From Pseudomonadota bacterium (GTDB lineage: Bacteria; Pseudomonadota; Alphaproteobacteria; RF32; CAG-239): a DNA stretch of 64,000 nucleotides. The translations under genes and the position numbers were made by a program. Where the stretch lies: the NCBI GenBank assembly GCA_918234285.1, contig CAKJXZ020000020.1, positions 14,777 through 78,776 on the forward strand, written 5' to 3'. The notes below the pieces were generated by a model, which was not told the origin of the DNA, made no database searches, and saw only the letters and a list, made by a program, of their open reading frames with translations. Below, in pieces: positions 1 to 64,000 of this stretch (position 1 is its first letter; each line of letters opens with the position of its first letter).

Positions 1-1410
1 ACCTTTGATATTCGGCTTCAACATTTCCACATAGCAAACGGTCGTAATTAATATACAAAGCAATCCGCCCACAACCTGCGTAGTATTATTCTGCGAAATA
101 TAATTCATCAGCTCGCCATAAAGCGGAATCATGAACAGCAATGCGTATATTCCCGTATATAATCGGCTCCCTAAGGTGGTATTATTTTTAAGAATTGCCT
201 GGAAGAATATCAACAGCATAAATACCACAACCGCCACCAAAAAGAGAGTGTCGGCAAAAATTTTATACCCCAAAACCGAAAATACGGTAAGCATTACGTT
301 ACCGACAAGGCATAAAAATACCGTTGACGGGAAAATACCGCTTATCGAAGTTTTTTCATAAAAACGACTTTTCTTTTTGTTTTTGTTGGCATCGTCGAGC
401 AAACCGTTCCAACCGGTATAAAACAGAGAAGATTTCTTAAGCATTTTATCCGTTACTTTACCGTCTTTATCGGCTTCGGAACTCAGTAACAACAACAGTT
501 CTCGCTCGTCTTTATTGTCTCCCGGATACGGTTGAAAATCGGATAAGGTAAAACTCTTGCCTTTGGTGTCTATCTTCAAAAAGCCGTCGTTGGCAAGCTT
601 GACAATCAGCGCAATCATGCCCTTTTCCGTAACCTTTTCATTCATTATCAACTCGGCATCAACACCGTTCATTTCTTCCGGAGCGCGAAAAGTTACCACC
701 GGTGTAACATGTTCGTCTTTGCCGTACAAATACCATATTACGAAGGCTAAAAATGTACACAAAAATAACCCGAGCCACACAGCTTTCACCATTCGGTTAT
801 AAGCCGCCGTATCAAAATACCCTTTCGGCACTTCAACACGCAGAGTAATACCCTCGCCCGGTTGCAAAACGTGGCGGGTTTGCCCCCAAATCACATTATC
901 TTTGACCGCATATTCACCCTCGCCGTTAAAACCGCGTGTACCGTATCTGCCGATAGAAAGTCCTACTTTATTTTCTTCAACCGCTCTCGGCATTATAACT
1001 CTGAAAACAACATGATGAATCGGTACATTCCATTCGGTACCGATAAGGTTATAATAAAATTCCGATTTATTATCGATGATTTGTTGGGCATATTCAATAT
1101 TGTATACTTTCGGGCCGGTAATCAACTTATTGGCATCGCCGATTTTTATATCGACATAGCTGCCGTAATCTGCAGTAAATTGTTCATCCGCGGAAATGCC
1201 GTAAATTTTGCTGCCCGTACGCGGAATTGAGCGAATGATACCATGCGATGGAGCGGTGAAAACCACCGAGATTTTTTCTCTGACCGTAACCGTCTTATTC
1301 TGGTAAACCATCATATCAACTTCGTAATTTTCAATATAAAAATTCTCTGCTCGTGCGGCTCCGGCCACGATTATAGATACCAAAAATACAATTATCCGCC
1401 AAAACTTCAT
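1..1410 (-). CDS. DUF2207-family membrane protein (3' end runs off the window)
   Basis: Absent from the ORF track. Manual translation from ATG at 1410 gives MKFWRIIVFLVSIIVAGAARAENFYIENYEVDMMVYQNKTVTVREKISVVF...HGIIRSIP: a signal peptide plus a DUF2207-type N-terminus. Paralogous to the adjacent gene. Confidence 0.8.
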   Translation of the reverse strand, partial: MKFWRIIVFLVSIIVAGAARAENFYIENYEVDMMVYQNKTVTVREKISVVFTAPSHGIIRSIPRTGSKIYGISADEQFTADYGSYVDIKIGDANKLITGPKVYNIEYAQQIIDNKSEFYYNLIGTEWNVPIHHVVFRVIMPRAVEENKVGLSIGRYGTRGFNGEGEYAVKDNVIWGQTRHVLQPGEGITLRVEVPKGYFDTAAYNRMVKAVWLGLFLCTFLAFVIWYLYGKDEHVTPVVTFRAPEEMNGVDAELIMNEKVTEKGMIALIVKLANDGFLKIDTKGKSFTLSDFQPYPGDNKDERELLLLLSSEADKDGKVTDKMLKKSSLFYTGWNGLLDDANKNKKKSRFYEKTSISGIFPSTVFLCLVGNVMLTVFSVLGYKIFADTLFLVAVVVFMLLIFFQAILKNNTTLGSRLYTGIYALLFMIPLYGELMNYISQNNTTQVVGGLLCILITTVCYVEMLKPNIKG

Positions 1411-1417
1411 ACTTTCC

Positions 1418-3184
1418 TCACATATCTTCCGCCGGTTCATCGTCGTCATATAAAGAAGATGCTTCCAAGGCCGCCGCTACTCCCGACGGGAAATTACGCA
1501 TAAAATTCCTGATTTTGAAATTATCGTTCTCCGTCCACAAAGGTATCGGAATTTCAATACCTTCAAACAGCTTCATCCATTCGCTGTTCAGTCCCAAAAC
1601 ATGGGCGTACGGCAAGATTTTATAAAAATAAGACGGATTATTGCGCAGTGTCTTTTCAACGCTCTCTTTGTCGGCAAATTTGATAAAGTTCTTCAAACCG
1701 AACAGTTGGCCGCGATATAATCTGCCGATGGCATTCAGCGGCGGCATTTGCAAGAAACACACCAGAGAGATGATCGTGCAACCGATGCCGATGATAATTT
1801 GTAATATATCTTCTTTTTGAATATCCGAACTGCAACTCAAACACAGCAAACCGATGGCATACACCAAAAACAGTCCGCCGACAATCTTGGCGATTAAACT
1901 GGTCTTGCGGAAGAACTTAATACCAATAAAACCGCTTACCAACACCAGCGCGGCAATCAGTAAATATCCTTCGGACAACACATAATCACGCATTACAAAC
2001 AATGTCAGCAAGAAATTGCCGATTAAGCACGCAAGCATAATGGCGCGACGCAAATATTGCGCGCCCGATTTTCGATAAAAGCGCCGCAACGTTTCCGTAT
2101 TTTTAGATAAATCAAGGATTTTATCCCATTTTTCATAAAATTTGCCGGATGATTTCATATCGGAGCTTTCGGCGACATCTTTGTCGGCAAACAACATCTG
2201 CATTATTTGTTTAACCAAGCGATTTCTTCCGGTATAATTTTTCATCTTAGTCAGCGTAAAATTCTTACCTACGGTATTTATAGTCAGATATCCCTTATTG
2301 GCCAAAGCAATAATCATTGCGGCCAATCCTTTTTCGGTTAAGTTACCGGAATGAATAATCTCTGCTTCGGCGGCATTGATACCGCGCGGCGGATTTTGCG
2401 ACATAATCGCCGGAACCCGATCATCTTGACCGTAAGCGCACCACAACAAAAACGAAATCAGCGTCAGCAGCAATAATCCGACCCAAACATACGAGGCATA
2501 ATTTTTACCGTTGTTGATAAAGAAATCGTCAGCAACATCAACTCTTATACGGAAAGTCTGCTTTGGTTTCAGATTACTCAGCGAAGTTCTGCCGATAATG
2601 CGGTCTTGTTTAAGTAAATATTCGGCTCCGTCATCAGCGCTTTTTACTTCTTTATTGTCTATAAACAGATGGATATCTTCATTTTTTACATAATCAGGCA
2701 GTTGTAATTTAAAGCGCACACTTTGCACCGGAACTTTCCACGTCGGTGGAACAATCTTAAAGTCAAAAGCATTATCATTACTGAAAATCTGGTAATTATA
2801 GCTGATTTTATATTGTCTCAACGCAGATTTCTGCTCTTCATTGGCAAAAACCTGTAACTGCAGTTGCCCCAATCCGTCATCTTCTTTATACGGAACCGAC
2901 ACCTGAACATCCGAAATGCGGCCGTGATATTTGGGAATAACGTGTTTTACTGCTTTAACATCAGGATTATTGAAATACACCGTAATAATTTCCTGTACAT
3001 TGACATTACGTTCGGTGTCTACCGTCAGAAAAACATCGTAATTCTTGATATAATAATCGTAAAGCTCTCCAAATTTCGGCATTTCCATTGAAGAAGCGGA
3101 ATTTTCTTCGGCACGGGCATTTACACCGACAACTAAACTCAAAATAAAAAACAGCCCCAATACTTTTTTAAAAATCGCTTTCAT
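1418..3184 (-). CDS. DUF2207-family membrane protein
   Basis: Signal peptide, YYIKNYDVFLTV..NVNVQEIITVYF, central TM helices and C-terminal GLKNFI...YFYKILPYAHVLG. Next to lemA, the usual context for this family. Confidence 0.8.
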   Translation of the reverse strand: MKAIFKKVLGLFFILSLVVGVNARAEENSASSMEMPKFGELYDYYIKNYDVFLTVDTERNVNVQEIITVYFNNPDVKAVKHVIPKYHGRISDVQVSVPYKEDDGLGQLQLQVFANEEQKSALRQYKISYNYQIFSNDNAFDFKIVPPTWKVPVQSVRFKLQLPDYVKNEDIHLFIDNKEVKSADDGAEYLLKQDRIIGRTSLSNLKPKQTFRIRVDVADDFFINNGKNYASYVWVGLLLLTLISFLLWCAYGQDDRVPAIMSQNPPRGINAAEAEIIHSGNLTEKGLAAMIIALANKGYLTINTVGKNFTLTKMKNYTGRNRLVKQIMQMLFADKDVAESSDMKSSGKFYEKWDKILDLSKNTETLRRFYRKSGAQYLRRAIMLACLIGNFLLTLFVMRDYVLSEGYLLIAALVLVSGFIGIKFFRKTSLIAKIVGGLFLVYAIGLLCLSCSSDIQKEDILQIIIGIGCTIISLVCFLQMPPLNAIGRLYRGQLFGLKNFIKFADKESVEKTLRNNPSYFYKILPYAHVLGLNSEWMKLFEGIEIPIPLWTENDNFKIRNFMRNFPSGVAAALEASSLYDDDEPAEDM

Positions 3185-3736
3185 TTACGCATCAACCTTT
3201 ATATTTTCACGTTGTTCTGCTTCAATTTCAAACAATTCGGCGCGTTGCATCCCGAATATTTTACCGATAAGCGAAGTCGGAAACAAATCAACAAAAGTGT
3301 TATATTCCCGCACCGTCCCGTTGTAATACTTACGGGCATCGGCAATATCGTCTTCAACCGAGCTCATCTGTTTCATTAACTGCATATAAGTTTCGTTGGC
3401 TTTCAACTCCGGATAATTTTCCGCCACAACCCAAAACCGCGACAAAGCTTGCCCTAATTGCACATTTGTATTGATTTTTTCGCCAGCGGATAAATCGCCG
3501 TAAGCTTGTGAGCGAATATCGGCAATATCCGTAAGCACATTTTTCTCATGCTTAGTATAGCTCTTGACGGCTTCCAGCAGGTTAGGAACCAAATCCCAAC
3601 GTTTTTTCAGATAAACATCCATGGTAGAAAACGCTTCCTGCATATAGTTGCGATAACAAACCCCGCGGTTGTATCCCCAAATGAGCAAAATAACGACAAT
3701 GCCGAATGCAATTAAAATATAAATTCCCAAATCCAT
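3185..3736 (-). CDS. lemA: LemA family protein
   Basis: N-terminal TM helix, LKKRWDLVPNL, AENYPELKANE, ARKYYNGTVREYN..FP motifs. Confidence 0.93.
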   Translation of the reverse strand: MDLGIYILIAFGIVVILLIWGYNRGVCYRNYMQEAFSTMDVYLKKRWDLVPNLLEAVKSYTKHEKNVLTDIADIRSQAYGDLSAGEKINTNVQLGQALSRFWVVAENYPELKANETYMQLMKQMSSVEDDIADARKYYNGTVREYNTFVDLFPTSLIGKIFGMQRAELFEIEAEQRENIKVDA

Positions 3737-3885
3737 AGTTCACTCCAATCAGAGGCGATTTTACCAGAAATTACACAAATATTCAAGTTATTCTTTATAC
3801 AAATTACCAGAATACTTTTATATTTTAGGTTTATTTACAACAAAAAAGCGCCGCATATTCGCAGCGCCTTTGTTTCATTAAAACT

Positions 3886-4830
3886 TTATTCTCCTTCATC
3901 GTCATGAGGAATAATATCCGGCAAGGCGCCGATTGCCTGTTTGCGTTTGAGTTTGTTAACAAACTTGATGGAGCGTTGAGCGTCCCATTTGCGCTTACCT
4001 TCCTCACTTTGATAAATAACTTTATAAACTTCTATTGCCTGATCAAATTCGGATAATTTGGTCAAACACGATGCCAAGCCGTCGTAAAGCTTGTGCGTAT
4101 AGCGCCCGTTAACAACAGCCTGTGCCTTTTTGTAGCACTTCAGAGCATCTTTAAACTTGAACATTTTTTGATATACGTAACCGATACTTATCCAGGCCTG
4201 CAAATCCGAACTGTTGATGTTCAGAATTTTGGTAAAGCACTTTAAGGCCGAATCGTTGTCCCCCATCAACTGATAGGTTACACCGATGCCGTTCCAGGCT
4301 TTTGTATTGAATTTATCGCCGGATAAGACCTTTTTAAAGAAAGAGATTGAACGATCGTATTGTTTAAGTTTTTGCAAAGTTACGGCAATACTTAAGAGGG
4401 TTTGCGGGTGTTTGTTATCTATTTTCATAGCTTCTTCCAACACATCCAGAGCCTCTTTATAAGAGAACATGTGTTGCAAGGCTATCGCCTTACCGTTCAA
4501 TGCCTCCAAAGATGTTCTGTCGTTGGCAAAAGCTTCGTCAAAACAGGTAATAGCTTCTTTGTACAAGCCGCGCATACTCAAGGTTACGCCCTTGTTATTC
4601 AAGACTTCGACCGACTTCGGATTGATAGCCAACGCCTTATCAAAGCACGCTACCGCATCCGTATATTTACTCATTTTCTGATATGCAAAACCCTGCGAAT
4701 TCAATGCTTTCCACGCACGAGGATTTTCCGCAATAACCTCGGAAAAGCGCTCTACTGCTTCTTCATACTGACCGGAATCAAGAAGTTCCTGTCCTCTCTT
4801 ATACGATGTATTTTCATTTAATTTAACCAT
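3886..4830 (-). CDS. Tetratricopeptide-repeat protein
   Basis: About 8 consecutive 34-aa TPR units (A(L/W)N..G..Y....Y..A...F.KAL.INP). Confidence 0.88.
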   Translation of the reverse strand: MVKLNENTSYKRGQELLDSGQYEEAVERFSEVIAENPRAWKALNSQGFAYQKMSKYTDAVACFDKALAINPKSVEVLNNKGVTLSMRGLYKEAITCFDEAFANDRTSLEALNGKAIALQHMFSYKEALDVLEEAMKIDNKHPQTLLSIAVTLQKLKQYDRSISFFKKVLSGDKFNTKAWNGIGVTYQLMGDNDSALKCFTKILNINSSDLQAWISIGYVYQKMFKFKDALKCYKKAQAVVNGRYTHKLYDGLASCLTKLSEFDQAIEVYKVIYQSEEGKRKWDAQRSIKFVNKLKRKQAIGALPDIIPHDDEGE

Positions 4831-4897
4831 TTTTACCTCTTTCTTTACAGAATAATTGTATAAGGAATATCACATAAAGATAGTTATGTCAAGTTTT

Positions 4898-5824
4898 TTA
4901 TAGTATCGATAACTGTTTGAAAATAGGCACATCTGTTCTTACTTCGATATATTGACACAAAAACTTTTGACAATTCTGCCGCATTAATTCGCGTTGTTGA
5001 TGGAAATATTGCTGATAATTGGTGGTAAATCCCTCCACACCGGTATCGAACACAGCCTTTTGCGTATCGTATTGCGCGGCATAGACACCGTCTTGCGGAG
5101 CTATTTCTTCCAACACATCAAAAATATTAATGCAACATACCTGATGTTTTTTGGAAAGAATGGCGATTTTGCGGAATTTTTCGTTATCAAAATGGCTGAA
5201 ATCGCTCAAAATAAACACCGTTCCCTGCCCTTTTTGATGAAACTGCAGCATTTTCAGAGCCTCGCTGAGGTCGGCATGATGTTGTTCAACCAATATTTCC
5301 TGAGTTTTTTTACTGATTTGCGTGAAGATATTCATCAAATTCTTTAAATTATTTTGTGGTCGGAAATACGTTGTATTTTCACCGTCAAACATCAACATCC
5401 CGAATCTGTCTTTATGTTTAATAGTCAGCCAGCCGATAAGTGCGGCGATTTTGGCAGCTGTTACGGACTTAAGTTCTTTACGGGTACCGAATACCATGGA
5501 AGCAGATAAATCCAGAACCACGATAATCTCGCGGTCTTTTTCCTCATTAAAAACCTTGGTATAAGGCTCGGATTTGCGCGCGGTAACCCGCCAATCAATA
5601 TCCCGTACGTCGTCTCCGAAAATATAGGCACGCACCTCTTCAAACTCCATACCGCGACCGCGAAATGCAGACTTATTATTGCCCGAGCGTTGCGAAGTCG
5701 GCTTGTTGTGTCGATACGACATATACGGCAAATACTGCTGCTGGGCAATCAGTTCTTCCACGGTAACCGACAACCCCTTGTTTTCGTGAATATCGCCAGG
5801 TGTTTTTTCAGCAAATCCTATCAT
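4898..5824 (-). CDS. DUF58 domain protein (MoxR partner)
   Basis: GRGMEFEEVRAY.FGDDVRDIDWRVTAR, LDLSASM.FG, FILSDF. Confidence 0.92.
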   Translation of the reverse strand: MIGFAEKTPGDIHENKGLSVTVEELIAQQQYLPYMSYRHNKPTSQRSGNNKSAFRGRGMEFEEVRAYIFGDDVRDIDWRVTARKSEPYTKVFNEEKDREIIVVLDLSASMVFGTRKELKSVTAAKIAALIGWLTIKHKDRFGMLMFDGENTTYFRPQNNLKNLMNIFTQISKKTQEILVEQHHADLSEALKMLQFHQKGQGTVFILSDFSHFDNEKFRKIAILSKKHQVCCINIFDVLEEIAPQDGVYAAQYDTQKAVFDTGVEGFTTNYQQYFHQQRELMRQNCQKFLCQYIEVRTDVPIFKQLSIL

Positions 5825-5832
5825 ATTTTTCC

Positions 5833-6807
5833 CTAAGGCAACGGTACCAGTTTCAGTAAGCGGGCAATCACATCATCTGCCGTAATTCCGTTGGCTTGCG
5901 CCTCAAAGCTCAAAATGATACGGTGCCGCAACACATCAAACACCACGGCATGAATATCATCCGGCGTCACATAGTCGCGACCGGCCATCCAAGCGTGAAT
6001 TTTTGAGCATTTATCCAAAGCAATGGTAGCACGGGGACTGGCGCCGTAAGCCAGAGAATTCTTCAGACTGGCATCATATTTTTCCGGATGACGGGTAGCC
6101 ATAACCAGCTGCACCAGATATTCTTCCATCGAGTTGCTGAATTGCACGGAAAATGCTTCACGACGAGCGTCAAAAATATCTTTCATGCTGATGGCGCAAA
6201 TGTTTTCCTGTTTTTTATTATCCAACGCATCCATTTCTTCGTCGCGTACCAAATGCAAAATCCGGCGTTCAACACCGATATCCGGTTGATCAATCCGAAT
6301 ATACATCAGAAAACGGTCGAGTTGCGCTTCCGGCAAATTGTAGGTTCCTTCGTGTTCAATCGGGTTTTGGGTAGCCATAACCATAAACAGACGCGGCAAT
6401 TTATATTGTTTACCGCCGATACTTACCTGGCGCTCGGCCATAGCTTCCAAAAGTGCCGATTGCACTTTGGCCGGCGCACGGTTGATTTCATCTGCTAGCA
6501 CCATATTGGCAAAAATCGGGCCGGAGCGAAATTCAAAATAACCGGTGGAAGCCACATAGATTTCGCTACCGGTAATATCCGACGGCAACAAATCCGGTGT
6601 AAACTGAATACGATTGAATGTTCCCTCAATGCAATCGGAAAGTTTTTTAATAGCCTTGGTTTTAGCTAAACCCGGTGCGCCTTCCACCAATGCGTGACCG
6701 TCGGCCAGCATGGTAATAATCAGCTTTTGCAACAATTCTTCCTGTCCGATGATATTCTGTTGCATATACTGTTGTAAACCGATAATTTTTTCCCTGATTT
6801 CAGACAT
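5833..6807 (-). CDS. moxR: MoxR-family AAA+ ATPase
   Basis: EGAPGLAKT, RIQFTPDLLPSD, LADEINRAPAKVQSALLEAM, ATQNPIEHEGTY. Start placed at MSEIREK. Confidence 0.94.
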   Translation of the reverse strand: MSEIREKIIGLQQYMQQNIIGQEELLQKLIITMLADGHALVEGAPGLAKTKAIKKLSDCIEGTFNRIQFTPDLLPSDITGSEIYVASTGYFEFRSGPIFANMVLADEINRAPAKVQSALLEAMAERQVSIGGKQYKLPRLFMVMATQNPIEHEGTYNLPEAQLDRFLMYIRIDQPDIGVERRILHLVRDEEMDALDNKKQENICAISMKDIFDARREAFSVQFSNSMEEYLVQLVMATRHPEKYDASLKNSLAYGASPRATIALDKCSKIHAWMAGRDYVTPDDIHAVVFDVLRHRIILSFEAQANGITADDVIARLLKLVPLP

Positions 6808-6924
6808 ATTGAACCTTTCAAAAACTTGTTTGTAAAAAACAAAAACGCGTTGCATTGAAGCGATAATATTATAAATCTATATATAATTTGTTAAAAAAAT
6901 AAATACAAGCAAAATTTTAAACTA

Positions 6925-9315
6925 ATGTCTGACGGAATTTTTGATTTGGATGATGACAGTGCCGCGCCGGTTTATGATAATATCAGCGCGCTCAAACGCT
7001 CTTTACCTTGGCTTGATGAACTTAATCCCGAACAACGGTTGGCGGTAGAAACCACCGAAGGTCCGTTGTTGGTCCTTTCCGGAGCCGGCACCGGCAAAAC
7101 CAAGGTTTTAACCACACGTTTGGCTTATATTCTCTCAACGCTGCCGGTACAACCGTGGAATTGTCTGGTGGTGACATTTACCAATCGTGCCGCCAACGAA
7201 ATGAAAGAACGGGTGCAGAATCTTATCGGCGATACCGCAAATTCCGTCTGGCTCGGCACTTTTCACCGCATCTGCGTCAAAATTCTGCGTGCCCATGCCG
7301 AACTGGTCGGTTTGCATGCCAATTTTACGATTTTGGGCGAAGATGATCAAAAACGCCTGATTAAACATATTTTGGAAAACGAAGGTCTGGACGAGAAGAA
7401 ATATACGCCGCAAAGTTTTGTTGACAGCATCTCTCGTCTCAAGGATAAAGGCATAACCGTGGAAAAAGCCGAACAGAGTTTCCGTTCGACCGTCCTGTTA
7501 TCGATTTACAAAAAATATCAAACCAGATTATTGGAACTTAACTGTGTCGATTTCGGCGATATCCTGCTATATACGCTGACGCTGTTGATGAGCAACCCCG
7601 ATATTTTGAAAATATATCAGGATAAGTTCAAATACATTATGGTTGACGAGTACCAAGATACCAATGTTACGCAATATCTGTTTTTGCGACTGTTATCGCA
7701 ACAATCGCACAATTTGTGTTGTGTCGGCGATGATGACCAATCCATTTATTCGTGGCGCGGCGCCGAAATTGAAAATATAATGCGTTTTCAAAAGGATTTT
7801 GTTGATGCCAAGATTATCCGGCTCGAACGCAACTATCGTTCGACCGCCAACATTCTGACCGCGGCTTCTGCTCTTATTGCCCATAACTCCACAAGGCTCG
7901 GTAAAACCTTAAAGGTGGCGGAAAACAGCCCGGCTACCAAATGCAGTAATGACAAAATCAAAGTGGTAAGCCTGTATAACGGTGAGGAAGAAGCCAAGTG
8001 GGTTGCCGATGAAATAGATGTATTGCACCGTGGCGGCACTCCGTATTCCGAAATGGCGGTATTGGTACGTACTGCTTTTCAAACCCGCGAATTTGAAGAA
8101 CGTTTCATCTCCGAAGCCATACCTTATCAGGTCATCGGCGGGCCTAAATTTTATGAACGCGCCGAAATCCGTGATATCTTGGCCTATTTTCGCGTAATTT
8201 TGCAACCTAATGACGATTTGGCCTTCGAGCGCATTATCAACAAGCCGGCACGAGGTATCGGTGCCAAAACCGTGGAAAAACTGCAACAGGTTGCCCGCAC
8301 CGGGCGAACCTCGATGTTTGCGGCAGTGCAATCGCTGTTGAATGCCGGCGGCTTAAGCGGCAAAGCTAAGGCCAATCTTGAAGATTTGGTGCAAAAATTT
8401 GCGGAGTGGCGACGCATTGTCAGCCTGGTTGACCCGGCCGATTTGGCCGAGGACGTCATTAACGATTCCGGCTATATGGATATGCTTAAAAACGACACTT
8501 CGGCCGAATCCGAAGGACGAATTGAAAACTTGCGCGAACTCATTAACGTTATGACCGACACCGAGCATTATCCGACCATGGCAGAATTTATGGAACACGT
8601 CAGCCTGGTAATGGATAACGACAGCAATCTTGATACCAATAAAGTTATGCTGATTACCTTGCATTCGGCCAAAGGATTGGAATTTGAGACGGTATTTTTG
8701 CCGGGATGGGAAGAAGCTCTGTTTCCGCACCAAAAGAGTTTGGATGAAGGCGGTGAAAATTCGCTGGAAGAAGAGCGGCGTCTGGCTTATGTTGCCCTCA
8801 CCCGTGCCAAACATCGTTTGTATATTACAACTACTCTGAACCGCCGCATTTACGGTGAATGGCGCAACAATCAGCCTTCGCGCTTTTTGAACGAAATTCC
8901 GCCGGTTTGTTTGCAACTGAATAATCAGACCAACAACTGCTTTAACGGCAGCGGCAGCCGCTACGGCGGATACGACGACGGTTACGGACAAAGCGGATAC
9001 AATAAGCGCGGCTATTCTTATAATAAATACGGCTACGGCAAGAAAAAATCTTACAAGCAGGTGTTTTCTACCAAACCGAGCTATCAAAGTTATACCGAAG
9101 ATACCGAGGAATATCCGTATTCTTACGAGCCGACGGAATACAGTTCATATGACTATGCTGCGGGAAAATCAGCTTCCGAATACATCGGCGTACGCGTTTA
9201 TCACGAAAGTTTCGGCTATGGTAAAATCGTAAAGATGTCCGGCAAAATGTGCGAGGTGGAATTTGACGATTGCGGGCGTAAAAAAATAATGAGCGAATAT
9301 TTAAGCAAAGTATAG
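6925..9315 (+). CDS. uvrD: ATP-dependent DNA helicase UvrD/PcrA
   Basis: SGAGTGKT, VDEYQDTN, VGDDDQSIYSWRGA, TLHSAKGLEF, EEERRLAYVALTRA and a C-terminal Tudor-like VYHESFGYG. Confidence 0.95.
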   Translation: MSDGIFDLDDDSAAPVYDNISALKRSLPWLDELNPEQRLAVETTEGPLLVLSGAGTGKTKVLTTRLAYILSTLPVQPWNCLVVTFTNRAANEMKERVQNLIGDTANSVWLGTFHRICVKILRAHAELVGLHANFTILGEDDQKRLIKHILENEGLDEKKYTPQSFVDSISRLKDKGITVEKAEQSFRSTVLLSIYKKYQTRLLELNCVDFGDILLYTLTLLMSNPDILKIYQDKFKYIMVDEYQDTNVTQYLFLRLLSQQSHNLCCVGDDDQSIYSWRGAEIENIMRFQKDFVDAKIIRLERNYRSTANILTAASALIAHNSTRLGKTLKVAENSPATKCSNDKIKVVSLYNGEEEAKWVADEIDVLHRGGTPYSEMAVLVRTAFQTREFEERFISEAIPYQVIGGPKFYERAEIRDILAYFRVILQPNDDLAFERIINKPARGIGAKTVEKLQQVARTGRTSMFAAVQSLLNAGGLSGKAKANLEDLVQKFAEWRRIVSLVDPADLAEDVINDSGYMDMLKNDTSAESEGRIENLRELINVMTDTEHYPTMAEFMEHVSLVMDNDSNLDTNKVMLITLHSAKGLEFETVFLPGWEEALFPHQKSLDEGGENSLEEERRLAYVALTRAKHRLYITTTLNRRIYGEWRNNQPSRFLNEIPPVCLQLNNQTNNCFNGSGSRYGGYDDGYGQSGYNKRGYSYNKYGYGKKKSYKQVFSTKPSYQSYTEDTEEYPYSYEPTEYSSYDYAAGKSASEYIGVRVYHESFGYGKIVKMSGKMCEVEFDDCGRKKIMSEYLSKV

Positions 9316-9328
9316 AAGGAATGTTACC

Positions 9329-11425
9329 GTGGAATCAAAAACCTCATCTCAGGCGCAACTTACGATTGTCGTTTTCGTGCACAATATGGCAAAACATTTA
9401 TCACGGTGTTTGCATAGCCTTTGCCGACAAACCTTAAAAGATATAAAAATCATTTGCGTAAACGACGGCTCTACCGATTCCGGGTTGCGAATTTTACGGG
9501 ATTTTGCCCAAAAGGATTCCCGCATCAGCATAATAAATCAAAAACGCAAAGGTTCCGGGTGTGCCAAAAACAGAGCGCTGAAACTGGTTAAAACTCCGTA
9601 TGTTACCTTTATCAACGGCAACGACCGTTTAGAAACCGGAGCATACAAAAAATGTCTGGGATTTTTTGCCGATAACATCGATGTTGTTTGCTTCGGCAGC
9701 AAAAAAATCTCCGCTTTGCCTTCGGAACAAGATGTCAACAATAATGCCGGCCTCAGCGGCAAAAAAGAAACCGACACCAATATTATTGAGCAAGTCGATA
9801 AGCACCTCGGAAGCAAACTGTTCAGAATCTCCGTCATAAGAGAATATAACCTCAAATTCGAACGTCTGCCTTATTACGAGGATATTTGTTTTTATCATTG
9901 CTATATGGCCGCCACCAAAAATATTTACGTCATTCCCGATATATATTACAATTATCGTCTCGACGGCGAAAAACATAATCCGTCAGATTTATTGAAAACA
10001 TCGCTGCCGATTTATAAGTTTTATGTGCGTTATGATATTTTCAGATATTTTCACCATTTTTACTTGTCGTTGTTGAAAAATTTTTATAATTACGCACACG
10101 GCAAGCAACCGCGCGAAGCCGATAAACTTATCGAACAATTTATCCGCCGTTTCAACTTGCAACAGGTTTTCCCGAAAGATGCTTTTATTATGTCGCATTA
10201 TCGCAGTCCGGTCGGGAGAAATTGTTCAAAAATTCTGTATTGCTTCCGGAAGCACCCGATTTTCGTAAAAGAAACAACACCGTTAAAAACCGCCTATTAT
10301 CTGTGGGGATTGCCGCTATGGAGTATTGGCAATACTCCGAGCCGCAGAACATTCAGATATTCGTTTATGAAGTTCCCGCTGTTTAAACACAGCTGCAAAC
10401 AATATTTTACTCCGAAAAATCCTGCTTTGCCGGAGCCGATAAAACAAGATTACAAGGTTAAGGTCAGCGTGGTTGTACCGGTATACAACACGGCGGAATT
10501 TTTGGCGCAATGTTTGGAAAGTCTTTGCCGTCAGACCTTAAAAGATATAGAAATAATCTGCATCAACGACGGCTCGACCGACTCCAGCCTGCGGATACTG
10601 AAGGATTTTGCCCGCAAAGACCGCCGCATCAAGATAATAAATCAAGAAAACCAAGGTCTGTCTTGTTCGCGCAACGCCGGTATTATGCGCGCCTCCGGTG
10701 AATATATCGGATTTGTGGATTCCGATGATATGGTGGCGGATAATTTTTACGAATGTTTATATAAACGCGCCGTTGCAACTTCGGCCGATATAGCCGCGGC
10801 CAATATTATCCGGGTGAACAACAACGGGCAGAGTATGTTTTTGGATTATAAAAAGAATGAAACCGTCGAGTTGATACAGGATAAGTTCAGAGTTTTGAGA
10901 ATTCCTGATTTCAACTATGTTTGGAATCGAATCTATGCTGCCGGTTTGTTTACGGATAAAGATGCTTATTTTCCGGAACATCTCTATTATGAAGACATAA
11001 TATGGACGCCGAAGATGTTGCTTAAATCCCGCAAAATCTCCACAATAACACAAACTTGCTATTATTATCGGCAAAATGCCAACTCCATCATGTCTACCTC
11101 GAGATTTTCCGCCATAAAAACCCGGCACGCACACAATCATCTGAGATGGGAAGATGATTTTATAGAAAAATACCGTATAAACGAACAAACTGAAACCTAT
11201 AAATTGTTTAATTCGCTTTATTTATATAAAATCGCCAAAGGCAAAGATTATGAAAAGCACTATTTGTTTGGCTTTATTCCGCTTAAGTTTAAGCGTAACC
11301 GTAGGAATGTTCAAGAATTCGGCTGGTTTGGTATTCCTCTTGTTAAAATATCTTCCGCCGCCGATTGCGCCAGTCAGGAATACCGCATTTTAGGGATAAA
11401 ATTCATTAAACGGCAGATAAAATAA
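9329..11425 (+). CDS. Glycosyltransferase family 2 with two tandem GT-A domains
   Basis: Two copies of SLCRQTLKDI.IIC(V/I)NDGSTDS; the second domain has VVPVYN and FVDSDD. Confidence 0.88.
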   Translation: MESKTSSQAQLTIVVFVHNMAKHLSRCLHSLCRQTLKDIKIICVNDGSTDSGLRILRDFAQKDSRISIINQKRKGSGCAKNRALKLVKTPYVTFINGNDRLETGAYKKCLGFFADNIDVVCFGSKKISALPSEQDVNNNAGLSGKKETDTNIIEQVDKHLGSKLFRISVIREYNLKFERLPYYEDICFYHCYMAATKNIYVIPDIYYNYRLDGEKHNPSDLLKTSLPIYKFYVRYDIFRYFHHFYLSLLKNFYNYAHGKQPREADKLIEQFIRRFNLQQVFPKDAFIMSHYRSPVGRNCSKILYCFRKHPIFVKETTPLKTAYYLWGLPLWSIGNTPSRRTFRYSFMKFPLFKHSCKQYFTPKNPALPEPIKQDYKVKVSVVVPVYNTAEFLAQCLESLCRQTLKDIEIICINDGSTDSSLRILKDFARKDRRIKIINQENQGLSCSRNAGIMRASGEYIGFVDSDDMVADNFYECLYKRAVATSADIAAANIIRVNNNGQSMFLDYKKNETVELIQDKFRVLRIPDFNYVWNRIYAAGLFTDKDAYFPEHLYYEDIIWTPKMLLKSRKISTITQTCYYYRQNANSIMSTSRFSAIKTRHAHNHLRWEDDFIEKYRINEQTETYKLFNSLYLYKIAKGKDYEKHYLFGFIPLKFKRNRRNVQEFGWFGIPLVKISSAADCASQEYRILGIKFIKRQIK

Positions 11426-11478
11426 AGAAAGCCCATCGTTACGGACGGGCTCTCTTATTAATTCAGATCCGAACCGGA

Positions 11479-11988
11479 TTAATATTCCAAATAAACCTCA
11501 ACTCTGCGATTTAAGGCCTCGCCTTTGGCATTGGTTTCAACCGCTACCGGGCGATAATCGGAAAATGCCGCGCCGGACATCATCTGCGGGTCAACGCCCA
11601 TTCCGGCCAAAGTGTTGGCAACTTTGAGCGTTCTTCTGGCGGAAATATCCATATTAATCGCCTCTTTACGGCTCAAAATATTGGTATTTACTTTGTGCGA
11701 AGCATGACCGGCGATTTTTACCGCGGCATTGTTGGCACGAGCCACCTGAGCAATTTGTCCCAGTTGGGTGATTTCCGTCGGGTTCAAATAATCCGAACCG
11801 TCGGCAAAATATACGATACCAGCCAAATGCAAAGTTCTGACGGGAACCGGTTGGGTAACACACGGAGGTGGCGGCGGAGGAGCAACCGGTACACGATTGC
11901 AATCCGGTCCTTCAAACAACGTGCCTTGATTGCAGCAACAACCGCCGAGCAGCAATACAAGAGCAAAAACAGAAAGTATATTCTTCAT
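11479..11988 (-). CDS. OmpA/Pal-like peptidoglycan-binding lipoprotein
   Basis: Lipobox LLGGC, poly-Pro linker, VYFADGS, NMDISARR, ALNRRVEV. Confidence 0.85.
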   Translation of the reverse strand: MKNILSVFALVLLLGGCCCNQGTLFEGPDCNRVPVAPPPPPPCVTQPVPVRTLHLAGIVYFADGSDYLNPTEITQLGQIAQVARANNAAVKIAGHASHKVNTNILSRKEAINMDISARRTLKVANTLAGMGVDPQMMSGAAFSDYRPVAVETNAKGEALNRRVEVYLEY

Positions 11989-12089
11989 GGTATTCCCTTT
12001 CATTAATAAAACTTTTCTGCACGCAGTTTATCGAAAATATACAAAAAAGACAAGAGTTAAATCAATTTGCGCACAACCGCGGACGCAAA

Positions 12090-12992
12090 TTATTCCGTTA
12101 CCCCGTAATTGCCGTTAACCACCAACACCAACAATGCCAAGAAAAACATCATGGCAAAACCGGCCTTAACCGAGATGGTATCGGCAATTTTATAGTTGCG
12201 ATTTAAGGCATACACAAACACCGGTGCCACCAACAACAAGGCCGTAACGTAGCCGGGATTGGGAGCAATTCTGAGCGCCATGGTTTTTGCAATAATCAGC
12301 AACGAACTGAAGCTCACCAATATACAACCGATACGGCGAGTTTTGAGCGCTATTATCTTTTTGAAACGATTCTGCCGGTTTGTTGCCGTTTGCCGACAAT
12401 AGAAAAACAGATTATATAAGCCGCTGACCAAGGTGGAAACCGTCAAATAATAAGCAAGTCCCTGCCCCAGAGAATGTGCCTGTATTGCAATATATTTAGT
12501 GATGATGCTCATCGCCGCCAAGGCAAAAACTGCCGGCAAAGTATACAGCGCGGCGGCGCGTGAAACATGACTGTCCAGCATTTGCCAATAACAATAGCTG
12601 AAACCGCATAAAATCAGCATCAATGTGACAAATAGATTACCCTGATTTAACAAAAGTATAAATCTCTCCGGCGTTAAAAGCCACCAGCCAAAAGTAGTCA
12701 GCAAAACCGTAACCGCCATAAAACGTGAGGTCGGACCGGCCCCAAACCTGGCTGCAGCAAAGAAAATATGCGAATCATAAATACCGATACATAATCCCTG
12801 CGCTATCAACAACAGCCAATAACAGCCGTCGTGCGGCAGCGGATAAAACAGCAGACACGGCAGAAAAATCAAACATATTCCGAAGCCGCGCCAAATTCCC
12901 AAGATATAGCCGTTGATTTTAAAATGCTGATTAAACAGCAGATATATTGCTGTAAAAAAGCCGTATATTAAACCGTTTGCCACCCATAACAT
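12090..12992 (-). CDS. Multi-pass membrane protein, probably DMT/EamA superfamily
   Basis: About 10 hydrophobic segments in two halves; APNPGYVTAL near the C-terminus. Confidence 0.6.
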   Translation of the reverse strand: MLWVANGLIYGFFTAIYLLFNQHFKINGYILGIWRGFGICLIFLPCLLFYPLPHDGCYWLLLIAQGLCIGIYDSHIFFAAARFGAGPTSRFMAVTVLLTTFGWWLLTPERFILLLNQGNLFVTLMLILCGFSYCYWQMLDSHVSRAAALYTLPAVFALAAMSIITKYIAIQAHSLGQGLAYYLTVSTLVSGLYNLFFYCRQTATNRQNRFKKIIALKTRRIGCILVSFSSLLIIAKTMALRIAPNPGYVTALLLVAPVFVYALNRNYKIADTISVKAGFAMMFFLALLVLVVNGNYGVTE

Positions 12993-13044
12993 ACACTATA
13001 TTGTAGTCAGTATAACCGCTTTTTCAAGACCGGGGTCGACATAG

Positions 13045-13077
13045 AAAAAAACTCCCCGATAATATTCGGGGAGCTTT
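13045..13077 (-). terminator. Intrinsic terminator after skp-like gene
   Basis: CTCCCCGA/TCGGGGAG stem with an A-run on the left (U-tract on the minus strand). Confidence 0.7.
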
Positions 13078-13097
13078 AATACAAAAACGATTGTTTA

Positions 13098-13574
13098 TTA
13101 TTTAACCAATTCAACAACCGCATCGGTTATATCTTTACCGCCGTTAACAACGGAAGATTTGGTCAGAACCACGGTCATGCCCTTAGATTTGGCAACATCG
13201 TTGATAATGTTGTTGAGATTCTGTTCTGCCGCTTGCAAACCGGAAGCATGTGTCTTGTCAAAAGCTTCTTTCTTGGCATTGATTTCAGCCAGATATTTTT
13301 GCGACAATTCTTTCTTAGCATCTTCCTTCTTTTCGGCATTGATTTTTTCGTTGGCATCATCAGCCATTTTGCGCAGTTCCTGTAATTGCTGCTGACGATT
13401 GTTGCTCAAAGCGGCAATTTCTTTAGAGGACAACACAACACGTTGCAAATCAACAACCGCAAAAGCGGCCTTGTTGGCACAAACGGTCTTGTATGTAACC
13501 AATGAACCCAAAACAGCAGCAATAATAGCTACCAAAAAGATTAAACCGTAATTCATTCTGTTTTCGTTAGACAT
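13098..13574 (-). CDS. OmpH/Skp-family periplasmic chaperone
   Basis: FAVVDLQRVV, coiled-coil middle, VAKSKGMTVVL...GGKDITDAVV. AAGGAG SD upstream of MSNENR. Confidence 0.8.
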   Translation of the reverse strand: MSNENRMNYGLIFLVAIIAAVLGSLVTYKTVCANKAAFAVVDLQRVVLSSKEIAALSNNRQQQLQELRKMADDANEKINAEKKEDAKKELSQKYLAEINAKKEAFDKTHASGLQAAEQNLNNIINDVAKSKGMTVVLTKSSVVNGGKDITDAVVELVK

Positions 13575-13720
13575 TATAATCTCCTTATATTTGATTTTCG
13601 TTGCTATGTTATCCATTTTTTATATATTTTCAAGTACTTTTTGCAAAAAAATGCACATTATGATTGACCGATTACAAAAATAGGCTATGCTGAAACAGCT
13701 GTTACAACCGGAAATAAAAA

Positions 13721-14815
13721 ATGAGTGTTACCGAAGAACTTGCCATATATATTCATTGGCCTTTTTGCAAAAGCAAATGTCCTTATTGCGATTTTTATAA
13801 GGAATTGGCACGCAACGTCAATCAAGATGAGATTGTGAATGAATATATTTCCGCTTTGCGAAAATATCGTGAAATATTGCCGAAGCGCATCGTTAAATCT
13901 GTTTTCTTCGGCGGCGGCACCCCGTCGTTGATTGCACCGCAAAACATCGCCAAAATCATTGAGGAAATCAGCAAACTCTGGCCGCTGCAATCAAATGCCG
14001 AAATCAGTTTGGAAGCCAATCCCAACACCCGCTCGGAAACATTGTTCGGAGATTTTAAAAATGCCGGCATTAATCGGCTCTCGCTCGGAGTGCAGGCCTT
14101 AAACGACGTGGATTTACGTTTTTTGGGGCGTACGCACGACTTGGCTGCGGCACGAAAATGCCTTGAAGAAGTTGTCGGGATCTTTGATAACCATTCTGCC
14201 GATTTGATTTATGCCCGTCCGCAACAATCCCGCACCGCCTGGCAAAAAGAGTTGGAAGAAATAACTTCATACGGGTTGAAACATTTGTCATTGTATCAGC
14301 TAACCATTGAAGAAAATACGATATTTGCCCGCAAAAATATTAAGCCGCTTGAAGACGAAAAAGCCGTTGAAATGTATGATTTTACCCGCGACTTTTTGGC
14401 CGAGCAGGGTTATCCGCAATACGAAGTATCGAATTTTGCCGCAAACAGCTGCGAATCGGTACATAATCTCACATATTGGCAAGGCGGCGACTATATCGGT
14501 ATCGGTAAATCGGCACACGGACGTTTCAAAAACGATGGCAAACACATCGCCGCCGAATATCCGTTCATACACGAAGAAATTACCGCCGAAGAGCGGGCAG
14601 AAGAGCTTATTTTAATGGGGTTGCGCTTGGTGAAAGGTATTGATAAAACAATTTTCAAACAAATCTGCGGACTGGATATTAACGAGTGCATCAACCCCGA
14701 CAAAGCAACAATGCTGAAGGAACTTGATTTGTTACAGGAAACACCTACGCATCTTTTTACCACCAAACGAGGCTTTTTGGTCTTAAACCAAATTATTGCG
14801 GAATTATGCTTATAA
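13721..14815 (+). CDS. hemW: Radical-SAM heme chaperone HemW (HemN-like)
   Basis: YIHWPFCKSKCPYCDF, FFGGGTPS, EANP, GINRLSLGVQ, YEVSNFA, HNLTYW. Confidence 0.92.
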   Translation: MSVTEELAIYIHWPFCKSKCPYCDFYKELARNVNQDEIVNEYISALRKYREILPKRIVKSVFFGGGTPSLIAPQNIAKIIEEISKLWPLQSNAEISLEANPNTRSETLFGDFKNAGINRLSLGVQALNDVDLRFLGRTHDLAAARKCLEEVVGIFDNHSADLIYARPQQSRTAWQKELEEITSYGLKHLSLYQLTIEENTIFARKNIKPLEDEKAVEMYDFTRDFLAEQGYPQYEVSNFAANSCESVHNLTYWQGGDYIGIGKSAHGRFKNDGKHIAAEYPFIHEEITAEERAEELILMGLRLVKGIDKTIFKQICGLDINECINPDKATMLKELDLLQETPTHLFTTKRGFLVLNQIIAELCL

Positions 14816-14854
14816 AAAGAAAATTCCGCCGATTATTCATCGACGGAAGTTTCT

Positions 14855-15199
14855 CTATTTCTTTACAAAACAGCTGGCAATTCCTACTACTATCACGAAC
14901 AGGAGCGCGGCACAGAACCATACACTCGCGAACGAGATAATCTTGATTAAGATAATCAGCACGAGATTTTCCGCCCTGACCACCGGGACCAAAATGGCCC
15001 AAACAATCGAAAGGAACAGGAACAAAACCACGCAAAAGCGGCAGGCAAGAGAGGTTGAACCATGCTTGAGCATAAACAGCCCTCCTCTACCTTCATGACT
15101 ATCAAATGCGACACAACACGCAGTGATAATCACACACAGCAACATGACCAATAACAGTGCTAAACTGCCGGTCTGACTTAATAAACTACCTTCCATCAT
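14855..15199 (-). CDS. Hypothetical small membrane protein (3 TM)
   Basis: Hydrophobic ORF with its own promoter upstream and a hairpin terminator at about 14817-14852. Confidence 0.6.
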   Translation of the reverse strand: MMEGSLLSQTGSLALLLVMLLCVIITACCVAFDSHEGRGGLFMLKHGSTSLACRFCVVLFLFLSIVWAILVPVVRAENLVLIILIKIISFASVWFCAALLFVIVVGIASCFVKK

Positions 15200-15228
15200 A
15201 ATATATAAAATATTGGTTTTCTGAGTTT

Positions 15229-15257
15229 ATTCTAGACAAAATGAAGGCAGTTGTCAA
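15229..15257 (-). promoter_or_regulatory. sigma70-type promoter
   Basis: TTGACA-17 nt-TAGAAT on the minus strand. Confidence 0.7.
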
Positions 15258-15273
15258 CAAAAAAATGATTTTT

Positions 15274-15849
15274 TTAGGCGTTACCGGTTATACCGACAAA
15301 GCGGTCAAATTTAAGGCCGAGTTCGTCCAGAGAACGCTGCCATTTATCGGCATCATTAGTGCGAAACATCAGCTCTTTATTGGCATTTACCACAATCCAA
15401 TCATTGTTGTAAATTTCCGTTTCCAGCTGTTTCGGCTGCCAAAACGAATAGCCGAGTGCCACCAGTTTTTCATCCGGACCGTGATCGAAGGCTATATCGG
15501 CGATAATTTCGGTGGTGGAAGAAATGGCGATACCGTTACCGACAATGATTGTACCGTCCTTAAAATAATCGGTGGAATGCAACACCATTCCCCTGACCTG
15601 TTCGAGCGGACCGCCGGTATATAAATTGATTTCGTTGAGTTTTTCATAACTTTGCAACGGCAACTGCATGGTTAAATCGGAAAAGGTGTATTTATCGAGC
15701 GGCTTATTGATGATTATCCCCATGGCACCGCGTTTGGTGTGCGAGCAAATATACACCACCGAGCGCCGGAATATTTCATCATCCGAGAGCGTCGGAGTTG
15801 CTACCAATAATTTGCCGTTTAGGGCATATTTCTCATCAAAATTTTCCAT
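15274..15849 (-). CDS. YqgE/AlgH (UPF0301) family protein
   Basis: GKLLVATP...F.RSVVYIC.H...GAMGIIINKP, GGP, LVALGYS.W...QLE.EI..NDW. Confidence 0.9.
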   Translation of the reverse strand: MENFDEKYALNGKLLVATPTLSDDEIFRRSVVYICSHTKRGAMGIIINKPLDKYTFSDLTMQLPLQSYEKLNEINLYTGGPLEQVRGMVLHSTDYFKDGTIIVGNGIAISSTTEIIADIAFDHGPDEKLVALGYSFWQPKQLETEIYNNDWIVVNANKELMFRTNDADKWQRSLDELGLKFDRFVGITGNA

Positions 15850-15931
15850 GTTTGCACACAAGTTAAATAATCTTTTCTTTACTTTTTGAGTATATCATAT
15901 TTTATTATGAATTAAAAGTTTAAAATAAACA

Positions 15932-18604
15932 ATGAAACACCTGTTTTTTTATATAGTTTGCTTTTTGGCACTTTTCAACCGCACGGCCGGCGCTCTGGAG
16001 TCGCCGCAACTTCCCGATGACTTTGAAGGCAAACTGACACGAGAATATATTGCCAATTATATTGAAGACGACACTTACGAAACGACCTTTTTGCAAAATC
16101 TGAATATTTATTATGAAATCGGTTCGTATCTGTATCAAAAATATCCGTGGGAAGAAATAATCAAAGACGATTTTATCGAAAAGGTACGTGTATTTTTTCC
16201 CTATGACAATGAAGAACTACTGAAAAAAAAGCACAAATATTTAATCAACACTGCCTCCTTATATCAGATGGGACGCGATTTATATATTGAGATAGCCAAT
16301 AAATATTTGGTTCCGCACGTTTATCGCAAGGTGCACGATGAATCCGAATTTGACCATCCGCGCGAAGTGGCTTATATTCCAACCGCCGACGATGAATACG
16401 TTAAGGTATATAATTTCAAAAAATTCCTCACTTACAGCAATAATTCCGACGAACTGAACGCTATTTCCGATTTCAAACGCAACAGCGAAAAAAATGACGA
16501 TATTTTGACGCAGATTGACCGGATTGTGGAAAAAGTTGATTGGAAAAAAGTCTGGCTCTACGGTACGGTATATCAAAACCCGCTGTTCTCGGAACTGGGT
16601 ATCGGCGAATCGCAACACGGCGACGGAATAAACGTGCGCCTTTTGGCGCGCAGTACCTATACCGAGGGAAAGGATACTCTCGATTACGGTATCCAGATAG
16701 TTACTCACGCTAAATATTTTGTGTTGGCCAACAACCTCGATAAAGATACCCTAAAACCGCAAATAGACTTTACCGGTTCGGAAAATGTCGCCGAGGTTGA
16801 AGTCTTGTACCCGCTGCCGCAGAAAACCAATGCTTTACCGCAAGCGCACAAATATTTCGGCAATTTTATAATCCCGTTGAAAGTAACACCGCAAAAACGC
16901 GACGAAGGTGTTACGCTTAAAACCGGTATAAATTTGACATTGTGCGATTATGAACTGAACTGCCGACCGCAAAAATTCGATTTACAACTGCACTCCGATG
17001 TAATCGGTCCGGATAAGTTCGACAACGGTTTCGATAACCTATTTTTCAACAGTTTACGGCGGGTTCCGTTGGCGCAACAGGAGTTTTTGACATTGCAGCA
17101 ATTTAACGTTGTCGATGCTCCGGACGGCCAGCAACTCTTTTTGGAAATTGCAACATCAAAAAAAATCAAAAGCATCGAGGCATATATTGAAGATACCGAG
17201 GGATTTACGCAATTTGCGGCTCCCAATTACGTTGTGGGGGATGATAATGTTAAGATTTATTTCAAACCGTTGCAAAATGACGAGAATACCGATTTGAGCA
17301 ACACCGATTACATCGTATCCCTCAATTTAAACAACCGCATTTTTTATCGGGACAATCTGGTGCCGAATATAGCCCATACCTTGCAAAAAACGAATATTCC
17401 GACGACCGTTAAGACCGTTTTCCATGCTCTCATAAGCGGTGTAATGCTGAACTTTTTACCGTGTTTGGCTCCGTTTATGCTGATGATCATATTAATGTTT
17501 ATCCGCCTTTCCAAAAAGAAACCGGAAATGCTGCGCAAAGCAGTGATGAGCTGTGTTGAAGGATGCAGTGCCGGTTTGTTAATTGCCGCGATTATATTTA
17601 TCGGCCAAAAATACACGGAACGCGACATAATTTGGGGAATACAGTATGACCACGCGGCCCCGATGATTTTTCTGTTTCTCGGGTTCGGCACTTTATTAAA
17701 ACTTTTACCGAATATACAAACTTATATCACAGACACCGCCGCCATCAACCGACATAGGATATTTTGGGGTTGCGGAATAATCGGCGGAGTTATGTTTGTA
17801 TTCAGTATTGCCCCGTATTTACCGCGACTTATGAATGTTGCCGTATCCGCTTCCGTATTGCAAGCGCTTTTGATATTGATACCGTTGATAATCGGATTAG
17901 CGACGATACCATTGTTTGTATATTATTTGCTGACTAAACCAAACATGCGGCATTATCTGTTCAGCTGCCAGCAGGATATTACCAAGTTTATTCGCTATAT
18001 TGTTTGGGCTTCACTGCTGTTTATCTGGCTGTTCTGTGCCTTTTTATACGGTTTGTTGCATGCGCTGCTATTGGCCTTAATCATTACAGTTTGGATATTT
18101 GTGTGCGAATTGTATCAAAAGTTCCTTGATTATCTTGACGGAGCATTAGATGAAAGCATTACCGTTGAACAAATTCAAAATATCCGTCGCGGCAGTATAG
18201 TGTTTATGGGAATTATTTTCGCCCTATTCTTCGGAGGTTGTATTTATCTGACCGACCATGCCCGTTCCGCTAAAACGATAAATTCAACTTCGCCGCAAGA
18301 TGTTGCGCAAATAATATCAACCCGCCAGAATAAACCTGTTCTGGTTATAGTGGGGGCCGATTGGTGTTTCAAATGCCAAATCAATCGTTGGTGGACGCTT
18401 AATCCATTGATGTTGAAGCAGTGGCAAGACCGTTATGATATGGTGGTTATTCGAGTATCGCAAACGCCGTATGTGGCACAATATATGCGCGAAAAAGAAC
18501 AATATGATTTACCTTTTTATATTCTCTACACGATGAAATATCCGCAAGGAATAGTTTTAAACAGCGATATTGAAATAGAAAATATGGAATTGTTGCTGAA
18601 TTAG
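15932..18604 (+). CDS. DsbD-like protein-disulfide reductase with N-terminal extension
   Basis: Signal peptide, Ig-like domain with LCDYELNC, TM domain LNFLPCLAP and thioredoxin GADWCFKC. Confidence 0.72.
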   Translation: MKHLFFYIVCFLALFNRTAGALESPQLPDDFEGKLTREYIANYIEDDTYETTFLQNLNIYYEIGSYLYQKYPWEEIIKDDFIEKVRVFFPYDNEELLKKKHKYLINTASLYQMGRDLYIEIANKYLVPHVYRKVHDESEFDHPREVAYIPTADDEYVKVYNFKKFLTYSNNSDELNAISDFKRNSEKNDDILTQIDRIVEKVDWKKVWLYGTVYQNPLFSELGIGESQHGDGINVRLLARSTYTEGKDTLDYGIQIVTHAKYFVLANNLDKDTLKPQIDFTGSENVAEVEVLYPLPQKTNALPQAHKYFGNFIIPLKVTPQKRDEGVTLKTGINLTLCDYELNCRPQKFDLQLHSDVIGPDKFDNGFDNLFFNSLRRVPLAQQEFLTLQQFNVVDAPDGQQLFLEIATSKKIKSIEAYIEDTEGFTQFAAPNYVVGDDNVKIYFKPLQNDENTDLSNTDYIVSLNLNNRIFYRDNLVPNIAHTLQKTNIPTTVKTVFHALISGVMLNFLPCLAPFMLMIILMFIRLSKKKPEMLRKAVMSCVEGCSAGLLIAAIIFIGQKYTERDIIWGIQYDHAAPMIFLFLGFGTLLKLLPNIQTYITDTAAINRHRIFWGCGIIGGVMFVFSIAPYLPRLMNVAVSASVLQALLILIPLIIGLATIPLFVYYLLTKPNMRHYLFSCQQDITKFIRYIVWASLLFIWLFCAFLYGLLHALLLALIITVWIFVCELYQKFLDYLDGALDESITVEQIQNIRRGSIVFMGIIFALFFGGCIYLTDHARSAKTINSTSPQDVAQIISTRQNKPVLVIVGADWCFKCQINRWWTLNPLMLKQWQDRYDMVVIRVSQTPYVAQYMREKEQYDLPFYILYTMKYPQGIVLNSDIEIENMELLLN

Positions 18605-18676
18605 CCGCTGATAATATTGCAAAAAAGAAACGCCGATAAAATATCAGCGTTTCTTTTATAAATACAGAATATGCGA

Positions 18677-18880
18677 TTAATCTCTGTCTTCGCGGTTGAT
18701 ACCTTGCATTCTTTCATAAATTTCCGCTTGTCTTCTTCTTTGTTCCATAACAGACATTTTTTCTTCACCGCGGCTTATTCTGGTTTCGTTTTCCAAAGCA
18801 ACTTCATCTTTAGCGACTTCAACCGTCGTTTTTTCGCGAGTATGCTTCAATGCTTCTTTAGGTGTTTGTGGTTTTACCAT
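18677..18880 (-). CDS. Small hypothetical charged protein
   Basis: AAGGAG SD; follows the 849-aa gene and is followed by a hairpin terminator at about 18625-18655. Confidence 0.6.
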   Translation of the reverse strand: MVKPQTPKEALKHTREKTTVEVAKDEVALENETRISRGEEKMSVMEQRRRQAEIYERMQGINREDRD

Positions 18881-18903
18881 TTTATTACTCCTTTTCTAAG
18901 TTA

Positions 18904-21453
18904 TTAATTATAAACATTGCCTTTATTAGGCGTTATATTACGGACAACCGACTTATCGGATTTGGCAGGCGCGGTCTTTTCCGCCGTGTCTTTTCCCGAT
19001 ACGGTTGCCGTTTTCCCGGTTTGCGAATGATGTTCTTCGCCCGAATACTCACTTTCCTCGGCCGCCTGTGTCCCCGAATTCTGTTTCGGGTGGGTGCGAC
19101 GATATTCCGGCAAATATACATCATTGAATTTCTTAAAATCAAGGCGAACGTTGCCGATTTTAATGAGTTCAATCTTGTCGATACCTAAAGCGGTCAAGTC
19201 GTCGTTAATACTGTCGCAGTTACCGATGGCGGTATTACAAGCCTCACGCAATGCAATATGCGGGGCGGCTCGCGGACCATAAACCGAAGCATCGCCGTAA
19301 GATTTTTCAATCAGTTGATCACGCAAATAGAACTCGGTTTCTTTGGTTCTTAAATCGTGATTATACAAGATATTAAACAATTCTTCCATCTGCTGATTGT
19401 TAAACTTGTGTATCGGTCCGCCCAAAGCACGCACTCTGGCTTTTTCATCATTTGATAACCCTCTGATACCCGGCGCGTTCATAACATCGCCGCCGCGTTC
19501 AAGAGCGGTTTTATATACTTCAAACGTTTTCAGCAAAGCCTTATAGGCGGCAACTTTCTTAACCGCTCCCTCATAAGGATCCTGAGTACGCAAAATTCCT
19601 TTAATCTTACTCTTAAGCACTTTGGAATATGCGTCGGTAAAGGCCGAATAACGATAGGTATTGATTAAACCGTCAATAAAGGCCTGCTCGCTTTCGCTGA
19701 CGGTCTTGCCCTTTTCACGATTGTGCTTATTCATCTGTTTGGCCAAACGATATTTATACTCAGCCAAATCTTCGGCACTGAGTTTTTCCTTGGCCGCTTT
19801 CAGCATACCTTCGGCCTTGGATTTATCAAGACCCATACCGATAGGAACAATGCCTTTTTCACCCATAGCCTTACGCCACATACCTTTTTCGTCATTCTTC
19901 GGCATTCCCGGCGGGAACGTAATCGCGGTATATCCTAAATCTTTCAACTGGCCGACGATATCTCCCAAATAACTTTCATCAATCTTTTTGTGGTTAGGGG
20001 TACGATAGGCAAAATGTAAAACGCCTTTATCGTCAACATCAATAAACAATTTAAGCGCATAAGTATATTTAACACTGCCGTCTTTGGTTTTCATGCCGTC
20101 TTTCTTGCGGTTGTCTTTATCTTCGCTGTCATAAATGATAAACTCGGTCCAGCCGCCACCGAAAAAGCCGGTACTGGTTTTCCAATAAGATAAGTTTTTC
20201 TCTTTGCTCCAGCCTTCCTGCATCATTTTTTCAAAGAGAGCGACCGCCTTCTTTTTGGTTATTTTGTTCGGCGCCGGAGTTGCCGCGTTTTGCGTCGGTA
20301 CCGATACCGATTGAGCCGCGTTGATATTACCGTTTTCTTCGGCTGCGTGCGCATCCAGATTATCCGGAACATCGCTGTCCGGAACCGCCGCGGTTGCCAC
20401 ACCTCTGGCTAAACGTTGTACCTTACCGAGGTTTTCCGGAGCTTTTTCCGCCACGGCCGTCTCATCGTCATAATCCGGATATAACGGCTCCGAAACTGCG
20501 GAAGAAACAAAATCTTCTTCCGGCAAATCATACGAGATATCATCTTTTGAAACACCTTCCGGCAGTTTGCCATCGGTAGTCAGACTGATATTCTGTAACT
20601 CTTCCTCAAGCTCTTTTTCGCGTTTCTTTTGGGCGGCATATTCTTTGGCATTAGCTTCGGCAATCTCTGCTTCTTTAGCTGCCTTAGCCTCAGTTAATGC
20701 CTGATTGATTCTTTCTCTGATGGCTGACTCGGCCAACGTACCGTCAAAATTACGGATTTCCATATCGGAAACGGAAAGACCGTGGGCTTCGCAAAAAGCA
20801 AAAATTGCTTTAAGTTTTTCATCGTCGAGATTATTCTGAGTTTCTTCATCAAACGAAAGTTGCATCTTAATCTGCGGCGGCATATTCGGCTGATTGTACT
20901 CCATCATACCGATATTGTATTCTACGTCAGCTTCTTTATCGCTGATATGCAGAGCCAATTGTTTAACCCGCTCGTCTCTGTCGGCGCGCATTTTGAAATA
21001 TTGATCTTGCGTCAGCATATCGCCGTTATCGGTAATATCCACTTCAACAAATTGTATTTCTTCGGGATTGCCGTATTTTTCGTTATTATCTTTAATGTGA
21101 TACAGATGAGCAAATTCGTTACCGTATTCGTGCAGATAATCCGCATATTTTTTGACCGAATCATATCTTTTTTGCACCGGCTGACGCGAGCGATTAAGGT
21201 AGATATATTCACGACTCAGCTGTTCGGCGGAAAACCCCCTTTTATCTTCGTCTTCCTCTTTGCTGATTACATCGAGTTCCCGACGATATTCATCATACTC
21301 GTCGAGTTCTTCTTTTAATGATTCCATGGTTGTTGCAAATTTCTTTTGCAATTCCTCCTCCGAATAATCCTTCGGAAGCCGGCTGAGTCCTTTATTTTCA
21401 AGGTAAGATTGCGCAACGATTACGTCATCTTTTTCCATCTGATTTTCGGCCAT
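18904..21453 (-). CDS. Large hypothetical protein (acidic coiled-coil N-half, globular C-half)
   Basis: 849-aa ORF with GGGGG SD; no family recognised. Confidence 0.8.
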   Translation of the reverse strand: MAENQMEKDDVIVAQSYLENKGLSRLPKDYSEEELQKKFATTMESLKEELDEYDEYRRELDVISKEEDEDKRGFSAEQLSREYIYLNRSRQPVQKRYDSVKKYADYLHEYGNEFAHLYHIKDNNEKYGNPEEIQFVEVDITDNGDMLTQDQYFKMRADRDERVKQLALHISDKEADVEYNIGMMEYNQPNMPPQIKMQLSFDEETQNNLDDEKLKAIFAFCEAHGLSVSDMEIRNFDGTLAESAIRERINQALTEAKAAKEAEIAEANAKEYAAQKKREKELEEELQNISLTTDGKLPEGVSKDDISYDLPEEDFVSSAVSEPLYPDYDDETAVAEKAPENLGKVQRLARGVATAAVPDSDVPDNLDAHAAEENGNINAAQSVSVPTQNAATPAPNKITKKKAVALFEKMMQEGWSKEKNLSYWKTSTGFFGGGWTEFIIYDSEDKDNRKKDGMKTKDGSVKYTYALKLFIDVDDKGVLHFAYRTPNHKKIDESYLGDIVGQLKDLGYTAITFPPGMPKNDEKGMWRKAMGEKGIVPIGMGLDKSKAEGMLKAAKEKLSAEDLAEYKYRLAKQMNKHNREKGKTVSESEQAFIDGLINTYRYSAFTDAYSKVLKSKIKGILRTQDPYEGAVKKVAAYKALLKTFEVYKTALERGGDVMNAPGIRGLSNDEKARVRALGGPIHKFNNQQMEELFNILYNHDLRTKETEFYLRDQLIEKSYGDASVYGPRAAPHIALREACNTAIGNCDSINDDLTALGIDKIELIKIGNVRLDFKKFNDVYLPEYRRTHPKQNSGTQAAEESEYSGEEHHSQTGKTATVSGKDTAEKTAPAKSDKSVVRNITPNKGNVYN

Positions 21454-21530
21454 GAATACCCCCCATTATCTTAAGTTTGCCCGTAATATAACACACTTTT
21501 TTGCAAATAGCAACAACTTTTGACAAAAAA

Positions 21531-22073
21531 TTAACGCTTACGCAGAAATAAAACCCGAGCCAGGCCGTAAATCCGCTCATCCAGCAGTTCAAATGCCTCC
21601 GGCAGAGGAAAAAGTTCGTCTTTACGTACCTCAACCACACAAATTGCCTGTTCGCCGAGCCAATTTTGTGCAAGTAATTGCTCCAAAGCCAGTTCCGTCA
21701 GCCCTTTAGCATACGGCGCATCCATAAAAATCATATCATATTTCCGACGTGCCCGCGGCAAACGGGTGGCATCGGCTTTCAAAACAGCAAAGCGCTCTTT
21801 TTCTGAGGCAAACAATTTGGCATTTTTGCTGATCGGCACCGTATCAATGTCGGCAAACGTGACATAGCCGAAACCGCGCGACAATGCCTCAAAGCCGAAA
21901 GCGCCGGTGCCACAAAAAATATCCAAAAGGCTCAATTTGCCGTAATCGCCGCCGAGTTTAGAGTATAAAATATTAAAAATCGCTTCGCGCGCCCGCTCCG
22001 ATGTCGGCCGTACGTCCTTGCCTTCCGGTGCCCATAACTTTTTACCGCGATATTTGCCGCCGACTATTCTCAT
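21531..22073 (-). CDS. rsmD: 16S rRNA m2G966 methyltransferase
   Basis: MRIVGGKYRGKKL, RPTSERAREAIFNIL, LDIFCGTG, FMDAPY. Confidence 0.93.
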   Translation of the reverse strand: MRIVGGKYRGKKLWAPEGKDVRPTSERAREAIFNILYSKLGGDYGKLSLLDIFCGTGAFGFEALSRGFGYVTFADIDTVPISKNAKLFASEKERFAVLKADATRLPRARRKYDMIFMDAPYAKGLTELALEQLLAQNWLGEQAICVVEVRKDELFPLPEAFELLDERIYGLARVLFLRKR

Positions 22074-22786
22074 AACTTATCCCCGAGTTGTTCCTTAAGC
22101 ACCTTTTGCGGCACTTCTTTGACTTCGCCCTTTTGCAAACTGCCAAGCTGAAACGGCCCGTATGACAAACGAATCAGCCGAGCCACCTCGAGCCCGATTG
22201 ACTTCATCAATTTGCGCACTTCGCGATTTTTTCCTTCGTTTAACGTAACCAAAAGCCAGCTGTTAGAGCCGTTTTGGCTCTCGAGTTCGATTTTAACCTT
22301 GCCGTACTGCACGCCGTCGATAACCACTCCCTTTTCTAGTTCTGCCAATTTTTTGGGCTCGACTTTGCCGTGCACCCGTACTTTATAGCGGCGGCTCCAA
22401 CCGTTGGCCGGCAACTCCAGTTTGCGCGAAAGCTCGCCGCTGTTGGTCAACAAAAGCAAACCTTCCGAGTTCAAATCGAGCCGGCCCACGCTGATAACCC
22501 GCGGCATTTCCGGCGGCAGATTATCGAATACCGTCGGACGATTTTCCGTATCTTTGTGGGTGGTCAGCAGACCGGTCGGTTTATGATACAACCACAACCG
22601 TGTCTGCTCAATTGTCGGCAACTTTTCGCCGTCGAGCAAAATCTTTTCGTTGCCCTCAACATTAAAAGCCGGACTTTCGACGAGTTTGCCGTCAACCGTA
22701 ACCCGCTTTTGCTTAATCAGCTCCTCGGCCTGTCGCCTTGAACAAACTCCGCTCCGTGCCATAAATTTTGCAATCCGTTCCGTCAT
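22070..22786 (-). CDS. rluB: rRNA pseudouridine synthase (RluB/RsuA family)
   Basis: S4 domain ERIAKFMARSGVCSRR, VGRLDLNSEGLLLLTN, EGKNREVR. Confidence 0.88.
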   Translation of the reverse strand: MTERIAKFMARSGVCSRRQAEELIKQKRVTVDGKLVESPAFNVEGNEKILLDGEKLPTIEQTRLWLYHKPTGLLTTHKDTENRPTVFDNLPPEMPRVISVGRLDLNSEGLLLLTNSGELSRKLELPANGWSRRYKVRVHGKVEPKKLAELEKGVVIDGVQYGKVKIELESQNGSNSWLLVTLNEGKNREVRKLMKSIGLEVARLIRLSYGPFQLGSLQKGEVKEVPQKVLKEQLGDKL

Positions 22787-22849
22787 TTTTCTTCCTTTTT
22801 TGATAAATATGGTTTATAGTAGCAAACAAGTCTAAAAAAAGAGTGAACA

Positions 22850-23302
22850 ATGACTAACGAAGAATATATGCAAATTGCGCTCAAATTGGCACGACAGGCG
22901 GCACAAAACGACGAGGTGCCGATTGCGGCATTGGTGGTTAATCCAAGCACCGGCGAGATTATTGCCGCGGCCGCCAATGAAAGCGCGCACGGTTCTGATG
23001 CCACGGCGCATGCCGAAATTTTAGCCATTCGCCGCGCCTGCGAGAAGCTCAATACTACCCGTTTGTGGGATTTGGATATGTATGTTACGCTCGAACCGTG
23101 CACCATGTGTGCGGCGGCGATTTCTTTTGCCCGTATTCGTAATCTTTATTTCGGCGCGGCGGACGAAAAAGGCGGTGCCATCGTCAGCGGGGTTAAATTT
23201 TTTGAGGCCCCTACCTGCCACCATCGCCCTAATGTTGTCGGCGGCATTTGTGCCGACGAATGCGGCACTCTGCTCAAAGAATTCTTCAAAGCCAAACGTT
23301 GA
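22850..23302 (+). CDS. tadA: tRNA adenosine(34) deaminase
   Basis: EVPIAA, AHAE, TLEPCTMC. Confidence 0.9.
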   Translation: MTNEEYMQIALKLARQAAQNDEVPIAALVVNPSTGEIIAAAANESAHGSDATAHAEILAIRRACEKLNTTRLWDLDMYVTLEPCTMCAAAISFARIRNLYFGAADEKGGAIVSGVKFFEAPTCHHRPNVVGGICADECGTLLKEFFKAKR

Positions 23303-23314
23303 TACAGTAAAAAT

Positions 23315-23761
23315 TTATATAGCTTTGATTTTTTCAACTTCAGCGCGCGCAAGTGCATCGCAACGCTCGTTTTCGGCATGGCCGTTATGCCCTTTTACCC
23401 ACACCCAGCGAATTTCGTGCTGATTAACCAACTCATCAAGCTTTTGCCACAGGTCGATGTTTTTAACTTCCTGCTTTTTGTGTGCCGTATGCCAGCCGTT
23501 TTGTTTCCAGTTTACCATCCACTCGGTAATTCCTTTCATCACATACTGGCTGTCGGTATACAGCGAAATATTGCAGGTTTTCTTCAAAGCGCTCAGCGCC
23601 GATATTACCGCCATCAGCTCCATCCGGTTGTTGGTGGTATTTTCCTCGCCGCCGCTCAATTCTTTTTCTACGTCCTTATAGCGCAGAATCGCACCCCAAC
23701 CGCCGGCTCCGGGATTACCGGAACAAGCGCCGTCCGTAAAAATTTCCACTCGTGCCGTCAT
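23315..23761 (-). CDS. rnhA: Ribonuclease HI
   Basis: [44 protein letters not shown]. Confidence 0.96.
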
Positions 23762-24825
23762 TCGACTTCCTTCAAAAATTCGCTGAAAAATTCATTGAGC
23801 AACAAATCGGAACTGTCTTCCGAACGCATAGCCTTCGCCACAAACGAGCGCAGATTGTTTTTTGCCCCGTAAATGCGGAAAGATTTAGGCATTGCCCCGT
23901 CGGCACCGACCACGCCGTTAATCAGCAAATCATCTTCCACAAACTCCGAAAGCACAATCTCAATATGCGCAAACTTCATAATTCCGCGCGGCGGCAAACG
24001 CAACTCCGGTTTGGTAATCAGATTAAGATGTCCTTCCAAACCGAGCATATTTGCCGTCATGTTATAATCGGAAAAGCGCACGCGGTTATATTCGCCGCCG
24101 GTGTTATCGGTGGTGCAGGTCAGATACAACTCGCGCGCAATGGCATTACTGTCGTTGATACAATGCACATCAAAACCGATTTTAACATATTTTTGTGGCG
24201 GGGTATCGATGGTTTTCGGATACAGTATGTCTTCCTCGTCGTTTTCCACCACTTCCAAACTGCGGTTTTCCAGCTCCAGCGACACATTCGGTTGCGGACG
24301 GCGGCCGAACATTCCGGCAATAACCGCATACGGTGCCGGCACATTGTTGGAACCGGAGCGGATATACATGGTGTTACCGATAGTGGTCATCAGCGGCGCG
24401 ATTTCCGATTTAGGAATATAGGTGGCCAGATAACCGTCGCCGTTTTTATCTTCACAAATAATATGGTTGCGTACCCGGTTGTGGCTCGGAATGGTGCAGC
24501 CGGAGATGGCGCTTTCCACCCAGCTCATAAAACGATGTACGTTTCTGACCTTGACTTTAGCCTTGGCCACATCGCCGATATCAATATCGCGCGAGCATTC
24601 CACCCCCCAGACGATTACACCTCCCTCAGAGTTGCCGAAGCCGGAAATACATTTGGCTAAATTGCGCCGGTCATCGGGGCTCAAAGACCAACCGTGTTTG
24701 CCGGTGGACGAGGCCTGCTTAAAATCCATAAACAGCTCCTCGGTTTGGCGGCTGCGAATAAACTCATCCAACGCATCTTCGCCGAAATAAATAAGCTTTT
24801 CAAAAATATCTTCAGCTCGCGACAT
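23758..24825 (-). CDS. Schlafen/AlbA_2 domain protein with unknown C-terminal domain
   Basis: TEELFMDFK...[41 protein letters not shown]. Confidence 0.8.
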
Positions 24826-24898
24826 AGCTTGCTCCTTTGTTTGTTTGAGCGCATTATAACCGATACAATGTAAAAATACAATTAAAGAACGGCTGTTT

Positions 24899-26284
24899 TT
24901 AACAATTCATCGCATTCTTGGCAATACCGGCCAGGGAGGTTTCTTTATAATCCTGATTTAAGCTCAGGCCGGTTTCGTACATGGTTTTAATAATACTATC
25001 CAGGCTCACGATATGCGTGCCGGTGCGTTGCAAAGCCAGACGCGCCGCATTTACTGCCTTTATTGCTCCCATGGCATTACGCTCAATGCATGGCACTTGT
25101 ACCAAGCCGTTAATCGGATCACAGGTCAATCCGAGATTATGCTCCATCGCGATTTCTGCGGCGTTTTCAATTTGGGCATTATTCCCGCCGAATGCCGCCG
25201 CCAAACCGCCGGCCGCCATCGAACAGGCAACCCCCACTTCGCCCTGACAACCGACTTCGGCGCCGGAAATGGAAGCATTGGTACGATAAAGGCTGCAAAT
25301 AGCCGAGGCCGTGGCCAGAAACGTAATCGCGGCATTTTTCTTTTCGGTTTCATTACGGAATTTACCATAGCGTTCCATATAGCGCATTACCGCCGGAATC
25401 AGACCGGCTGAGCCCATAGTCGGAGCTGTAACCATTCGTCCGCCGCAAGCGTTTTCTTCCGCCACGGCAAATGCCCATATATTTATCCAATCAATCGCCG
25501 TCAGCGAGTCCGTATCATTATTATTGAAGCGGTTTTGCAAACGCTCATACATTTCTTTGGCATGACGTTTTACTTTTAATCCGCCCGGCAAATAGCCGTC
25601 TTTTTGCATACCGATATCGATATTTTCCTGCATAATCTGTGCCAATTTCAGTATCTGTTTACTGATTGAGAACTGTTTACCCCAGATTTTTTTCTCATTT
25701 TGCAGCACCAGCTCGGCAATCGTCATTTTATTTTGTTTGCAAATCTGCATTAATTCGGCACAAGTTTCAAATTGATACGGCACCTCATAAGGCTGACGAT
25801 CAATGCGGTGTGTAATTTCATCACGTCGGGCAATGGTGCCGCCGCCGACGGAAAAATAGGTTTCTTCAAGCAAAACTTTGCCTGACGCATCATAAGCGGT
25901 AAACATCATACCGTTCGAGTGCTCGGTTAAGCAGATTTTCTTTTCCAAAACAATATCATCATCAAACGAAAAATCTATCTCGTGCCGACCGCCGAGATTA
26001 AGTTTTCCGCTCTCTTTGATTTGCGCAATATAGTCTGTTTGCGGGTCAATATCTTCCGCCGTCAGACCGGACAAACCGTAGGCAACGGCATTGAGAGTAC
26101 CGTGACCGATACCGGTCAGCGCCAACGAGCCGTATAAATGCGTTTTAAGGCACGCAACATCTGCCAACATGTTCTGCGCCTGCAGATTGTCGGCAAAGCG
26201 CTTGGCTGCCCGCATCGGACCTACAGTATGAGAACTCGACGGCCCGATACCGACGGAAAATATTTCAAACAGACTGTAATACAT
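24899..26284 (-). CDS. sdaA: L-serine ammonia-lyase (Fe-S, single chain)
   Basis: [49 protein letters not shown]. Confidence 0.95.
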
Positions 26285-26299
26285 TTATGTTACGACGGC

Positions 26300-26782
26300 C
26301 TAATATTGAAAATCTTTGAACACTTCTTCCATCGACTTAACAAAGTTATCATATTCTTCACGCGATACTTTGCCGTCTTTATTGGCATCCATAACGTCGA
26401 TTACCGTTTGATTGGTTGCATCTTTGGTGTTGGAGCGGAACTCCCGCAGTTCTTCTTCGGATAACTTACCGTTGTGGTCGGTATCCAATACCTCGAAGTT
26501 CTTATCCAAATCAGGAGCCTTTTCAGACTGAGCCGCTGCCATTTTTGAATAAAACTCGACATATTCGGTTTTATCGACCGCGCCGTCTTTATCAGCATCA
26601 AGCAATTTGAATGTGTCGGCATTTTGCTGATCCATAGACTTGTCTTGAATTATGGCAATTTCTTCAAGCGTGATATAACCGTCGCCGTTAACGTCGGTTG
26701 CCTCAAAATCTTGCGAAGCTCTGTCGGCAAAAGCCGGAGATGCCAGCAAAACAGCGGCTAAAGTAGCAATAAAATATTTCAT
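26300..26782 (-). CDS. Secreted protein with four EF-hand motifs
   Basis: Signal peptide (PAFA) plus DVNGDGYITLEE, DADKDGAVDKTE, DTDHNGKLSEEE, DANKDGKVSREE. Confidence 0.88.
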   Translation of the reverse strand: MKYFIATLAAVLLASPAFADRASQDFEATDVNGDGYITLEEIAIIQDKSMDQQNADTFKLLDADKDGAVDKTEYVEFYSKMAAAQSEKAPDLDKNFEVLDTDHNGKLSEEELREFRSNTKDATNQTVIDVMDANKDGKVSREEYDNFVKSMEEVFKDFQY

Positions 26783-26791
26783 TTTTCCTCC

Positions 26792-28231
26792 TTATTTATT
26801 GAGTTTATTGATGGCATTTTTAATCCGTTGCAACGTTTCGTTTTTGCCCAAAACACACGCCAATTCGGTTGCACCGCCCGGTGTGGTTTCCTTGCCGGAA
26901 AGCGCAATCCGCACCGGATAGAGAATCTGCCCGTTTTTCATTTCGTTTTCCTGAGCGACCGCTTTCATGGTTTCAAACAAATTTTCGTTAGTCCACTCAG
27001 TCGTATTCTCCAAAACCGGCAAAACCAGTTGCAGAGCCTTCAAAGCAATATCCGTATCTGTTTTCATCTTTTTATTGATGTAAAGTTCGTTTGCATATTC
27101 CGGAACCTCGGCCAAAAATGCCGTTTCGGTCGGAATTTGCCCCAAAGTCTCAACCCGCGGCTGCAACACTGTGCTCAAAGCCTTAAAATCAAGAGTTTGC
27201 GGCAAATCGGCATAATACGGCAGTGCCAATTTATGAAACTCCTCGGCTGACAGATTGCGGATATAGCAACCGTTCATCCAAGTCAGTTTGGTAATGTCAA
27301 AAATTGCTGGTGATTTATTTAATCTTTCACTTGAAAAACACTTTTCAAGTTCTTGAAGTGAAAAGATTTCTCTCTCGTCTCCCGGATTCCATCCGAGCAA
27401 CGCGATATAGTTTAATATTGCCTCCGGTAAATAACCTTTGGCCACTAAATCTTGGAACGATGCATCACCGTTGCGTTTGCTGAGTTTATGTTGAGCATCC
27501 TTCATTACCGGCGGGACATGAACATAAACCGGCGGCGTCCAGCCGAAAGCCTCGTAAATCAAATTATATTTCGGGGTTGAAGAAATATACTCGTTGCCGC
27601 GCACCACGTGGGTTATCTGCATTAAATGGTCGTCGATGACATTGGCAAAGTTATAAGTCGGCAAACCGTCACTCTTAAGCAAAACTCCCTCATCCAGTTC
27701 GTCATAATCAATTTCAATATCGCCGTAAACCACGTCGTGAAAAATCGACGTACCCTTCTTATTAATGTTCTGGCGCACCACGAACGGTTCGCCGGCATCA
27801 ATACGAGCCTTAGCCTCTTCCAACGGAATATGCTTGCACGGATCTTTGAGTTTGATATGTGCTTCCGGAGTATCCTCATCCGCATCCTTATCTTCTTCTT
27901 TTTGTGCGCAAAAACAATAGTGTGCACCACCAAGTTCAACCAATTTATGAGCATATTCCGCATATAACGGTTTACGTTCCGATTGCACATACGGTCCGTA
28001 ATTACCGCCGATATCCGGCCCTTCGTCCCAATCCATACCGACGCGTTTCAAAGTTTTGTAAATAATGTCGGTAGCGCCTTCAACATAGCGCTTTTGGTCG
28101 GTATCTTCTATACGTAAAATAAAATCTCCGCCGTCTGATTTGGCGATTAAGTACTCATAAAGCGCTGTGCGCAAATTACCGATATGCATATATCCGGTCG
28201 GGCTCGGCGCAAATCTGGTTCTGGTTTTCAT
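26792..28231 (-). CDS. gltX: Glutamate--tRNA ligase
   Basis: RFAPSPTGYMHIGN, LRIEDTD, ITHVVRG, KLSKR. Confidence 0.96.
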   Translation of the reverse strand: MKTRTRFAPSPTGYMHIGNLRTALYEYLIAKSDGGDFILRIEDTDQKRYVEGATDIIYKTLKRVGMDWDEGPDIGGNYGPYVQSERKPLYAEYAHKLVELGGAHYCFCAQKEEDKDADEDTPEAHIKLKDPCKHIPLEEAKARIDAGEPFVVRQNINKKGTSIFHDVVYGDIEIDYDELDEGVLLKSDGLPTYNFANVIDDHLMQITHVVRGNEYISSTPKYNLIYEAFGWTPPVYVHVPPVMKDAQHKLSKRNGDASFQDLVAKGYLPEAILNYIALLGWNPGDEREIFSLQELEKCFSSERLNKSPAIFDITKLTWMNGCYIRNLSAEEFHKLALPYYADLPQTLDFKALSTVLQPRVETLGQIPTETAFLAEVPEYANELYINKKMKTDTDIALKALQLVLPVLENTTEWTNENLFETMKAVAQENEMKNGQILYPVRIALSGKETTPGGATELACVLGKNETLQRIKNAINKLNK

Positions 28232-28392
28232 TTTATCTTCCTTATATTATCAAAATTCAGCTGCTAATCAGAATAAAACAAAAAATAAGGAATGCAAGCA
28301 AAAAAAATAACGATTTCCGAAAATAGATATTGACAAAAACTAAAAAATAAATATAGATTTAATTATGATTTATATTATTGATTTAGACCCCG

Positions 28393-28848
28393 TTGAAAAG
28401 GCAGCGGTTATGTTTGTGTATGGTACCATTAGTAACGGAATTTTACGGAACAGTTGTCGGAAGGCATCCGTTCATTTCAGTCAATGAAAGTGGCGACAGA
28501 TATCAGGAAGCCGAGATGTTTGATGTGGATATCGATTCATACAAGCCTATTTCCTATGCTCCGCTTTCAGGGCAGAAAAAAAGTGATGTGGTTATACCCC
28601 ATGAGGCCAGAGTTCAGTTTAGTATCAATACTTTTGAACCTGGGTATGACTATGCCGAAATCGAAAAGACCTTAAACAGTCTTACCGTTGGCACGAAAAT
28701 TGCTTTCCAGGTGAGAGGTTGCGAGGAGGTTGATCCTATCAATGAAAGTGTCGGCTTTACGGTCATTTCTATCAATGTTATCGGCAACGAGAGGAAAGAT
28801 TTGGGTGATTATCTCTTCTCTTTCCATAAGAATCAGGGCTATCTTTAA
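28393..28848 (+). CDS. Hypothetical protein (start uncertain)
   Basis: ORF lies between a TTGACA element at 28330 and a perfect hairpin terminator; the start could be ATG at 28420. Confidence 0.55.
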   Translation: MKRQRLCLCMVPLVTEFYGTVVGRHPFISVNESGDRYQEAEMFDVDIDSYKPISYAPLSGQKKSDVVIPHEARVQFSINTFEPGYDYAEIEKTLNSLTVGTKIAFQVRGCEEVDPINESVGFTVISINVIGNERKDLGDYLFSFHKNQGYL

Positions 28849-28868
28849 GCTGTTTCCGAATTTTTAAT

Positions 28869-28907
28869 AAAAAGTACGACCGATTAGCAGTCGGTCGTAC
28901 TTTTTTT
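28869..28907. terminator. Bidirectional intrinsic terminator
   Basis: AAAAAGTACGACCGAT-TAGC-AGTCGGTCGTACTTTTT between convergent genes. Confidence 0.8.
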
Positions 28908-28917
28908 GTATCAGCTT

Positions 28918-29586
28918 TTACGCTTGAATCAGCTGACACATGGCTCCAACCAAATTTTGTGCCCCCTGACAGACATCGGTCATATTGGTGGCAAGCATAT
29001 AGGCCGGAGTGGTACAAATGCGATTTTCGCGATCGACACAAACATCGGTAACCCCTACTTCTTCATGCACCACACCGAGCTCTTCCAATTTTTCGGCAGT
29101 TGTTCCGCCCGCTCCTAAAGTAAAGTGAATTTTCTTGTCGGCCAAAGCCATTGCCACCATGGCAGGTGCAATACACATAGCGCCGATAACCAGCTTTTTA
29201 TCATAACATTCACGAATAACGTTATAAATACCGCGATTAATGTCACAATCCGTACCTTTGGCGGCGAAATCGCACCAATTGGTGACGGCGCCCAAGCCGC
29301 CCGGAAAGATTATCCCGTCGAAATCTTCGGCCTTAAATTCATTCAAATCCAAAATATTGCCGCGGGCAATACGGGCTGATTCAACCAAAACGTTACGTGT
29401 TTCCGGCATCGGTTCGTTATTAAGATGATTAATTACCGCCGCCTGTCTGATATTAGGGGCAAAACATTGATAGGTGCACCCCATATTTTCTACACACAAT
29501 AACGCAAATACAGCCTCATGAATCTCTGAACCGTCGGCGCGACCGCAACCGGAAAGAACTACGGCAAAATGTGGATTTTTGTTCAT
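28918..29586 (-). CDS. elbB: ElbB/ES1-like glyoxalase (DJ-1/GATase1 family)
   Basis: VVLSGCG..DGSEIHEAV, RNVLVESARIARG, FPGGLGA, MCIAP, TTPAYM. Confidence 0.9.
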   Translation of the reverse strand: MNKNPHFAVVLSGCGRADGSEIHEAVFALLCVENMGCTYQCFAPNIRQAAVINHLNNEPMPETRNVLVESARIARGNILDLNEFKAEDFDGIIFPGGLGAVTNWCDFAAKGTDCDINRGIYNVIRECYDKKLVIGAMCIAPAMVAMALADKKIHFTLGAGGTTAEKLEELGVVHEEVGVTDVCVDRENRICTTPAYMLATNMTDVCQGAQNLVGAMCQLIQA

Positions 29587-29680
29587 TTACATACTCCTTT
29601 TTTAATATTTCTGTTGATTTATCCTAATCAGACAATATAATGCTGTCAAATCAATTTTTTTAGAGCGGAGGAATATTTTC

Positions 29681-30943
29681 ATGGATGTAAATTTATCGAC
29701 GTTAAATAACGGTTTACGCATTGTTTCGGTGGAAAGACCGCAAACAGAAACCGTTTCGGTCGGAATTTGGATCAATACCGGAAGTGCTTGCGAAAAGCCG
29801 GAAAATAATGGAATTTCACACTTTTTGGAGCATATGGTGTTTAAAGGCACACAAAAGCGCACCGCCTTGCAAATTTCCGAAGATATCGAAAATGTCGGAG
29901 GCAGTACCAATGCCTATACCTCACGTGAATTTACGGTTTTTTATGCCAAAATGCTCAAAAACGATTTGGAATTGGCACTCGATGTTTTGGCCGATATGAT
30001 TATGGCTCCGAGTTTTGCCGAAGACGAGTTAGTTAAAGAACGCGAAGTTGTGGTGCAGGAAATCAAACAAACCAATGACGACCCTAATGATATTGTGTTT
30101 GATTATTTTCAGGAAACCGCCTTTCAAAATCAGGCTCTCGGCCGCAGTATTCTCGGACCGGCCGAAAAAGTCCGCTCATTTGGTGCCGCAACCTTGCGCG
30201 ACTATATGAAACATAACTATGCCGCGGAAAATATCATTGTTTGTGCCGTCGGCAACTTAAAACACGACGAGTTGGTAAAAATGACCGCGGCCAGAATGTC
30301 AGAATTACAACCGCACACCGATTTTGTGAAAGATAAGCAGATTTATACCGGCGGTTCGTTTATCAAAAAGCGCGATATAGAACAAGCTCAGGTTTTACTG
30401 GGCTTTGAGGGGACGGATTATTACAGTGACAAACGTTATCCTGTTTCCATTATGTCCACTATTTTGGGCGGCAATATGTCGTCACGTCTGTTTCAGGAAA
30501 TCAGAGAAAAACGCGGTTTGGTTTACAGTGTTTATTCCTATAACAACAACCATTTCCAAAGCGGTTTGTTCGGGATTTATGCCGGTTTGGAAGCCGACGA
30601 AATCAAAAATTATATTCCGGTGGTAGCCGATGAAGTCAAGCGTATTGTCAACGAACCGGTCAGCGATGTTGAATTGAACCGCGTAAAGGTGCAATTTAAG
30701 GCCGGAATGCTGATGGCGCTCGAGAGTTCGTCGTCGACGGCGGAGGTAGTGGCAAGACGCTATATGTTGCACAACCGTTTTGTTTCTATGGAAGAAATCA
30801 TTGATATCATTGAAGGAATAAGCAAAGACGACGTGATGGCGGCGGCGCAACAAATCTTCAGCAGCCCGATGACATATACCTTGCTCGGCAATTTGCAGAA
30901 GTATCCTGATTTTGAGCAAGTGCAAAAATATTTTAAATTGTGA
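29681..30943 (+). CDS. M16B zinc peptidase (MPP-like)
   Basis: GISHFLEHMVFKGT (HxxEH), NAYTSRE, SSRLFQEIREKRGLVYSV. Confidence 0.93.
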   Translation: MDVNLSTLNNGLRIVSVERPQTETVSVGIWINTGSACEKPENNGISHFLEHMVFKGTQKRTALQISEDIENVGGSTNAYTSREFTVFYAKMLKNDLELALDVLADMIMAPSFAEDELVKEREVVVQEIKQTNDDPNDIVFDYFQETAFQNQALGRSILGPAEKVRSFGAATLRDYMKHNYAAENIIVCAVGNLKHDELVKMTAARMSELQPHTDFVKDKQIYTGGSFIKKRDIEQAQVLLGFEGTDYYSDKRYPVSIMSTILGGNMSSRLFQEIREKRGLVYSVYSYNNNHFQSGLFGIYAGLEADEIKNYIPVVADEVKRIVNEPVSDVELNRVKVQFKAGMLMALESSSSTAEVVARRYMLHNRFVSMEEIIDIIEGISKDDVMAAAQQIFSSPMTYTLLGNLQKYPDFEQVQKYFKL

Positions 30944-30961
30944 TTTTTGCCAAAAAAATTA

Positions 30962-30990
30962 TTGACAAATATAATCCGTTTATGTATAAT
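30962..30990 (+). promoter_or_regulatory. Consensus sigma70 promoter
   Basis: TTGACA-17 nt-TATAAT, a perfect match to consensus. Confidence 0.8.
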
Positions 30991-31024
30991 GCAACACAAT
31001 ACATTATATTTACGCAATATTATC

Positions 31025-31153
31025 TATCGTGTTGTATCTTAACGGACTGTTTAAAACCAGCTTAAGTGCAAATATCTCGGCTTCTGTTCAATTCCGACCT
31101 TATTGCAAATAAGGAACGGTATAAATTGCGCCCGTTTTTATGCAAACACGATA
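31025..31153 (+). promoter_or_regulatory. Candidate structured 5' leader RNA
   Basis: Nested pairings TATCGTGTT/AACACGATA, AACGG/CCGTT, GTGCAA/TTGCGC, TCGG/CCGA and CCTTAT/ATAAGG; folded by eye. Confidence 0.45.
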
Positions 31154-31174
31154 CAAAACAAAAGTGAGGGAAAA

Positions 31175-32563
31175 GTGAGATACATTACAGAAGATAAACT
31201 TAAGGGAGATATTTATTCGTATCGCCGCTTAAAAACCAGAAGATTTTCTCAAGAGAAATATTACAAAAGCGAGGAAATCTCCGAACGTGCCGATTCGGTA
31301 TTATCGCAATATGCTGACGGTTCGCTTGATGTCCGCGATGATACCAAAAAGGCTATGGCTCAATATATTGATACGTTTGCCGGCGATGGCAAACGCCGTG
31401 AGGATTTGCTTGATAAATTGCAAAGCAGTTCGCTTTTTGATGTCAGACAATATTTGGTTGACAGTAAGCGTACATATTGGGAAAGGCTGTTTAATACCAA
31501 TCAGAATCGCGCAAAGCGTATTACGGTTGCCGGTTTAAATCGCCGGATTCGCGCTTATAACCGCCTTAACAGCAAATTGGCTAAGGGGTGGTATCATAAG
31601 GAAAAAGATTATACGAAACAATGCATTCTGGAAAGTGAAGCCGAACGTTATGCTTCTGATTTTCTGAACGGCAAATTGGATGTTGCGCGCGACGAAGTTC
31701 CGACCTTAAAAGAGTATTTTCAGACCTTCAAAAGCTCCAACAGTTCCGACAACATTCTTAACGCGGTGCAAAAAATACGTGAAACCCAGCTTGAAGACTT
31801 TACCGAATCAAAGCCTTCCCGTTGGCAGGTATTCAAACAATCGGTTAAAAATAAATGGAACGGTATGGTTGACGGATTGAAAAACCGCTTTAAGCCGAAA
31901 CGTGCCGTTGTAATTAAAATGAATCGCCGCAATTGGGCTGATGTTGCGATTGTTTCTGCAGTTTTTGCTCTGGCCGGTATCTCTTTATTCAAATCCGACT
32001 CCGTGGCTAAGGATACGCGAAGCACACCTGATACGGAAGTTAAGAAAACTGCCGAACCTAAACAGCAAGATACTTCCGTTAAAACCGATGCTTTTGTTAA
32101 AACCGATGCTTTTGTTCAAGCCGAACAAGAATTGACTAACGAACAAAAGATATGGAAGAATTTTTATAATACTAAGAGCGAAATTCAGGCAGCCGATGCC
32201 GGTATCAATCTTCAAGATTTGTATGAGAAAGTTGCCGAGCAACAAAAAGCCGGTATTTTCGTTATGCCGGAGAATGCCAGCGTTGAGCGTTTTGTATATA
32301 CGCACCTGATGTATAAGGCTTACGGTCTTAGTTCACCGATGGATGCAGTCATTGAAGGACAACATAAGCTGACGGCCTATCAACAGTTGGCTATAAACGA
32401 AGCTATTAAAACAGCAGGGAAAAATGGCACCGGTGTTAAAAAACTGGCCGCTTCTTACAGACATAAACTCGGTAAACACAGCGCTTATGACCGCGCTTCA
32501 AAAGATTTGCAGCAAAAGTTCGTAACAAACTTGCATGCGGTAAGAAACTTGCATCAGCACTGA
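31175..32563 (+). CDS. Hypothetical single-pass membrane protein
   Basis: GTG start at 31175 after a GAGGG SD; one TM (VAIVSAVFALAGISLF); internal repeats. Confidence 0.7.
   Translation: MRYITEDKLKGDIYSYRRLKTRRFSQEKYYKSEEISERADSVLSQYADGSLDVRDDTKKAMAQYIDTFAGDGKRREDLLDKLQSSSLFDVRQYLVDSKRTYWERLFNTNQNRAKRITVAGLNRRIRAYNRLNSKLAKGWYHKEKDYTKQCILESEAERYASDFLNGKLDVARDEVPTLKEYFQTFKSSNSSDNILNAVQKIRETQLEDFTESKPSRWQVFKQSVKNKWNGMVDGLKNRFKPKRAVVIKMNRRNWADVAIVSAVFALAGISLFKSDSVAKDTRSTPDTEVKKTAEPKQQDTSVKTDAFVKTDAFVQAEQELTNEQKIWKNFYNTKSEIQAADAGINLQDLYEKVAEQQKAGIFVMPENASVERFVYTHLMYKAYGLSSPMDAVIEGQHKLTAYQQLAINEAIKTAGKNGTGVKKLAASYRHKLGKHSAYDRASKDLQQKFVTNLHAVRNLHQH
32078..32116 (+). repeat. In-frame 18-bp tandem duplication (VKTDAF x2)
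   Basis: GTTAAAACCGATGCTTTT repeated exactly twice, followed by GTT. Confidence 0.9.
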
Positions 32564-32714
32564 GCCGAAGCATAAACAACAAAAAAAGGAGCAAGAAATT
32601 GCTTCTTTTTTTGTTGTTTATATATAACTTATGGAATATGACCATAAAACACTTTACAATCAAAATAAATTTTATATAATCAGTATGTTTTATGGTTTTA
32701 TTAGGAATTTATCA

Positions 32715-33362
32715 ATGCAGAAAAGCCAGCAGACAGGCCGTTCAATGATAGAAATGTTAGGCGTATTGGCGATTATAGGCGTACTTTCCGTCGGCGGTCT
32801 GGCCGGATATTCCAAAGCCATGTTCAAATATAAAATGAATCGTACAGTAAGCCAAATTTCACAAACCGTTGCACGCATTCGTCTGGCATTCATCGGGCAA
32901 AACGACTATAGCGGAATGGGAGATGAATCCAATGTAAACTCCGTTATGGTTAAGGCTAATATCATTCCTCCGGAGTATATAGCACGCGATCCCAAAGGCA
33001 ATATAATCATGCCGTATATTTTCAAGAATCCGTTCAAAGGAAATTTCAGAATACGTAGTATGGATAAAACTGTAGAAGGCGATAAAGAGGCCTTTGCCAT
33101 CAGTTATGATTTTATTCCGAAACCAGCTTGCATCGAGCTTGCCACCATACCGTGGGATGCAACAAATGACACCGGATATATCGGTGTGATTATTAATATT
33201 CCGACACCATTGGAATTTCGAGAAAATAACTGTGCTCAAACTCCGATTAATCGGATAGGTTCAGCCATCCATTGTGCAAAAAACGGCGTCATGCTTAAAG
33301 AAGCTGCCGCACACGCCTGTACCAAAAACAAGAACAACTATCTCGAATTCGTATTTTACTGA
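32715..33362 (+). CDS. Type IV pilin/pseudopilin-like protein
   Basis: MQKSQQTG|RSMIEMLGVLAIIGVLSVGGLAGY class III-like signal, NPFKG and a Cys-rich C-terminus. AGGA SD. Confidence 0.78.
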   Translation: MQKSQQTGRSMIEMLGVLAIIGVLSVGGLAGYSKAMFKYKMNRTVSQISQTVARIRLAFIGQNDYSGMGDESNVNSVMVKANIIPPEYIARDPKGNIIMPYIFKNPFKGNFRIRSMDKTVEGDKEAFAISYDFIPKPACIELATIPWDATNDTGYIGVIINIPTPLEFRENNCAQTPINRIGSAIHCAKNGVMLKEAAAHACTKNKNNYLEFVFY

Positions 33363-33490
33363 CATTTACCCGGATTTAATCTCGAAAAAAAACATCAAAC
33401 AATTTCGATAATTTTCGGTCGTCAAAAATAAATATCGCTAATCTTTTATTTATCTTTTGGGATTATTATATTGCCATTAAGGGGTATATA

Positions 33491-35236
33491 ATGAAACGTA
33501 AAATATGTCTGGCTTTTGCTGTTTTATGCGGGTTATTCAGTCTTTCGACCGCACAGGCCGATGATGCCGTTAAAAGCACGGAAAACACCACCATTCACCT
33601 TTATCATAACGGTGAAAATAAGGTATTGGCCGAGTTTATTATGCAGCCGGATTGGCATATTTCTTGGAGCAACCCGGGCGATGTAGGACAACCTACCGAG
33701 GTAACGGCAGTTAATTCAGCAGTTGAGATTACGGACCAATCAATACCGGTTGCTCGTACCATCTATGATGTTATGCACGAGTATTTGTATGAGAATAAGG
33801 CCTATTATGCCTTACAGGTCGATAATCTCGATAAAGCGGAAATAACCTTTAGTTTTGTAGAATGCAACGATGTTTGCAAACCGGAAACTCTGACTTTCAA
33901 ATTAGCGGAAATTGCGGCTTCTCCCAGCTTGCAGTGGTTGGAAATGCAACAACGGGCAGAAGCAACTTTTCCGCAAAAAATAACCTTGACCAGCCCGCTC
34001 AGTGAAAACCGTCTGCAACTGGATATGGATGCACAAACGCCGCTTTATTTTGCTCCGACTCAAAAAGATATTATTGATGAAATGAGTATCGAAACGGAAC
34101 CGAATGCCGACGGTATCAGTGTTAAGTGGCATTCGGATAAACCGCAGCAACTCAGACAGGCTCTGATTATTACACCGGATAATGCCTACCTGGCAGATAT
34201 TGAATATAAAAATACGCTGACCGATACTCTTTTTTATATGATTATTCTGGCCTTTATCGGAGGTATTATTCTCAATGCCATGCCTTGCGTATTTCCAATC
34301 TTGAGCCTGAAAATATTTACGCTTTTGCAAAAGCCGCAAAATGGGATAACACCGTATAAAAATGCCATTTTCTATACCGTCGGGGTATTACTGTCATTTA
34401 TTGTTTTGGCGCTGATTATGCTGTGGCTGAAGACAGAGGGTAACAATATAGGTTGGGGATTTCAGCTGCAATCGCCGTGGTTTGTCGGTATTATGGCGGC
34501 AGTGTTTTTGCTGTTGTTTTTGTTTATGGCTGATATTCTGCATTTTCCGAATTTTGCCGGCAACACCATTCATCGCCTGTCGGGCTTTAACGAATTCACC
34601 ACCGGATTTTTTGCGGTATTGATAGCCAGCCCGTGTGCCGGGCCGTTTATGGGTGCGGCCATCGGATATGCCTTTATGCGCACCAACGCCGAAGTTATGG
34701 CGATTTTTACCGCATTGGCGCTCGGTTATGCCCTGCCCTATGCTTTAATAGAGATGTTTCCGCAGGCTTTGCACCGAATTTTGCCGAGGCCGGGAGCATG
34801 GATGCAGAAAATAAAAATCATTCTTTCGATTCCGATTTTGCTGACGGCGATCTGGCTCGGCTCAATCTGGTATACGCAAATCAAGACAGATACTTATACT
34901 GCCGATACCACCGAACTTGATTGGCAACCGTTCGATGCCGAAAAAATTGCCGAATTGAATGCCGCCGGACACAACATTTTCGTGGATTTTACCGCCGATT
35001 GGTGTCTGACATGTCAATTTAATGAAAGATTTATTTTAAAAAGCCAAAGTTTTAAAGAATTTGTGCAGGAAAATGATGTAGCTCTGTTTGTTGCCGATTT
35101 AACCGAACACCAGGAAGATTTGGGTATTGCGCTGTCCTCTTACGGCCGCGATGCTATTCCGCTGTACGTTTATTATCATCAGGGCAACTATCGGATTTTA
35201 CCGCTGTTTTTCAGAATAAGCTCATTAAAACAATAA
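33491..35236 (+). CDS. dsbD: Protein-disulfide reductase DsbD family
   Basis: WHISWSNPGDVG, ECNDVC, LNAMPCVFPILSLK, LIASPCAGPFMG, DFTADWCLTC. Confidence 0.88.
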   Translation: MKRKICLAFAVLCGLFSLSTAQADDAVKSTENTTIHLYHNGENKVLAEFIMQPDWHISWSNPGDVGQPTEVTAVNSAVEITDQSIPVARTIYDVMHEYLYENKAYYALQVDNLDKAEITFSFVECNDVCKPETLTFKLAEIAASPSLQWLEMQQRAEATFPQKITLTSPLSENRLQLDMDAQTPLYFAPTQKDIIDEMSIETEPNADGISVKWHSDKPQQLRQALIITPDNAYLADIEYKNTLTDTLFYMIILAFIGGIILNAMPCVFPILSLKIFTLLQKPQNGITPYKNAIFYTVGVLLSFIVLALIMLWLKTEGNNIGWGFQLQSPWFVGIMAAVFLLLFLFMADILHFPNFAGNTIHRLSGFNEFTTGFFAVLIASPCAGPFMGAAIGYAFMRTNAEVMAIFTALALGYALPYALIEMFPQALHRILPRPGAWMQKIKIILSIPILLTAIWLGSIWYTQIKTDTYTADTTELDWQPFDAEKIAELNAAGHNIFVDFTADWCLTCQFNERFILKSQSFKEFVQENDVALFVADLTEHQEDLGIALSSYGRDAIPLYVYYHQGNYRILPLFFRISSLKQ

Positions 35237-35258
35237 TCATAACTTGAAAGGAAAAAAC

Positions 35259-35804
35259 ATGAAAAAACTTTTACTTGCCTGTATGGCGCTTTTCTTAGCC
35301 TCTTTCAACACTTCCGCGCAAGAGGTAAATCCGGAAGATGTTATCGTGCTTAAGCTTAAAGACGGTGATGTTTATATCCAGACTTTCCCGGATGTTGCTC
35401 CCAACCACGTGGCCCGCATTAAGGAATTGGTGCGCCAGGGCTTTTACGATGGTTTGAAATTCCATCGCGTGATTGAGGGATTTATGGCGCAAACCGGCGA
35501 CCCGCGCGGTAACGGTACCGGTGGCAGCGGTCAAAAACTCAAGGCCGAATTTAACAACAAACACCACGGCCGCGGTACGGTTTCCATGGCTCGAGCTTCC
35601 GATCCGGATTCTGCCGACAGCCAATTTTTCATCTGCTTTAAGGATGCGGGTTTTCTGGATGGACAATATACCGTTTGGGGACAGGTTATTAAAGGAATGG
35701 AATTTGTGGATAACATCAAACGCGGCAACCCGGCAGCCAACGGCACGGTTATCGAGCCGGACGTGATTGTTTCGATGAAAGTTCTGGCAGATATACAAAA
35801 ATAG
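35259..35804 (+). CDS. Periplasmic cyclophilin-type peptidyl-prolyl isomerase
   Basis: Signal peptide, FYDGLKFHRVIEGFMAQTGDP, SADSQFFI, LDGQYTVWG. Confidence 0.93.
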   Translation: MKKLLLACMALFLASFNTSAQEVNPEDVIVLKLKDGDVYIQTFPDVAPNHVARIKELVRQGFYDGLKFHRVIEGFMAQTGDPRGNGTGGSGQKLKAEFNNKHHGRGTVSMARASDPDSADSQFFICFKDAGFLDGQYTVWGQVIKGMEFVDNIKRGNPAANGTVIEPDVIVSMKVLADIQK

Positions 35805-35826
35805 CTGTCGAATTCAAGCAAAATTT

Positions 35827-35853
35827 AAGGCTCTCCGCGGAGAGCCTTTTTTG
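35827..35853. terminator. Intrinsic terminator
   Basis: AAGGCTCTCCGCGGAGAGCCTTTTTT between convergent genes. Confidence 0.75.
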
Positions 35854-37242
35854 TTAATCAAAAAACGACATAATCAACAATAGCCCCAATCCGAGCGGAG
35901 CGATGTAGCGCAACGTTACCAAAAAGTAACGGGTAAAGCTGCTAGAAACGTGTGCACTGCGGCGAATGTTATGGATAATCGGTTTCATCGCCTTATAGCC
36001 CACAAACAGCGCCATCGTCAGCGATACAATCGTTGCCGTATATGTCGAGGCCAGCCAATCGGCAAACGTGAACAAATCGCGTCCGAAAATCTTCCAATTT
36101 AACAGGCCGGAAAATGAGGCTGTCACCGCCGTAAAGCCCAAACCGGCCAGAAACACCACGCATAAGCAAGCGGCAAAGCGCGAAATATTCAGCTTATCGA
36201 TAAATAAATTGGTCAACATTTCAAACAACGATACGGTTGAAGTAACCGTTGCCAACATCAGCAGCAAATAAAAAGTCAAGGCCCAGAAATGCCCGCCGTT
36301 TAATTGTTGAAACACCAAAGGCAGACTAATAAAGGTTAACCCCGGGCCGGAACCGGCGGAGAGCCCCGCCGAAAAAATTGCCGGTATAATAATCACCGCG
36401 CTTAAAAGCGCTGCCAACGTATCAAAAAATTCAATACTGCGCACGGATTTAAACAAATTCTCCCGCGGCGAAAAATAAGAACCGTAAACCAGTAAAACCC
36501 CAAATCCGAGCGACAGCGAAATAAAGGCCTGTCCCAATGCGGCGGTAAAAGTTTTAAATAGCGGAGTCCAACGAAAACCATCGGCCGTAAAGCCCAAGTG
36601 AGTTTTATCAAGCGTCAGCAGGAAATCAATCCCCTTCTCCGCTCCGTTTAAAGTCAGCGCCCGCACACTCAGCAAAATAAAAATCACAAACAGAATCGGC
36701 ATCAGATAAAGTCCGGTTTTCTCAATTCCCTTGCGCACGCCGCCGATAACGATAACCGCCGTAGCCAACAAAAAGATTAAGCCGTTACTGTATTGAATCG
36801 TAAAGTTTTGTGTCAGCGATTGAAATTCATTTTCAAGATTATCCTGGGTTATCAGCAACAGTTTGCCGCTTACCGCCTCAAGAAAATAATATAATACCCA
36901 ACTGGCCACCAAAAAATAGAACGACAGGCACAAAAACACGCCGAATGCAGAAACCCATCCGCCGAAAAACGACCAAAGTTTCAGGTGTTTCATCCCAATT
37001 TGCTCGCCGATAAGCTTATAAGAATCAACGCAGTTGCTTTTGGCGGTACGACCGATAGAAATCTCCGCAACCATCAGCGGATTGCAAATCAAGAGCAAAA
37101 TCAGCAGATATACCAAAATAAAACTCAAGCCGCCATGTTGCCCGCATAAATACGGAAAGCGCCAAATATTTCCCAAACCGATGGCCGAACCGGCCGCAGT
37201 GAGAATAAAGCCCCATTTACCGGAGAAATTTTCTTTTTTCAT
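35854..37242 (-). CDS. Sodium-dependent transporter (NSS/SNF family)
   Basis: GFILTAAGSAIGLGNIWRFPY, ALGQAFISLSLG, GPGLTFISLP. Confidence 0.93.
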   Translation of the reverse strand: MKKENFSGKWGFILTAAGSAIGLGNIWRFPYLCGQHGGLSFILVYLLILLLICNPLMVAEISIGRTAKSNCVDSYKLIGEQIGMKHLKLWSFFGGWVSAFGVFLCLSFYFLVASWVLYYFLEAVSGKLLLITQDNLENEFQSLTQNFTIQYSNGLIFLLATAVIVIGGVRKGIEKTGLYLMPILFVIFILLSVRALTLNGAEKGIDFLLTLDKTHLGFTADGFRWTPLFKTFTAALGQAFISLSLGFGVLLVYGSYFSPRENLFKSVRSIEFFDTLAALLSAVIIIPAIFSAGLSAGSGPGLTFISLPLVFQQLNGGHFWALTFYLLLMLATVTSTVSLFEMLTNLFIDKLNISRFAACLCVVFLAGLGFTAVTASFSGLLNWKIFGRDLFTFADWLASTYTATIVSLTMALFVGYKAMKPIIHNIRRSAHVSSSFTRYFLVTLRYIAPLGLGLLLIMSFFD

Positions 37243-37342
37243 TGTAATTTTTTTCATCAAATTGTTAATTTTGGTGCTTTTTAGCATAATTATATAAAAA
37301 AATCAAGATGTTCCTGTGATATTCCCAAATCAGCAAAAAACA

Positions 37343-37371
37343 TTGACAAACATAATGCAATCTCTTACACT
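37343..37371 (+). promoter_or_regulatory. sigma70-type promoter
   Basis: TTGACA-17 nt-TACACT. Confidence 0.7.
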
Positions 37372-37426
37372 CGGGGCACAAAGCTAATATTTATAACTAT
37401 TATTAATCACTCAATTCTTTTTATTT

Positions 37427-38272
37427 ATGGATTGCTATTATTTAACGTATGCGTCTGATATTAAGGCGTTTGTGATCAACGACATGATCAGTAGAGAATG
37501 CAACAAGCAGGCACAATTCGGGTTAAGTCCGCGTACTTACCAACGTTTCGGCCGCAAGTTACCGCTTGAAAATGCCCCGATTGTAGGCTTTTTGCTGGGG
37601 CGCGACGGCGATTGCTATGCAGCCGGTTGGAATTACGTTATGGCCATGATTGATGCCGGTTTTGAAGTTCGTTTTCTGACCTACGAGCATTGTGAGACTC
37701 AGCTTGAGGCTTGCCAATGTCTGATTCTTCCCGGCGGTTTGTTTACTTCTCCCGAAGCTTTCTATACCGACCGGCGAGATGAGGTAGAATTCCCGTCGCT
37801 CCGCAGCCAGGCTTACATTACCTGTATCCGCACCGCACTGAAACGGCAGATACCGATTTTGGGGATATGTACCGGAGCACAGATGGTGGCGGGCGAGTTC
37901 GGTATGAAGCTGTATCGCAGCTTTGATTATATCGAGACACCGATTACCCACTACACCGACGCGGCCGAGGCTCATCGCCTCAACATCTTCACGAACACAC
38001 CGTTGGAGCGGATGTTCGGCGGAAACAATCTGTTCTTCGTCAATTCCCGACATCAGGAATTACTTGCTCCGATTAAGGTGCAACGCGAGATTCTGGGTAA
38101 GGAGCAGCTTCCGCTCGATATTTATGCCGAAGCCAACGACGGCACGCCTGAAGCTTGGGGCTCGGAAGAAAAGCGCATTTTGTGCGTACAGTGGCACCCG
38201 GAGGATATGTATGCCGCCGGCTCGACTCCGATGCTGAAAGTATTTCTGTGGCTGCGCGATGCAATAGGCTGA
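37427..38272 (+). CDS. Class I glutamine-amidotransferase-like hydrolase (peptidase C26/PuuD-like)
   Basis: LILPGG, PILGICTGAQ (nucleophile Cys), VNSRHQ, VQWHPE. Confidence 0.82.
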   Translation: MDCYYLTYASDIKAFVINDMISRECNKQAQFGLSPRTYQRFGRKLPLENAPIVGFLLGRDGDCYAAGWNYVMAMIDAGFEVRFLTYEHCETQLEACQCLILPGGLFTSPEAFYTDRRDEVEFPSLRSQAYITCIRTALKRQIPILGICTGAQMVAGEFGMKLYRSFDYIETPITHYTDAAEAHRLNIFTNTPLERMFGGNNLFFVNSRHQELLAPIKVQREILGKEQLPLDIYAEANDGTPEAWGSEEKRILCVQWHPEDMYAAGSTPMLKVFLWLRDAIG

Positions 38273-38277
38273 ACCGA

Positions 38278-38319
38278 TAAAAAAAACGCTTAAGAGTAAA
38301 ATCTTAAGCGTTTTTTTTA
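38278..38319. terminator. Bidirectional intrinsic terminator
   Basis: A-run-CGCTTAAGA-GTAAAA-TCTTAAGCG-T-run. Confidence 0.8.
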
Positions 38320-38796
38320 TTATCTTTCGGCGGTGCGATAATGGCTGCGGGTAATGGCCATGGCCAAGGCATCGGACGAATCGTTGTTTTTAGGCTGACA
38401 TCCCGGAAGTAAAATCTTCACCATGGTCTCCACCTGCGTTTTCTCGGCACGCCCTACCCCGACCAGTGCTTTTTTAACTTTAGTCGGATCAAATTCATAC
38501 AGCGGCAAATGATTATGCCCCACAGCCAAAATTACCACACCGCGTGCCATACTCAGTTTGAGTGAAGTTTCCGGATTCTTATTCAAGAAAGTCTTTTCAA
38601 TCGCCGCCTCCTGCGGTTGATATCCAATAATCACATCATTAAGAGTTTTAAAAATAATTTCCAACCTATCCTCAATCGGCATTTTCGGGTCGGTAGGAAT
38701 AAAACCGTCCGCAATATATTGCAGACGGTTTCCGTTCACATCAATCACACCCCAGCCGGTCGAGGTCAAACTCGGATCTAAGCCTAAGATGCGCAT
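38320..38796 (-). CDS. ruvC: Crossover junction endodeoxyribonuclease RuvC
   Basis: MRILGLDPSL..TGWG, AAIE, VKKALVGVGRAEK, DSSDALAMA. Confidence 0.95.
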   Translation of the reverse strand: MRILGLDPSLTSTGWGVIDVNGNRLQYIADGFIPTDPKMPIEDRLEIIFKTLNDVIIGYQPQEAAIEKTFLNKNPETSLKLSMARGVVILAVGHNHLPLYEFDPTKVKKALVGVGRAEKTQVETMVKILLPGCQPKNNDSSDALAMAITRSHYRTAER

Positions 38797-38800
38797 ATTT

Positions 38801-39559
38801 TTATTCTTCTCCGGCGAGCGCGTTCATCACATCTTCAGAGATTTCCGCATTGTGATAAACGTGTTGCACGTCTTCGTCATCTTCGAGCGCGTCGATAAAG
38901 TCCAAAAACTTGCGCGCGGTTTCAATGTCGGTAATATCAACTTTTACCATCGGTTTCCAATCCAAACGCGAAGCCGACGGAGTGCCGTATTTGGCTTCAA
39001 GAGCTGAGGTTACCGCCGACAAATCATCCGGCAAAGTTTCAATTTCGTGATTTTCTTCATCGGTTACCACTTCATTGGCACCTGCTTCCAGAGCCGCTTC
39101 AAACATTTCGTCGGCACTGGCAACGCTGACCGGATATTGGATATAGCCGATACGCTCAAAGTTAAACAATACCGAACCGCTTTCACCCATCTGACCGCCG
39201 CGCTTGCCGAAAATCGTCCGAACATTACCGGCCGTACGGTTTTTATTATCGGTCAAGGCCTCAACAATAACCGAAACTTTATTCGGCGAAAAACCTTCGT
39301 AGCGCATAGATACGAAATCGGCACCGCCGGCAACCGTGGTTGCTTTGGCAATGGCACGTTCGATATTATCTTTCGGCATACTTTCGGCACGAGCGGCCTG
39401 AATAGCCAAGCGTAAACGCGGGTTTTTATCAGGTTCCGGCAGACCGCTCTTGGCGGCAACGGTAATTTCGCGTGCGAGCTTGGCAAATACGCGCGCTTTT
39501 TTGGCGTCTTGAGCGCCCTTGCGATACATAATGTTTTTAAATTGCGAGTGTCCTGACAT
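38801..39559 (-). CDS. yebC: YebC/PmpR family protein
   Basis: MSGHSQFKNIMYRKGAQD, MPKDNIERAI, LTDNKNRT, DDEDVQHVYHN. Confidence 0.95.
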   Translation of the reverse strand: MSGHSQFKNIMYRKGAQDAKKARVFAKLAREITVAAKSGLPEPDKNPRLRLAIQAARAESMPKDNIERAIAKATTVAGGADFVSMRYEGFSPNKVSVIVEALTDNKNRTAGNVRTIFGKRGGQMGESGSVLFNFERIGYIQYPVSVASADEMFEAALEAGANEVVTDEENHEIETLPDDLSAVTSALEAKYGTPSASRLDWKPMVKVDITDIETARKFLDFIDALEDDEDVQHVYHNAEISEDVMNALAGEE

Positions 39560-39650
39560 TTTTATCTCCTAAATTCAATCGTCTGTTATGCGCTTTTATA
39601 ACTTATTTGTTGGTATTTTTTCAAGTTTTTTTTGCAAAAAAATACACATT

Positions 39651-40532
39651 TTATTGATTATCTTCAACCAACTCGGTGGCTGCCAACAAAAATGCCGGTG
39701 TATTGCGTCCGAAAGTATGGTATCTTTTCACCAAATTCAGAGCCTCGGCATCTTTACCGCTTTCGCGGCGCGGCGTAACTTTCTTAGGTTCGGATTTTGT
39801 TTCTTTGTGAGCCTTTTCTTTTTTTGGCTCTGTCTGTTCTTTCGGTGCCGGTTTTTCTTCTTTAGGTGCAGCCTTGTCATCGGTTGCAACGGTCGCGGCT
39901 ACGGTTTCTTCAATCTCCGCTCCTTGTCCCTTATCTTTGTTAATTTTTATTTCTTCAGGTGTTTGCAGAATTTTATCAAGCAGCGTTTGGGTTTCTTTGG
40001 AACGACGGTTGGTATAAACAATATTCTGCTTTTCCGACGGCAGGACCGCCAAAACTTTTTCCAACTGTTCCAGTTGATGCGTTTTTTTAATCAGATTAAT
40101 ATCATCAACCACCAAAACATCGGTTTGCGACAAGTCGATTTTATCTTCATCCAGCAAGTCGGAGAGAAGTTTCGGCGATGCAATAACCACATTGGCTTCA
40201 TCATCGATATTTTCTTCGACATCGTCAACATTGCCGGCCGTAATTTCGTGGTATTTGTTAAACACGGCGAATCTGTCGGAAACGGTAACCGAAGCCTGCG
40301 CGCCCGAAGTAATAATCAAAATATTATGCGCTTTTTTATCGGCAATAATATCAATCAGCGGCAACACATACGAATAAGTTTTGCCACAACCGGCCGGAGC
40401 AATCGTAAACACGTCTTTGCCATGCAAAATCGACGGTATAACATCGGCTTGGACCGTTGTCGGCGTGATAATTCCGGCTTCCGTAACGGCTTGTATTGTT
40501 TTTTCGGATAATCCCAATTCTTTAAAATCCAT
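39651..40532 (-). CDS. Degenerate single-domain DEAD-box helicase-like protein
   Basis: MDFKELGL, Q-motif PTTVQ and APAGCGKT are present. Motif II reads VDDINLI and there is no second RecA domain. GAGG SD. Confidence 0.75.
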   Translation of the reverse strand: MDFKELGLSEKTIQAVTEAGIITPTTVQADVIPSILHGKDVFTIAPAGCGKTYSYVLPLIDIIADKKAHNILIITSGAQASVTVSDRFAVFNKYHEITAGNVDDVEENIDDEANVVIASPKLLSDLLDEDKIDLSQTDVLVVDDINLIKKTHQLEQLEKVLAVLPSEKQNIVYTNRRSKETQTLLDKILQTPEEIKINKDKGQGAEIEETVAATVATDDKAAPKEEKPAPKEQTEPKKEKAHKETKSEPKKVTPRRESGKDAEALNLVKRYHTFGRNTPAFLLAATELVEDNQ

Positions 40533-40542
40533 TTTTAACCTC

Positions 40543-42408
40543 TTATACTTCCGGTAGTGAAACTTTGGTCTGCTTTTCCGGCGGAACCGGAGAATACTCC
40601 GAGCGATTAAGCGACTTTCCGGCAATAACATCTTTGATTTCATCGCCGGAGAGCGTTTCATACTCAATCAGAGCTTGCGCCAATGTTTCGAGTTCTTTGT
40701 CATATTTTTTCAAAATTTCCGTAGCTTGTGCGTGTGCCTCGGTCAAAAGACGTTTGATTTCGGCATCTACCAAGCGTGCAGTTTCTTCACTCATATTTTT
40801 GTTTTGCGTAACGGCACGGCCCAAAAACACTTCATTGGAATTTTCGGCATACAAAACCGGCCCCAGCAAATCACTCATACCCCATTCGGTAACCATGGAG
40901 CGAGCCAAGTTTGTTGCTGCCGAAATATCGGCCGAAGCGCCGGATGTAACTTTATCATAACCAAACTTCAACTCCTCGCTGGCACGGCCGCCCATACATA
41001 TCACCAAACGCGATAACATTTTGGCGCGAGTGTACGAATATTGGTCTTTTTCCGGCAACTGTTGCACCATACCGAGAGCACGTCCCCGCGGAATAATCGT
41101 CGCCTTGTGAATAGGATCGGTTTCCGGAACGTGCAACGAGCAAATGGCGTGACCGGCTTCGTGATAAGCCGTCAGTTTCTTTTCTTCTTCATCCATCGCC
41201 ATTGATTTGCGTTCGTTGCCCATCAACACTTTATCTTTGGCATTATCAAAGTCTTGCGCCGTCACCTTGCGTTTGTTGCGACGCGCCGCCAAAAGAGCCG
41301 CTTCGTTAACCAAATTGGCCAAATCGGCACCGGAAAACCCCGGAGTACCGCGAGCAATTACCGATAAATCCACATCTTTAGCCAGCGGAACTTTGCGTGC
41401 ATGAACATGAAGAATAGCTTCACGCCCTTTAATATCCGGATTGCTGACCACAACCTGACGGTCAAAACGCCCCGGTCGCAACAACGCCGGATCCAACACA
41501 TCGGGACGGTTGGTGGCTGCAATCAGAATAACGTTTTCATTCGGTTCAAAGCCGTCCATTTCCACCAACAGTTGATTAAGTGTTTGCTCACGCTCGTCGT
41601 TACCGCCGCCCAAACCGGCACCGCGATGACGCCCGACCGCATCAATCTCGTCAATAAACAAAATACAAGGCGCATTTTTCTTTGCCTGTTCAAACATATC
41701 GCGTACGCGCGAAGCGCCGACACCGACAAACATTTCCACAAAATCGGAGCCGGAAATCGAGAAAAACGGCACATCGGCCTCGCCGGCAACCGCCTTGGCC
41801 AGCAAGGTTTTACCGGTTCCCGGAGGGCCCACCAACAACACCCCCTTCGGAATTTTTCCGCCCAAACGCTGAAACTTAATCGGGTCTTTCAAAAAGTCGA
41901 TTATTTCTTCCAATTCCTGCTTGGATTCATCGGCGCCGGCCACATCTGCAAACGTAACTTTTTTATTGTTTTCTATCAATCTGGCGCGTGATTTGCCGAA
42001 ACTTAAGGCCTTGTTGTTACCGGCACTGGCCTGGCGCATAAAGAACACCCACACACCGACCAAAATCAGCATCGGAAGCCATGAAATCACCACGCTCCAA
42101 AAAGTTTCGGTCGACGTATCTTGCGGCTTTGCCTCAACTTTGACATTGTTTTCCAACAGCGTATCCACCGTGGTCGGGCTGTACGGCGCATAGGTCGTAA
42201 ACTTTTTGCCATCCGTGGTCATACCGGATATTTCCGCTCCGCTGATGGAAACGTTGGTAACCCGTTTTTCCTTGACATTATCCATAAAATCAGAAAACAA
42301 CACGTTTTCGGTGTTGGCCGTCATCGTTCGCTTTTCCGCCATACTGAAAAACGCCGTCAGGCAAATAAGAACCAAAATCCAAATAAAAGCGCTTTTACCA
42401 AACTTCAT
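40543..42408 (-). CDS. ftsH: ATP-dependent zinc metalloprotease FtsH
   Basis: Two TM helices, [27 protein letters not shown]. Confidence 0.97.
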
Positions 42409-42569
42409 ATAACCATCCCAAACAAAATAAAAACTCTCATATAAGTAGTCTCAATTACGCGTATATTAAGGGGCTTTTTTTCAAAAAACAAGCATTTTCG
42501 CCGACTTAATAACTTTTGTAATAAAAAATCAAACGCCCGTCTTTTATGACAGGGCGTTTGTTTCTACAC

Positions 42570-42905
42570 TTAATCGGCTAAATGTCTGGCATATTCCTTG
42601 GCATCAACAACCGCGGTATTATGCTCAACCAGCCCGATACTGTACGAGAGTTCGCCGGCGGAATCTTCATTGACGTAGATTGACATCCTATCGCCTTTGA
42701 AGATGCTTTTTGCGTTGTTCAAACCGCGCATTTCGCGTGCGCTCAGCATAAAACGCATACACCTCGGCTTCTCCAATTTTTCATTCTTCCCGTCGGGAAG
42801 TTTCTGTTCTTCGGTTACATTCAAATACAGAATGCCCGTTTCGTCTTCGCCGTCAGGTACAAAGTAGAGCGTATCCACCGTACCGACAAATTTCACTTTT
42901 TTCAT
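42570..42905 (-). CDS. Hypothetical protein
   Basis: 111-aa beta-rich ORF downstream of 42929-43846, followed by a hairpin terminator at about 42530-42563. Confidence 0.6.
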   Translation of the reverse strand: MKKVKFVGTVDTLYFVPDGEDETGILYLNVTEEQKLPDGKNEKLEKPRCMRFMLSAREMRGLNNAKSIFKGDRMSIYVNEDSAGELSYSIGLVEHNTAVVDAKEYARHLAD

Positions 42906-42928
42906 AAAATAATAACACTAAAATTTCA

Positions 42929-43840
42929 TCAGATAAACAGGCGCAACAGTCCCCACAGGTTCAAGTGCGCCGTCAAAAATTCATAACACTTCGGCATGTT
43001 TTTGTTGAACTTGGCCGCCTTAATGATTTGCTTTTGTTTTACGGCATCGCCCTCGTAATACTTCCACAAACCTTCCCAATCGACTTTTTCCGGATAACCG
43101 GTCAAAAATCCATGGTAAAGACTGTGATGTTTTACAAACACCTCAAACCGTTTGTTTTCTAAAAGCTTATCATAGCAGATCTCATGATAAAGCTCTTCAT
43201 CCAAGCCTTTTTGCAGGCAATAGTCGATGATTTCGTTTTTGGGCAACAAACCGCAGGCATCTCCGAGGCTTAAGAGCCACAGTGCCATACCGTTGTCAAT
43301 CACATACTTCCAGCCGTCTTCCGAATAGAGTAATACGCCGGGACGTTTCTGTTGCAACATCAGCGGTGCGTATTTAGCAAAGTCGCGTCGCAGCAAGGCA
43401 ATGCACGCTTCAGGATAATCCATCCAGTTATCTTTTTCCAAGAATTCCGGAGCATTTTGTGCCACCAAATCGAATTTATGGCGCTGACACAGGGTTTCCC
43501 ACAATTTCAGCTGTGCACATTCCTCATCGGTCGGCCAATCATTCGGCAACTTGTCCTGATAATGCGGTAAAACATCGGCCAGTTCCGCAACGGTAAAATA
43601 GCTTTGCATCCATTGAATAACCGGCGGCGTGTACTTTGTGACCAATGTCAGTACCTCTTTGATTGCGTCATCGGAGTAATCGAAAAAAGCCATTGTTGTC
43701 AGCATATCCGCTGTTAACGGCATTTTGCTTTGCACCAATTGCCTAAAGCGCCCGATTTCATGATGTTCCAAACAATACCATGCCAATTTCTCGTTCTGCT
43801 CGGCAGAAGTGAATGGCATAATCCTTTTGAAATTCTCCAT
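42929..43840 (-). CDS. Hypothetical helical protein
   Basis: ORF of about 303 aa preceded by its own promoter (TTGACT-17-TAGAAT, 43877-43905). Confidence 0.7.
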   Translation of the reverse strand: MENFKRIMPFTSAEQNEKLAWYCLEHHEIGRFRQLVQSKMPLTADMLTTMAFFDYSDDAIKEVLTLVTKYTPPVIQWMQSYFTVAELADVLPHYQDKLPNDWPTDEECAQLKLWETLCQRHKFDLVAQNAPEFLEKDNWMDYPEACIALLRRDFAKYAPLMLQQKRPGVLLYSEDGWKYVIDNGMALWLLSLGDACGLLPKNEIIDYCLQKGLDEELYHEICYDKLLENKRFEVFVKHHSLYHGFLTGYPEKVDWEGLWKYYEGDAVKQKQIIKAAKFNKNMPKCYEFLTAHLNLWGLLRLFI

Positions 43841-43987
43841 AATCAATAATTTTTAAATTATAAAACATTGGGCAGAATTCTAGTATAAAAACCTCGGTAA
43901 GTCAAGCGGAAATACGGTTAGTTTATTATATAAACGAAAACGGCCGCCACCGATACCGGTAACGGCCGTATTTTACTGATTAGCGAA

Positions 43988-44584
43988 TTATTTCAGTTTT
44001 GCCTTCAAATCGGCAATCAAACCGTCAATTCCGTTCGGCGATTTCTGAATATACGACGTATATTCGCTGCGCGATGTCTGCGCCAGGCTGACGTTCTCGA
44101 TAATGATATCGACAATGCGCATATTGCCGTTGGTTTCCTTAACCCGCCACTTTACCGAGGCCGGTTTTCCTTCTTGCATCGGCACTTGCGAGTTGACAAA
44201 CACTTGATCCGGCGACTTGGAATTCTCCGTACCCAAAAATTCAAAATGCTTACCTTTGAAATCGTTAAAGCGTTCCGACCAGGTTTGTACGTTCAGCTTG
44301 CGATATACATCGATAAACTCGTCGCGTTGTTTCTGAGTAGCCGTACGCCAATAACGTCCGAGCACAAACTTGCCGATAAAATCCAAATCCAAATCCTGAT
44401 TGAACAGCTTGGTAAAGCGTGCCCGCTTTTCGCTTTCCGATATATTCGAATTAACCAGTTCTTCAATACCCTGTTTGGTGACATCTTTAATAAACTGTTC
44501 GGCCTTGGCAGCATTGACGGCGGCGTTTGCCTCTGCTCCAAACATAAATAAACCGGCAAATAAAAATGCAAATAATTTTTTCAT
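43988..44584 (-). CDS. mlaC: MlaC/Ttg2D phospholipid-binding protein
   Basis: Signal peptide, IGKFVLGRYWR, WRV....RIVDIIIENVSL..T.RSEY. Confidence 0.88.
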   Translation of the reverse strand: MKKLFAFLFAGLFMFGAEANAAVNAAKAEQFIKDVTKQGIEELVNSNISESEKRARFTKLFNQDLDLDFIGKFVLGRYWRTATQKQRDEFIDVYRKLNVQTWSERFNDFKGKHFEFLGTENSKSPDQVFVNSQVPMQEGKPASVKWRVKETNGNMRIVDIIIENVSLAQTSRSEYTSYIQKSPNGIDGLIADLKAKLK

Positions 44585-44605
44585 TTTAAATTCCTTTCAA
44601 GTAAA

Positions 44606-45382
44606 TTATTCATCATCCATGTCGTCAAAATCAAAATCATAACCGGCATCTTCCGCCGAAACTTCTTTTTTGCCGCAAACCCCGATTTTAAGGCGATTCT
44701 GAATGTACGCCGATTTGATGGTGCTGTACGGGTCAACCGAATTGGCGGTTAAGTTATCCAAAAATTCGATATTTGCCTCGCGCAGACTGACAAAACCGAG
44801 GGCACTGATGCCGTAATAAAACGAATAACGCTCCCAATCTTCGCCAAACGAAGAATAGCGGCCTACCCAATAGACCGGGTGGGTATAAGCATCGGCCACC
44901 ATACTCGCGGTAGCACGCGGAGTACTCGGTCCGAACAGCGGCAATATAAAGAACGGTCCGTCCGGTACGCACCAGGCGGCAAGCGTCCGGTCAAAGTCGG
45001 TCGGATTCTTGGAGATTCCCCAGCCGGAAGCCACATCAAAAGTACCGAGTAAACCGATGGTTGAATTTATCAAAAAGCGCCCCATTGATTTTCCGGAATC
45101 AAGCAAATCTCCCTGTAACGTGTGATTTACCACAGAAATCGGTTCTTTCATGTTTTCAAAGAAGTTTCGCACGCGTTCGCGAACAAAGTCATTTGTAACG
45201 GCGCGGTAACCCTTTGCCACCGGCTTAATCACAAAATAATCGGCCGTGGCATTAACCGCAAACATGGCACGGTTATAGCTTTCCAACGCGCCTTCATCGT
45301 CTTCTTCTTCAGCTTTAACCGGTGCGGCAAGCAATGTTACCAAACAGGTTGTATAACTTAAAATTCTAAATATCTTCTTCAT
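44606..45382 (-). CDS. mlaA: MlaA/VacJ family protein
   Basis: LESYNRAMF..N, RFLINSTIGLLG.FDVA, GPFFILPLFGPST.R, DPY...KSAY.Q.R. Confidence 0.9.
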   Translation of the reverse strand: MKKIFRILSYTTCLVTLLAAPVKAEEEDDEGALESYNRAMFAVNATADYFVIKPVAKGYRAVTNDFVRERVRNFFENMKEPISVVNHTLQGDLLDSGKSMGRFLINSTIGLLGTFDVASGWGISKNPTDFDRTLAAWCVPDGPFFILPLFGPSTPRATASMVADAYTHPVYWVGRYSSFGEDWERYSFYYGISALGFVSLREANIEFLDNLTANSVDPYSTIKSAYIQNRLKIGVCGKKEVSAEDAGYDFDFDDMDDE

Positions 45383-45473
45383 TTTTTTATTCCCTGACAA
45401 CATAATATATAAACGAACGAACAATAAATCAATCAAAAAATTTAACTTGATGGTATGTATAATTTCCGAGCAT

Positions 45474-45750
45474 AAAAAAATCCTCCGGAAAACTATAAAC
45501 GGAGGATTATAAAAAAGGCAACGCTTTGCCTTTGCCAATAACTAAAGACTTTTGATATTGTAAATCGAACCCGATGAAGGTATCAGCCGACAGCCTCACC
45601 GAGCAATGTGCGCCGATTTCACAATCGACGGACATATTACGTAATTACTAACCTGTCACAAACGAACGGGATCGTTTGCCGATGTAAAACGTTTCACAAC
45701 GCCCTACATCGAATTGTTTAACTATAATATCATAATAATCTAAAACATGG
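45474..45750 (-). ncRNA. Candidate structured non-coding RNA (family not recognised)
   Basis: Promoter TTGACA-17-TATACA at 45755-45783. Four hairpins (two with GUGA tetraloops) inside a 5'/3' closing stem. Terminator at 45474-45510. No ORF. Confidence 0.55.
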
Positions 45751-45797
45751 TTTCTGTATAGCATTATGCAACTGAAATGTCAATACGGTTCTGACGT

Positions 45798-45840
45798 AAA
45801 AAAAATACCCCTATCCGCTTCCACGGACAAGGGGTATTTT
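45798..45840 (-). terminator. Intrinsic terminator of the 45840-46700 gene
   Basis: AAAATACCCC...GGGGTATTTT inverted repeat with an A-run. Confidence 0.7.
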
Positions 45841-46700
45841 CAGATTCGGGCAATCCAATCGAAAATTTTTTGTTCATAATCGGCTTCAACATCCTTGCGG
45901 TGTTTCAGCACATTGAAAAATAATTTTCCATATTGCCTCGGTGCCATAAACGGACTGCGGGCAACGCGCAACGGATACTTCTCGGACAGACGCATACCGG
46001 CCTGTATAACACGCTTGGGAATCATCCTGTCAAAGTCCGCAATACAACGACCGGCGTAACGTTCGGTACCGACTCGGTCATATAGAGCGGCAGCTTCCGA
46101 TAGCAGCGGTAATCCGTCGGCAAGAGCCATACCGTTGTAGAGCTGACACACTTCCTTTATATCCTCGCCCGGAACGTAATAATATGCGTTCAGGCTTCCG
46201 ATTTCCGGAAACTGCTGCGGTAAAAATTCCACAGTGCGCTCCAAAAGTTTGCTTAACCGTTGAGTAACGCAGAAAATGAGCGGACAATCTGATGAGAACC
46301 TCCAAGTCAGATAGTCGGCGATTTCCTTGAGGTTATCGTTGATGTTGTTGCTTTTATCCAACACCGTAGCCTGAAAATTGCCCAGTCGCAAAGCCGTCAT
46401 ACGCAACTTTGCTCCCTCGCTGACCATAGTACCGTCATCCAGCCGGTTAAGGTGCTTGGAAAGCGGTCCGTAACCTCCTACACAAAGTACATTCGGATAT
46501 TTTCCGAATTGCCGTTTAGCCTGTTTGGCAATGGCAGCGGCATAATAAGCCGACACCGGATCATCACCGATTGCCACCACAAAACGCGGCTCAATCAACA
46601 ATCTGCCTGATCTGTCCAAACAGTCAGTCTCCTGGCGGAAAAACTCAAAAACGGTTTGAGCATCCTGCCAATCCTGATTTCTGAAATCTATTTTTTTCAT
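45840..46700 (-). CDS. Divergent YdcF/DUF218 (ElyC/SanA-like) protein
   Basis: VLCVGGYG...SEG...LDKSNNINDNL...IFCVTQ resembles the DUF218 pattern sGG.g...sEA...E.StNT.eN. Confidence 0.55.
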   Translation of the reverse strand: MKKIDFRNQDWQDAQTVFEFFRQETDCLDRSGRLLIEPRFVVAIGDDPVSAYYAAAIAKQAKRQFGKYPNVLCVGGYGPLSKHLNRLDDGTMVSEGAKLRMTALRLGNFQATVLDKSNNINDNLKEIADYLTWRFSSDCPLIFCVTQRLSKLLERTVEFLPQQFPEIGSLNAYYYVPGEDIKEVCQLYNGMALADGLPLLSEAAALYDRVGTERYAGRCIADFDRMIPKRVIQAGMRLSEKYPLRVARSPFMAPRQYGKLFFNVLKHRKDVEADYEQKIFDWIARI

Positions 46701-46786
46701 ATCTAAAAAATTTGAATAATAATACTTTTGAAACTCTGCATCTTTACCGCCCTAAGGCTTAAATGTTCGCAAATCTTGCCCGGATA

Positions 46787-48136
46787 TTATTGATACTCCG
46801 TCCGAGAATGACGTGCGGCGGTATTTTGATATTGTTTTTTACCCTTTGTTGCCTTTTTATCGGCCGCGGCATTATTTTGCCCCTGCACGTGTCCTCTGGT
46901 TTGTTCCATTTTCTGCTTATTGACTTCCGCGGCTTCTTTGGCGGCCATATAATCGTAATAATCCGGCGCCAGATGGAAATACACATCATATTTAGGCATA
47001 ACCATAACCTCGGAAACGCGATGTCTGATATCATGGCGACGACCGTGCGCTTTGCCCGGGAAAGTAAATTCCCTCGCCGATTTTATGAAATCATCGTGTT
47101 GCGATTTTAAAACCTCTTCCACCGTCAGATTCGGATTACCGTTGACCATCTGCTCGGCTACTTTATGCCAATCTGCCAGGCGCTGTTGCGTATTCTCAAT
47201 GATTTCCTCGCGGTTTTGCGCAATAATCTCGCTGATTTCTATCTGATGCCGCGGTGCTACTTTAGTCAGCAGTTGTTTATTTTCCGGTGTCAGATAATCA
47301 TAAACATTCAAATCAAAAACTCTGCCGGCGGAATCGCACACCTGAATGGTAAAGGCCGCTTCAATAGCGCGGCGATAGTTTTCTTCTTTGATTTTTGCCG
47401 GAATACCGGAAGTATCCGACATTGAATGAACCGTCTGCATAAGTTGTTTGGTATAACTGTCCGATGTTGTCATCATGGAATATGTGTGGGCAAAAACATT
47501 GTTTACCATCAAGGTTAACAGTCTTTCTCTGTCCTTTTGTTTGTCGGAAGTATATCTGTACAGCCAACCTTTTTGCAACAGATTACCAAAGTCAAAATTG
47601 GCATCGTGCAACAAACCGACAATACTGTCCGCCTCCGCACTTTTATTCATTTCGTACATGGTTTGATATAAATAAGCGTTGAATTCAACGGCAATACCCA
47701 AACTGTATCCGTGTTTCGGAGAAACCTTACCGAACGGCATTCCGTACAGATTGGAATATCTGCTGTGTGTACCTTCGTGCACATCCACCGATACCGGTGT
47801 ACCGCTGTGCGGTTGATTTTCAACTCCGGCAAAATGATATTTTATGGTGATATTGTCATCAAAGTCATAATAAGCCACGTTGCCGGTATAAGTTCCTTTC
47901 TTTACCTTGTCAATGATGGCAGAATTGTAAACCGTATCAACCTGATAGTATAATTTGGTGTCGACATACTGGTAATTGATATATTCCTGCGGTACCGAGA
48001 CTACGTTTTCGGCCGGAGCCGGAGAATTGTCCGCCGTGACGTTCTGCGCCTTACTTTCTCCCGAAAGCCAAAAACCTCCGGCAGTAATGGCGGCAATTTT
48101 AAAATAACGATTTAATTTATCAAACCAGTTTGTCAT
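46787..48136 (-). CDS. Secreted protein with HExxH zinc-metalloprotease motif
   Basis: Start at MTNWFDK (AAGGA SD). Signal-like segment ending SKA|Q, VHEGTH and a downstream E in AVEFNAY. Confidence 0.65.
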   Translation of the reverse strand: MTNWFDKLNRYFKIAAITAGGFWLSGESKAQNVTADNSPAPAENVVSVPQEYINYQYVDTKLYYQVDTVYNSAIIDKVKKGTYTGNVAYYDFDDNITIKYHFAGVENQPHSGTPVSVDVHEGTHSRYSNLYGMPFGKVSPKHGYSLGIAVEFNAYLYQTMYEMNKSAEADSIVGLLHDANFDFGNLLQKGWLYRYTSDKQKDRERLLTLMVNNVFAHTYSMMTTSDSYTKQLMQTVHSMSDTSGIPAKIKEENYRRAIEAAFTIQVCDSAGRVFDLNVYDYLTPENKQLLTKVAPRHQIEISEIIAQNREEIIENTQQRLADWHKVAEQMVNGNPNLTVEEVLKSQHDDFIKSAREFTFPGKAHGRRHDIRHRVSEVMVMPKYDVYFHLAPDYYDYMAAKEAAEVNKQKMEQTRGHVQGQNNAAADKKATKGKKQYQNTAARHSRTEYQ

Positions 48137-48245
48137 TTTAATCCTTTTCGGTTGCAGTATATTCCCTTTTTGTCCACAAGTCAAGTCCTTTGCAAAACAG
48201 ATGCGAAAAAAAATCGCCGACTTACACCGGCAATTTTTCTTTATT

Positions 48246-48515
48246 TTACTGTATATTTTGATAATTGGAGTTAAAAATCTCAATGTACGACGGCGGATTT
48301 TCCGCAACGGTTCTGCCGTCAGGCGGTGTTTCTCCGGCCGCTTTGAATACGGCATCGGCAAATTCTTTCTTGGCTAAATAAATCAAAAACAGCGGTCGCT
48401 CCAGCTTGAGCTTACCCATAACTTCTTCCAAAGCCTCAAAACTTTCATAAATCGTACCGGCAAACATCAAACTGTCTTCCAGTCTGACATATTCATTATC
48501 TTGTATTTTTCGCAT
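48246..48515 (-). CDS. Small hypothetical protein
   Basis: ATG at 48515 after a GAGGG SD (MRKIQDNEY...). Confidence 0.55.
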   Translation of the reverse strand: MRKIQDNEYVRLEDSLMFAGTIYESFEALEEVMGKLKLERPLFLIYLAKKEFADAVFKAAGETPPDGRTVAENPPSYIEIFNSNYQNIQ

Positions 48516-48620
48516 TTTTCCCTCGCCTACAATAATTAAACAAGATAAAAAATAACCGTCGCCGTGCTGATTATAAATATGGCTCATCGGCTATATTGAA
48601 AGCCGAATCTGCGGTAATTC

Positions 48621-48824
48621 TCACATTAAATCATATTTTTTTTGCCGTTTTTTTTGCAACCTGATACCGTTTTGCGGAAAAAAATATATATGGCGATTCC
48701 AGCCCTCAACCACTTCACTGATGATGCGATCGTCCACCACGAACTCCGCCGGTGCATGTTTTTGCGTCATATCATAAAGCAATATGTTGGCGATACTTTG
48801 TTTTGGCATTCTGTTATCTCCCAT
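48621..48824 (-). CDS. Small hypothetical protein (uncertain)
   Basis: 67-aa ORF only; poly-A tracts near its 3' end. Confidence 0.3.
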   Translation of the reverse strand: MGDNRMPKQSIANILLYDMTQKHAPAEFVVDDRIISEVVEGWNRHIYFFPQNGIRLQKKRQKKYDLM

Positions 48825-48914
48825 TCGAGCAAAAAATATTCCCCTTTTAGCGCAATAAAAGAGGAATATATACTAAAGTCTATATTAATAAGTCAAAAAA
48901 AACGTTGACGCGAT

Positions 48915-49658
48915 TTAAAAGAACCATCCCGATTTAGTATATTTTTTAATCAGGCTTTCCATTTCCGGCGTTTTGGCATATTCGATAACTTTTTTGCCTT
49001 CATTATCTTTCAGACGTCCGTCAGCACCGTTTTGCAGCAACATTTCCACCACATCCGGGTCTTCGTTCAGGGCAACGGCATACATCAGCGCACTGCGGCC
49101 CTTGTTATCAACCGCATTGATATCGGCACCGTAACGCAACAGCATTTTAATTACTTTCGGCGACACGTCAACCCGGCATACATTCATCAAAAGTGTGCGT
49201 CCCTTGGTGTCGCGGGCGTTGATATCATTAACGTTTTCCGGCTCCGACTTTTTATACGAAGTTGCTTCTTCTTGCTCGGCATCAACACTCAAACCGCCTA
49301 AAAAGGCCTGGGCAAGCTTTCCCAAATCAGCATCCTCACCGGCACCGTTGGCCAACATCTCGGCCATGGTGGCTAACCCCGGCTTGCGTTTAGAAGAATC
49401 GGTCTTTTTTTCCGGCTCGCGATTGAGCACCGATTTAATCAGCGCGTTTTTAACGTCTTGCGCCGAATCCCCTTCAATCAGCGCGCCGAGCCAAGTCTGC
49501 GAACCGTCTTCCGGCGAACCGGTTATGCGTTGCATGGCATAATTCATGGCCTTACCGGCAATCGCCGCACGATTGATGTATGCAATATAACCGCCGATTA
49601 ACAGCAATACGATAAAAATAACGCCGGCGATTATCATTCCCTTAAACAGTTTGTTCAT
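48915..49658 (-). CDS. Membrane-anchored ankyrin-repeat protein
   Basis: N-terminal TM; INARDTKGRTLLM, LLRYGADINAVDNKGRSALMYA, LLQNGAD...KDNEGK. Confidence 0.85.
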   Translation of the reverse strand: MNKLFKGMIIAGVIFIVLLLIGGYIAYINRAAIAGKAMNYAMQRITGSPEDGSQTWLGALIEGDSAQDVKNALIKSVLNREPEKKTDSSKRKPGLATMAEMLANGAGEDADLGKLAQAFLGGLSVDAEQEEATSYKKSEPENVNDINARDTKGRTLLMNVCRVDVSPKVIKMLLRYGADINAVDNKGRSALMYAVALNEDPDVVEMLLQNGADGRLKDNEGKKVIEYAKTPEMESLIKKYTKSGWFF

Positions 49659-49864
49659 TTTATTTCCTTTGTTTGTTGTCTGCTTAATCTTAATCGGGTA
49701 ATTTGTGATATGCAACTTTATTTATGCGATTGTGCAAAAAAATCTAAAAAAGTACTTGAATTTAAAATAAAAATAAGTTATAAGCTGGTTGTTTGAGTTG
49801 TTCGGGCGAAAAGGCATTGCCTGACGGCTTGTGTGTAATTTCCAACAATTGAAAGGGAATCAAA

Positions 49865-50059
49865 ATGCCAAAATTAAAAACAAAAAAGGCCGTTGCCAAG
49901 CGCTTTGACGTGACCGGCTCCGGCAAATTAAAAAGAAGACATTCTTTCAAAAGACACCTTCTTTTCAACAAACCGACAAAACAAAAAAGACAGGCTCGCG
50001 GCTCTAAGATTATTGCTGCCGCTAATGCTTTTGTTAAAAAGTTTTTACCGTTTATTTAA
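49865..50059 (+). CDS. rpmI: 50S ribosomal protein L35
   Basis: [22 protein letters not shown]. Confidence 0.97.
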
Positions 50060-50074
50060 GAGGGAGGATAAGAT

Positions 50075-50434
50075 ATGTCTCGTGTTAAAAGAGGTTTAAC
50101 GGCTCACGCTCGTCATAAAAAAATTTTGGATATGGCGAAAGGTTACAGAGGTCGTAATAAAAATGTATTCAGAGTAGCTGTTGAAAAAGTTGAAAAAGGT
50201 TTGCAATATGCTTACCGTGACCGCAAAGTTAAGAAAAGAACTTTCCGTTCTTTGTGGATTCAACGTATCAATGCTGCCACACGTATCCACGATTTAACTT
50301 ATTCTCGATTTATCAGCGGGCTCAACAAAGCGGGAGTTGAACTCGATCGTAAAGTTCTTGCTGATATCGCTTTGAAACAGCCCGAAGCATTTGCTAAGTT
50401 GGTTGAAACAGCCAAAGCGGCTCTTAACAAGTAA
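50075..50434 (+). CDS. rplT: 50S ribosomal protein L20
   Basis: [38 protein letters not shown]. Confidence 0.97.
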
Positions 50435-50519
50435 GTTACAGATACAATAAATCAATAAAAAGAGTTGGCTTGGTGTTTCCGGGTTAACTCTTTTTATTTT
50501 TAAACAAAGGTTGCTGATT

Positions 50520-51629
50520 ATGGAAAATTTAGAAGAATTGAAAGACGAAGTGTTGAATAAAATCAATAACTCCGCCGAATTAAAAGAATTGGATGATATC
50601 AGAGTTGCCGTATTAGGTAAAAAAGGCAAACTGACCGAAATGATGAAAAGTTTGGGAGCTTTGCCGCTCGAAGAAAAAATCGCCATGGGCAAAGGTTTGA
50701 ATATCGTAAAATCCGCAGTTGAAGAAGCTATCGAAACTCAAAAGAAAGTTTTGGAAGAAAAAGCGCTGAACGAAAAGTTGAAAAACGAAACGCTTGACGT
50801 TACGTTGCCGGTGCGGCCGGAAACTCAGGGACGCATTCACCCAATTTCCAAAATATGCGAAGAAGTGATTGCCATCTTCGGGCAGATGGGATTTGAACTG
50901 GCCGAAGGACCGGACATTGAAGACCAATTTCATAATTTTAATGCGCTGAATATGCCGCCTAATCACCCTGCCCGCCAAATGCAGGACACGTTTTATATCA
51001 ACAACGACCCGACCAAGCCGTTTGATATGGATACGGCATATGCGGTCAGAACGCAAACCTCGGGAGTGCAAATCCGTACTATGGAAAAACAGCAACCGCC
51101 TATTCGGATTATTGCCCCGGGAAGAACCTATCGTTCCGATTATGATGCCACCCATACACCGATGTTCCATCAGCTTGAAGGTTTGGTTATCGATAAAAAC
51201 ATTACGTTGGCGCATCTCAAGGGTTGTCTGTATGATTTTGTTAAGGCATTTTTTGAGTTAGATGATTTACCGGTGCGTTATCGTCCGTCGTATTTTCCGT
51301 TTACCGAGCCGTCGGCCGAAATGGATATCGGCTGTTTGAAAACCAAAACCGAACTTAAAATCGGCGCCGGTACCGATTGGATGGAAATTTTGGGCTGCGG
51401 TATGGTGCATCCGAATGTTTTGCGCGCCGGCGGTATTGACCCGGATGAATATCAAGGCTTTGCTTTCGGCATGGGGATCGATCGTATTGCCATGCTTAAA
51501 TACGGTATTCCGGACTTGCGTACTTTCTTTGAATCCGACGTACGCTGGATTAAGCATTACGGATTTACCCCGCTCGACTTTTCTTCAATGACGGACGGTT
51601 TAAGCAATAACGGAGGATTGGCACGATGA
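50520..51629 (+). CDS. pheS: Phenylalanine--tRNA ligase alpha subunit
   Basis: HPARQMQDTFY, HTPMFHQLEG, SYFPFTEPS, GFAFGMGIDR. Confidence 0.97.
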   Translation: MENLEELKDEVLNKINNSAELKELDDIRVAVLGKKGKLTEMMKSLGALPLEEKIAMGKGLNIVKSAVEEAIETQKKVLEEKALNEKLKNETLDVTLPVRPETQGRIHPISKICEEVIAIFGQMGFELAEGPDIEDQFHNFNALNMPPNHPARQMQDTFYINNDPTKPFDMDTAYAVRTQTSGVQIRTMEKQQPPIRIIAPGRTYRSDYDATHTPMFHQLEGLVIDKNITLAHLKGCLYDFVKAFFELDDLPVRYRPSYFPFTEPSAEMDIGCLKTKTELKIGAGTDWMEILGCGMVHPNVLRAGGIDPDEYQGFAFGMGIDRIAMLKYGIPDLRTFFESDVRWIKHYGFTPLDFSSMTDGLSNNGGLAR

Positions 51630-54013
51630 AATTCACATTATCTTGGCTCAAAGAGCATTTAGAAACAACCGCAAGCGTTTATGAAATCAGCGAAACACTG
51701 ACACGCATCGGTTTGGAAGTTGAAGAAGTTATCGACCCGCGCAACGGCCTGAGCGATTTTATTACCGCTCGTATCGACAGTGTGGAAAATCATCCGGATG
51801 CGGATAAGTTGCACGTGTTGTGTGTTAATGACGGTACCAATAAATATCAAGTGGTATGCGGCGCGCCGAATGTACGCGAAGGCCTTATCGGTATTTTTGC
51901 CCGCGAAGGCACGCTGATTCCGCTGTTTAACGAGCGTTTGAAACGCGCCACCATTCGCGGTGTAGAGAGTTGCGGTATGATGTGTGCAATTGATGAAATC
52001 GGCTTGGGTACAGCCCACGAAAAAATCATCGAATTGCCGGCAGATACTCCGATCGGGGTACCGGCCGCCGACGTTTTGGATATTGATCCGGTAATCGAGG
52101 TATCCATAACCCCTAACCGCGCCGAATGTCTGGGAGTACGCGGTATTGCCCGCGATTTGGCCGCGGCCGGTTTGGGAACCTTAAAACCGCTCAACATCGT
52201 CAAAACACCGGCCAAATTTGCCAACCCGATAAAAATTACGGTGGAATGTCCTGAAGAATGTCCGGTTTATACCGGTCGTTACATCAAAGGCGTTAATAAT
52301 CATGCCGAAACACCGAAGTGGATGAAAGACCGCTTGAATGCCGTCGGTATTCACTCGATTTCGCCGCTGGTGGATATTACCAATTATCTTAACTATGATT
52401 TGGCTCGTCCGCTCCATGTTTTTGATGCCGACAAGCTCAAGGGCGACCTGACTATCCGTATGGCCAAACAAGGTGAAAAATTCACGGCCTTAAACGAAAA
52501 AGAATATGAGCTGACCGACTTTTCTCTCGGTATTTGCGACGACGAAGGCGTACAGTGCCTCGGCGGCATTATGGGCGGCTTGGAAAAAGGCTGTTCCGCT
52601 GATACGACCAACGTTTTGTTGGAATGCGCTTTGTTTAAGCCGATATGTATTGCCAAGACCGGCCGCCATTTGCAGATTGATTCGGACTCGCGCTATCGTT
52701 ATGAGCGTTGGGTAGACCCGAAATCCAATATCAGCGGTTCGGATTATGCTACCGCCCTGATTTGCGAAATTTGCGGCGGTGAAGCGTCGGAACTGACGGT
52801 TGTCGGCTCCGAAGAGGCTTATGTTCCGCAAGTGGCATATCTGCGTCCGGAACGTTTAAAAACATTTGCCGGTATAGAAGTAAGTGCCGAAAAATCAATG
52901 GAAATTCTGCGCAATCTCGGCTTTGTCGTATCTTTGGAAAACGGCAAAATCAAGGCTGTATCCCCGAGTTGGCGCGGCGATATCGAATGCGAACAGGATT
53001 TAATTGAAGAAGTCGTGCGCATGATCGGCTTGGATGAAATACCTGCGGTATCTTTGCCGCATGACAAGCTGCCGAAACCGATTTTGACACCGATGCAACA
53101 TAATGCCATGATAAGCAAGCATGAACTGGCTTTGCGCGGTATGTACGAAACCGTTACCTGGAGCTTTGCCGACAGCGATATTGCCAAATATTTCCGCGAA
53201 GGCAGAGAGACCGTACTGTTGCAAAATCCGATTGTTAAAGAACTTGACGAGATGCGACCGTCGATTTTACCGAATCTTTTGATTGCCGTCAAAAACAATA
53301 TTGCCCGCGGCTATCCGAATGTGGCCTTGTTTGAGGTGGGTCCGGTATTCACCGGACGCCATCCGCTGGAGCAGTTTATTTCGGCTACCGGTGTACGTGC
53401 CGGACAGACTTCGGCCAAAGATTGGGCGCACAGTGCTCGCGATTATGATATATACGACGCCAAGGCTGATGCATTGGCAGTAATTGCCGCGGCTAAAGGT
53501 CCGTATGAAAATCCGCAGATTACAACCGACGCGCCGAGTTATTATCATCCGGGGCGCTCCGGTGCAATCCGTCTCGGCAAAAACGTGTTAGCATATTTCG
53601 GCGAAATTCATCCGGCAATTTTGAAAAAGCTGGATATTAAATCGCGCGTGGTGGCATTTGAAGTTAACTTAAACAATATCCCTCTGCCGCGGCAAACCGT
53701 GGGCAAAGCGCGCAAGAGATTGGAGCTTTCGCCGTTCCAACCGGTTGACAAGGATTTGGCCTTTGTGGTAGATAAAAGTGTCAGCGCCGCCGCAATTACG
53801 GCCGCGGCCAAAAATGCCGACCGCGAACATATAACCGAGGTGCGCATTTTTGATATTTATGAAGGTGACAATCTGCCGAGCGGCAAAAAATCGGTGGCCA
53901 TCAGTCTGACTTTGCAACCGATTGAGCAGACGTTTACCGATAAAGATATCGAAAACCTGATGAACAAAGTAATTGTCGAGGTCGGCAAAAAGACCGGCGG
54001 CGAACTGAGATAG
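51626..54013 (+). CDS. pheT: Phenylalanine--tRNA ligase beta subunit
   Basis: MKFTLSWLKEH, HPDADKL, VVCGAPN, ITPNR, C-terminal FDX-ACB domain. Confidence 0.97.
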   Translation: MKFTLSWLKEHLETTASVYEISETLTRIGLEVEEVIDPRNGLSDFITARIDSVENHPDADKLHVLCVNDGTNKYQVVCGAPNVREGLIGIFAREGTLIPLFNERLKRATIRGVESCGMMCAIDEIGLGTAHEKIIELPADTPIGVPAADVLDIDPVIEVSITPNRAECLGVRGIARDLAAAGLGTLKPLNIVKTPAKFANPIKITVECPEECPVYTGRYIKGVNNHAETPKWMKDRLNAVGIHSISPLVDITNYLNYDLARPLHVFDADKLKGDLTIRMAKQGEKFTALNEKEYELTDFSLGICDDEGVQCLGGIMGGLEKGCSADTTNVLLECALFKPICIAKTGRHLQIDSDSRYRYERWVDPKSNISGSDYATALICEICGGEASELTVVGSEEAYVPQVAYLRPERLKTFAGIEVSAEKSMEILRNLGFVVSLENGKIKAVSPSWRGDIECEQDLIEEVVRMIGLDEIPAVSLPHDKLPKPILTPMQHNAMISKHELALRGMYETVTWSFADSDIAKYFREGRETVLLQNPIVKELDEMRPSILPNLLIAVKNNIARGYPNVALFEVGPVFTGRHPLEQFISATGVRAGQTSAKDWAHSARDYDIYDAKADALAVIAAAKGPYENPQITTDAPSYYHPGRSGAIRLGKNVLAYFGEIHPAILKKLDIKSRVVAFEVNLNNIPLPRQTVGKARKRLELSPFQPVDKDLAFVVDKSVSAAAITAAAKNADREHITEVRIFDIYEGDNLPSGKKSVAISLTLQPIEQTFTDKDIENLMNKVIVEVGKKTGGELR

Positions 54014-54023
54014 GAGAATAACA

Positions 54024-55541
54024 ATGGCGATGAAAACAACACGCAAACAGAATTATCCGGAGTGGTATCAAAATGTGGTATCCGAAGCCGATATGGCAGA
54101 AAATTCAGTATCTCCGGGCTGTATGGTAATGAAAGCGTGGGGCTATGGTTTATGGGAACGCATTCAACGTGTTTTGGATGAAAAAATCAAGGAAACCGGC
54201 CACGAGAACTATTATTTTCCGATGTTTATTCCCCTTTCCTTTTTCCAGAAAGAGGCGGACCACGTTGAAGGTTTTGCCAAAGAGATGGCAGTCGTAACTC
54301 ACTCGCGCCTTATCAGCGAAGACGGCAAATTAAAGCCGGCCTCACCGCTGGAAGAACCGTTGATTGTGCGTCCGACCTCGGAAACCATTATTGCCGACTC
54401 ATTTGCCAAATGGGTAAAATCCTATCGTGATTTGCCGATTTTGCTAAATCAATGGGCCAATGTGGTACGTTGGGAAATGCGGCCGCGTTTGTTTTTGCGT
54501 ACGCGCGAATTTTTGTGGCAGGAAGGTCATACCGTACACGCCAGCATGAAAGAAGCGGAAGCGGAAACCCTGAAAATGTTGGAAGTTTATCGTGATTTTT
54601 CTGAAAATGCGCTGGCGATGCCGGTTTTGGTCGGCCGCAAGCCGGAACACGAAAAATTCCCGGGTGCCATCGATACTTATTGCATTGAGGCCATGATGCA
54701 GGACGGCAAAGCTTTGCAAGCCGGTACTTCGCACTTTTTGGGGCAGAACTTTGCCAAGTCGGCGGATATTAAATTTACCAATCAAAACAATGAGTTGGAA
54801 TATGCCTATACCACTTCGTGGGGGGTTTCCACCCGCTTAATCGGCGGTACGATTATGTGCCATGCCGATGATGACGGTATGGTTGTTCCGCCGCATGTTG
54901 CGCCGTATCAGGTTGTGATTGTTCCGTTAATTAAAAAACCGGAAGATGCTGAAAAAGTAATGAATTACATCGATAAAATTCAAGCACAACTTAAACTTAA
55001 ATCCGCATTTGGTGAAAAACTGCGAGTCAAAGTTGATACTCGTGATAAAAACAGCGTCGATAAGGTATGGGAATGGATTAGAAAAGGTGCGCCGATGGTT
55101 TGCGAAATCGGTCCGCGCGATGTTGAAAATAACGGCTTGATGGTTAAAGAACGGATTTTCATCGGTCAGCCGGAAGGCAAAAAAATTATGCAAGCCGTTG
55201 ACTTTGTGGAAAACGTCGGTATGCGCTTAGAAGAATTGCAGCAATTGATGTTTGATAAAGCGCAAAAGCGTTTGCAAGACAACATTCGCACCGATATTAC
55301 CACACCGGAAGAATTTGCCGCCTATTATGCCAATTCCAATGAATGGATTGAGGACGACAAGCCGGGCAAAGTAGCGTTTGTACGCGGCAAATGGTGCGCT
55401 GATCCGGCCACCGAGGAAATCTTGAAATCGATGAAGATTACCATCCGTTGCATTCCGTTTGACCAAAGCGGCACCACCGGAAAATGTTTATTGACCGGCA
55501 AAGACGCAACGTTAGACGTGATTTACGCTCGCTCCTATTAG
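54024..55541 (+). CDS. proS: Proline--tRNA ligase (archaeal/eukaryote-type, no insertion editing domain)
   Basis: EADHVEGFAKE, VRPTSET, NQWANVVRWE, REFLWQEGH, QAGTSHFLGQNF, C-terminal ARSY. Confidence 0.95.
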   Translation: MAMKTTRKQNYPEWYQNVVSEADMAENSVSPGCMVMKAWGYGLWERIQRVLDEKIKETGHENYYFPMFIPLSFFQKEADHVEGFAKEMAVVTHSRLISEDGKLKPASPLEEPLIVRPTSETIIADSFAKWVKSYRDLPILLNQWANVVRWEMRPRLFLRTREFLWQEGHTVHASMKEAEAETLKMLEVYRDFSENALAMPVLVGRKPEHEKFPGAIDTYCIEAMMQDGKALQAGTSHFLGQNFAKSADIKFTNQNNELEYAYTTSWGVSTRLIGGTIMCHADDDGMVVPPHVAPYQVVIVPLIKKPEDAEKVMNYIDKIQAQLKLKSAFGEKLRVKVDTRDKNSVDKVWEWIRKGAPMVCEIGPRDVENNGLMVKERIFIGQPEGKKIMQAVDFVENVGMRLEELQQLMFDKAQKRLQDNIRTDITTPEEFAAYYANSNEWIEDDKPGKVAFVRGKWCADPATEEILKSMKITIRCIPFDQSGTTGKCLLTGKDATLDVIYARSY

Positions 55542-55550
55542 GAAATCGCC

Positions 55551-55889
55551 GTGAAAATCGCCGAAATAGCAGATATCGAGGCACTTAAGGCAAATCATCC
55601 GCATTTGGAAACAGTGCAAAAAGCGTATGTGGTGGATGACACTTATAAGGTTTATATTGCCCAAACCGGCAAATATACTCATATCAGAATCCGCCGCCTT
55701 GACGACAAACCGGTGCATTGTTTCGGCGACTTTCAGGCGATAAAAAATGCTTTTCTGGGCGAAGAAACCGCTGCAATAGAGGTGTACCCTAAAGTGTCGG
55801 ATTATGTGGATAACAGCAACACCTATCATCTGTTTTCGTGGCAGGGTATGGAAGCGCCAAACTTAAAAGAGCTGTATAAATACATTTAA
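55551..55889 (+). CDS. Small conserved hypothetical protein (resembles phage-associated DUF7694-type proteins)
   Basis: HIRIRR.D......FQAIKN..LGEE..AIEVYP..S.YVD..N.YHLF pattern. Confidence 0.6.
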   Translation: MKIAEIADIEALKANHPHLETVQKAYVVDDTYKVYIAQTGKYTHIRIRRLDDKPVHCFGDFQAIKNAFLGEETAAIEVYPKVSDYVDNSNTYHLFSWQGMEAPNLKELYKYI

Positions 55890-55895
55890 AAAAGG

Positions 55896-55928
55896 AAAAG
55901 CCTCTGACAACTCGTGTCGGAGGCTTTA
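55896..55928. terminator. Bidirectional intrinsic terminator
   Basis: AAAGCCTCTGACA...TGTCGGAGGCTTT flanked by A/T runs. Confidence 0.75.
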
Positions 55929-56347
55929 AGCTAAAAAACTCAAGCAGACTGCTTTTACGCGCAGATTACGAGAACGGTTGCTTCCGAGCCGACTCTCTGC
56001 TTTTCATCGTCTTTCGCTTCCGGGGAGGTCATTTGCGAACCTGCCCGACGGTCTAAGACAAACATTTGACATGCTGGGGCCGCTTGTCACCCGTTAGCAT
56101 TGACGGACGCCCGAAGGACGGTTGCTTTCGCTCGCCACTACTTACAACAATCACCTCAAACCGGGATGCCGGCGACAGCTTCTCATCCTCGCGGAATCAA
56201 AGGGTCAACCGATTGCGGTGTTGAGCAGATTTCCTGCTTGCATTCAAACGGCGTTTTCACCCGTTGCTATTCACGCTTGCGTCGGTACAAATTGCCTTAA
56301 ACCCAATGTATATAGTCAGCCTAGTAATATCATAAAAATTATAAATC
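55896..56347 (-). ncRNA. Candidate large structured non-coding RNA (family not recognised)
   Basis: GC-rich ORF-less interval with a TTGACA promoter at 56354-56382. More than 10 hairpins with GAAA/GCGA/UUCG loops, the motif AGUAGUGGCGAGCGAA and a possible pseudoknot. Confidence 0.65.
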
Positions 56348-56449
56348 CGGTATTTTGTAATAAGTTTTTCTACAGATGTCAAGAAAAAACTTGCCAGCCG
56401 GTCGAGCGGAGATTAAAATATTGCCGACAGCAAGATAAAGGAACAAAGT

Positions 56450-57574
56450 ATGAGTATGTGGATTATCATTATGTGGACAACGCTGATTATTACCGGTGTG
56501 GCACTGGTATATGTCAGTAACCGCGTATGCAAATTCGGTTTTATCCGCCGTCTGACCCAAGAAAGTGAGAAACGCAAGGCCGTTATCGGCGGCACGATAG
56601 TATTCGGTTCGTTCGGCTTAATCTGCTGGTTGCTCAATTTTATGAACGCGATTGTCTGTGTTATTTATTTTGCGTTGGCATGGCTGCTTTGTGATTTTAT
56701 TTTCTATTTAGCGGAGAGATGGCGCAAACTTCCTTTCAAGCGTTATTATTCCGGTTTTTGCGCCGTTATAATCGCCATCGCCGCCCTTATCTGCGGCTGG
56801 TATCAGGCGCACAATGTTTGGCGCACCGAATATAATTTGACAACCGCCAAAAATATCGGCAATTTCAAAATCGTGATGTTTGCCGACTCTCACATCGGCA
56901 CCACCTTTGATGCCGCCGGATTTGCGCAACATCTGACGGAGATGCAGAGAGAAAATCCGGATGCGATAGTGGTGGTCGGCGATTATGTGGACGATGATAC
57001 TTCCAAAGAAAATATGCTGGCCGCCACCCGAAAACTTGGCGAATTACCAACAAAATACGGTATTTTCTTTGTCTTGGGTAATCATGACAAGGGTTATTAC
57101 GGAGCGGCCCGCCGCGGTTTCAGCGAAGCGGAGCTGATTACGGAGTTGCAAAAAAACGGCATTACGGTTTTGCGCGACCAAGCAGCTTTAATCGGCGATA
57201 TGATATATATCATCGGACGCCGCGATTTTTCTGAAGTACGGGAACGGCGCCAAAATCGCAAATCCATGCAAGAATTGATCGCCGGTTTGGATACGGATAA
57301 ATATACGGTGGTTTTGGACCATCAGCCGACCGATTTTGCCGCTCAGGCCAAATCCGGTGTTGATATGGTGCTTTCCGGACATACTCACGGCGGGCAGCTG
57401 TGGCCGTTCAACCAAGTCGGCAAATGGATTGGTGCCAACGATATGATATACGGACACGAAAAACATAACAATACCGATTTCATCGTGACTTCCGGCATTT
57501 CAGACTGGGCAATCAAATTCAAAACCGGCACCAAATCGGAATATGTGGTGATAAATATTCAACAAAAGGACTAA
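56450..57574 (+). CDS. Membrane-anchored metallophosphoesterase (YkuE-like)
   Basis: Three TM helices, then ADSHIG, VGDYVD, LGNHD, LDHQP, SGHTHGGQ. Confidence 0.9.
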   Translation: MSMWIIIMWTTLIITGVALVYVSNRVCKFGFIRRLTQESEKRKAVIGGTIVFGSFGLICWLLNFMNAIVCVIYFALAWLLCDFIFYLAERWRKLPFKRYYSGFCAVIIAIAALICGWYQAHNVWRTEYNLTTAKNIGNFKIVMFADSHIGTTFDAAGFAQHLTEMQRENPDAIVVVGDYVDDDTSKENMLAATRKLGELPTKYGIFFVLGNHDKGYYGAARRGFSEAELITELQKNGITVLRDQAALIGDMIYIIGRRDFSEVRERRQNRKSMQELIAGLDTDKYTVVLDHQPTDFAAQAKSGVDMVLSGHTHGGQLWPFNQVGKWIGANDMIYGHEKHNNTDFIVTSGISDWAIKFKTGTKSEYVVINIQQKD

Positions 57575-57577
57575 AAA

Positions 57578-57874
57578 ATGGAAAAAGAACAGGAACATAA
57601 AATTTATACCGACGCTATTGAGTTTTTCGGGGTTACCTCGCAAAAAATAATGGTTATAGAAGAAATGTCGGAGCTGACTAAGGAATTGTGCAAAGAGCTG
57701 CGCGGTCGCGGCGATGTTGACCATATTGCCGAAGAATTGGCCGATGTGGAGGTTACTTTGGCGCAAATTAAAATGATTTATAATATTCATCAGGAAGTGG
57801 AAAACCAGAAAGACTTTAAGCTTAAGCGTTTTGCCAAGAATATGGCTGAACTGAAAAAAGCCAAATCTCAATAA
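57578..57874 (+). CDS. MazG-like nucleotide pyrophosphohydrolase
   Basis: IEEMSELTKE...IAEELADV (ExxE/ExxD motif). Confidence 0.78.
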   Translation: MEKEQEHKIYTDAIEFFGVTSQKIMVIEEMSELTKELCKELRGRGDVDHIAEELADVEVTLAQIKMIYNIHQEVENQKDFKLKRFAKNMAELKKAKSQ

Positions 57875-59199
57875 CCGTAGCGGCCGCGCATTTTTTTGAT
57901 AAAGAATATGCTGATGCAAAGTGCCATAATCTCGGCAACGGTTATGGCCAGCCAAATACCGTTTACGCCCAAGATGAGCGGCAAAAACAAGACGCAAAGA
58001 CACTCAAATATCATAGTGCGGGAAAAGGAAATAACCGCCGAAATCAGCCCGTTGTTGAGCGCCGTAAAAAAGCCGGAAGCATAGATATTGAAGCCGGAAA
58101 GCAAAAACGACACGGCATAAATGCGGAAGGCAAATACGGTCATCCGCAGCAAATCATAATCATCGTCGTCAATAAAGATTTCGGCAATCAGCGGCGCACT
58201 TACTTCGGCAATAAAAGTCAGCAGCAGCGCGGCAATAAAAATCAGCCGAAAACTTTTGCGCAAAAGATTTTTAAGCTCGTCTTTGTTGCCGGCGCCGTAA
58301 TGAAAACCCACCAGCGGATTGCAACCGACCGTATATCCGATAAACGCGGCCAAAAAGATAAAATTGACATACGAAATAATGCCGTAAGTAATCACCCCGT
58401 CTTCGCTGAAAAAACGCAACATTTGGTAGTTATATAATATCCCGACCAGTGAGATGGAAATATTGGTCAAAAACTCGCTGGCACCGTTGGTACATGTTTT
58501 AATCAGCGCTTGCATATACAATCTGGTGCGTCCCAAATGCAACAGACTCTTGTTGGGCAAGGCAAAATACAGCAGCGGAACAACCGCACCGATAATTTGG
58601 CTGGCGGCGGTAGCATAAGCGGCTCCGGCAAGCCCCTGCTTCCACACCACAATGAACAATATATCAAGAATAAAATTCAACACACCGGCGGAAACAGTTA
58701 CCAATAAGCCTAATTTCGGGCGTTCTGCCGTTACGGTAAAGGACTGAAATATAACCTGCAACATCAAAGCCGGCACGGCCGGAAACAAAATCCGCGCATA
58801 CAACATACTATCGGAAAGCAACTTTCCTTCAACCCCAAAGGCAACCAGTATCGGTTTAAGCAAAGACAGTCCCGCTACGGCAAAAACGGCTCCGGCCATC
58901 AGGGTTATGTAAATCAGCATGGAAAATATGCGATTTGCTTTGTAATTATGACTTTCTCCGAGGGTTTTGGCTACCAGTGCACTGCCGCCGCTGCCGAGCA
59001 TAAACCCGAAGGCACTGACTATCATAATAAAGGGCCAAACGATATTGACCGCGGCAAACGGGGTTGCACCGGCATAATTAGCCACAAACAAGCCGTCAAT
59101 CACGCTGTATATTGAGGTAAATATTACCATAATGACCGACGGTAACGTAAAACGCAACAACTTGCCGTATGTGAAATGGTCCGATAATTGAATTGCCAT
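57868..59199 (-). CDS. MATE family efflux transporter
   Basis: 12 TM; IQLSDHFTYGKLLRF, IYSVIDGLFV, LNFILD, GLAGAAYAT, GIWLA. Confidence 0.93.
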   Translation of the reverse strand: MAIQLSDHFTYGKLLRFTLPSVIMVIFTSIYSVIDGLFVANYAGATPFAAVNIVWPFIMIVSAFGFMLGSGGSALVAKTLGESHNYKANRIFSMLIYITLMAGAVFAVAGLSLLKPILVAFGVEGKLLSDSMLYARILFPAVPALMLQVIFQSFTVTAERPKLGLLVTVSAGVLNFILDILFIVVWKQGLAGAAYATAASQIIGAVVPLLYFALPNKSLLHLGRTRLYMQALIKTCTNGASEFLTNISISLVGILYNYQMLRFFSEDGVITYGIISYVNFIFLAAFIGYTVGCNPLVGFHYGAGNKDELKNLLRKSFRLIFIAALLLTFIAEVSAPLIAEIFIDDDDYDLLRMTVFAFRIYAVSFLLSGFNIYASGFFTALNNGLISAVISFSRTMIFECLCVLFLPLILGVNGIWLAITVAEIMALCISIFFIKKMRGRYGY

Positions 59200-59334
59200 G
59201 GTTATTCCTCAAACATTGCCTTTATTAATAAACTTTTCGCGGTTGAATGTCAAGCCGGCAAATTTCTATGAGGTTATACTTGCAAAATAAATTAAATGCC
59301 TTACAATGGCAAAAAAAAACGAAAGGACTGTGTT

Positions 59335-59715
59335 ATGGAAACAAGAAAAACCGAAGCGGCGGAAAAAAAACGGTGCGGACGCTATAATTGCGCTCAGGCG
59401 GTTATCTGTACTTATTGCGACAAGGCCGGAATTGACGAAGATACGGCAATAAACATCGGCAACGCGTTTGCCGCAGGTATGGGCAATACGGAAGGAACCT
59501 GCGGCGCTTTGGTCGGTGCCGGCGTGGTTTTGGGGTTGGCAAAGAAAGACCGGGCGGCCGCGGCACGGGAAATGCGGCAGATTATGAGCAAATTCCAGCA
59601 ACGCAACGGCGCCACCCAATGCAAACTGCTCAAAGGTATCGACAGCGGAGAGGTGTTGCGCGAATGTCCGGATTGTGTGGCCGACGCCGCCGAATTTTTG
59701 GAAGAAGCGCTATAA
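59335..59715 (+). CDS. C-GCAxxG-C-C family putative redox protein
   Basis: YNCAQAV, GTCGALVG, CKLL, CPDCV. Confidence 0.85.
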   Translation: METRKTEAAEKKRCGRYNCAQAVICTYCDKAGIDEDTAINIGNAFAAGMGNTEGTCGALVGAGVVLGLAKKDRAAAAREMRQIMSKFQQRNGATQCKLLKGIDSGEVLRECPDCVADAAEFLEEAL

Positions 59716-59782
59716 ACATAAGCTTGACAATTTGTAGTTTTTGCCCTACTTTGAGCGCAAATAAACTTAACGGATACAAAAA

Positions 59783-62053
59783 ATGAAAAAACAGGAATTA
59801 CTCGCTCCCGCCGGCGATGTCGAGGCCGGTTATGCCGCTCTTTATTACGGCGCCGATGCCGTATATCTCGGCTTATCCAAGTTCTCGGCTCGAGCAACTG
59901 CCACCAATTTTGACGCCGATACGCTCGACGAATTTACCGCTTATGCTCACAGCCTCAAACGCAAGGTGTATGTGGCACTCAACACGGTTTTGCAGGAAAG
60001 CGAATTGCCGGATTTAATCCAGAGCCTTGATATTTGTACCCGTTGCAAGGTTGACGGGCTGATTATTCAGGATTTGGGCGTGGCGCGGGTTATGCGCGAG
60101 AAATACCCGTGGTTTGAAATGCACGCCAGCACGCAAATGGCCGTACACAACAAGGAAGGCGCACTGTTTTTGCAAAAAATGGGCTTCAAACGTGTGGTTT
60201 TGGCGCGAGAACTGACCGCGGCGGAAATTAAAGAAATCGCTGCTATTCCGGGTTTGGAAACCGAAGCGTTTATCCACGGTGCCCTGTGCTATTCCTACAG
60301 CGGATTATGCCAATTTTCGGCCTTGGAATACGGACGAAGCGCCAATCGCGGCAAATGTATGTATCCGTGTCGCGCCGCTTTTAAGTGCAACGGTAAGGAA
60401 AGTCATCTGTTTTCGATGAAAGATATGGCGTTGCAGGAAGATGTGCTGAATATGCCGGTGGACTCGCTTAAAATCGAGGGGCGCAAAAAATCAGCGCTGT
60501 ATGTGGCGGCGGTGACCGATTATTATCGCCATATCCTCGATGGCAAGGGTGCCAATCCGCTCAAAGAGGAAAATATCAAGCAGATTTTTTCGCGGCCGTG
60601 GTGCAAGTTCCATTTCAAGGGCAAGGATAAGGCGGTGATTGATCGCGATTTTGTCGGCCATCGTGGCCTAATTATCGGCACGGTTGACGGTGTTTTCCGC
60701 GGCAAACTGCGCTTTGTGACCAATCACGCGATAGCAAGACACGACGGCCTGCAAATCGATGCCGCCGGTGATGAAAAACCATTTGGATTCTCGGTGCAGA
60801 AGCTGTTTGTCGGCAATAAAAGCGTGTTCGAGGCCTCGGCCGGGACAACGGTGGAAATAGAGTTGCCGCACGGCTATCCGCGACTTGAACGCGGCGATAA
60901 TATTTATCTGGCATCTTCCGGCGCGGTTAAAGGCGCGTATCACTATACCAAGCCGAAACCACACGAATATCACAATAACAATGACATAGAGGTTACTGTA
61001 AAGGTAGCAACAGACCGAATTACCGCCGAATCCGGTTGTTTTTCCGCAAGTGTTATCGGTGCGTTTACACCGGCAAACAATCCGCAGAAAAGTGCCGATG
61101 CCATTAAGGCGGCATTTGCTAAAACCGGCGATACGGTATTTAATCTGCGCTCGTTAGTTATTGAAAATCCGCAAAATTTATTCACTCCGGCTTCTATGCT
61201 CAATGAATTGCGCCGCGATTTATACAGCCGGATAAAGGTGGAAGAACCTCAAGGCGAATTACCGAAGATTCCGACCACCGGCAAAAAATCCGCAGAGCCA
61301 CGGTTTTGTATTAAAGTAGATGACCTTAACTATTTGAATTTGCTTGATTTAGATAAGTTTGCCGAGATAACTTATTTAATCAACCCGCACAGCGACATCG
61401 GTGCCCTGAATAAGCTGCCGAAAAACAAAATCCGCATTGCCCTGCCCGCCGTTTGCCGCCATCCGGCGACGTATGCGGATGTAATTCGACGCCTGCTTGA
61501 CGGCGGTTATCGCAAATGGGAAGTTGCAAACTATTGGTCGTTGGAAATTTTGCCGGTAAATCAATTAGATATCAGCTTTGACTCCTCACTGTATATGCTT
61601 AATACGCAAGCGATTGCCATGGCGGCGGAAATCGGTGCTTCTCAAGTTACATTATCACTTGAGGATATAAAGGCAAATATTTGTAATATAATTAAAAAAT
61701 CTAATTTAAGGACTTCTCTTATCATCTATCAGGACGTTCCGTTGTTTACGAGTGTCGGCTGTATCCGTGACAACGATTGCCAATACTGCTCGGGACAACC
61801 GATGTGGTTTGATTTAGAGCGTCAGGGACGCACTTTCAGGGCGTTATCAAAGGATTGTCAGATGATGGTATTTGACGATAAACCGTATTGTATTGCGACC
61901 GAGGCCAAGGATTTGGCGCCGGATTTCTTCCGTATGGACTTTATATACCGCCAATACGATGCACAAAAAGTGGCAGATATTGCGAATAAATTGCTTCAAT
62001 TTAATAATGTATCTGATTGTATTAATGGAAATTTTATCAACAACAATATTTAG
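59783..62053 (+). CDS. Peptidase U32 family protein with DUF3656-like extension (RlhA-like RNA hydroxylase)
   Basis: ELLAPAG, HASTQM, FIHGALCYSYSGLC, NRGKCMYPCR, KIEGR, AKTGDT.F...S.LNELRR. Confidence 0.85.
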   Translation: MKKQELLAPAGDVEAGYAALYYGADAVYLGLSKFSARATATNFDADTLDEFTAYAHSLKRKVYVALNTVLQESELPDLIQSLDICTRCKVDGLIIQDLGVARVMREKYPWFEMHASTQMAVHNKEGALFLQKMGFKRVVLARELTAAEIKEIAAIPGLETEAFIHGALCYSYSGLCQFSALEYGRSANRGKCMYPCRAAFKCNGKESHLFSMKDMALQEDVLNMPVDSLKIEGRKKSALYVAAVTDYYRHILDGKGANPLKEENIKQIFSRPWCKFHFKGKDKAVIDRDFVGHRGLIIGTVDGVFRGKLRFVTNHAIARHDGLQIDAAGDEKPFGFSVQKLFVGNKSVFEASAGTTVEIELPHGYPRLERGDNIYLASSGAVKGAYHYTKPKPHEYHNNNDIEVTVKVATDRITAESGCFSASVIGAFTPANNPQKSADAIKAAFAKTGDTVFNLRSLVIENPQNLFTPASMLNELRRDLYSRIKVEEPQGELPKIPTTGKKSAEPRFCIKVDDLNYLNLLDLDKFAEITYLINPHSDIGALNKLPKNKIRIALPAVCRHPATYADVIRRLLDGGYRKWEVANYWSLEILPVNQLDISFDSSLYMLNTQAIAMAAEIGASQVTLSLEDIKANICNIIKKSNLRTSLIIYQDVPLFTSVGCIRDNDCQYCSGQPMWFDLERQGRTFRALSKDCQMMVFDDKPYCIATEAKDLAPDFFRMDFIYRQYDAQKVADIANKLLQFNNVSDCINGNFINNNI

Positions 62054-62077
62054 ATTTCTAAAATTATAAAAAATATC

Positions 62078-62106
62078 TTGACTATCGGTCGAAGTTAGCA
62101 TATTGT
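62078..62106 (+). promoter_or_regulatory. sigma70-type promoter of the tRNA
   Basis: TTGACT-17 nt-TATTGT, 12 nt upstream of the tRNA. Confidence 0.65.
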
Positions 62107-62118
62107 GTGTTCGGCGTC

Positions 62119-62195
62119 GGGCGCTTAGCTCAGTTGGTTAGAGCCGGCCGCTCATAACGGTCTGGTCGTAGGTTCGAGTCCTACAGCGCCCACCA
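62119..62195 (+). tRNA. tRNA with CAT anticodon, Ile2 (lysidine)-type
   Basis: GGGCGCT/AGCGCCC acceptor stem, TAGCTCAGTTGGTTAGAGC D-arm, anticodon arm with CTCATAA loop, GGTTCGAGTCC and encoded CCA. G1:C72 pairing excludes an initiator tRNA. Ile2 versus elongator Met is by resemblance. Confidence 0.92.
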
Positions 62196-62553
62196 TAAAA
62201 GAGGAATGATACTTTTCATTCCTTTTTTTGTTTTAAAATCAAAATTAATTATCAAAAATTTTATACCCTCTCAAACCGCCTTGTTTAGTGCACTTTTGCA
62301 AACTAACCAAACCACCGCCGACAATAATTTTTCGAGATTGGTTTGTGCAAGTATCTTTTTTCTTTGCCGGATTTTAGAAATTTTTCCCTCTTTTTTTTGA
62401 AAATAGATACTTTTGGTATGTCCGACACACACCTCTAACTACTTGAAAATGCATACTTTCAATTTGTCATCTTTCAAGACTTATTTGCAAGCGCAAATAA
62501 GTCGCTATTGCAAATTCAAACCCCATTTTGTAGAATAACAAAATACAATCTTA

Positions 62554-62582
62554 TTGCTTTTTTAAGATTCTTTTTTTATACT
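62554..62582 (+). promoter_or_regulatory. sigma70-type promoter
   Basis: TTGCTT-17 nt-TATACT. Confidence 0.65.
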
Positions 62583-62588
62583 CGATTG

Positions 62589-62837
62589 CGTTGGGATAAG
62601 CCCAATTCTCAACTGGATATTGTCAGTCTAAATAACACGGGCAAGAACATAGCTTTTGCATTATGTTGTTAATGCAAAGGAGATTGCCATATTATTGGGC
62701 ATCTCACCGTAACGGGTGGATGCCAGTGAATAAGGCATTACCCAAATAGCTGGGCTACTTTTCGTGTTATTTGTAGTGACAACGTCCACCCACCTGCAAA
62801 GGTGGGTGAAATCATTTGGGCTGAATGGTAGTTCAAA
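62589..62837 (+). ncRNA. Candidate multibranch cis-regulatory RNA / ncRNA upstream of SLOG gene
   Basis: Nested long-range stems plus GUAA- and GCAA-capped hairpins, and alternative pairings next to the TTG start. Confidence 0.55.
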
Positions 62838-63338
62838 TTGAGTAAAACTTGTGCTTTTTTAGGCAATGATTATGATTTTATGAGCGGTCGGAGACGAATT
62901 CGCCGTCCTAATCAGGAATTAAAATTAAAAATTCAGGCGCAAATTATCAATTTAATAGAAAATGAAGATGTCGATAGATTCCTCGTCGGCGAACTTGGCG
63001 GTTTTGAAGAAGATGCCTACGATAGCTTATTAAAAGTTTTTGAAAGTTACCCCAACATACACATTACCCTTGTTGTCTCAAAAATATCCGAGCTTAACGA
63101 CATCGGGATTGATGGTAGCGGTATTATTCATCAACGAAGATTTTGCCACAATTGGATATATCCGGATGAATGCGCCGTGGGCTATAAACGCTGGTGTATT
63201 GTGCATCGCAACCGTTATATTATCGAAAACACCGATTTTATTATTGCATATAACAAATATAAAGGCAGAGCTTATGATTTCTGCAAACAGGCCAAAAATA
63301 AAGGCGTAACGATTATTGAATTGGCAGAAGATGAATAG
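62838..63338 (+). CDS. SLOG-superfamily protein (YspA/DUF1273-like)
   Basis: KTCAFLG, FLVGELGGFE, YPNIHITLV, HRNRYIIENTDFIIAY, AKNKGVTII. TTG start. Confidence 0.75.
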   Translation: MSKTCAFLGNDYDFMSGRRRIRRPNQELKLKIQAQIINLIENEDVDRFLVGELGGFEEDAYDSLLKVFESYPNIHITLVVSKISELNDIGIDGSGIIHQRRFCHNWIYPDECAVGYKRWCIVHRNRYIIENTDFIIAYNKYKGRAYDFCKQAKNKGVTIIELAEDE

Positions 63339-63350
63339 TTTTTACACAAC

Positions 63351-63391
63351 AAAAAATCCCTCGCGGCGGTTAAGCGGCGGGGGATTTTTTA
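63351..63391. terminator. Bidirectional intrinsic terminator
   Basis: AAAAAATCCCTCGC...GCGGGGGATTTTTT between convergent genes. Confidence 0.75.
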
Positions 63392-63393
63392 TT

Positions 63394-63738
63394 TTAGTGT
63401 TTACGGTAATGATACCTCAAAAAATGTTTGCGACAAACCTCGTCTTTATCAAAAAACGATATGATAAAAAAAGGTATATACGCAGTCACATAACTTGCGG
63501 CGAACAGCGCAACTGCCGCAAATATGCCGAGAAAGTATCTTTTACCTAAAGCATGGGGCGCAGAAGTGCTCATCAAGGACTCTATTTCCGGTTCAAAAAA
63601 CCAGAAAGCAAGTCCGACATAACAAATTCCGGCAACTAATACCCAGAACCATCCTACCCACGGAAAATCAAATGTAAACTTAGCTGACCAATGGGCATAG
63701 GCTATCCTTTGTCTCAAAGTCAAATGCTGTTTTTCCAT
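63394..63738 (-). CDS. Hypothetical membrane protein (2 TM)
   Basis: Hydrophobic ORF ending at the terminator. Confidence 0.6.
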   Translation of the reverse strand: MEKQHLTLRQRIAYAHWSAKFTFDFPWVGWFWVLVAGICYVGLAFWFFEPEIESLMSTSAPHALGKRYFLGIFAAVALFAASYVTAYIPFFIISFFDKDEVCRKHFLRYHYRKH

Positions 63739-63751
63739 AAGCAATTACGGT

Positions 63752-64000
63752 TTAGTAGTTCAGATAGGTAATGTTTTTACCTAACTTAAAATTCTTGCCC
63801 AGTTTAAGCACCTTAATGTATAAGGTAACAACCACAACAAGCCAAACAGCCAGAAAGACGTAGCTTACCACACAACGCCAATGAAACATCTCTTGATACC
63901 GTTCCACGGCATCAAAATAGTTTATCATTACCAAGATCAATGGCCACAAAGCCCAGAATATCATCCCGCGGATGATGTTCTGCTCGGTTTTGTAGGACTC
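63752..64000 (-). CDS. Hypothetical membrane protein (5' end beyond the window)
   Basis: The frame is open to the window edge (ESYKTEQNIIRGMIFW...) and has two TM segments. Confidence 0.55.
   Translation of the reverse strand, partial: ESYKTEQNIIRGMIFWALWPLILVMINYFDAVERYQEMFHWRCVVSYVFLAVWLVVVVTLYIKVLKLGKNFKLGKNITYLNY

Follow-up and report, generated by a model that had tools for sequence, protein, structure and literature searches.

The locus and its gene

The region considered here belongs to the window, the whole 64,000-nucleotide stretch of alphaproteobacterial DNA that was analyzed, and comprises a tRNA-Met gene (62119-62195), a sigma-70-type promoter whose -35 box lies 359 nt further on, a leader of about 250 nt (62589-62837) and a gene opening with a TTG codon at 62838 (Table 1). 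The tRNA gene, the promoter and the start codon had all been pointed out in a first-pass annotation of the sequence and were recovered in place, the promoter being in addition conserved in relatives of the leader. Weak matches of Rfam leader and terminator models coincide with the inverted repeat downstream of the gene (63349-63381).

The same annotation had assigned the gene to the SLOG superfamily. The score of its own product against the Pfam family PF06908 (17.9 bits) falls below the cut-off of 27.7, which leaves this assignment to the many homologues that carry PF06908 in a precomputed table and to the predicted fold. The AlphaFold model (pLDDT 87) has Bacillus subtilis YpsA (2NX2, TM 0.67, E 2.7e-5) as its top match in the PDB, followed by DprA, ThsA and ShosA, with DprA at ranks 2, 4 and 7. 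As modelled, the product is YpsA/SLOG-like, with a Rossmann-like SLOG fold closest to YpsA; a profile of the family run against PDB sequences returned only a chance-level match (4m7o, E 0.041). SLOG domains bind nucleotides. Overexpression of YpsA blocks cell division in B. subtilis (PMC7376506, in the part available), and the YpsA-like protein may be a growth inhibitor.

Table 1. Coordinates of the leader elements, the gene and its flanking repeat
Feature	Position	Strand	Basis
Sigma-70-type promoter, TTGCTT (62554-62559), 17 nt, TATACT (62577-62582)	62554-62582	+	sequence
Hairpin P1, GTTGGGA/TCTCAAC, with AGCCCAA (62599-62605) in the loop	62590-62613	+	covariation
Small hairpin H2, GGAT/GTCT, with the a1-like site TTGTCA (62620-62625) in the loop	62615-62629	+	covariation
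b1-like site AAATAACACGG, 5' strand of P3	62630-62640	+	covariation
Variable spacer hairpin P4, TTTTGCATTA/TAATGCAAA	62654-62678	+	single-sequence folds of relatives
5' strand of local hairpin (a), GGCATC-T-CACC; sequesters 62715-62724	62698-62708	+	covariation
C4-like three-way junction, 78 nt, most conserved part of the leader	62714-62791	+	covariation, model R1, Rfam
Closing stem (b) of the junction	62714-62722 with 62783-62791	+	covariation
Hairpin (c) of the junction	62723-62727 with 62749-62753	+	covariation
Hairpin (d) of the junction	62754-62758 with 62773-62777	+	covariation
b' loop of the junction	62762-62772	+	
a' strand of the junction	62777-62782	+	
Hairpin P7, CCACCCACCT GCAA AGGTGGGTG; overlaps the 3' strand of (b)	62786-62808	+	sequence, fold
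ACC immediately 3' of the closing stem (RCC tail)	62792-62794	+	tail counts
Pseudoknot 3' strand TTGGGCT, partner of the P1 loop; start codon 16 nt further on	62816-62822	+	covariation
SLOG/YpsA-like gene, 166 aa, TTG start	62838-63338	+	Pfam, homologues, fold
GC-rich inverted repeat flanked by A/T runs, terminator-like, possibly two-way	63349-63381	.	sequence

A conserved leader with mutually exclusive helices

The structured, promoter-proximal, cis-encoded leader upstream of the SLOG gene is real and conserved. Its minimum free energy is -102.8 kcal/mol, compared to -67.6 +/- 4.4 for shuffled sequences (z -7.95), and none of 200 shuffles folded as well as the native sequence. An alignment of 42 relatives has 86.6% of its cells paired vs 75.9% when shuffled, with a covariation score of 0.363 vs 0.172 that none of 500 shuffles reached. 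All 42 of the type-I relatives, the type to which the window copy belongs, carry a TAnnnT -10 box just 5' of the first hairpin at the same distance, and 40 of them a TTG-type -35 element.

Covariation in the 42 relatives backs P1, the upper part of P2, P3 and a pseudoknot joining the P1 loop to the 3' end of the leader. Both sides have changed at five of the seven pairs of P1 (97.6% of cells paired) and at nine of the 11 pairs of P3 (98.3%), and P2 (90.7-99.4%) shows many double changes; H2 and P2 together score 0.497 vs 0.215 for shuffled alignments (0 of 500 as high). The pseudoknot corresponds to the long-range complementarity between AGCCCAA and TTGGGCT described earlier, and is paired in 93.4% of cells with two pairs changed on both sides. 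The spacing from TTGGGCT to the start codon is constant across related leaders. P3 and hairpin (d) can be drawn together only as a pseudoknot, whose 3-nt linker is sterically tight.

Several further elements of the first-pass annotation were recovered at their coordinates, namely the stems TGGATATTGTCA/TGACAACGTCCA, AAATAACACGG/TCGTGTTATTT, TTTGCATTA/TAATGCAAA, GGCATC..GATGCC and CACCCACCT(GCAA)AGGTGGGTG, and the structure is conserved among relatives, with helices that covary strongly. The second of its two folding states, combining a local TTGGG/CCCAA pairing with TTTGGGCT/AGTTCAAA, does not rise above chance (64.6% paired vs 66.1% shuffled; 491 of 500 shuffles as high). Pooled with the P4 arm, the two short stems of the first-pass fold, TAGC/GCTA and CCCA/TGGG, likewise stay at chance level (72.3% vs 72.1%; 234 of 500), and their bases are instead engaged in the covarying helices CCAGT/GCTGG and GCTAC/GTAGT. 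The observations made at first pass are therefore partly confirmed. Its interpretation, a switch or an RNA-gene module, is partly supported, being sustained by the conserved leader, the mutually exclusive helices and the SLOG gene, but not in the two states proposed.

The junction covaries across 93 sequences (86 distinct), with 97.7% of cells paired and a covariation score of 0.409 vs 0.217; none of 500 shuffles matched it in either measure. The window copy scores 84.1 bits with model R1. In helix (b), column pair 156/225 is A-U in 27 of 42 sequences and G-C in the other 15, with no exception, and hairpin (c) contains an invariant internal loop, GAAUAAGG...AAU. A first hint of helices (b), (c) and (d) had come from RNAalifold on the first 16 sequences, although the structure that it returned was incomplete. 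The b' loop in the second hairpin of the junction pairs with b1 and the 3' junction strand a' with a1, both partner sites lying about 70 nt 5' of the junction.

The leader contains an expression platform of mutually exclusive helices, in which (a) is opposed to (b) and (c), and (b) to a terminator hairpin. By engaging the 5' strands of the junction, hairpin (a) precludes helices (b) and (c); it is paired in 80.0% of cells in type I and in 90.8% in type II, where four pairs have changed on both sides. Closing stem (b) uses CGTCCACCC, and as hairpin P7 needs identical bases the two are incompatible. Among the type-II relatives, 56 copies with a terminator were examined (52 found by script, the remaining four by eye); in these the equivalent of P7 is followed by a U run and forms an intrinsic terminator, so that (b) acts as antiterminator and (a) as anti-antiterminator. 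The window copy lacks a proper U run after P7. Gaps in the MAFFT alignments prevented pair counts at P4, and at P3 and the terminator of type II, so these elements were judged per sequence, P4 in the folds of relatives.

Four metatranscriptome runs yielded contigs, all from relatives 85-99% alike, whose pieces cover 62693-62830 and 62814-63009 and thus run from the leader into the gene; such contigs give neither ends, strand nor level, and DNA carry-over is possible.

Copies, downstream genes and pairing addresses

The leader family occurs in 49 of 50 genomes of the genus, which consists of uncultured gut and rumen Alphaproteobacteria judging by the titles of the relatives' records, at 1-62 copies per genome. 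The maximum, 62 leader-bearing genes in a 1.5-Mb genome, was reached in genome G019. Some relatives reside on viral contigs and some loci lie near tRNA genes; blastn of the leader RNA against plasmid and phage collections gave no match.

Most of the copies examined precede genes for secreted or surface proteins. The 84 open reading frames found downstream of leaders include YpsA (30), PEGA (9), OMP_b-brl (4), DUF2846 (3), OmpA (3), Opacity (2) and SNase (2), besides single instances of others, and LRR_5 (BspA-type LRR proteins) and GT2 (glycosyltransferase) genes were also found behind leaders. SLOG proteins, PEGA lipoproteins, outer-membrane barrels, BspA-type LRR proteins, a nuclease and a glycosyltransferase are unrelated, and the downstream genes do not share one pathway or transport function. 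None of the 30 copies examined among the 62 of G019 precedes a SLOG gene. Start codons other than ATG prevail behind 39 related leaders (35 of 39; TTG 32, GTG 3, ATG 4). A PHROGs search with eight downstream proteins gave one weak match to a "GTP-binding domain" (SLOG-B protein) and otherwise nothing useful.

Pairing of b' loops with the sequence upstream in the same copy is stronger than expected by chance (mean z -3.2, n=40, and -2.95, n=53). Within one genome, 23 of 29 b1 sites have their own loop as best partner, and the b1/b' energy averages -9.9 kcal/mol in cis vs -4.2 kcal/mol in trans; copies within one genome differ mainly by compensatory changes. When the b' loops were compared with the 150 nt downstream, where sites of the a2/b2 type would lie, pairing was no stronger than with shuffled loops (mean z +0.10, n=40, and -0.14, n=53). 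For none of its three leader copies did a search of the window's genome yield a second a1+b1 site that could serve as a target in trans; apart from the sites themselves, only their antisense partners and loose, chance-level matches were returned.

Probable kinship with phage antisense leaders and competing readings

No leader copy passes an Rfam gathering threshold (45 for C4, RF01695; 53 for sRNA-Xcc1, RF02221), and the window copy and nine other type-I loci match neither model even at E<=10. Below threshold, RF02221 matches type-II relatives with 25.7-37.7 bits, over the full length of the model and exactly on the junction (loci L121 and L143, eight of ten further G019 copies, and eight matches in seven of ten other loci). 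The best Rfam match to relatives of the leader is sRNA-Xcc1, an RNA of Xanthomonas integron cassettes. Sub-threshold matches of RF01695 in relatives score 25.7 and 28.4 bits, and in the Rfam alignment the helices fall on the same elements. The model built in this work matches P1 c4 weakly (8.4 bits, E 0.11 in 801 nt).

The junction shares the architecture of C4 and sRNA-Xcc1 RNAs, with about 80 nt, a closing stem, a hairpin 1, a hairpin 2 with a 10-14-nt loop and a 3' strand of 6-7 nt, and like C4 it carries a b' loop and an a' strand complementary to upstream b1 and a1 sites of the same transcript. Resemblance to c4 of phages P1 and P7 extends to the promoter, the 5' hairpin, a1, b1, some 70 nt with a hairpin, and a three-way junction of 77-78 nt. 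The P1 record has the order -10 box, a1 (7 nt), b1 (8 nt), a 66-nt gap, C4 (77 nt), a2, b2 and icd; in the window the order is -10 box, a1-like site (6 nt), b1-like site (11 nt), a 73-nt gap and the junction (78 nt), the a1 site thus being in a comparable place. In P1, b' lies in the loop of hairpin 2 and a' reads CUGUCAA; in the leader the corresponding positions are the loop of GCUAC/GUAGU and the UGACAA that follows. In both, the closing stem is followed by CC-rich bases, GCC or ACC in about 38 of 42 type-I copies. C4 is released as an RNA of about 77 nt through processing by RNase P, for which an RCC tail may be relevant. The next gene in P1, icd, is annotated in the record as a "host cell division inhibitor", an activity also seen with YpsA in B. 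subtilis.

The leader also departs from P1 c4. It lacks a2/b2 sites over the ribosome site of the next gene, the trait that defines C4 action, and its hairpin 1 is longer, with the invariant A-rich internal loop. Its closing stem faces competition from an additional hairpin, (a), and from P7 or a terminator; a pseudoknot links its 5' loop to the ribosome site, and it is chromosomal and multi-copy in Alphaproteobacteria. The first-pass annotation had held that a match to a known family would speak against its proposal; given the sub-threshold sRNA-Xcc1 and C4 matches and the P1 c4 architecture, the outcome therefore lies half-way, with a remote relative of C4/sRNA-Xcc1 of which no copy exceeds the threshold. 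Because current Rfam models miss the leader, the family would need an RNA model of its own. Weinberg et al. 2010 list a "c4-a1b1" motif (PMC2864571, in the part available), and the supplement to that paper, with its c4 and c4-a1b1 motifs, may already cover part of the leader described here.

According to the available part of one source, IsrK of the Salmonella Gifsy-1 prophage exists both as a terminated sRNA and as a read-through mRNA, tunes a toxic protein, forms the 5' end of the operon that it controls, adopts alternative structures and acts on its own mRNA, and the CI RNA of phage P4 causes termination by pairing with a complementary site 5' of itself (PMC4825925). By these descriptions, the leader is comparable in its position at an operon 5' end and its alternative structures. 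sRNA-Xcc1 is encoded upstream of the toxin gene symE in the same direction (10.1101/2025.06.18.660453, in the part available). It differs from the leader in being described as trans-acting, and it is not known to have sites of the a1/b1 type upstream. Literature searches recovered no paper tying DUF1273, YpsA or SLOG to a riboswitch or structured RNA. The title of Chen et al. 2011 reportedly calls sRNA-Xcc1 trans-acting.

Taken together, the leader is probably a self-addressed antisense leader of the C4/IsrK type that gates the YpsA-like gene. The operon-leader antisense ("immunity") RNAs, among them P1/P7 c4, IsrK and sRNA-Xcc1, probably include it as a diverged member that has so far escaped annotation. 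Transcription is predicted to start about 7 nt past the TATACT box, giving an RNA with, in order, the 5' hairpin, the a1-like site carried by the loop of H2, the b1-like site, the spacer hairpin and the three-way junction. Since (a), (b) and P7 exclude one another, terminator-bearing relatives could be controlled by antitermination through (b) and its relief through (a). The output of the window copy is probably translational. TTGGGCT lies beside a TTG start and a weak ribosome site, and its pairing with the P1 loop would hold production of the YpsA-like protein, a possible growth inhibitor, at a low level. Short or processed copies may act in trans on a1/b1 of nascent transcripts from the same locus, in the manner described for IsrK and P4 CI, and locus-specific feedback would result.

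A bolder extension, which we regard as doubtful, is that a phage-type immunity RNA has been turned into genome-wide, address-coded control, with a private a/b "barcode" in each leader, up to about 60 genes, and a short RNA, terminated or processed, that feeds back in trans only on nascent transcripts of its own locus. Surface-protein, envelope and SLOG genes would then each be expressed individually in a bistable or stochastic manner, resembling phase variation, without DNA rearrangement. C4-type RNAs are known as rare regulators of phages and genomic islands, and the leader is here spread genus-wide; if the C4/IsrK-type reading is right, this would amount to a large and so far invisible layer of RNA control in host-associated bacteria. 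The role of the unexplained a1/b1 sites of phage P1 would become testable, and YpsA/DUF1273 proteins would join Icd and SymE as products restrained by such RNAs.

The first-pass annotation had named a new riboswitch as one possibility. In a riboswitch, either the conserved junction or the four-way junction formed by the nested helices would bind a metabolite or second messenger (c-di-GMP, NAD+, ADP-ribose) and so set the terminator or ribosome-site hairpins. The terminator, antiterminator and anti-antiterminator logic of type II, the invariant internal loop of hairpin (c), the nucleotide binding of SLOG domains, the many copies upstream of surface-protein genes and the one GGDEF protein of the window's genome agree with this; c-di-GMP riboswitches also precede surface-protein genes. 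A search for diadenylate cyclase (PF02457) in that genome, which is 100% complete by marker genes, came up empty. As in attenuating riboswitches, exclusive helices lie 3' of a conserved folded domain, but the leader has variable "address" helices, no coherent gene set and no known ligand. A metabolite riboswitch is unsupported because the leader precedes unrelated genes, in up to 62 copies per genome and with no common pathway; moreover, the most variable parts, P2 and P3, behave as address sequences rather than as a pocket, several alternative pairing partners account for the invariant stretches, and the architecture fits a known antisense RNA. On balance a riboswitch is unlikely.

It is improbable that the RNA is a stand-alone, trans-acting sRNA gene that merely adjoins the SLOG gene and has its targets elsewhere in the genome, as the examined type-II copies ending in a terminator, the copy L111, which consists of promoter, junction and U run only, and the first description of sRNA-Xcc1 might suggest. 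The gap between terminator and start codon is about 20-45 nt, holds a conserved ribosome site and leaves no room for a second promoter; the type-I RNA continues into the start codon at constant spacing, and no trans a+b site came up in the window's genome. Equally improbable is a protein-dependent attenuator, in which a dedicated RNA-binding protein, with the SLOG protein itself (by autoregulation) or a NusG-like factor as candidates, would read the junction and set termination or translation. A protein might recognize the conserved loop, nucleic acid is bound by SLOG relatives like DprA, which also appeared in the fold search, and large regulons are typical of protein regulators, but a SLOG autoregulator is difficult to reconcile with G019, where the copies examined precede other genes.

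Group I intron, T-box, 6S RNA, retron, omega RNA and integron attC identities were rejected, with no Rfam support and a misfitting layout. A selfish MITE-like repeat or single-stranded DNA structure without RNA function, to which the high and variable copy number, the viral contigs and the nearby tRNA genes might point, is very improbable, as the element is always oriented alike, with a conserved promoter on one side and the start of a gene on the other, lacks terminal repeats and target duplications, and differs within a genome mainly by compensatory changes. G-U pairs are frequent on the leader strand only (U-G in 16 of 42 sequences at pair 150/231, G-U in 36 of 42 at pair 193/216), and for this reason the idea of a single-stranded DNA promoter was dropped.

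The leader and its alternative helices

The leader precedes, and runs into, a TTG-started ORF whose predicted product is a YpsA-like protein (see table). Folded as RNA, positions 62585-62845 reach -102.8 kcal/mol, versus -67.6 +/- 4.4 kcal/mol for 200 dinucleotide shuffles of the same segment (z -7.95; 0/200 as good), in agreement with the first-pass annotation, which had placed a promoter and a structured leader of about 250 nt here.

Features of the leader region and their positions in the window
Feature	Position	Strand	Basis
tRNA-Met	62119-62195		
Promoter TTGCTT-17-TATACT	within 62554-62837	+	sequence
Non-coding leader, about 250 nt	within 62554-62837, running into ORF	+	sequence
Closing stem (b)	62714-62722/62783-91	+	covariation
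Hairpin (c)	62723-27/62749-53	+	covariation
Hairpin (d)	62754-58/62773-77	+	covariation
TTG-started ORF, 166 aa	62838-63338	+	

Conservation of the fold was assessed in 42 sequences of the window's type (type I), 39 of them located before SLOG genes, against 500 shuffles. In the nested, MFE-like fold 86.6% of the cells are paired versus 75.9% in the shuffles, and covariation is 0.363 versus 0.172 (0/500 shuffles), which supports this fold overall. The strongest nested helix is the long-range pairing P3 (98.3% paired, with changes on both sides in 9 of 11 pairs), followed by the 5' hairpin P1, 97.6% paired. The loop of this hairpin (AGCCCAA) pairs with TTGGGCT just ahead of the start codon, and this pseudoknot, already predicted from the window, is 93.4% paired in the 42 sequences. 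The alternative state proposed alongside it and the stems TAGC/GCTA and CCCA/TGGG found no support in the alignment.

A second set of helices, consisting of the closing stem (b) and the hairpins (c) and (d) of a three-way junction, does not nest with the first; it is equally well supported, with 94.7% of the cells paired in the 42 type-I sequences and 97.7% in 93 cores (86 distinct; covariation 0.409 versus 0.217). Every base that is invariant in the family falls inside this junction. The loop of hairpin (d) also serves as the 3' strand of P3; the two helices either coexist, forming a pseudoknot whose linker is 3 nt long, or alternate. The strand that joins (d) to (b) in the junction supplies the 3' side of the other long-range pairing, P2. 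The 5' side of P2 is held in the loop of H2, a small covarying hairpin, and is preceded by one spare base, as in a classical H-type pseudoknot. H2 together with (b) is preferred over the 'base of P2' of the MFE fold because two pairs form cleanly: 62617 (A or G) with 62627 in H2, Watson-Crick (G-C 20, A-U 14; G-U 3), and 62720 with 62785 in (b) (A-U 27, G-C 15, no exception, n=42). Pairing of 62617 with 62785 would require G-U in 13 of the 42.

The local hairpin (a) takes the 5' strands of (b) and (c); in the terminator-bearing copies (type II) it is 90.8% paired, with 4 pairs altered on both sides. The downstream hairpin P7, whose type-II counterpart is the terminator, and the 3' strand of (b) have CCC/GCCC in common. 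Since these helices share strands and are mutually exclusive, (a), (b) and P7/terminator are read as anti-antiterminator, antiterminator and terminator, respectively.

Copies of the leader and their downstream genes

In the window genome (2.0 Mb, 71 contigs) a second full copy, 85% identical, occurs on contig C42 before a paralogue 92% identical to the window SLOG gene, a third is truncated by the end of C19, and a fourth, more distant, precedes a family-2 glycosyltransferase on C14. Two more SLOG paralogues of this genome, 59% and 56% identical (L022 and L023; C68:18425-18916 and C21:30605-31099), have an ATG start and a normal ribosome site, and their upstream region carries the perfect hairpin TGAACACAA..TTGTGTTCA instead of this leader.

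A 20-base degenerate motif from the most conserved part of the RNA was found in 111 stretches of a species-representative genome collection, nearly all titled as rumen or gut Alphaproteobacteria MAGs, a few being chance matches, and in 5 stretches of viral contigs, 3 of them true, with 2-3 copies apiece. An HMM gave 139 matches among the collected loci, yielding 97 sequences below 95% identity. R1, a covariance model of the core (82 positions, 16 pairs), matched 49 of 50 genomes of the genus, with 1-61 matches apiece (62 in a rerun on another genome of the genus, G019). Among 150 other families of the class, sampled by one genome each, 9 have the RNA. The window copy scores 84.1 bits and the listed G019 copies 62-68 bits.

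Downstream of the 42 type-I copies are 39 SLOG genes, of two subtypes, and 3 genes for a secreted staphylococcal-nuclease homologue. The start codons inferred for the SLOG genes are mostly weak (TTG in 32/39, GTG in 3/39, ATG in 4/39), and the type-I start always lies 11-22 nt, mostly 18-22 nt, past GGGCTGA. Type-II copies lack the loop-to-3' pseudoknot. The 56 that were examined have a 3' hairpin with a U run behind it, recognised by script in 52 and by eye in 4. A ribosome site and ATG come about 20-45 nt past the terminator. As this gap is too small for a further promoter, their genes, which encode lipoproteins, PEGA-domain proteins, outer-membrane barrels, BspA-type LRR proteins and others, must be transcribed through the terminator.

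The G019 genome, of 1.5 Mb, has 62 leader copies, among them those of loci L143-L172. The downstream proteins inspected there have signal peptides, often with the N-terminus MKHL..., and 4 of the 7 translated (L143, L147, L148, L149) share the C-terminal tail ...RYTLPEAD..TSNDNEN.IEWIF, two of them having BspA-type LRRs; they resemble a family of variable surface proteins that have their 5' UTR cassette in common. A natural 'junction-only' copy occurs in L111 (around 2816-2894, - strand): it has the three-way junction directly behind a TATAAT box, then a T run, and lacks the a1/b1 arm (see below) and hairpin (a).

tRNA genes lie 0.1-1 kb from the leader in L009 (1337-1409), L145 (461-534) and L018 (2509-2595), as in the window, and about 7 kb away in L099 (194-282). 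In several relatives a divergent DUF3768 gene is found directly upstream of the leader promoter; that of L004 (1934-2302, +) matches PF12599 in Pfam with 107.9 bits, and those of L003, L006 and L016 were assigned by eye from translations. Loci L136-L138 (viral contigs) and L083 hold three RNA copies inside about 2.2 kb, two of them divergent, followed by small ORFs of no Pfam or PHROG family, an arrangement that suggests a phage or prophage setting comparable to immI of phage P1.

Likeness to C4 and sRNA-Xcc1

Membership of a known Rfam family, also considered in the first-pass annotation, received a divided answer. For the window copy, a scan against Rfam 15 at E<=10 gave no credible match between the tRNA-Met and SLOG genes. 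Type-II copies gave full-length, sub-threshold matches to RF02221 (sRNA-Xcc1) exactly on the junction, in L121, L143, 8 of 10 further G019 loci and 7 of 10 loci of other genomes (8 matches), with 25.7-37.7 bits (cut-off 53); the scores for RF01695 (C4 antisense RNA) were 25.7 and 28.4 bits (cut-off 45). These models matched none of 10 type-I loci, type I being tied to type II through our own alignment and the R1 model only. sRNA-Xcc1 has been described upstream of the toxin gene symE in Xanthomonas integrons (10.1101/2025.06.18.660453) and is annotated side by side with C4 and isrK in Xylella (PMC12189769), and Weinberg et al. 2010 (PMC2864571) list both a 'c4 antisense RNA' and a 'c4-a1b1' motif.

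In the phage P1 c4 operon record, the -10 box is followed 32 nt on by the upstream site a1 (TTGACAG), b1 7 nt past it, a 66-nt gap, the 77-nt C4 RNA, the downstream target sites a2 and b2, and icd, annotated as 'host cell division inhibitor'. The order in the window is -10 box, 5' hairpin, an a1-like TTGTCA, a b1-like site 4 nt on, a 73-nt gap with a hairpin and a 78-nt junction; the phage leader, too, has both an opening hairpin and a spacer hairpin. In C4 the hairpin GCUGG...CCAGU carries b' in its loop, with a' (CUGUCAA) as the next strand; in the window junction the loop of GCUAC...GUAGU carries b', and UGACAA is a'. TTGACAG/UGUCAA, as in phage P1, recurs in L005, an identity so short that it may be due to chance. 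R1 found c4 at its correct place in phage P1, weakly (8.4 bits). Just 5' of c4 (L173), UUACGCCC (2329-2336) complements GGGCGUGA (2348-2355) in the 5' strand of the C4 closing stem, possibly forming the same kind of sequestering hairpin as (a); it was noted by eye and is not picked by the MFE fold.

The action of C4 depends on a2/b2 sites that overlie the next ribosome site. Unlike C4, the b' loops of the window family show no pairing above shuffled with the 150 nt downstream (z +0.10, -0.14) and pair instead with the sequence upstream in their own copy (z -3.2 and -2.95). The window genome showed no second a+b site that stood out. The pairing is private to each locus, since the b' loops differ in 27 of 29 parsed G019 copies and 23 of 29 b1 sites there have their own loop as best partner.

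The RNA is real and is best filed as a strongly expanded, new variant of the C4/sRNA-Xcc1 leader antisense RNAs rather than as a new class of riboswitch. A riboswitch answering to a ligand, one of the options in the first-pass annotation, could draw on the invariant internal loop in (c) and on the single GGDEF protein of the window genome, but is disfavoured by the downstream gene set and by helices that resemble addresses. A free-standing sRNA, a protein-dependent attenuator and a selfish repeat were weighed as further rivals and are also considered unlikely.

Possible mode of control

Given the promoter, the mutually exclusive helices, the terminators, the weak start codons and the resemblance to c4 and its a1/b1 sites, a mechanism can be proposed for the C4-like leader. 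Folding of the junction, aided by pairing to a1/b1, would take away the 5' half of the terminator and let RNA polymerase pass, and hairpin (a) would block this folding. In the window P7 has no U run, so control is more probably translational, and the pseudoknot between the 5' hairpin loop and TTGGGCT, abutting a weak ribosome site and the TTG start, would control translation. Short or processed RNAs may also act in trans on the same locus, by analogy with IsrK, C4 and CI. IsrK is described as a terminated short RNA plus a read-through mRNA, acting on its own mRNA and tuning a toxic product, and the CI RNA of phage P4 as causing termination by pairing with a site that precedes it (PMC4825925). 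Overexpressed B. subtilis YpsA is reported to block division (PMC7376506); the window protein being YpsA-like, tight control of a growth-inhibitory product is plausible.

The expression evidence consists of contigs of relatives only, taken from two metatranscriptomes and two doubtful RNA runs. Some of their pieces connect the gene with the leader's 3' half, which is no more than a weak hint.

The genes that follow the SLOG cassettes of the window (63394-64000, - strand) and of C42 (L002 104-951) are shared in part. Two of their proteins were compared with Pfam and had no match. A small membrane protein ending ...FWALWPLILVMINYFDAVERYQEMFHWRC... is encoded downstream of both cassettes, but the gene separating it from the cassette is not the same, encoding 116 aa in the window and a 150-aa lipoprotein in C42. 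The region looks like a mosaic, variable from cassette to cassette.
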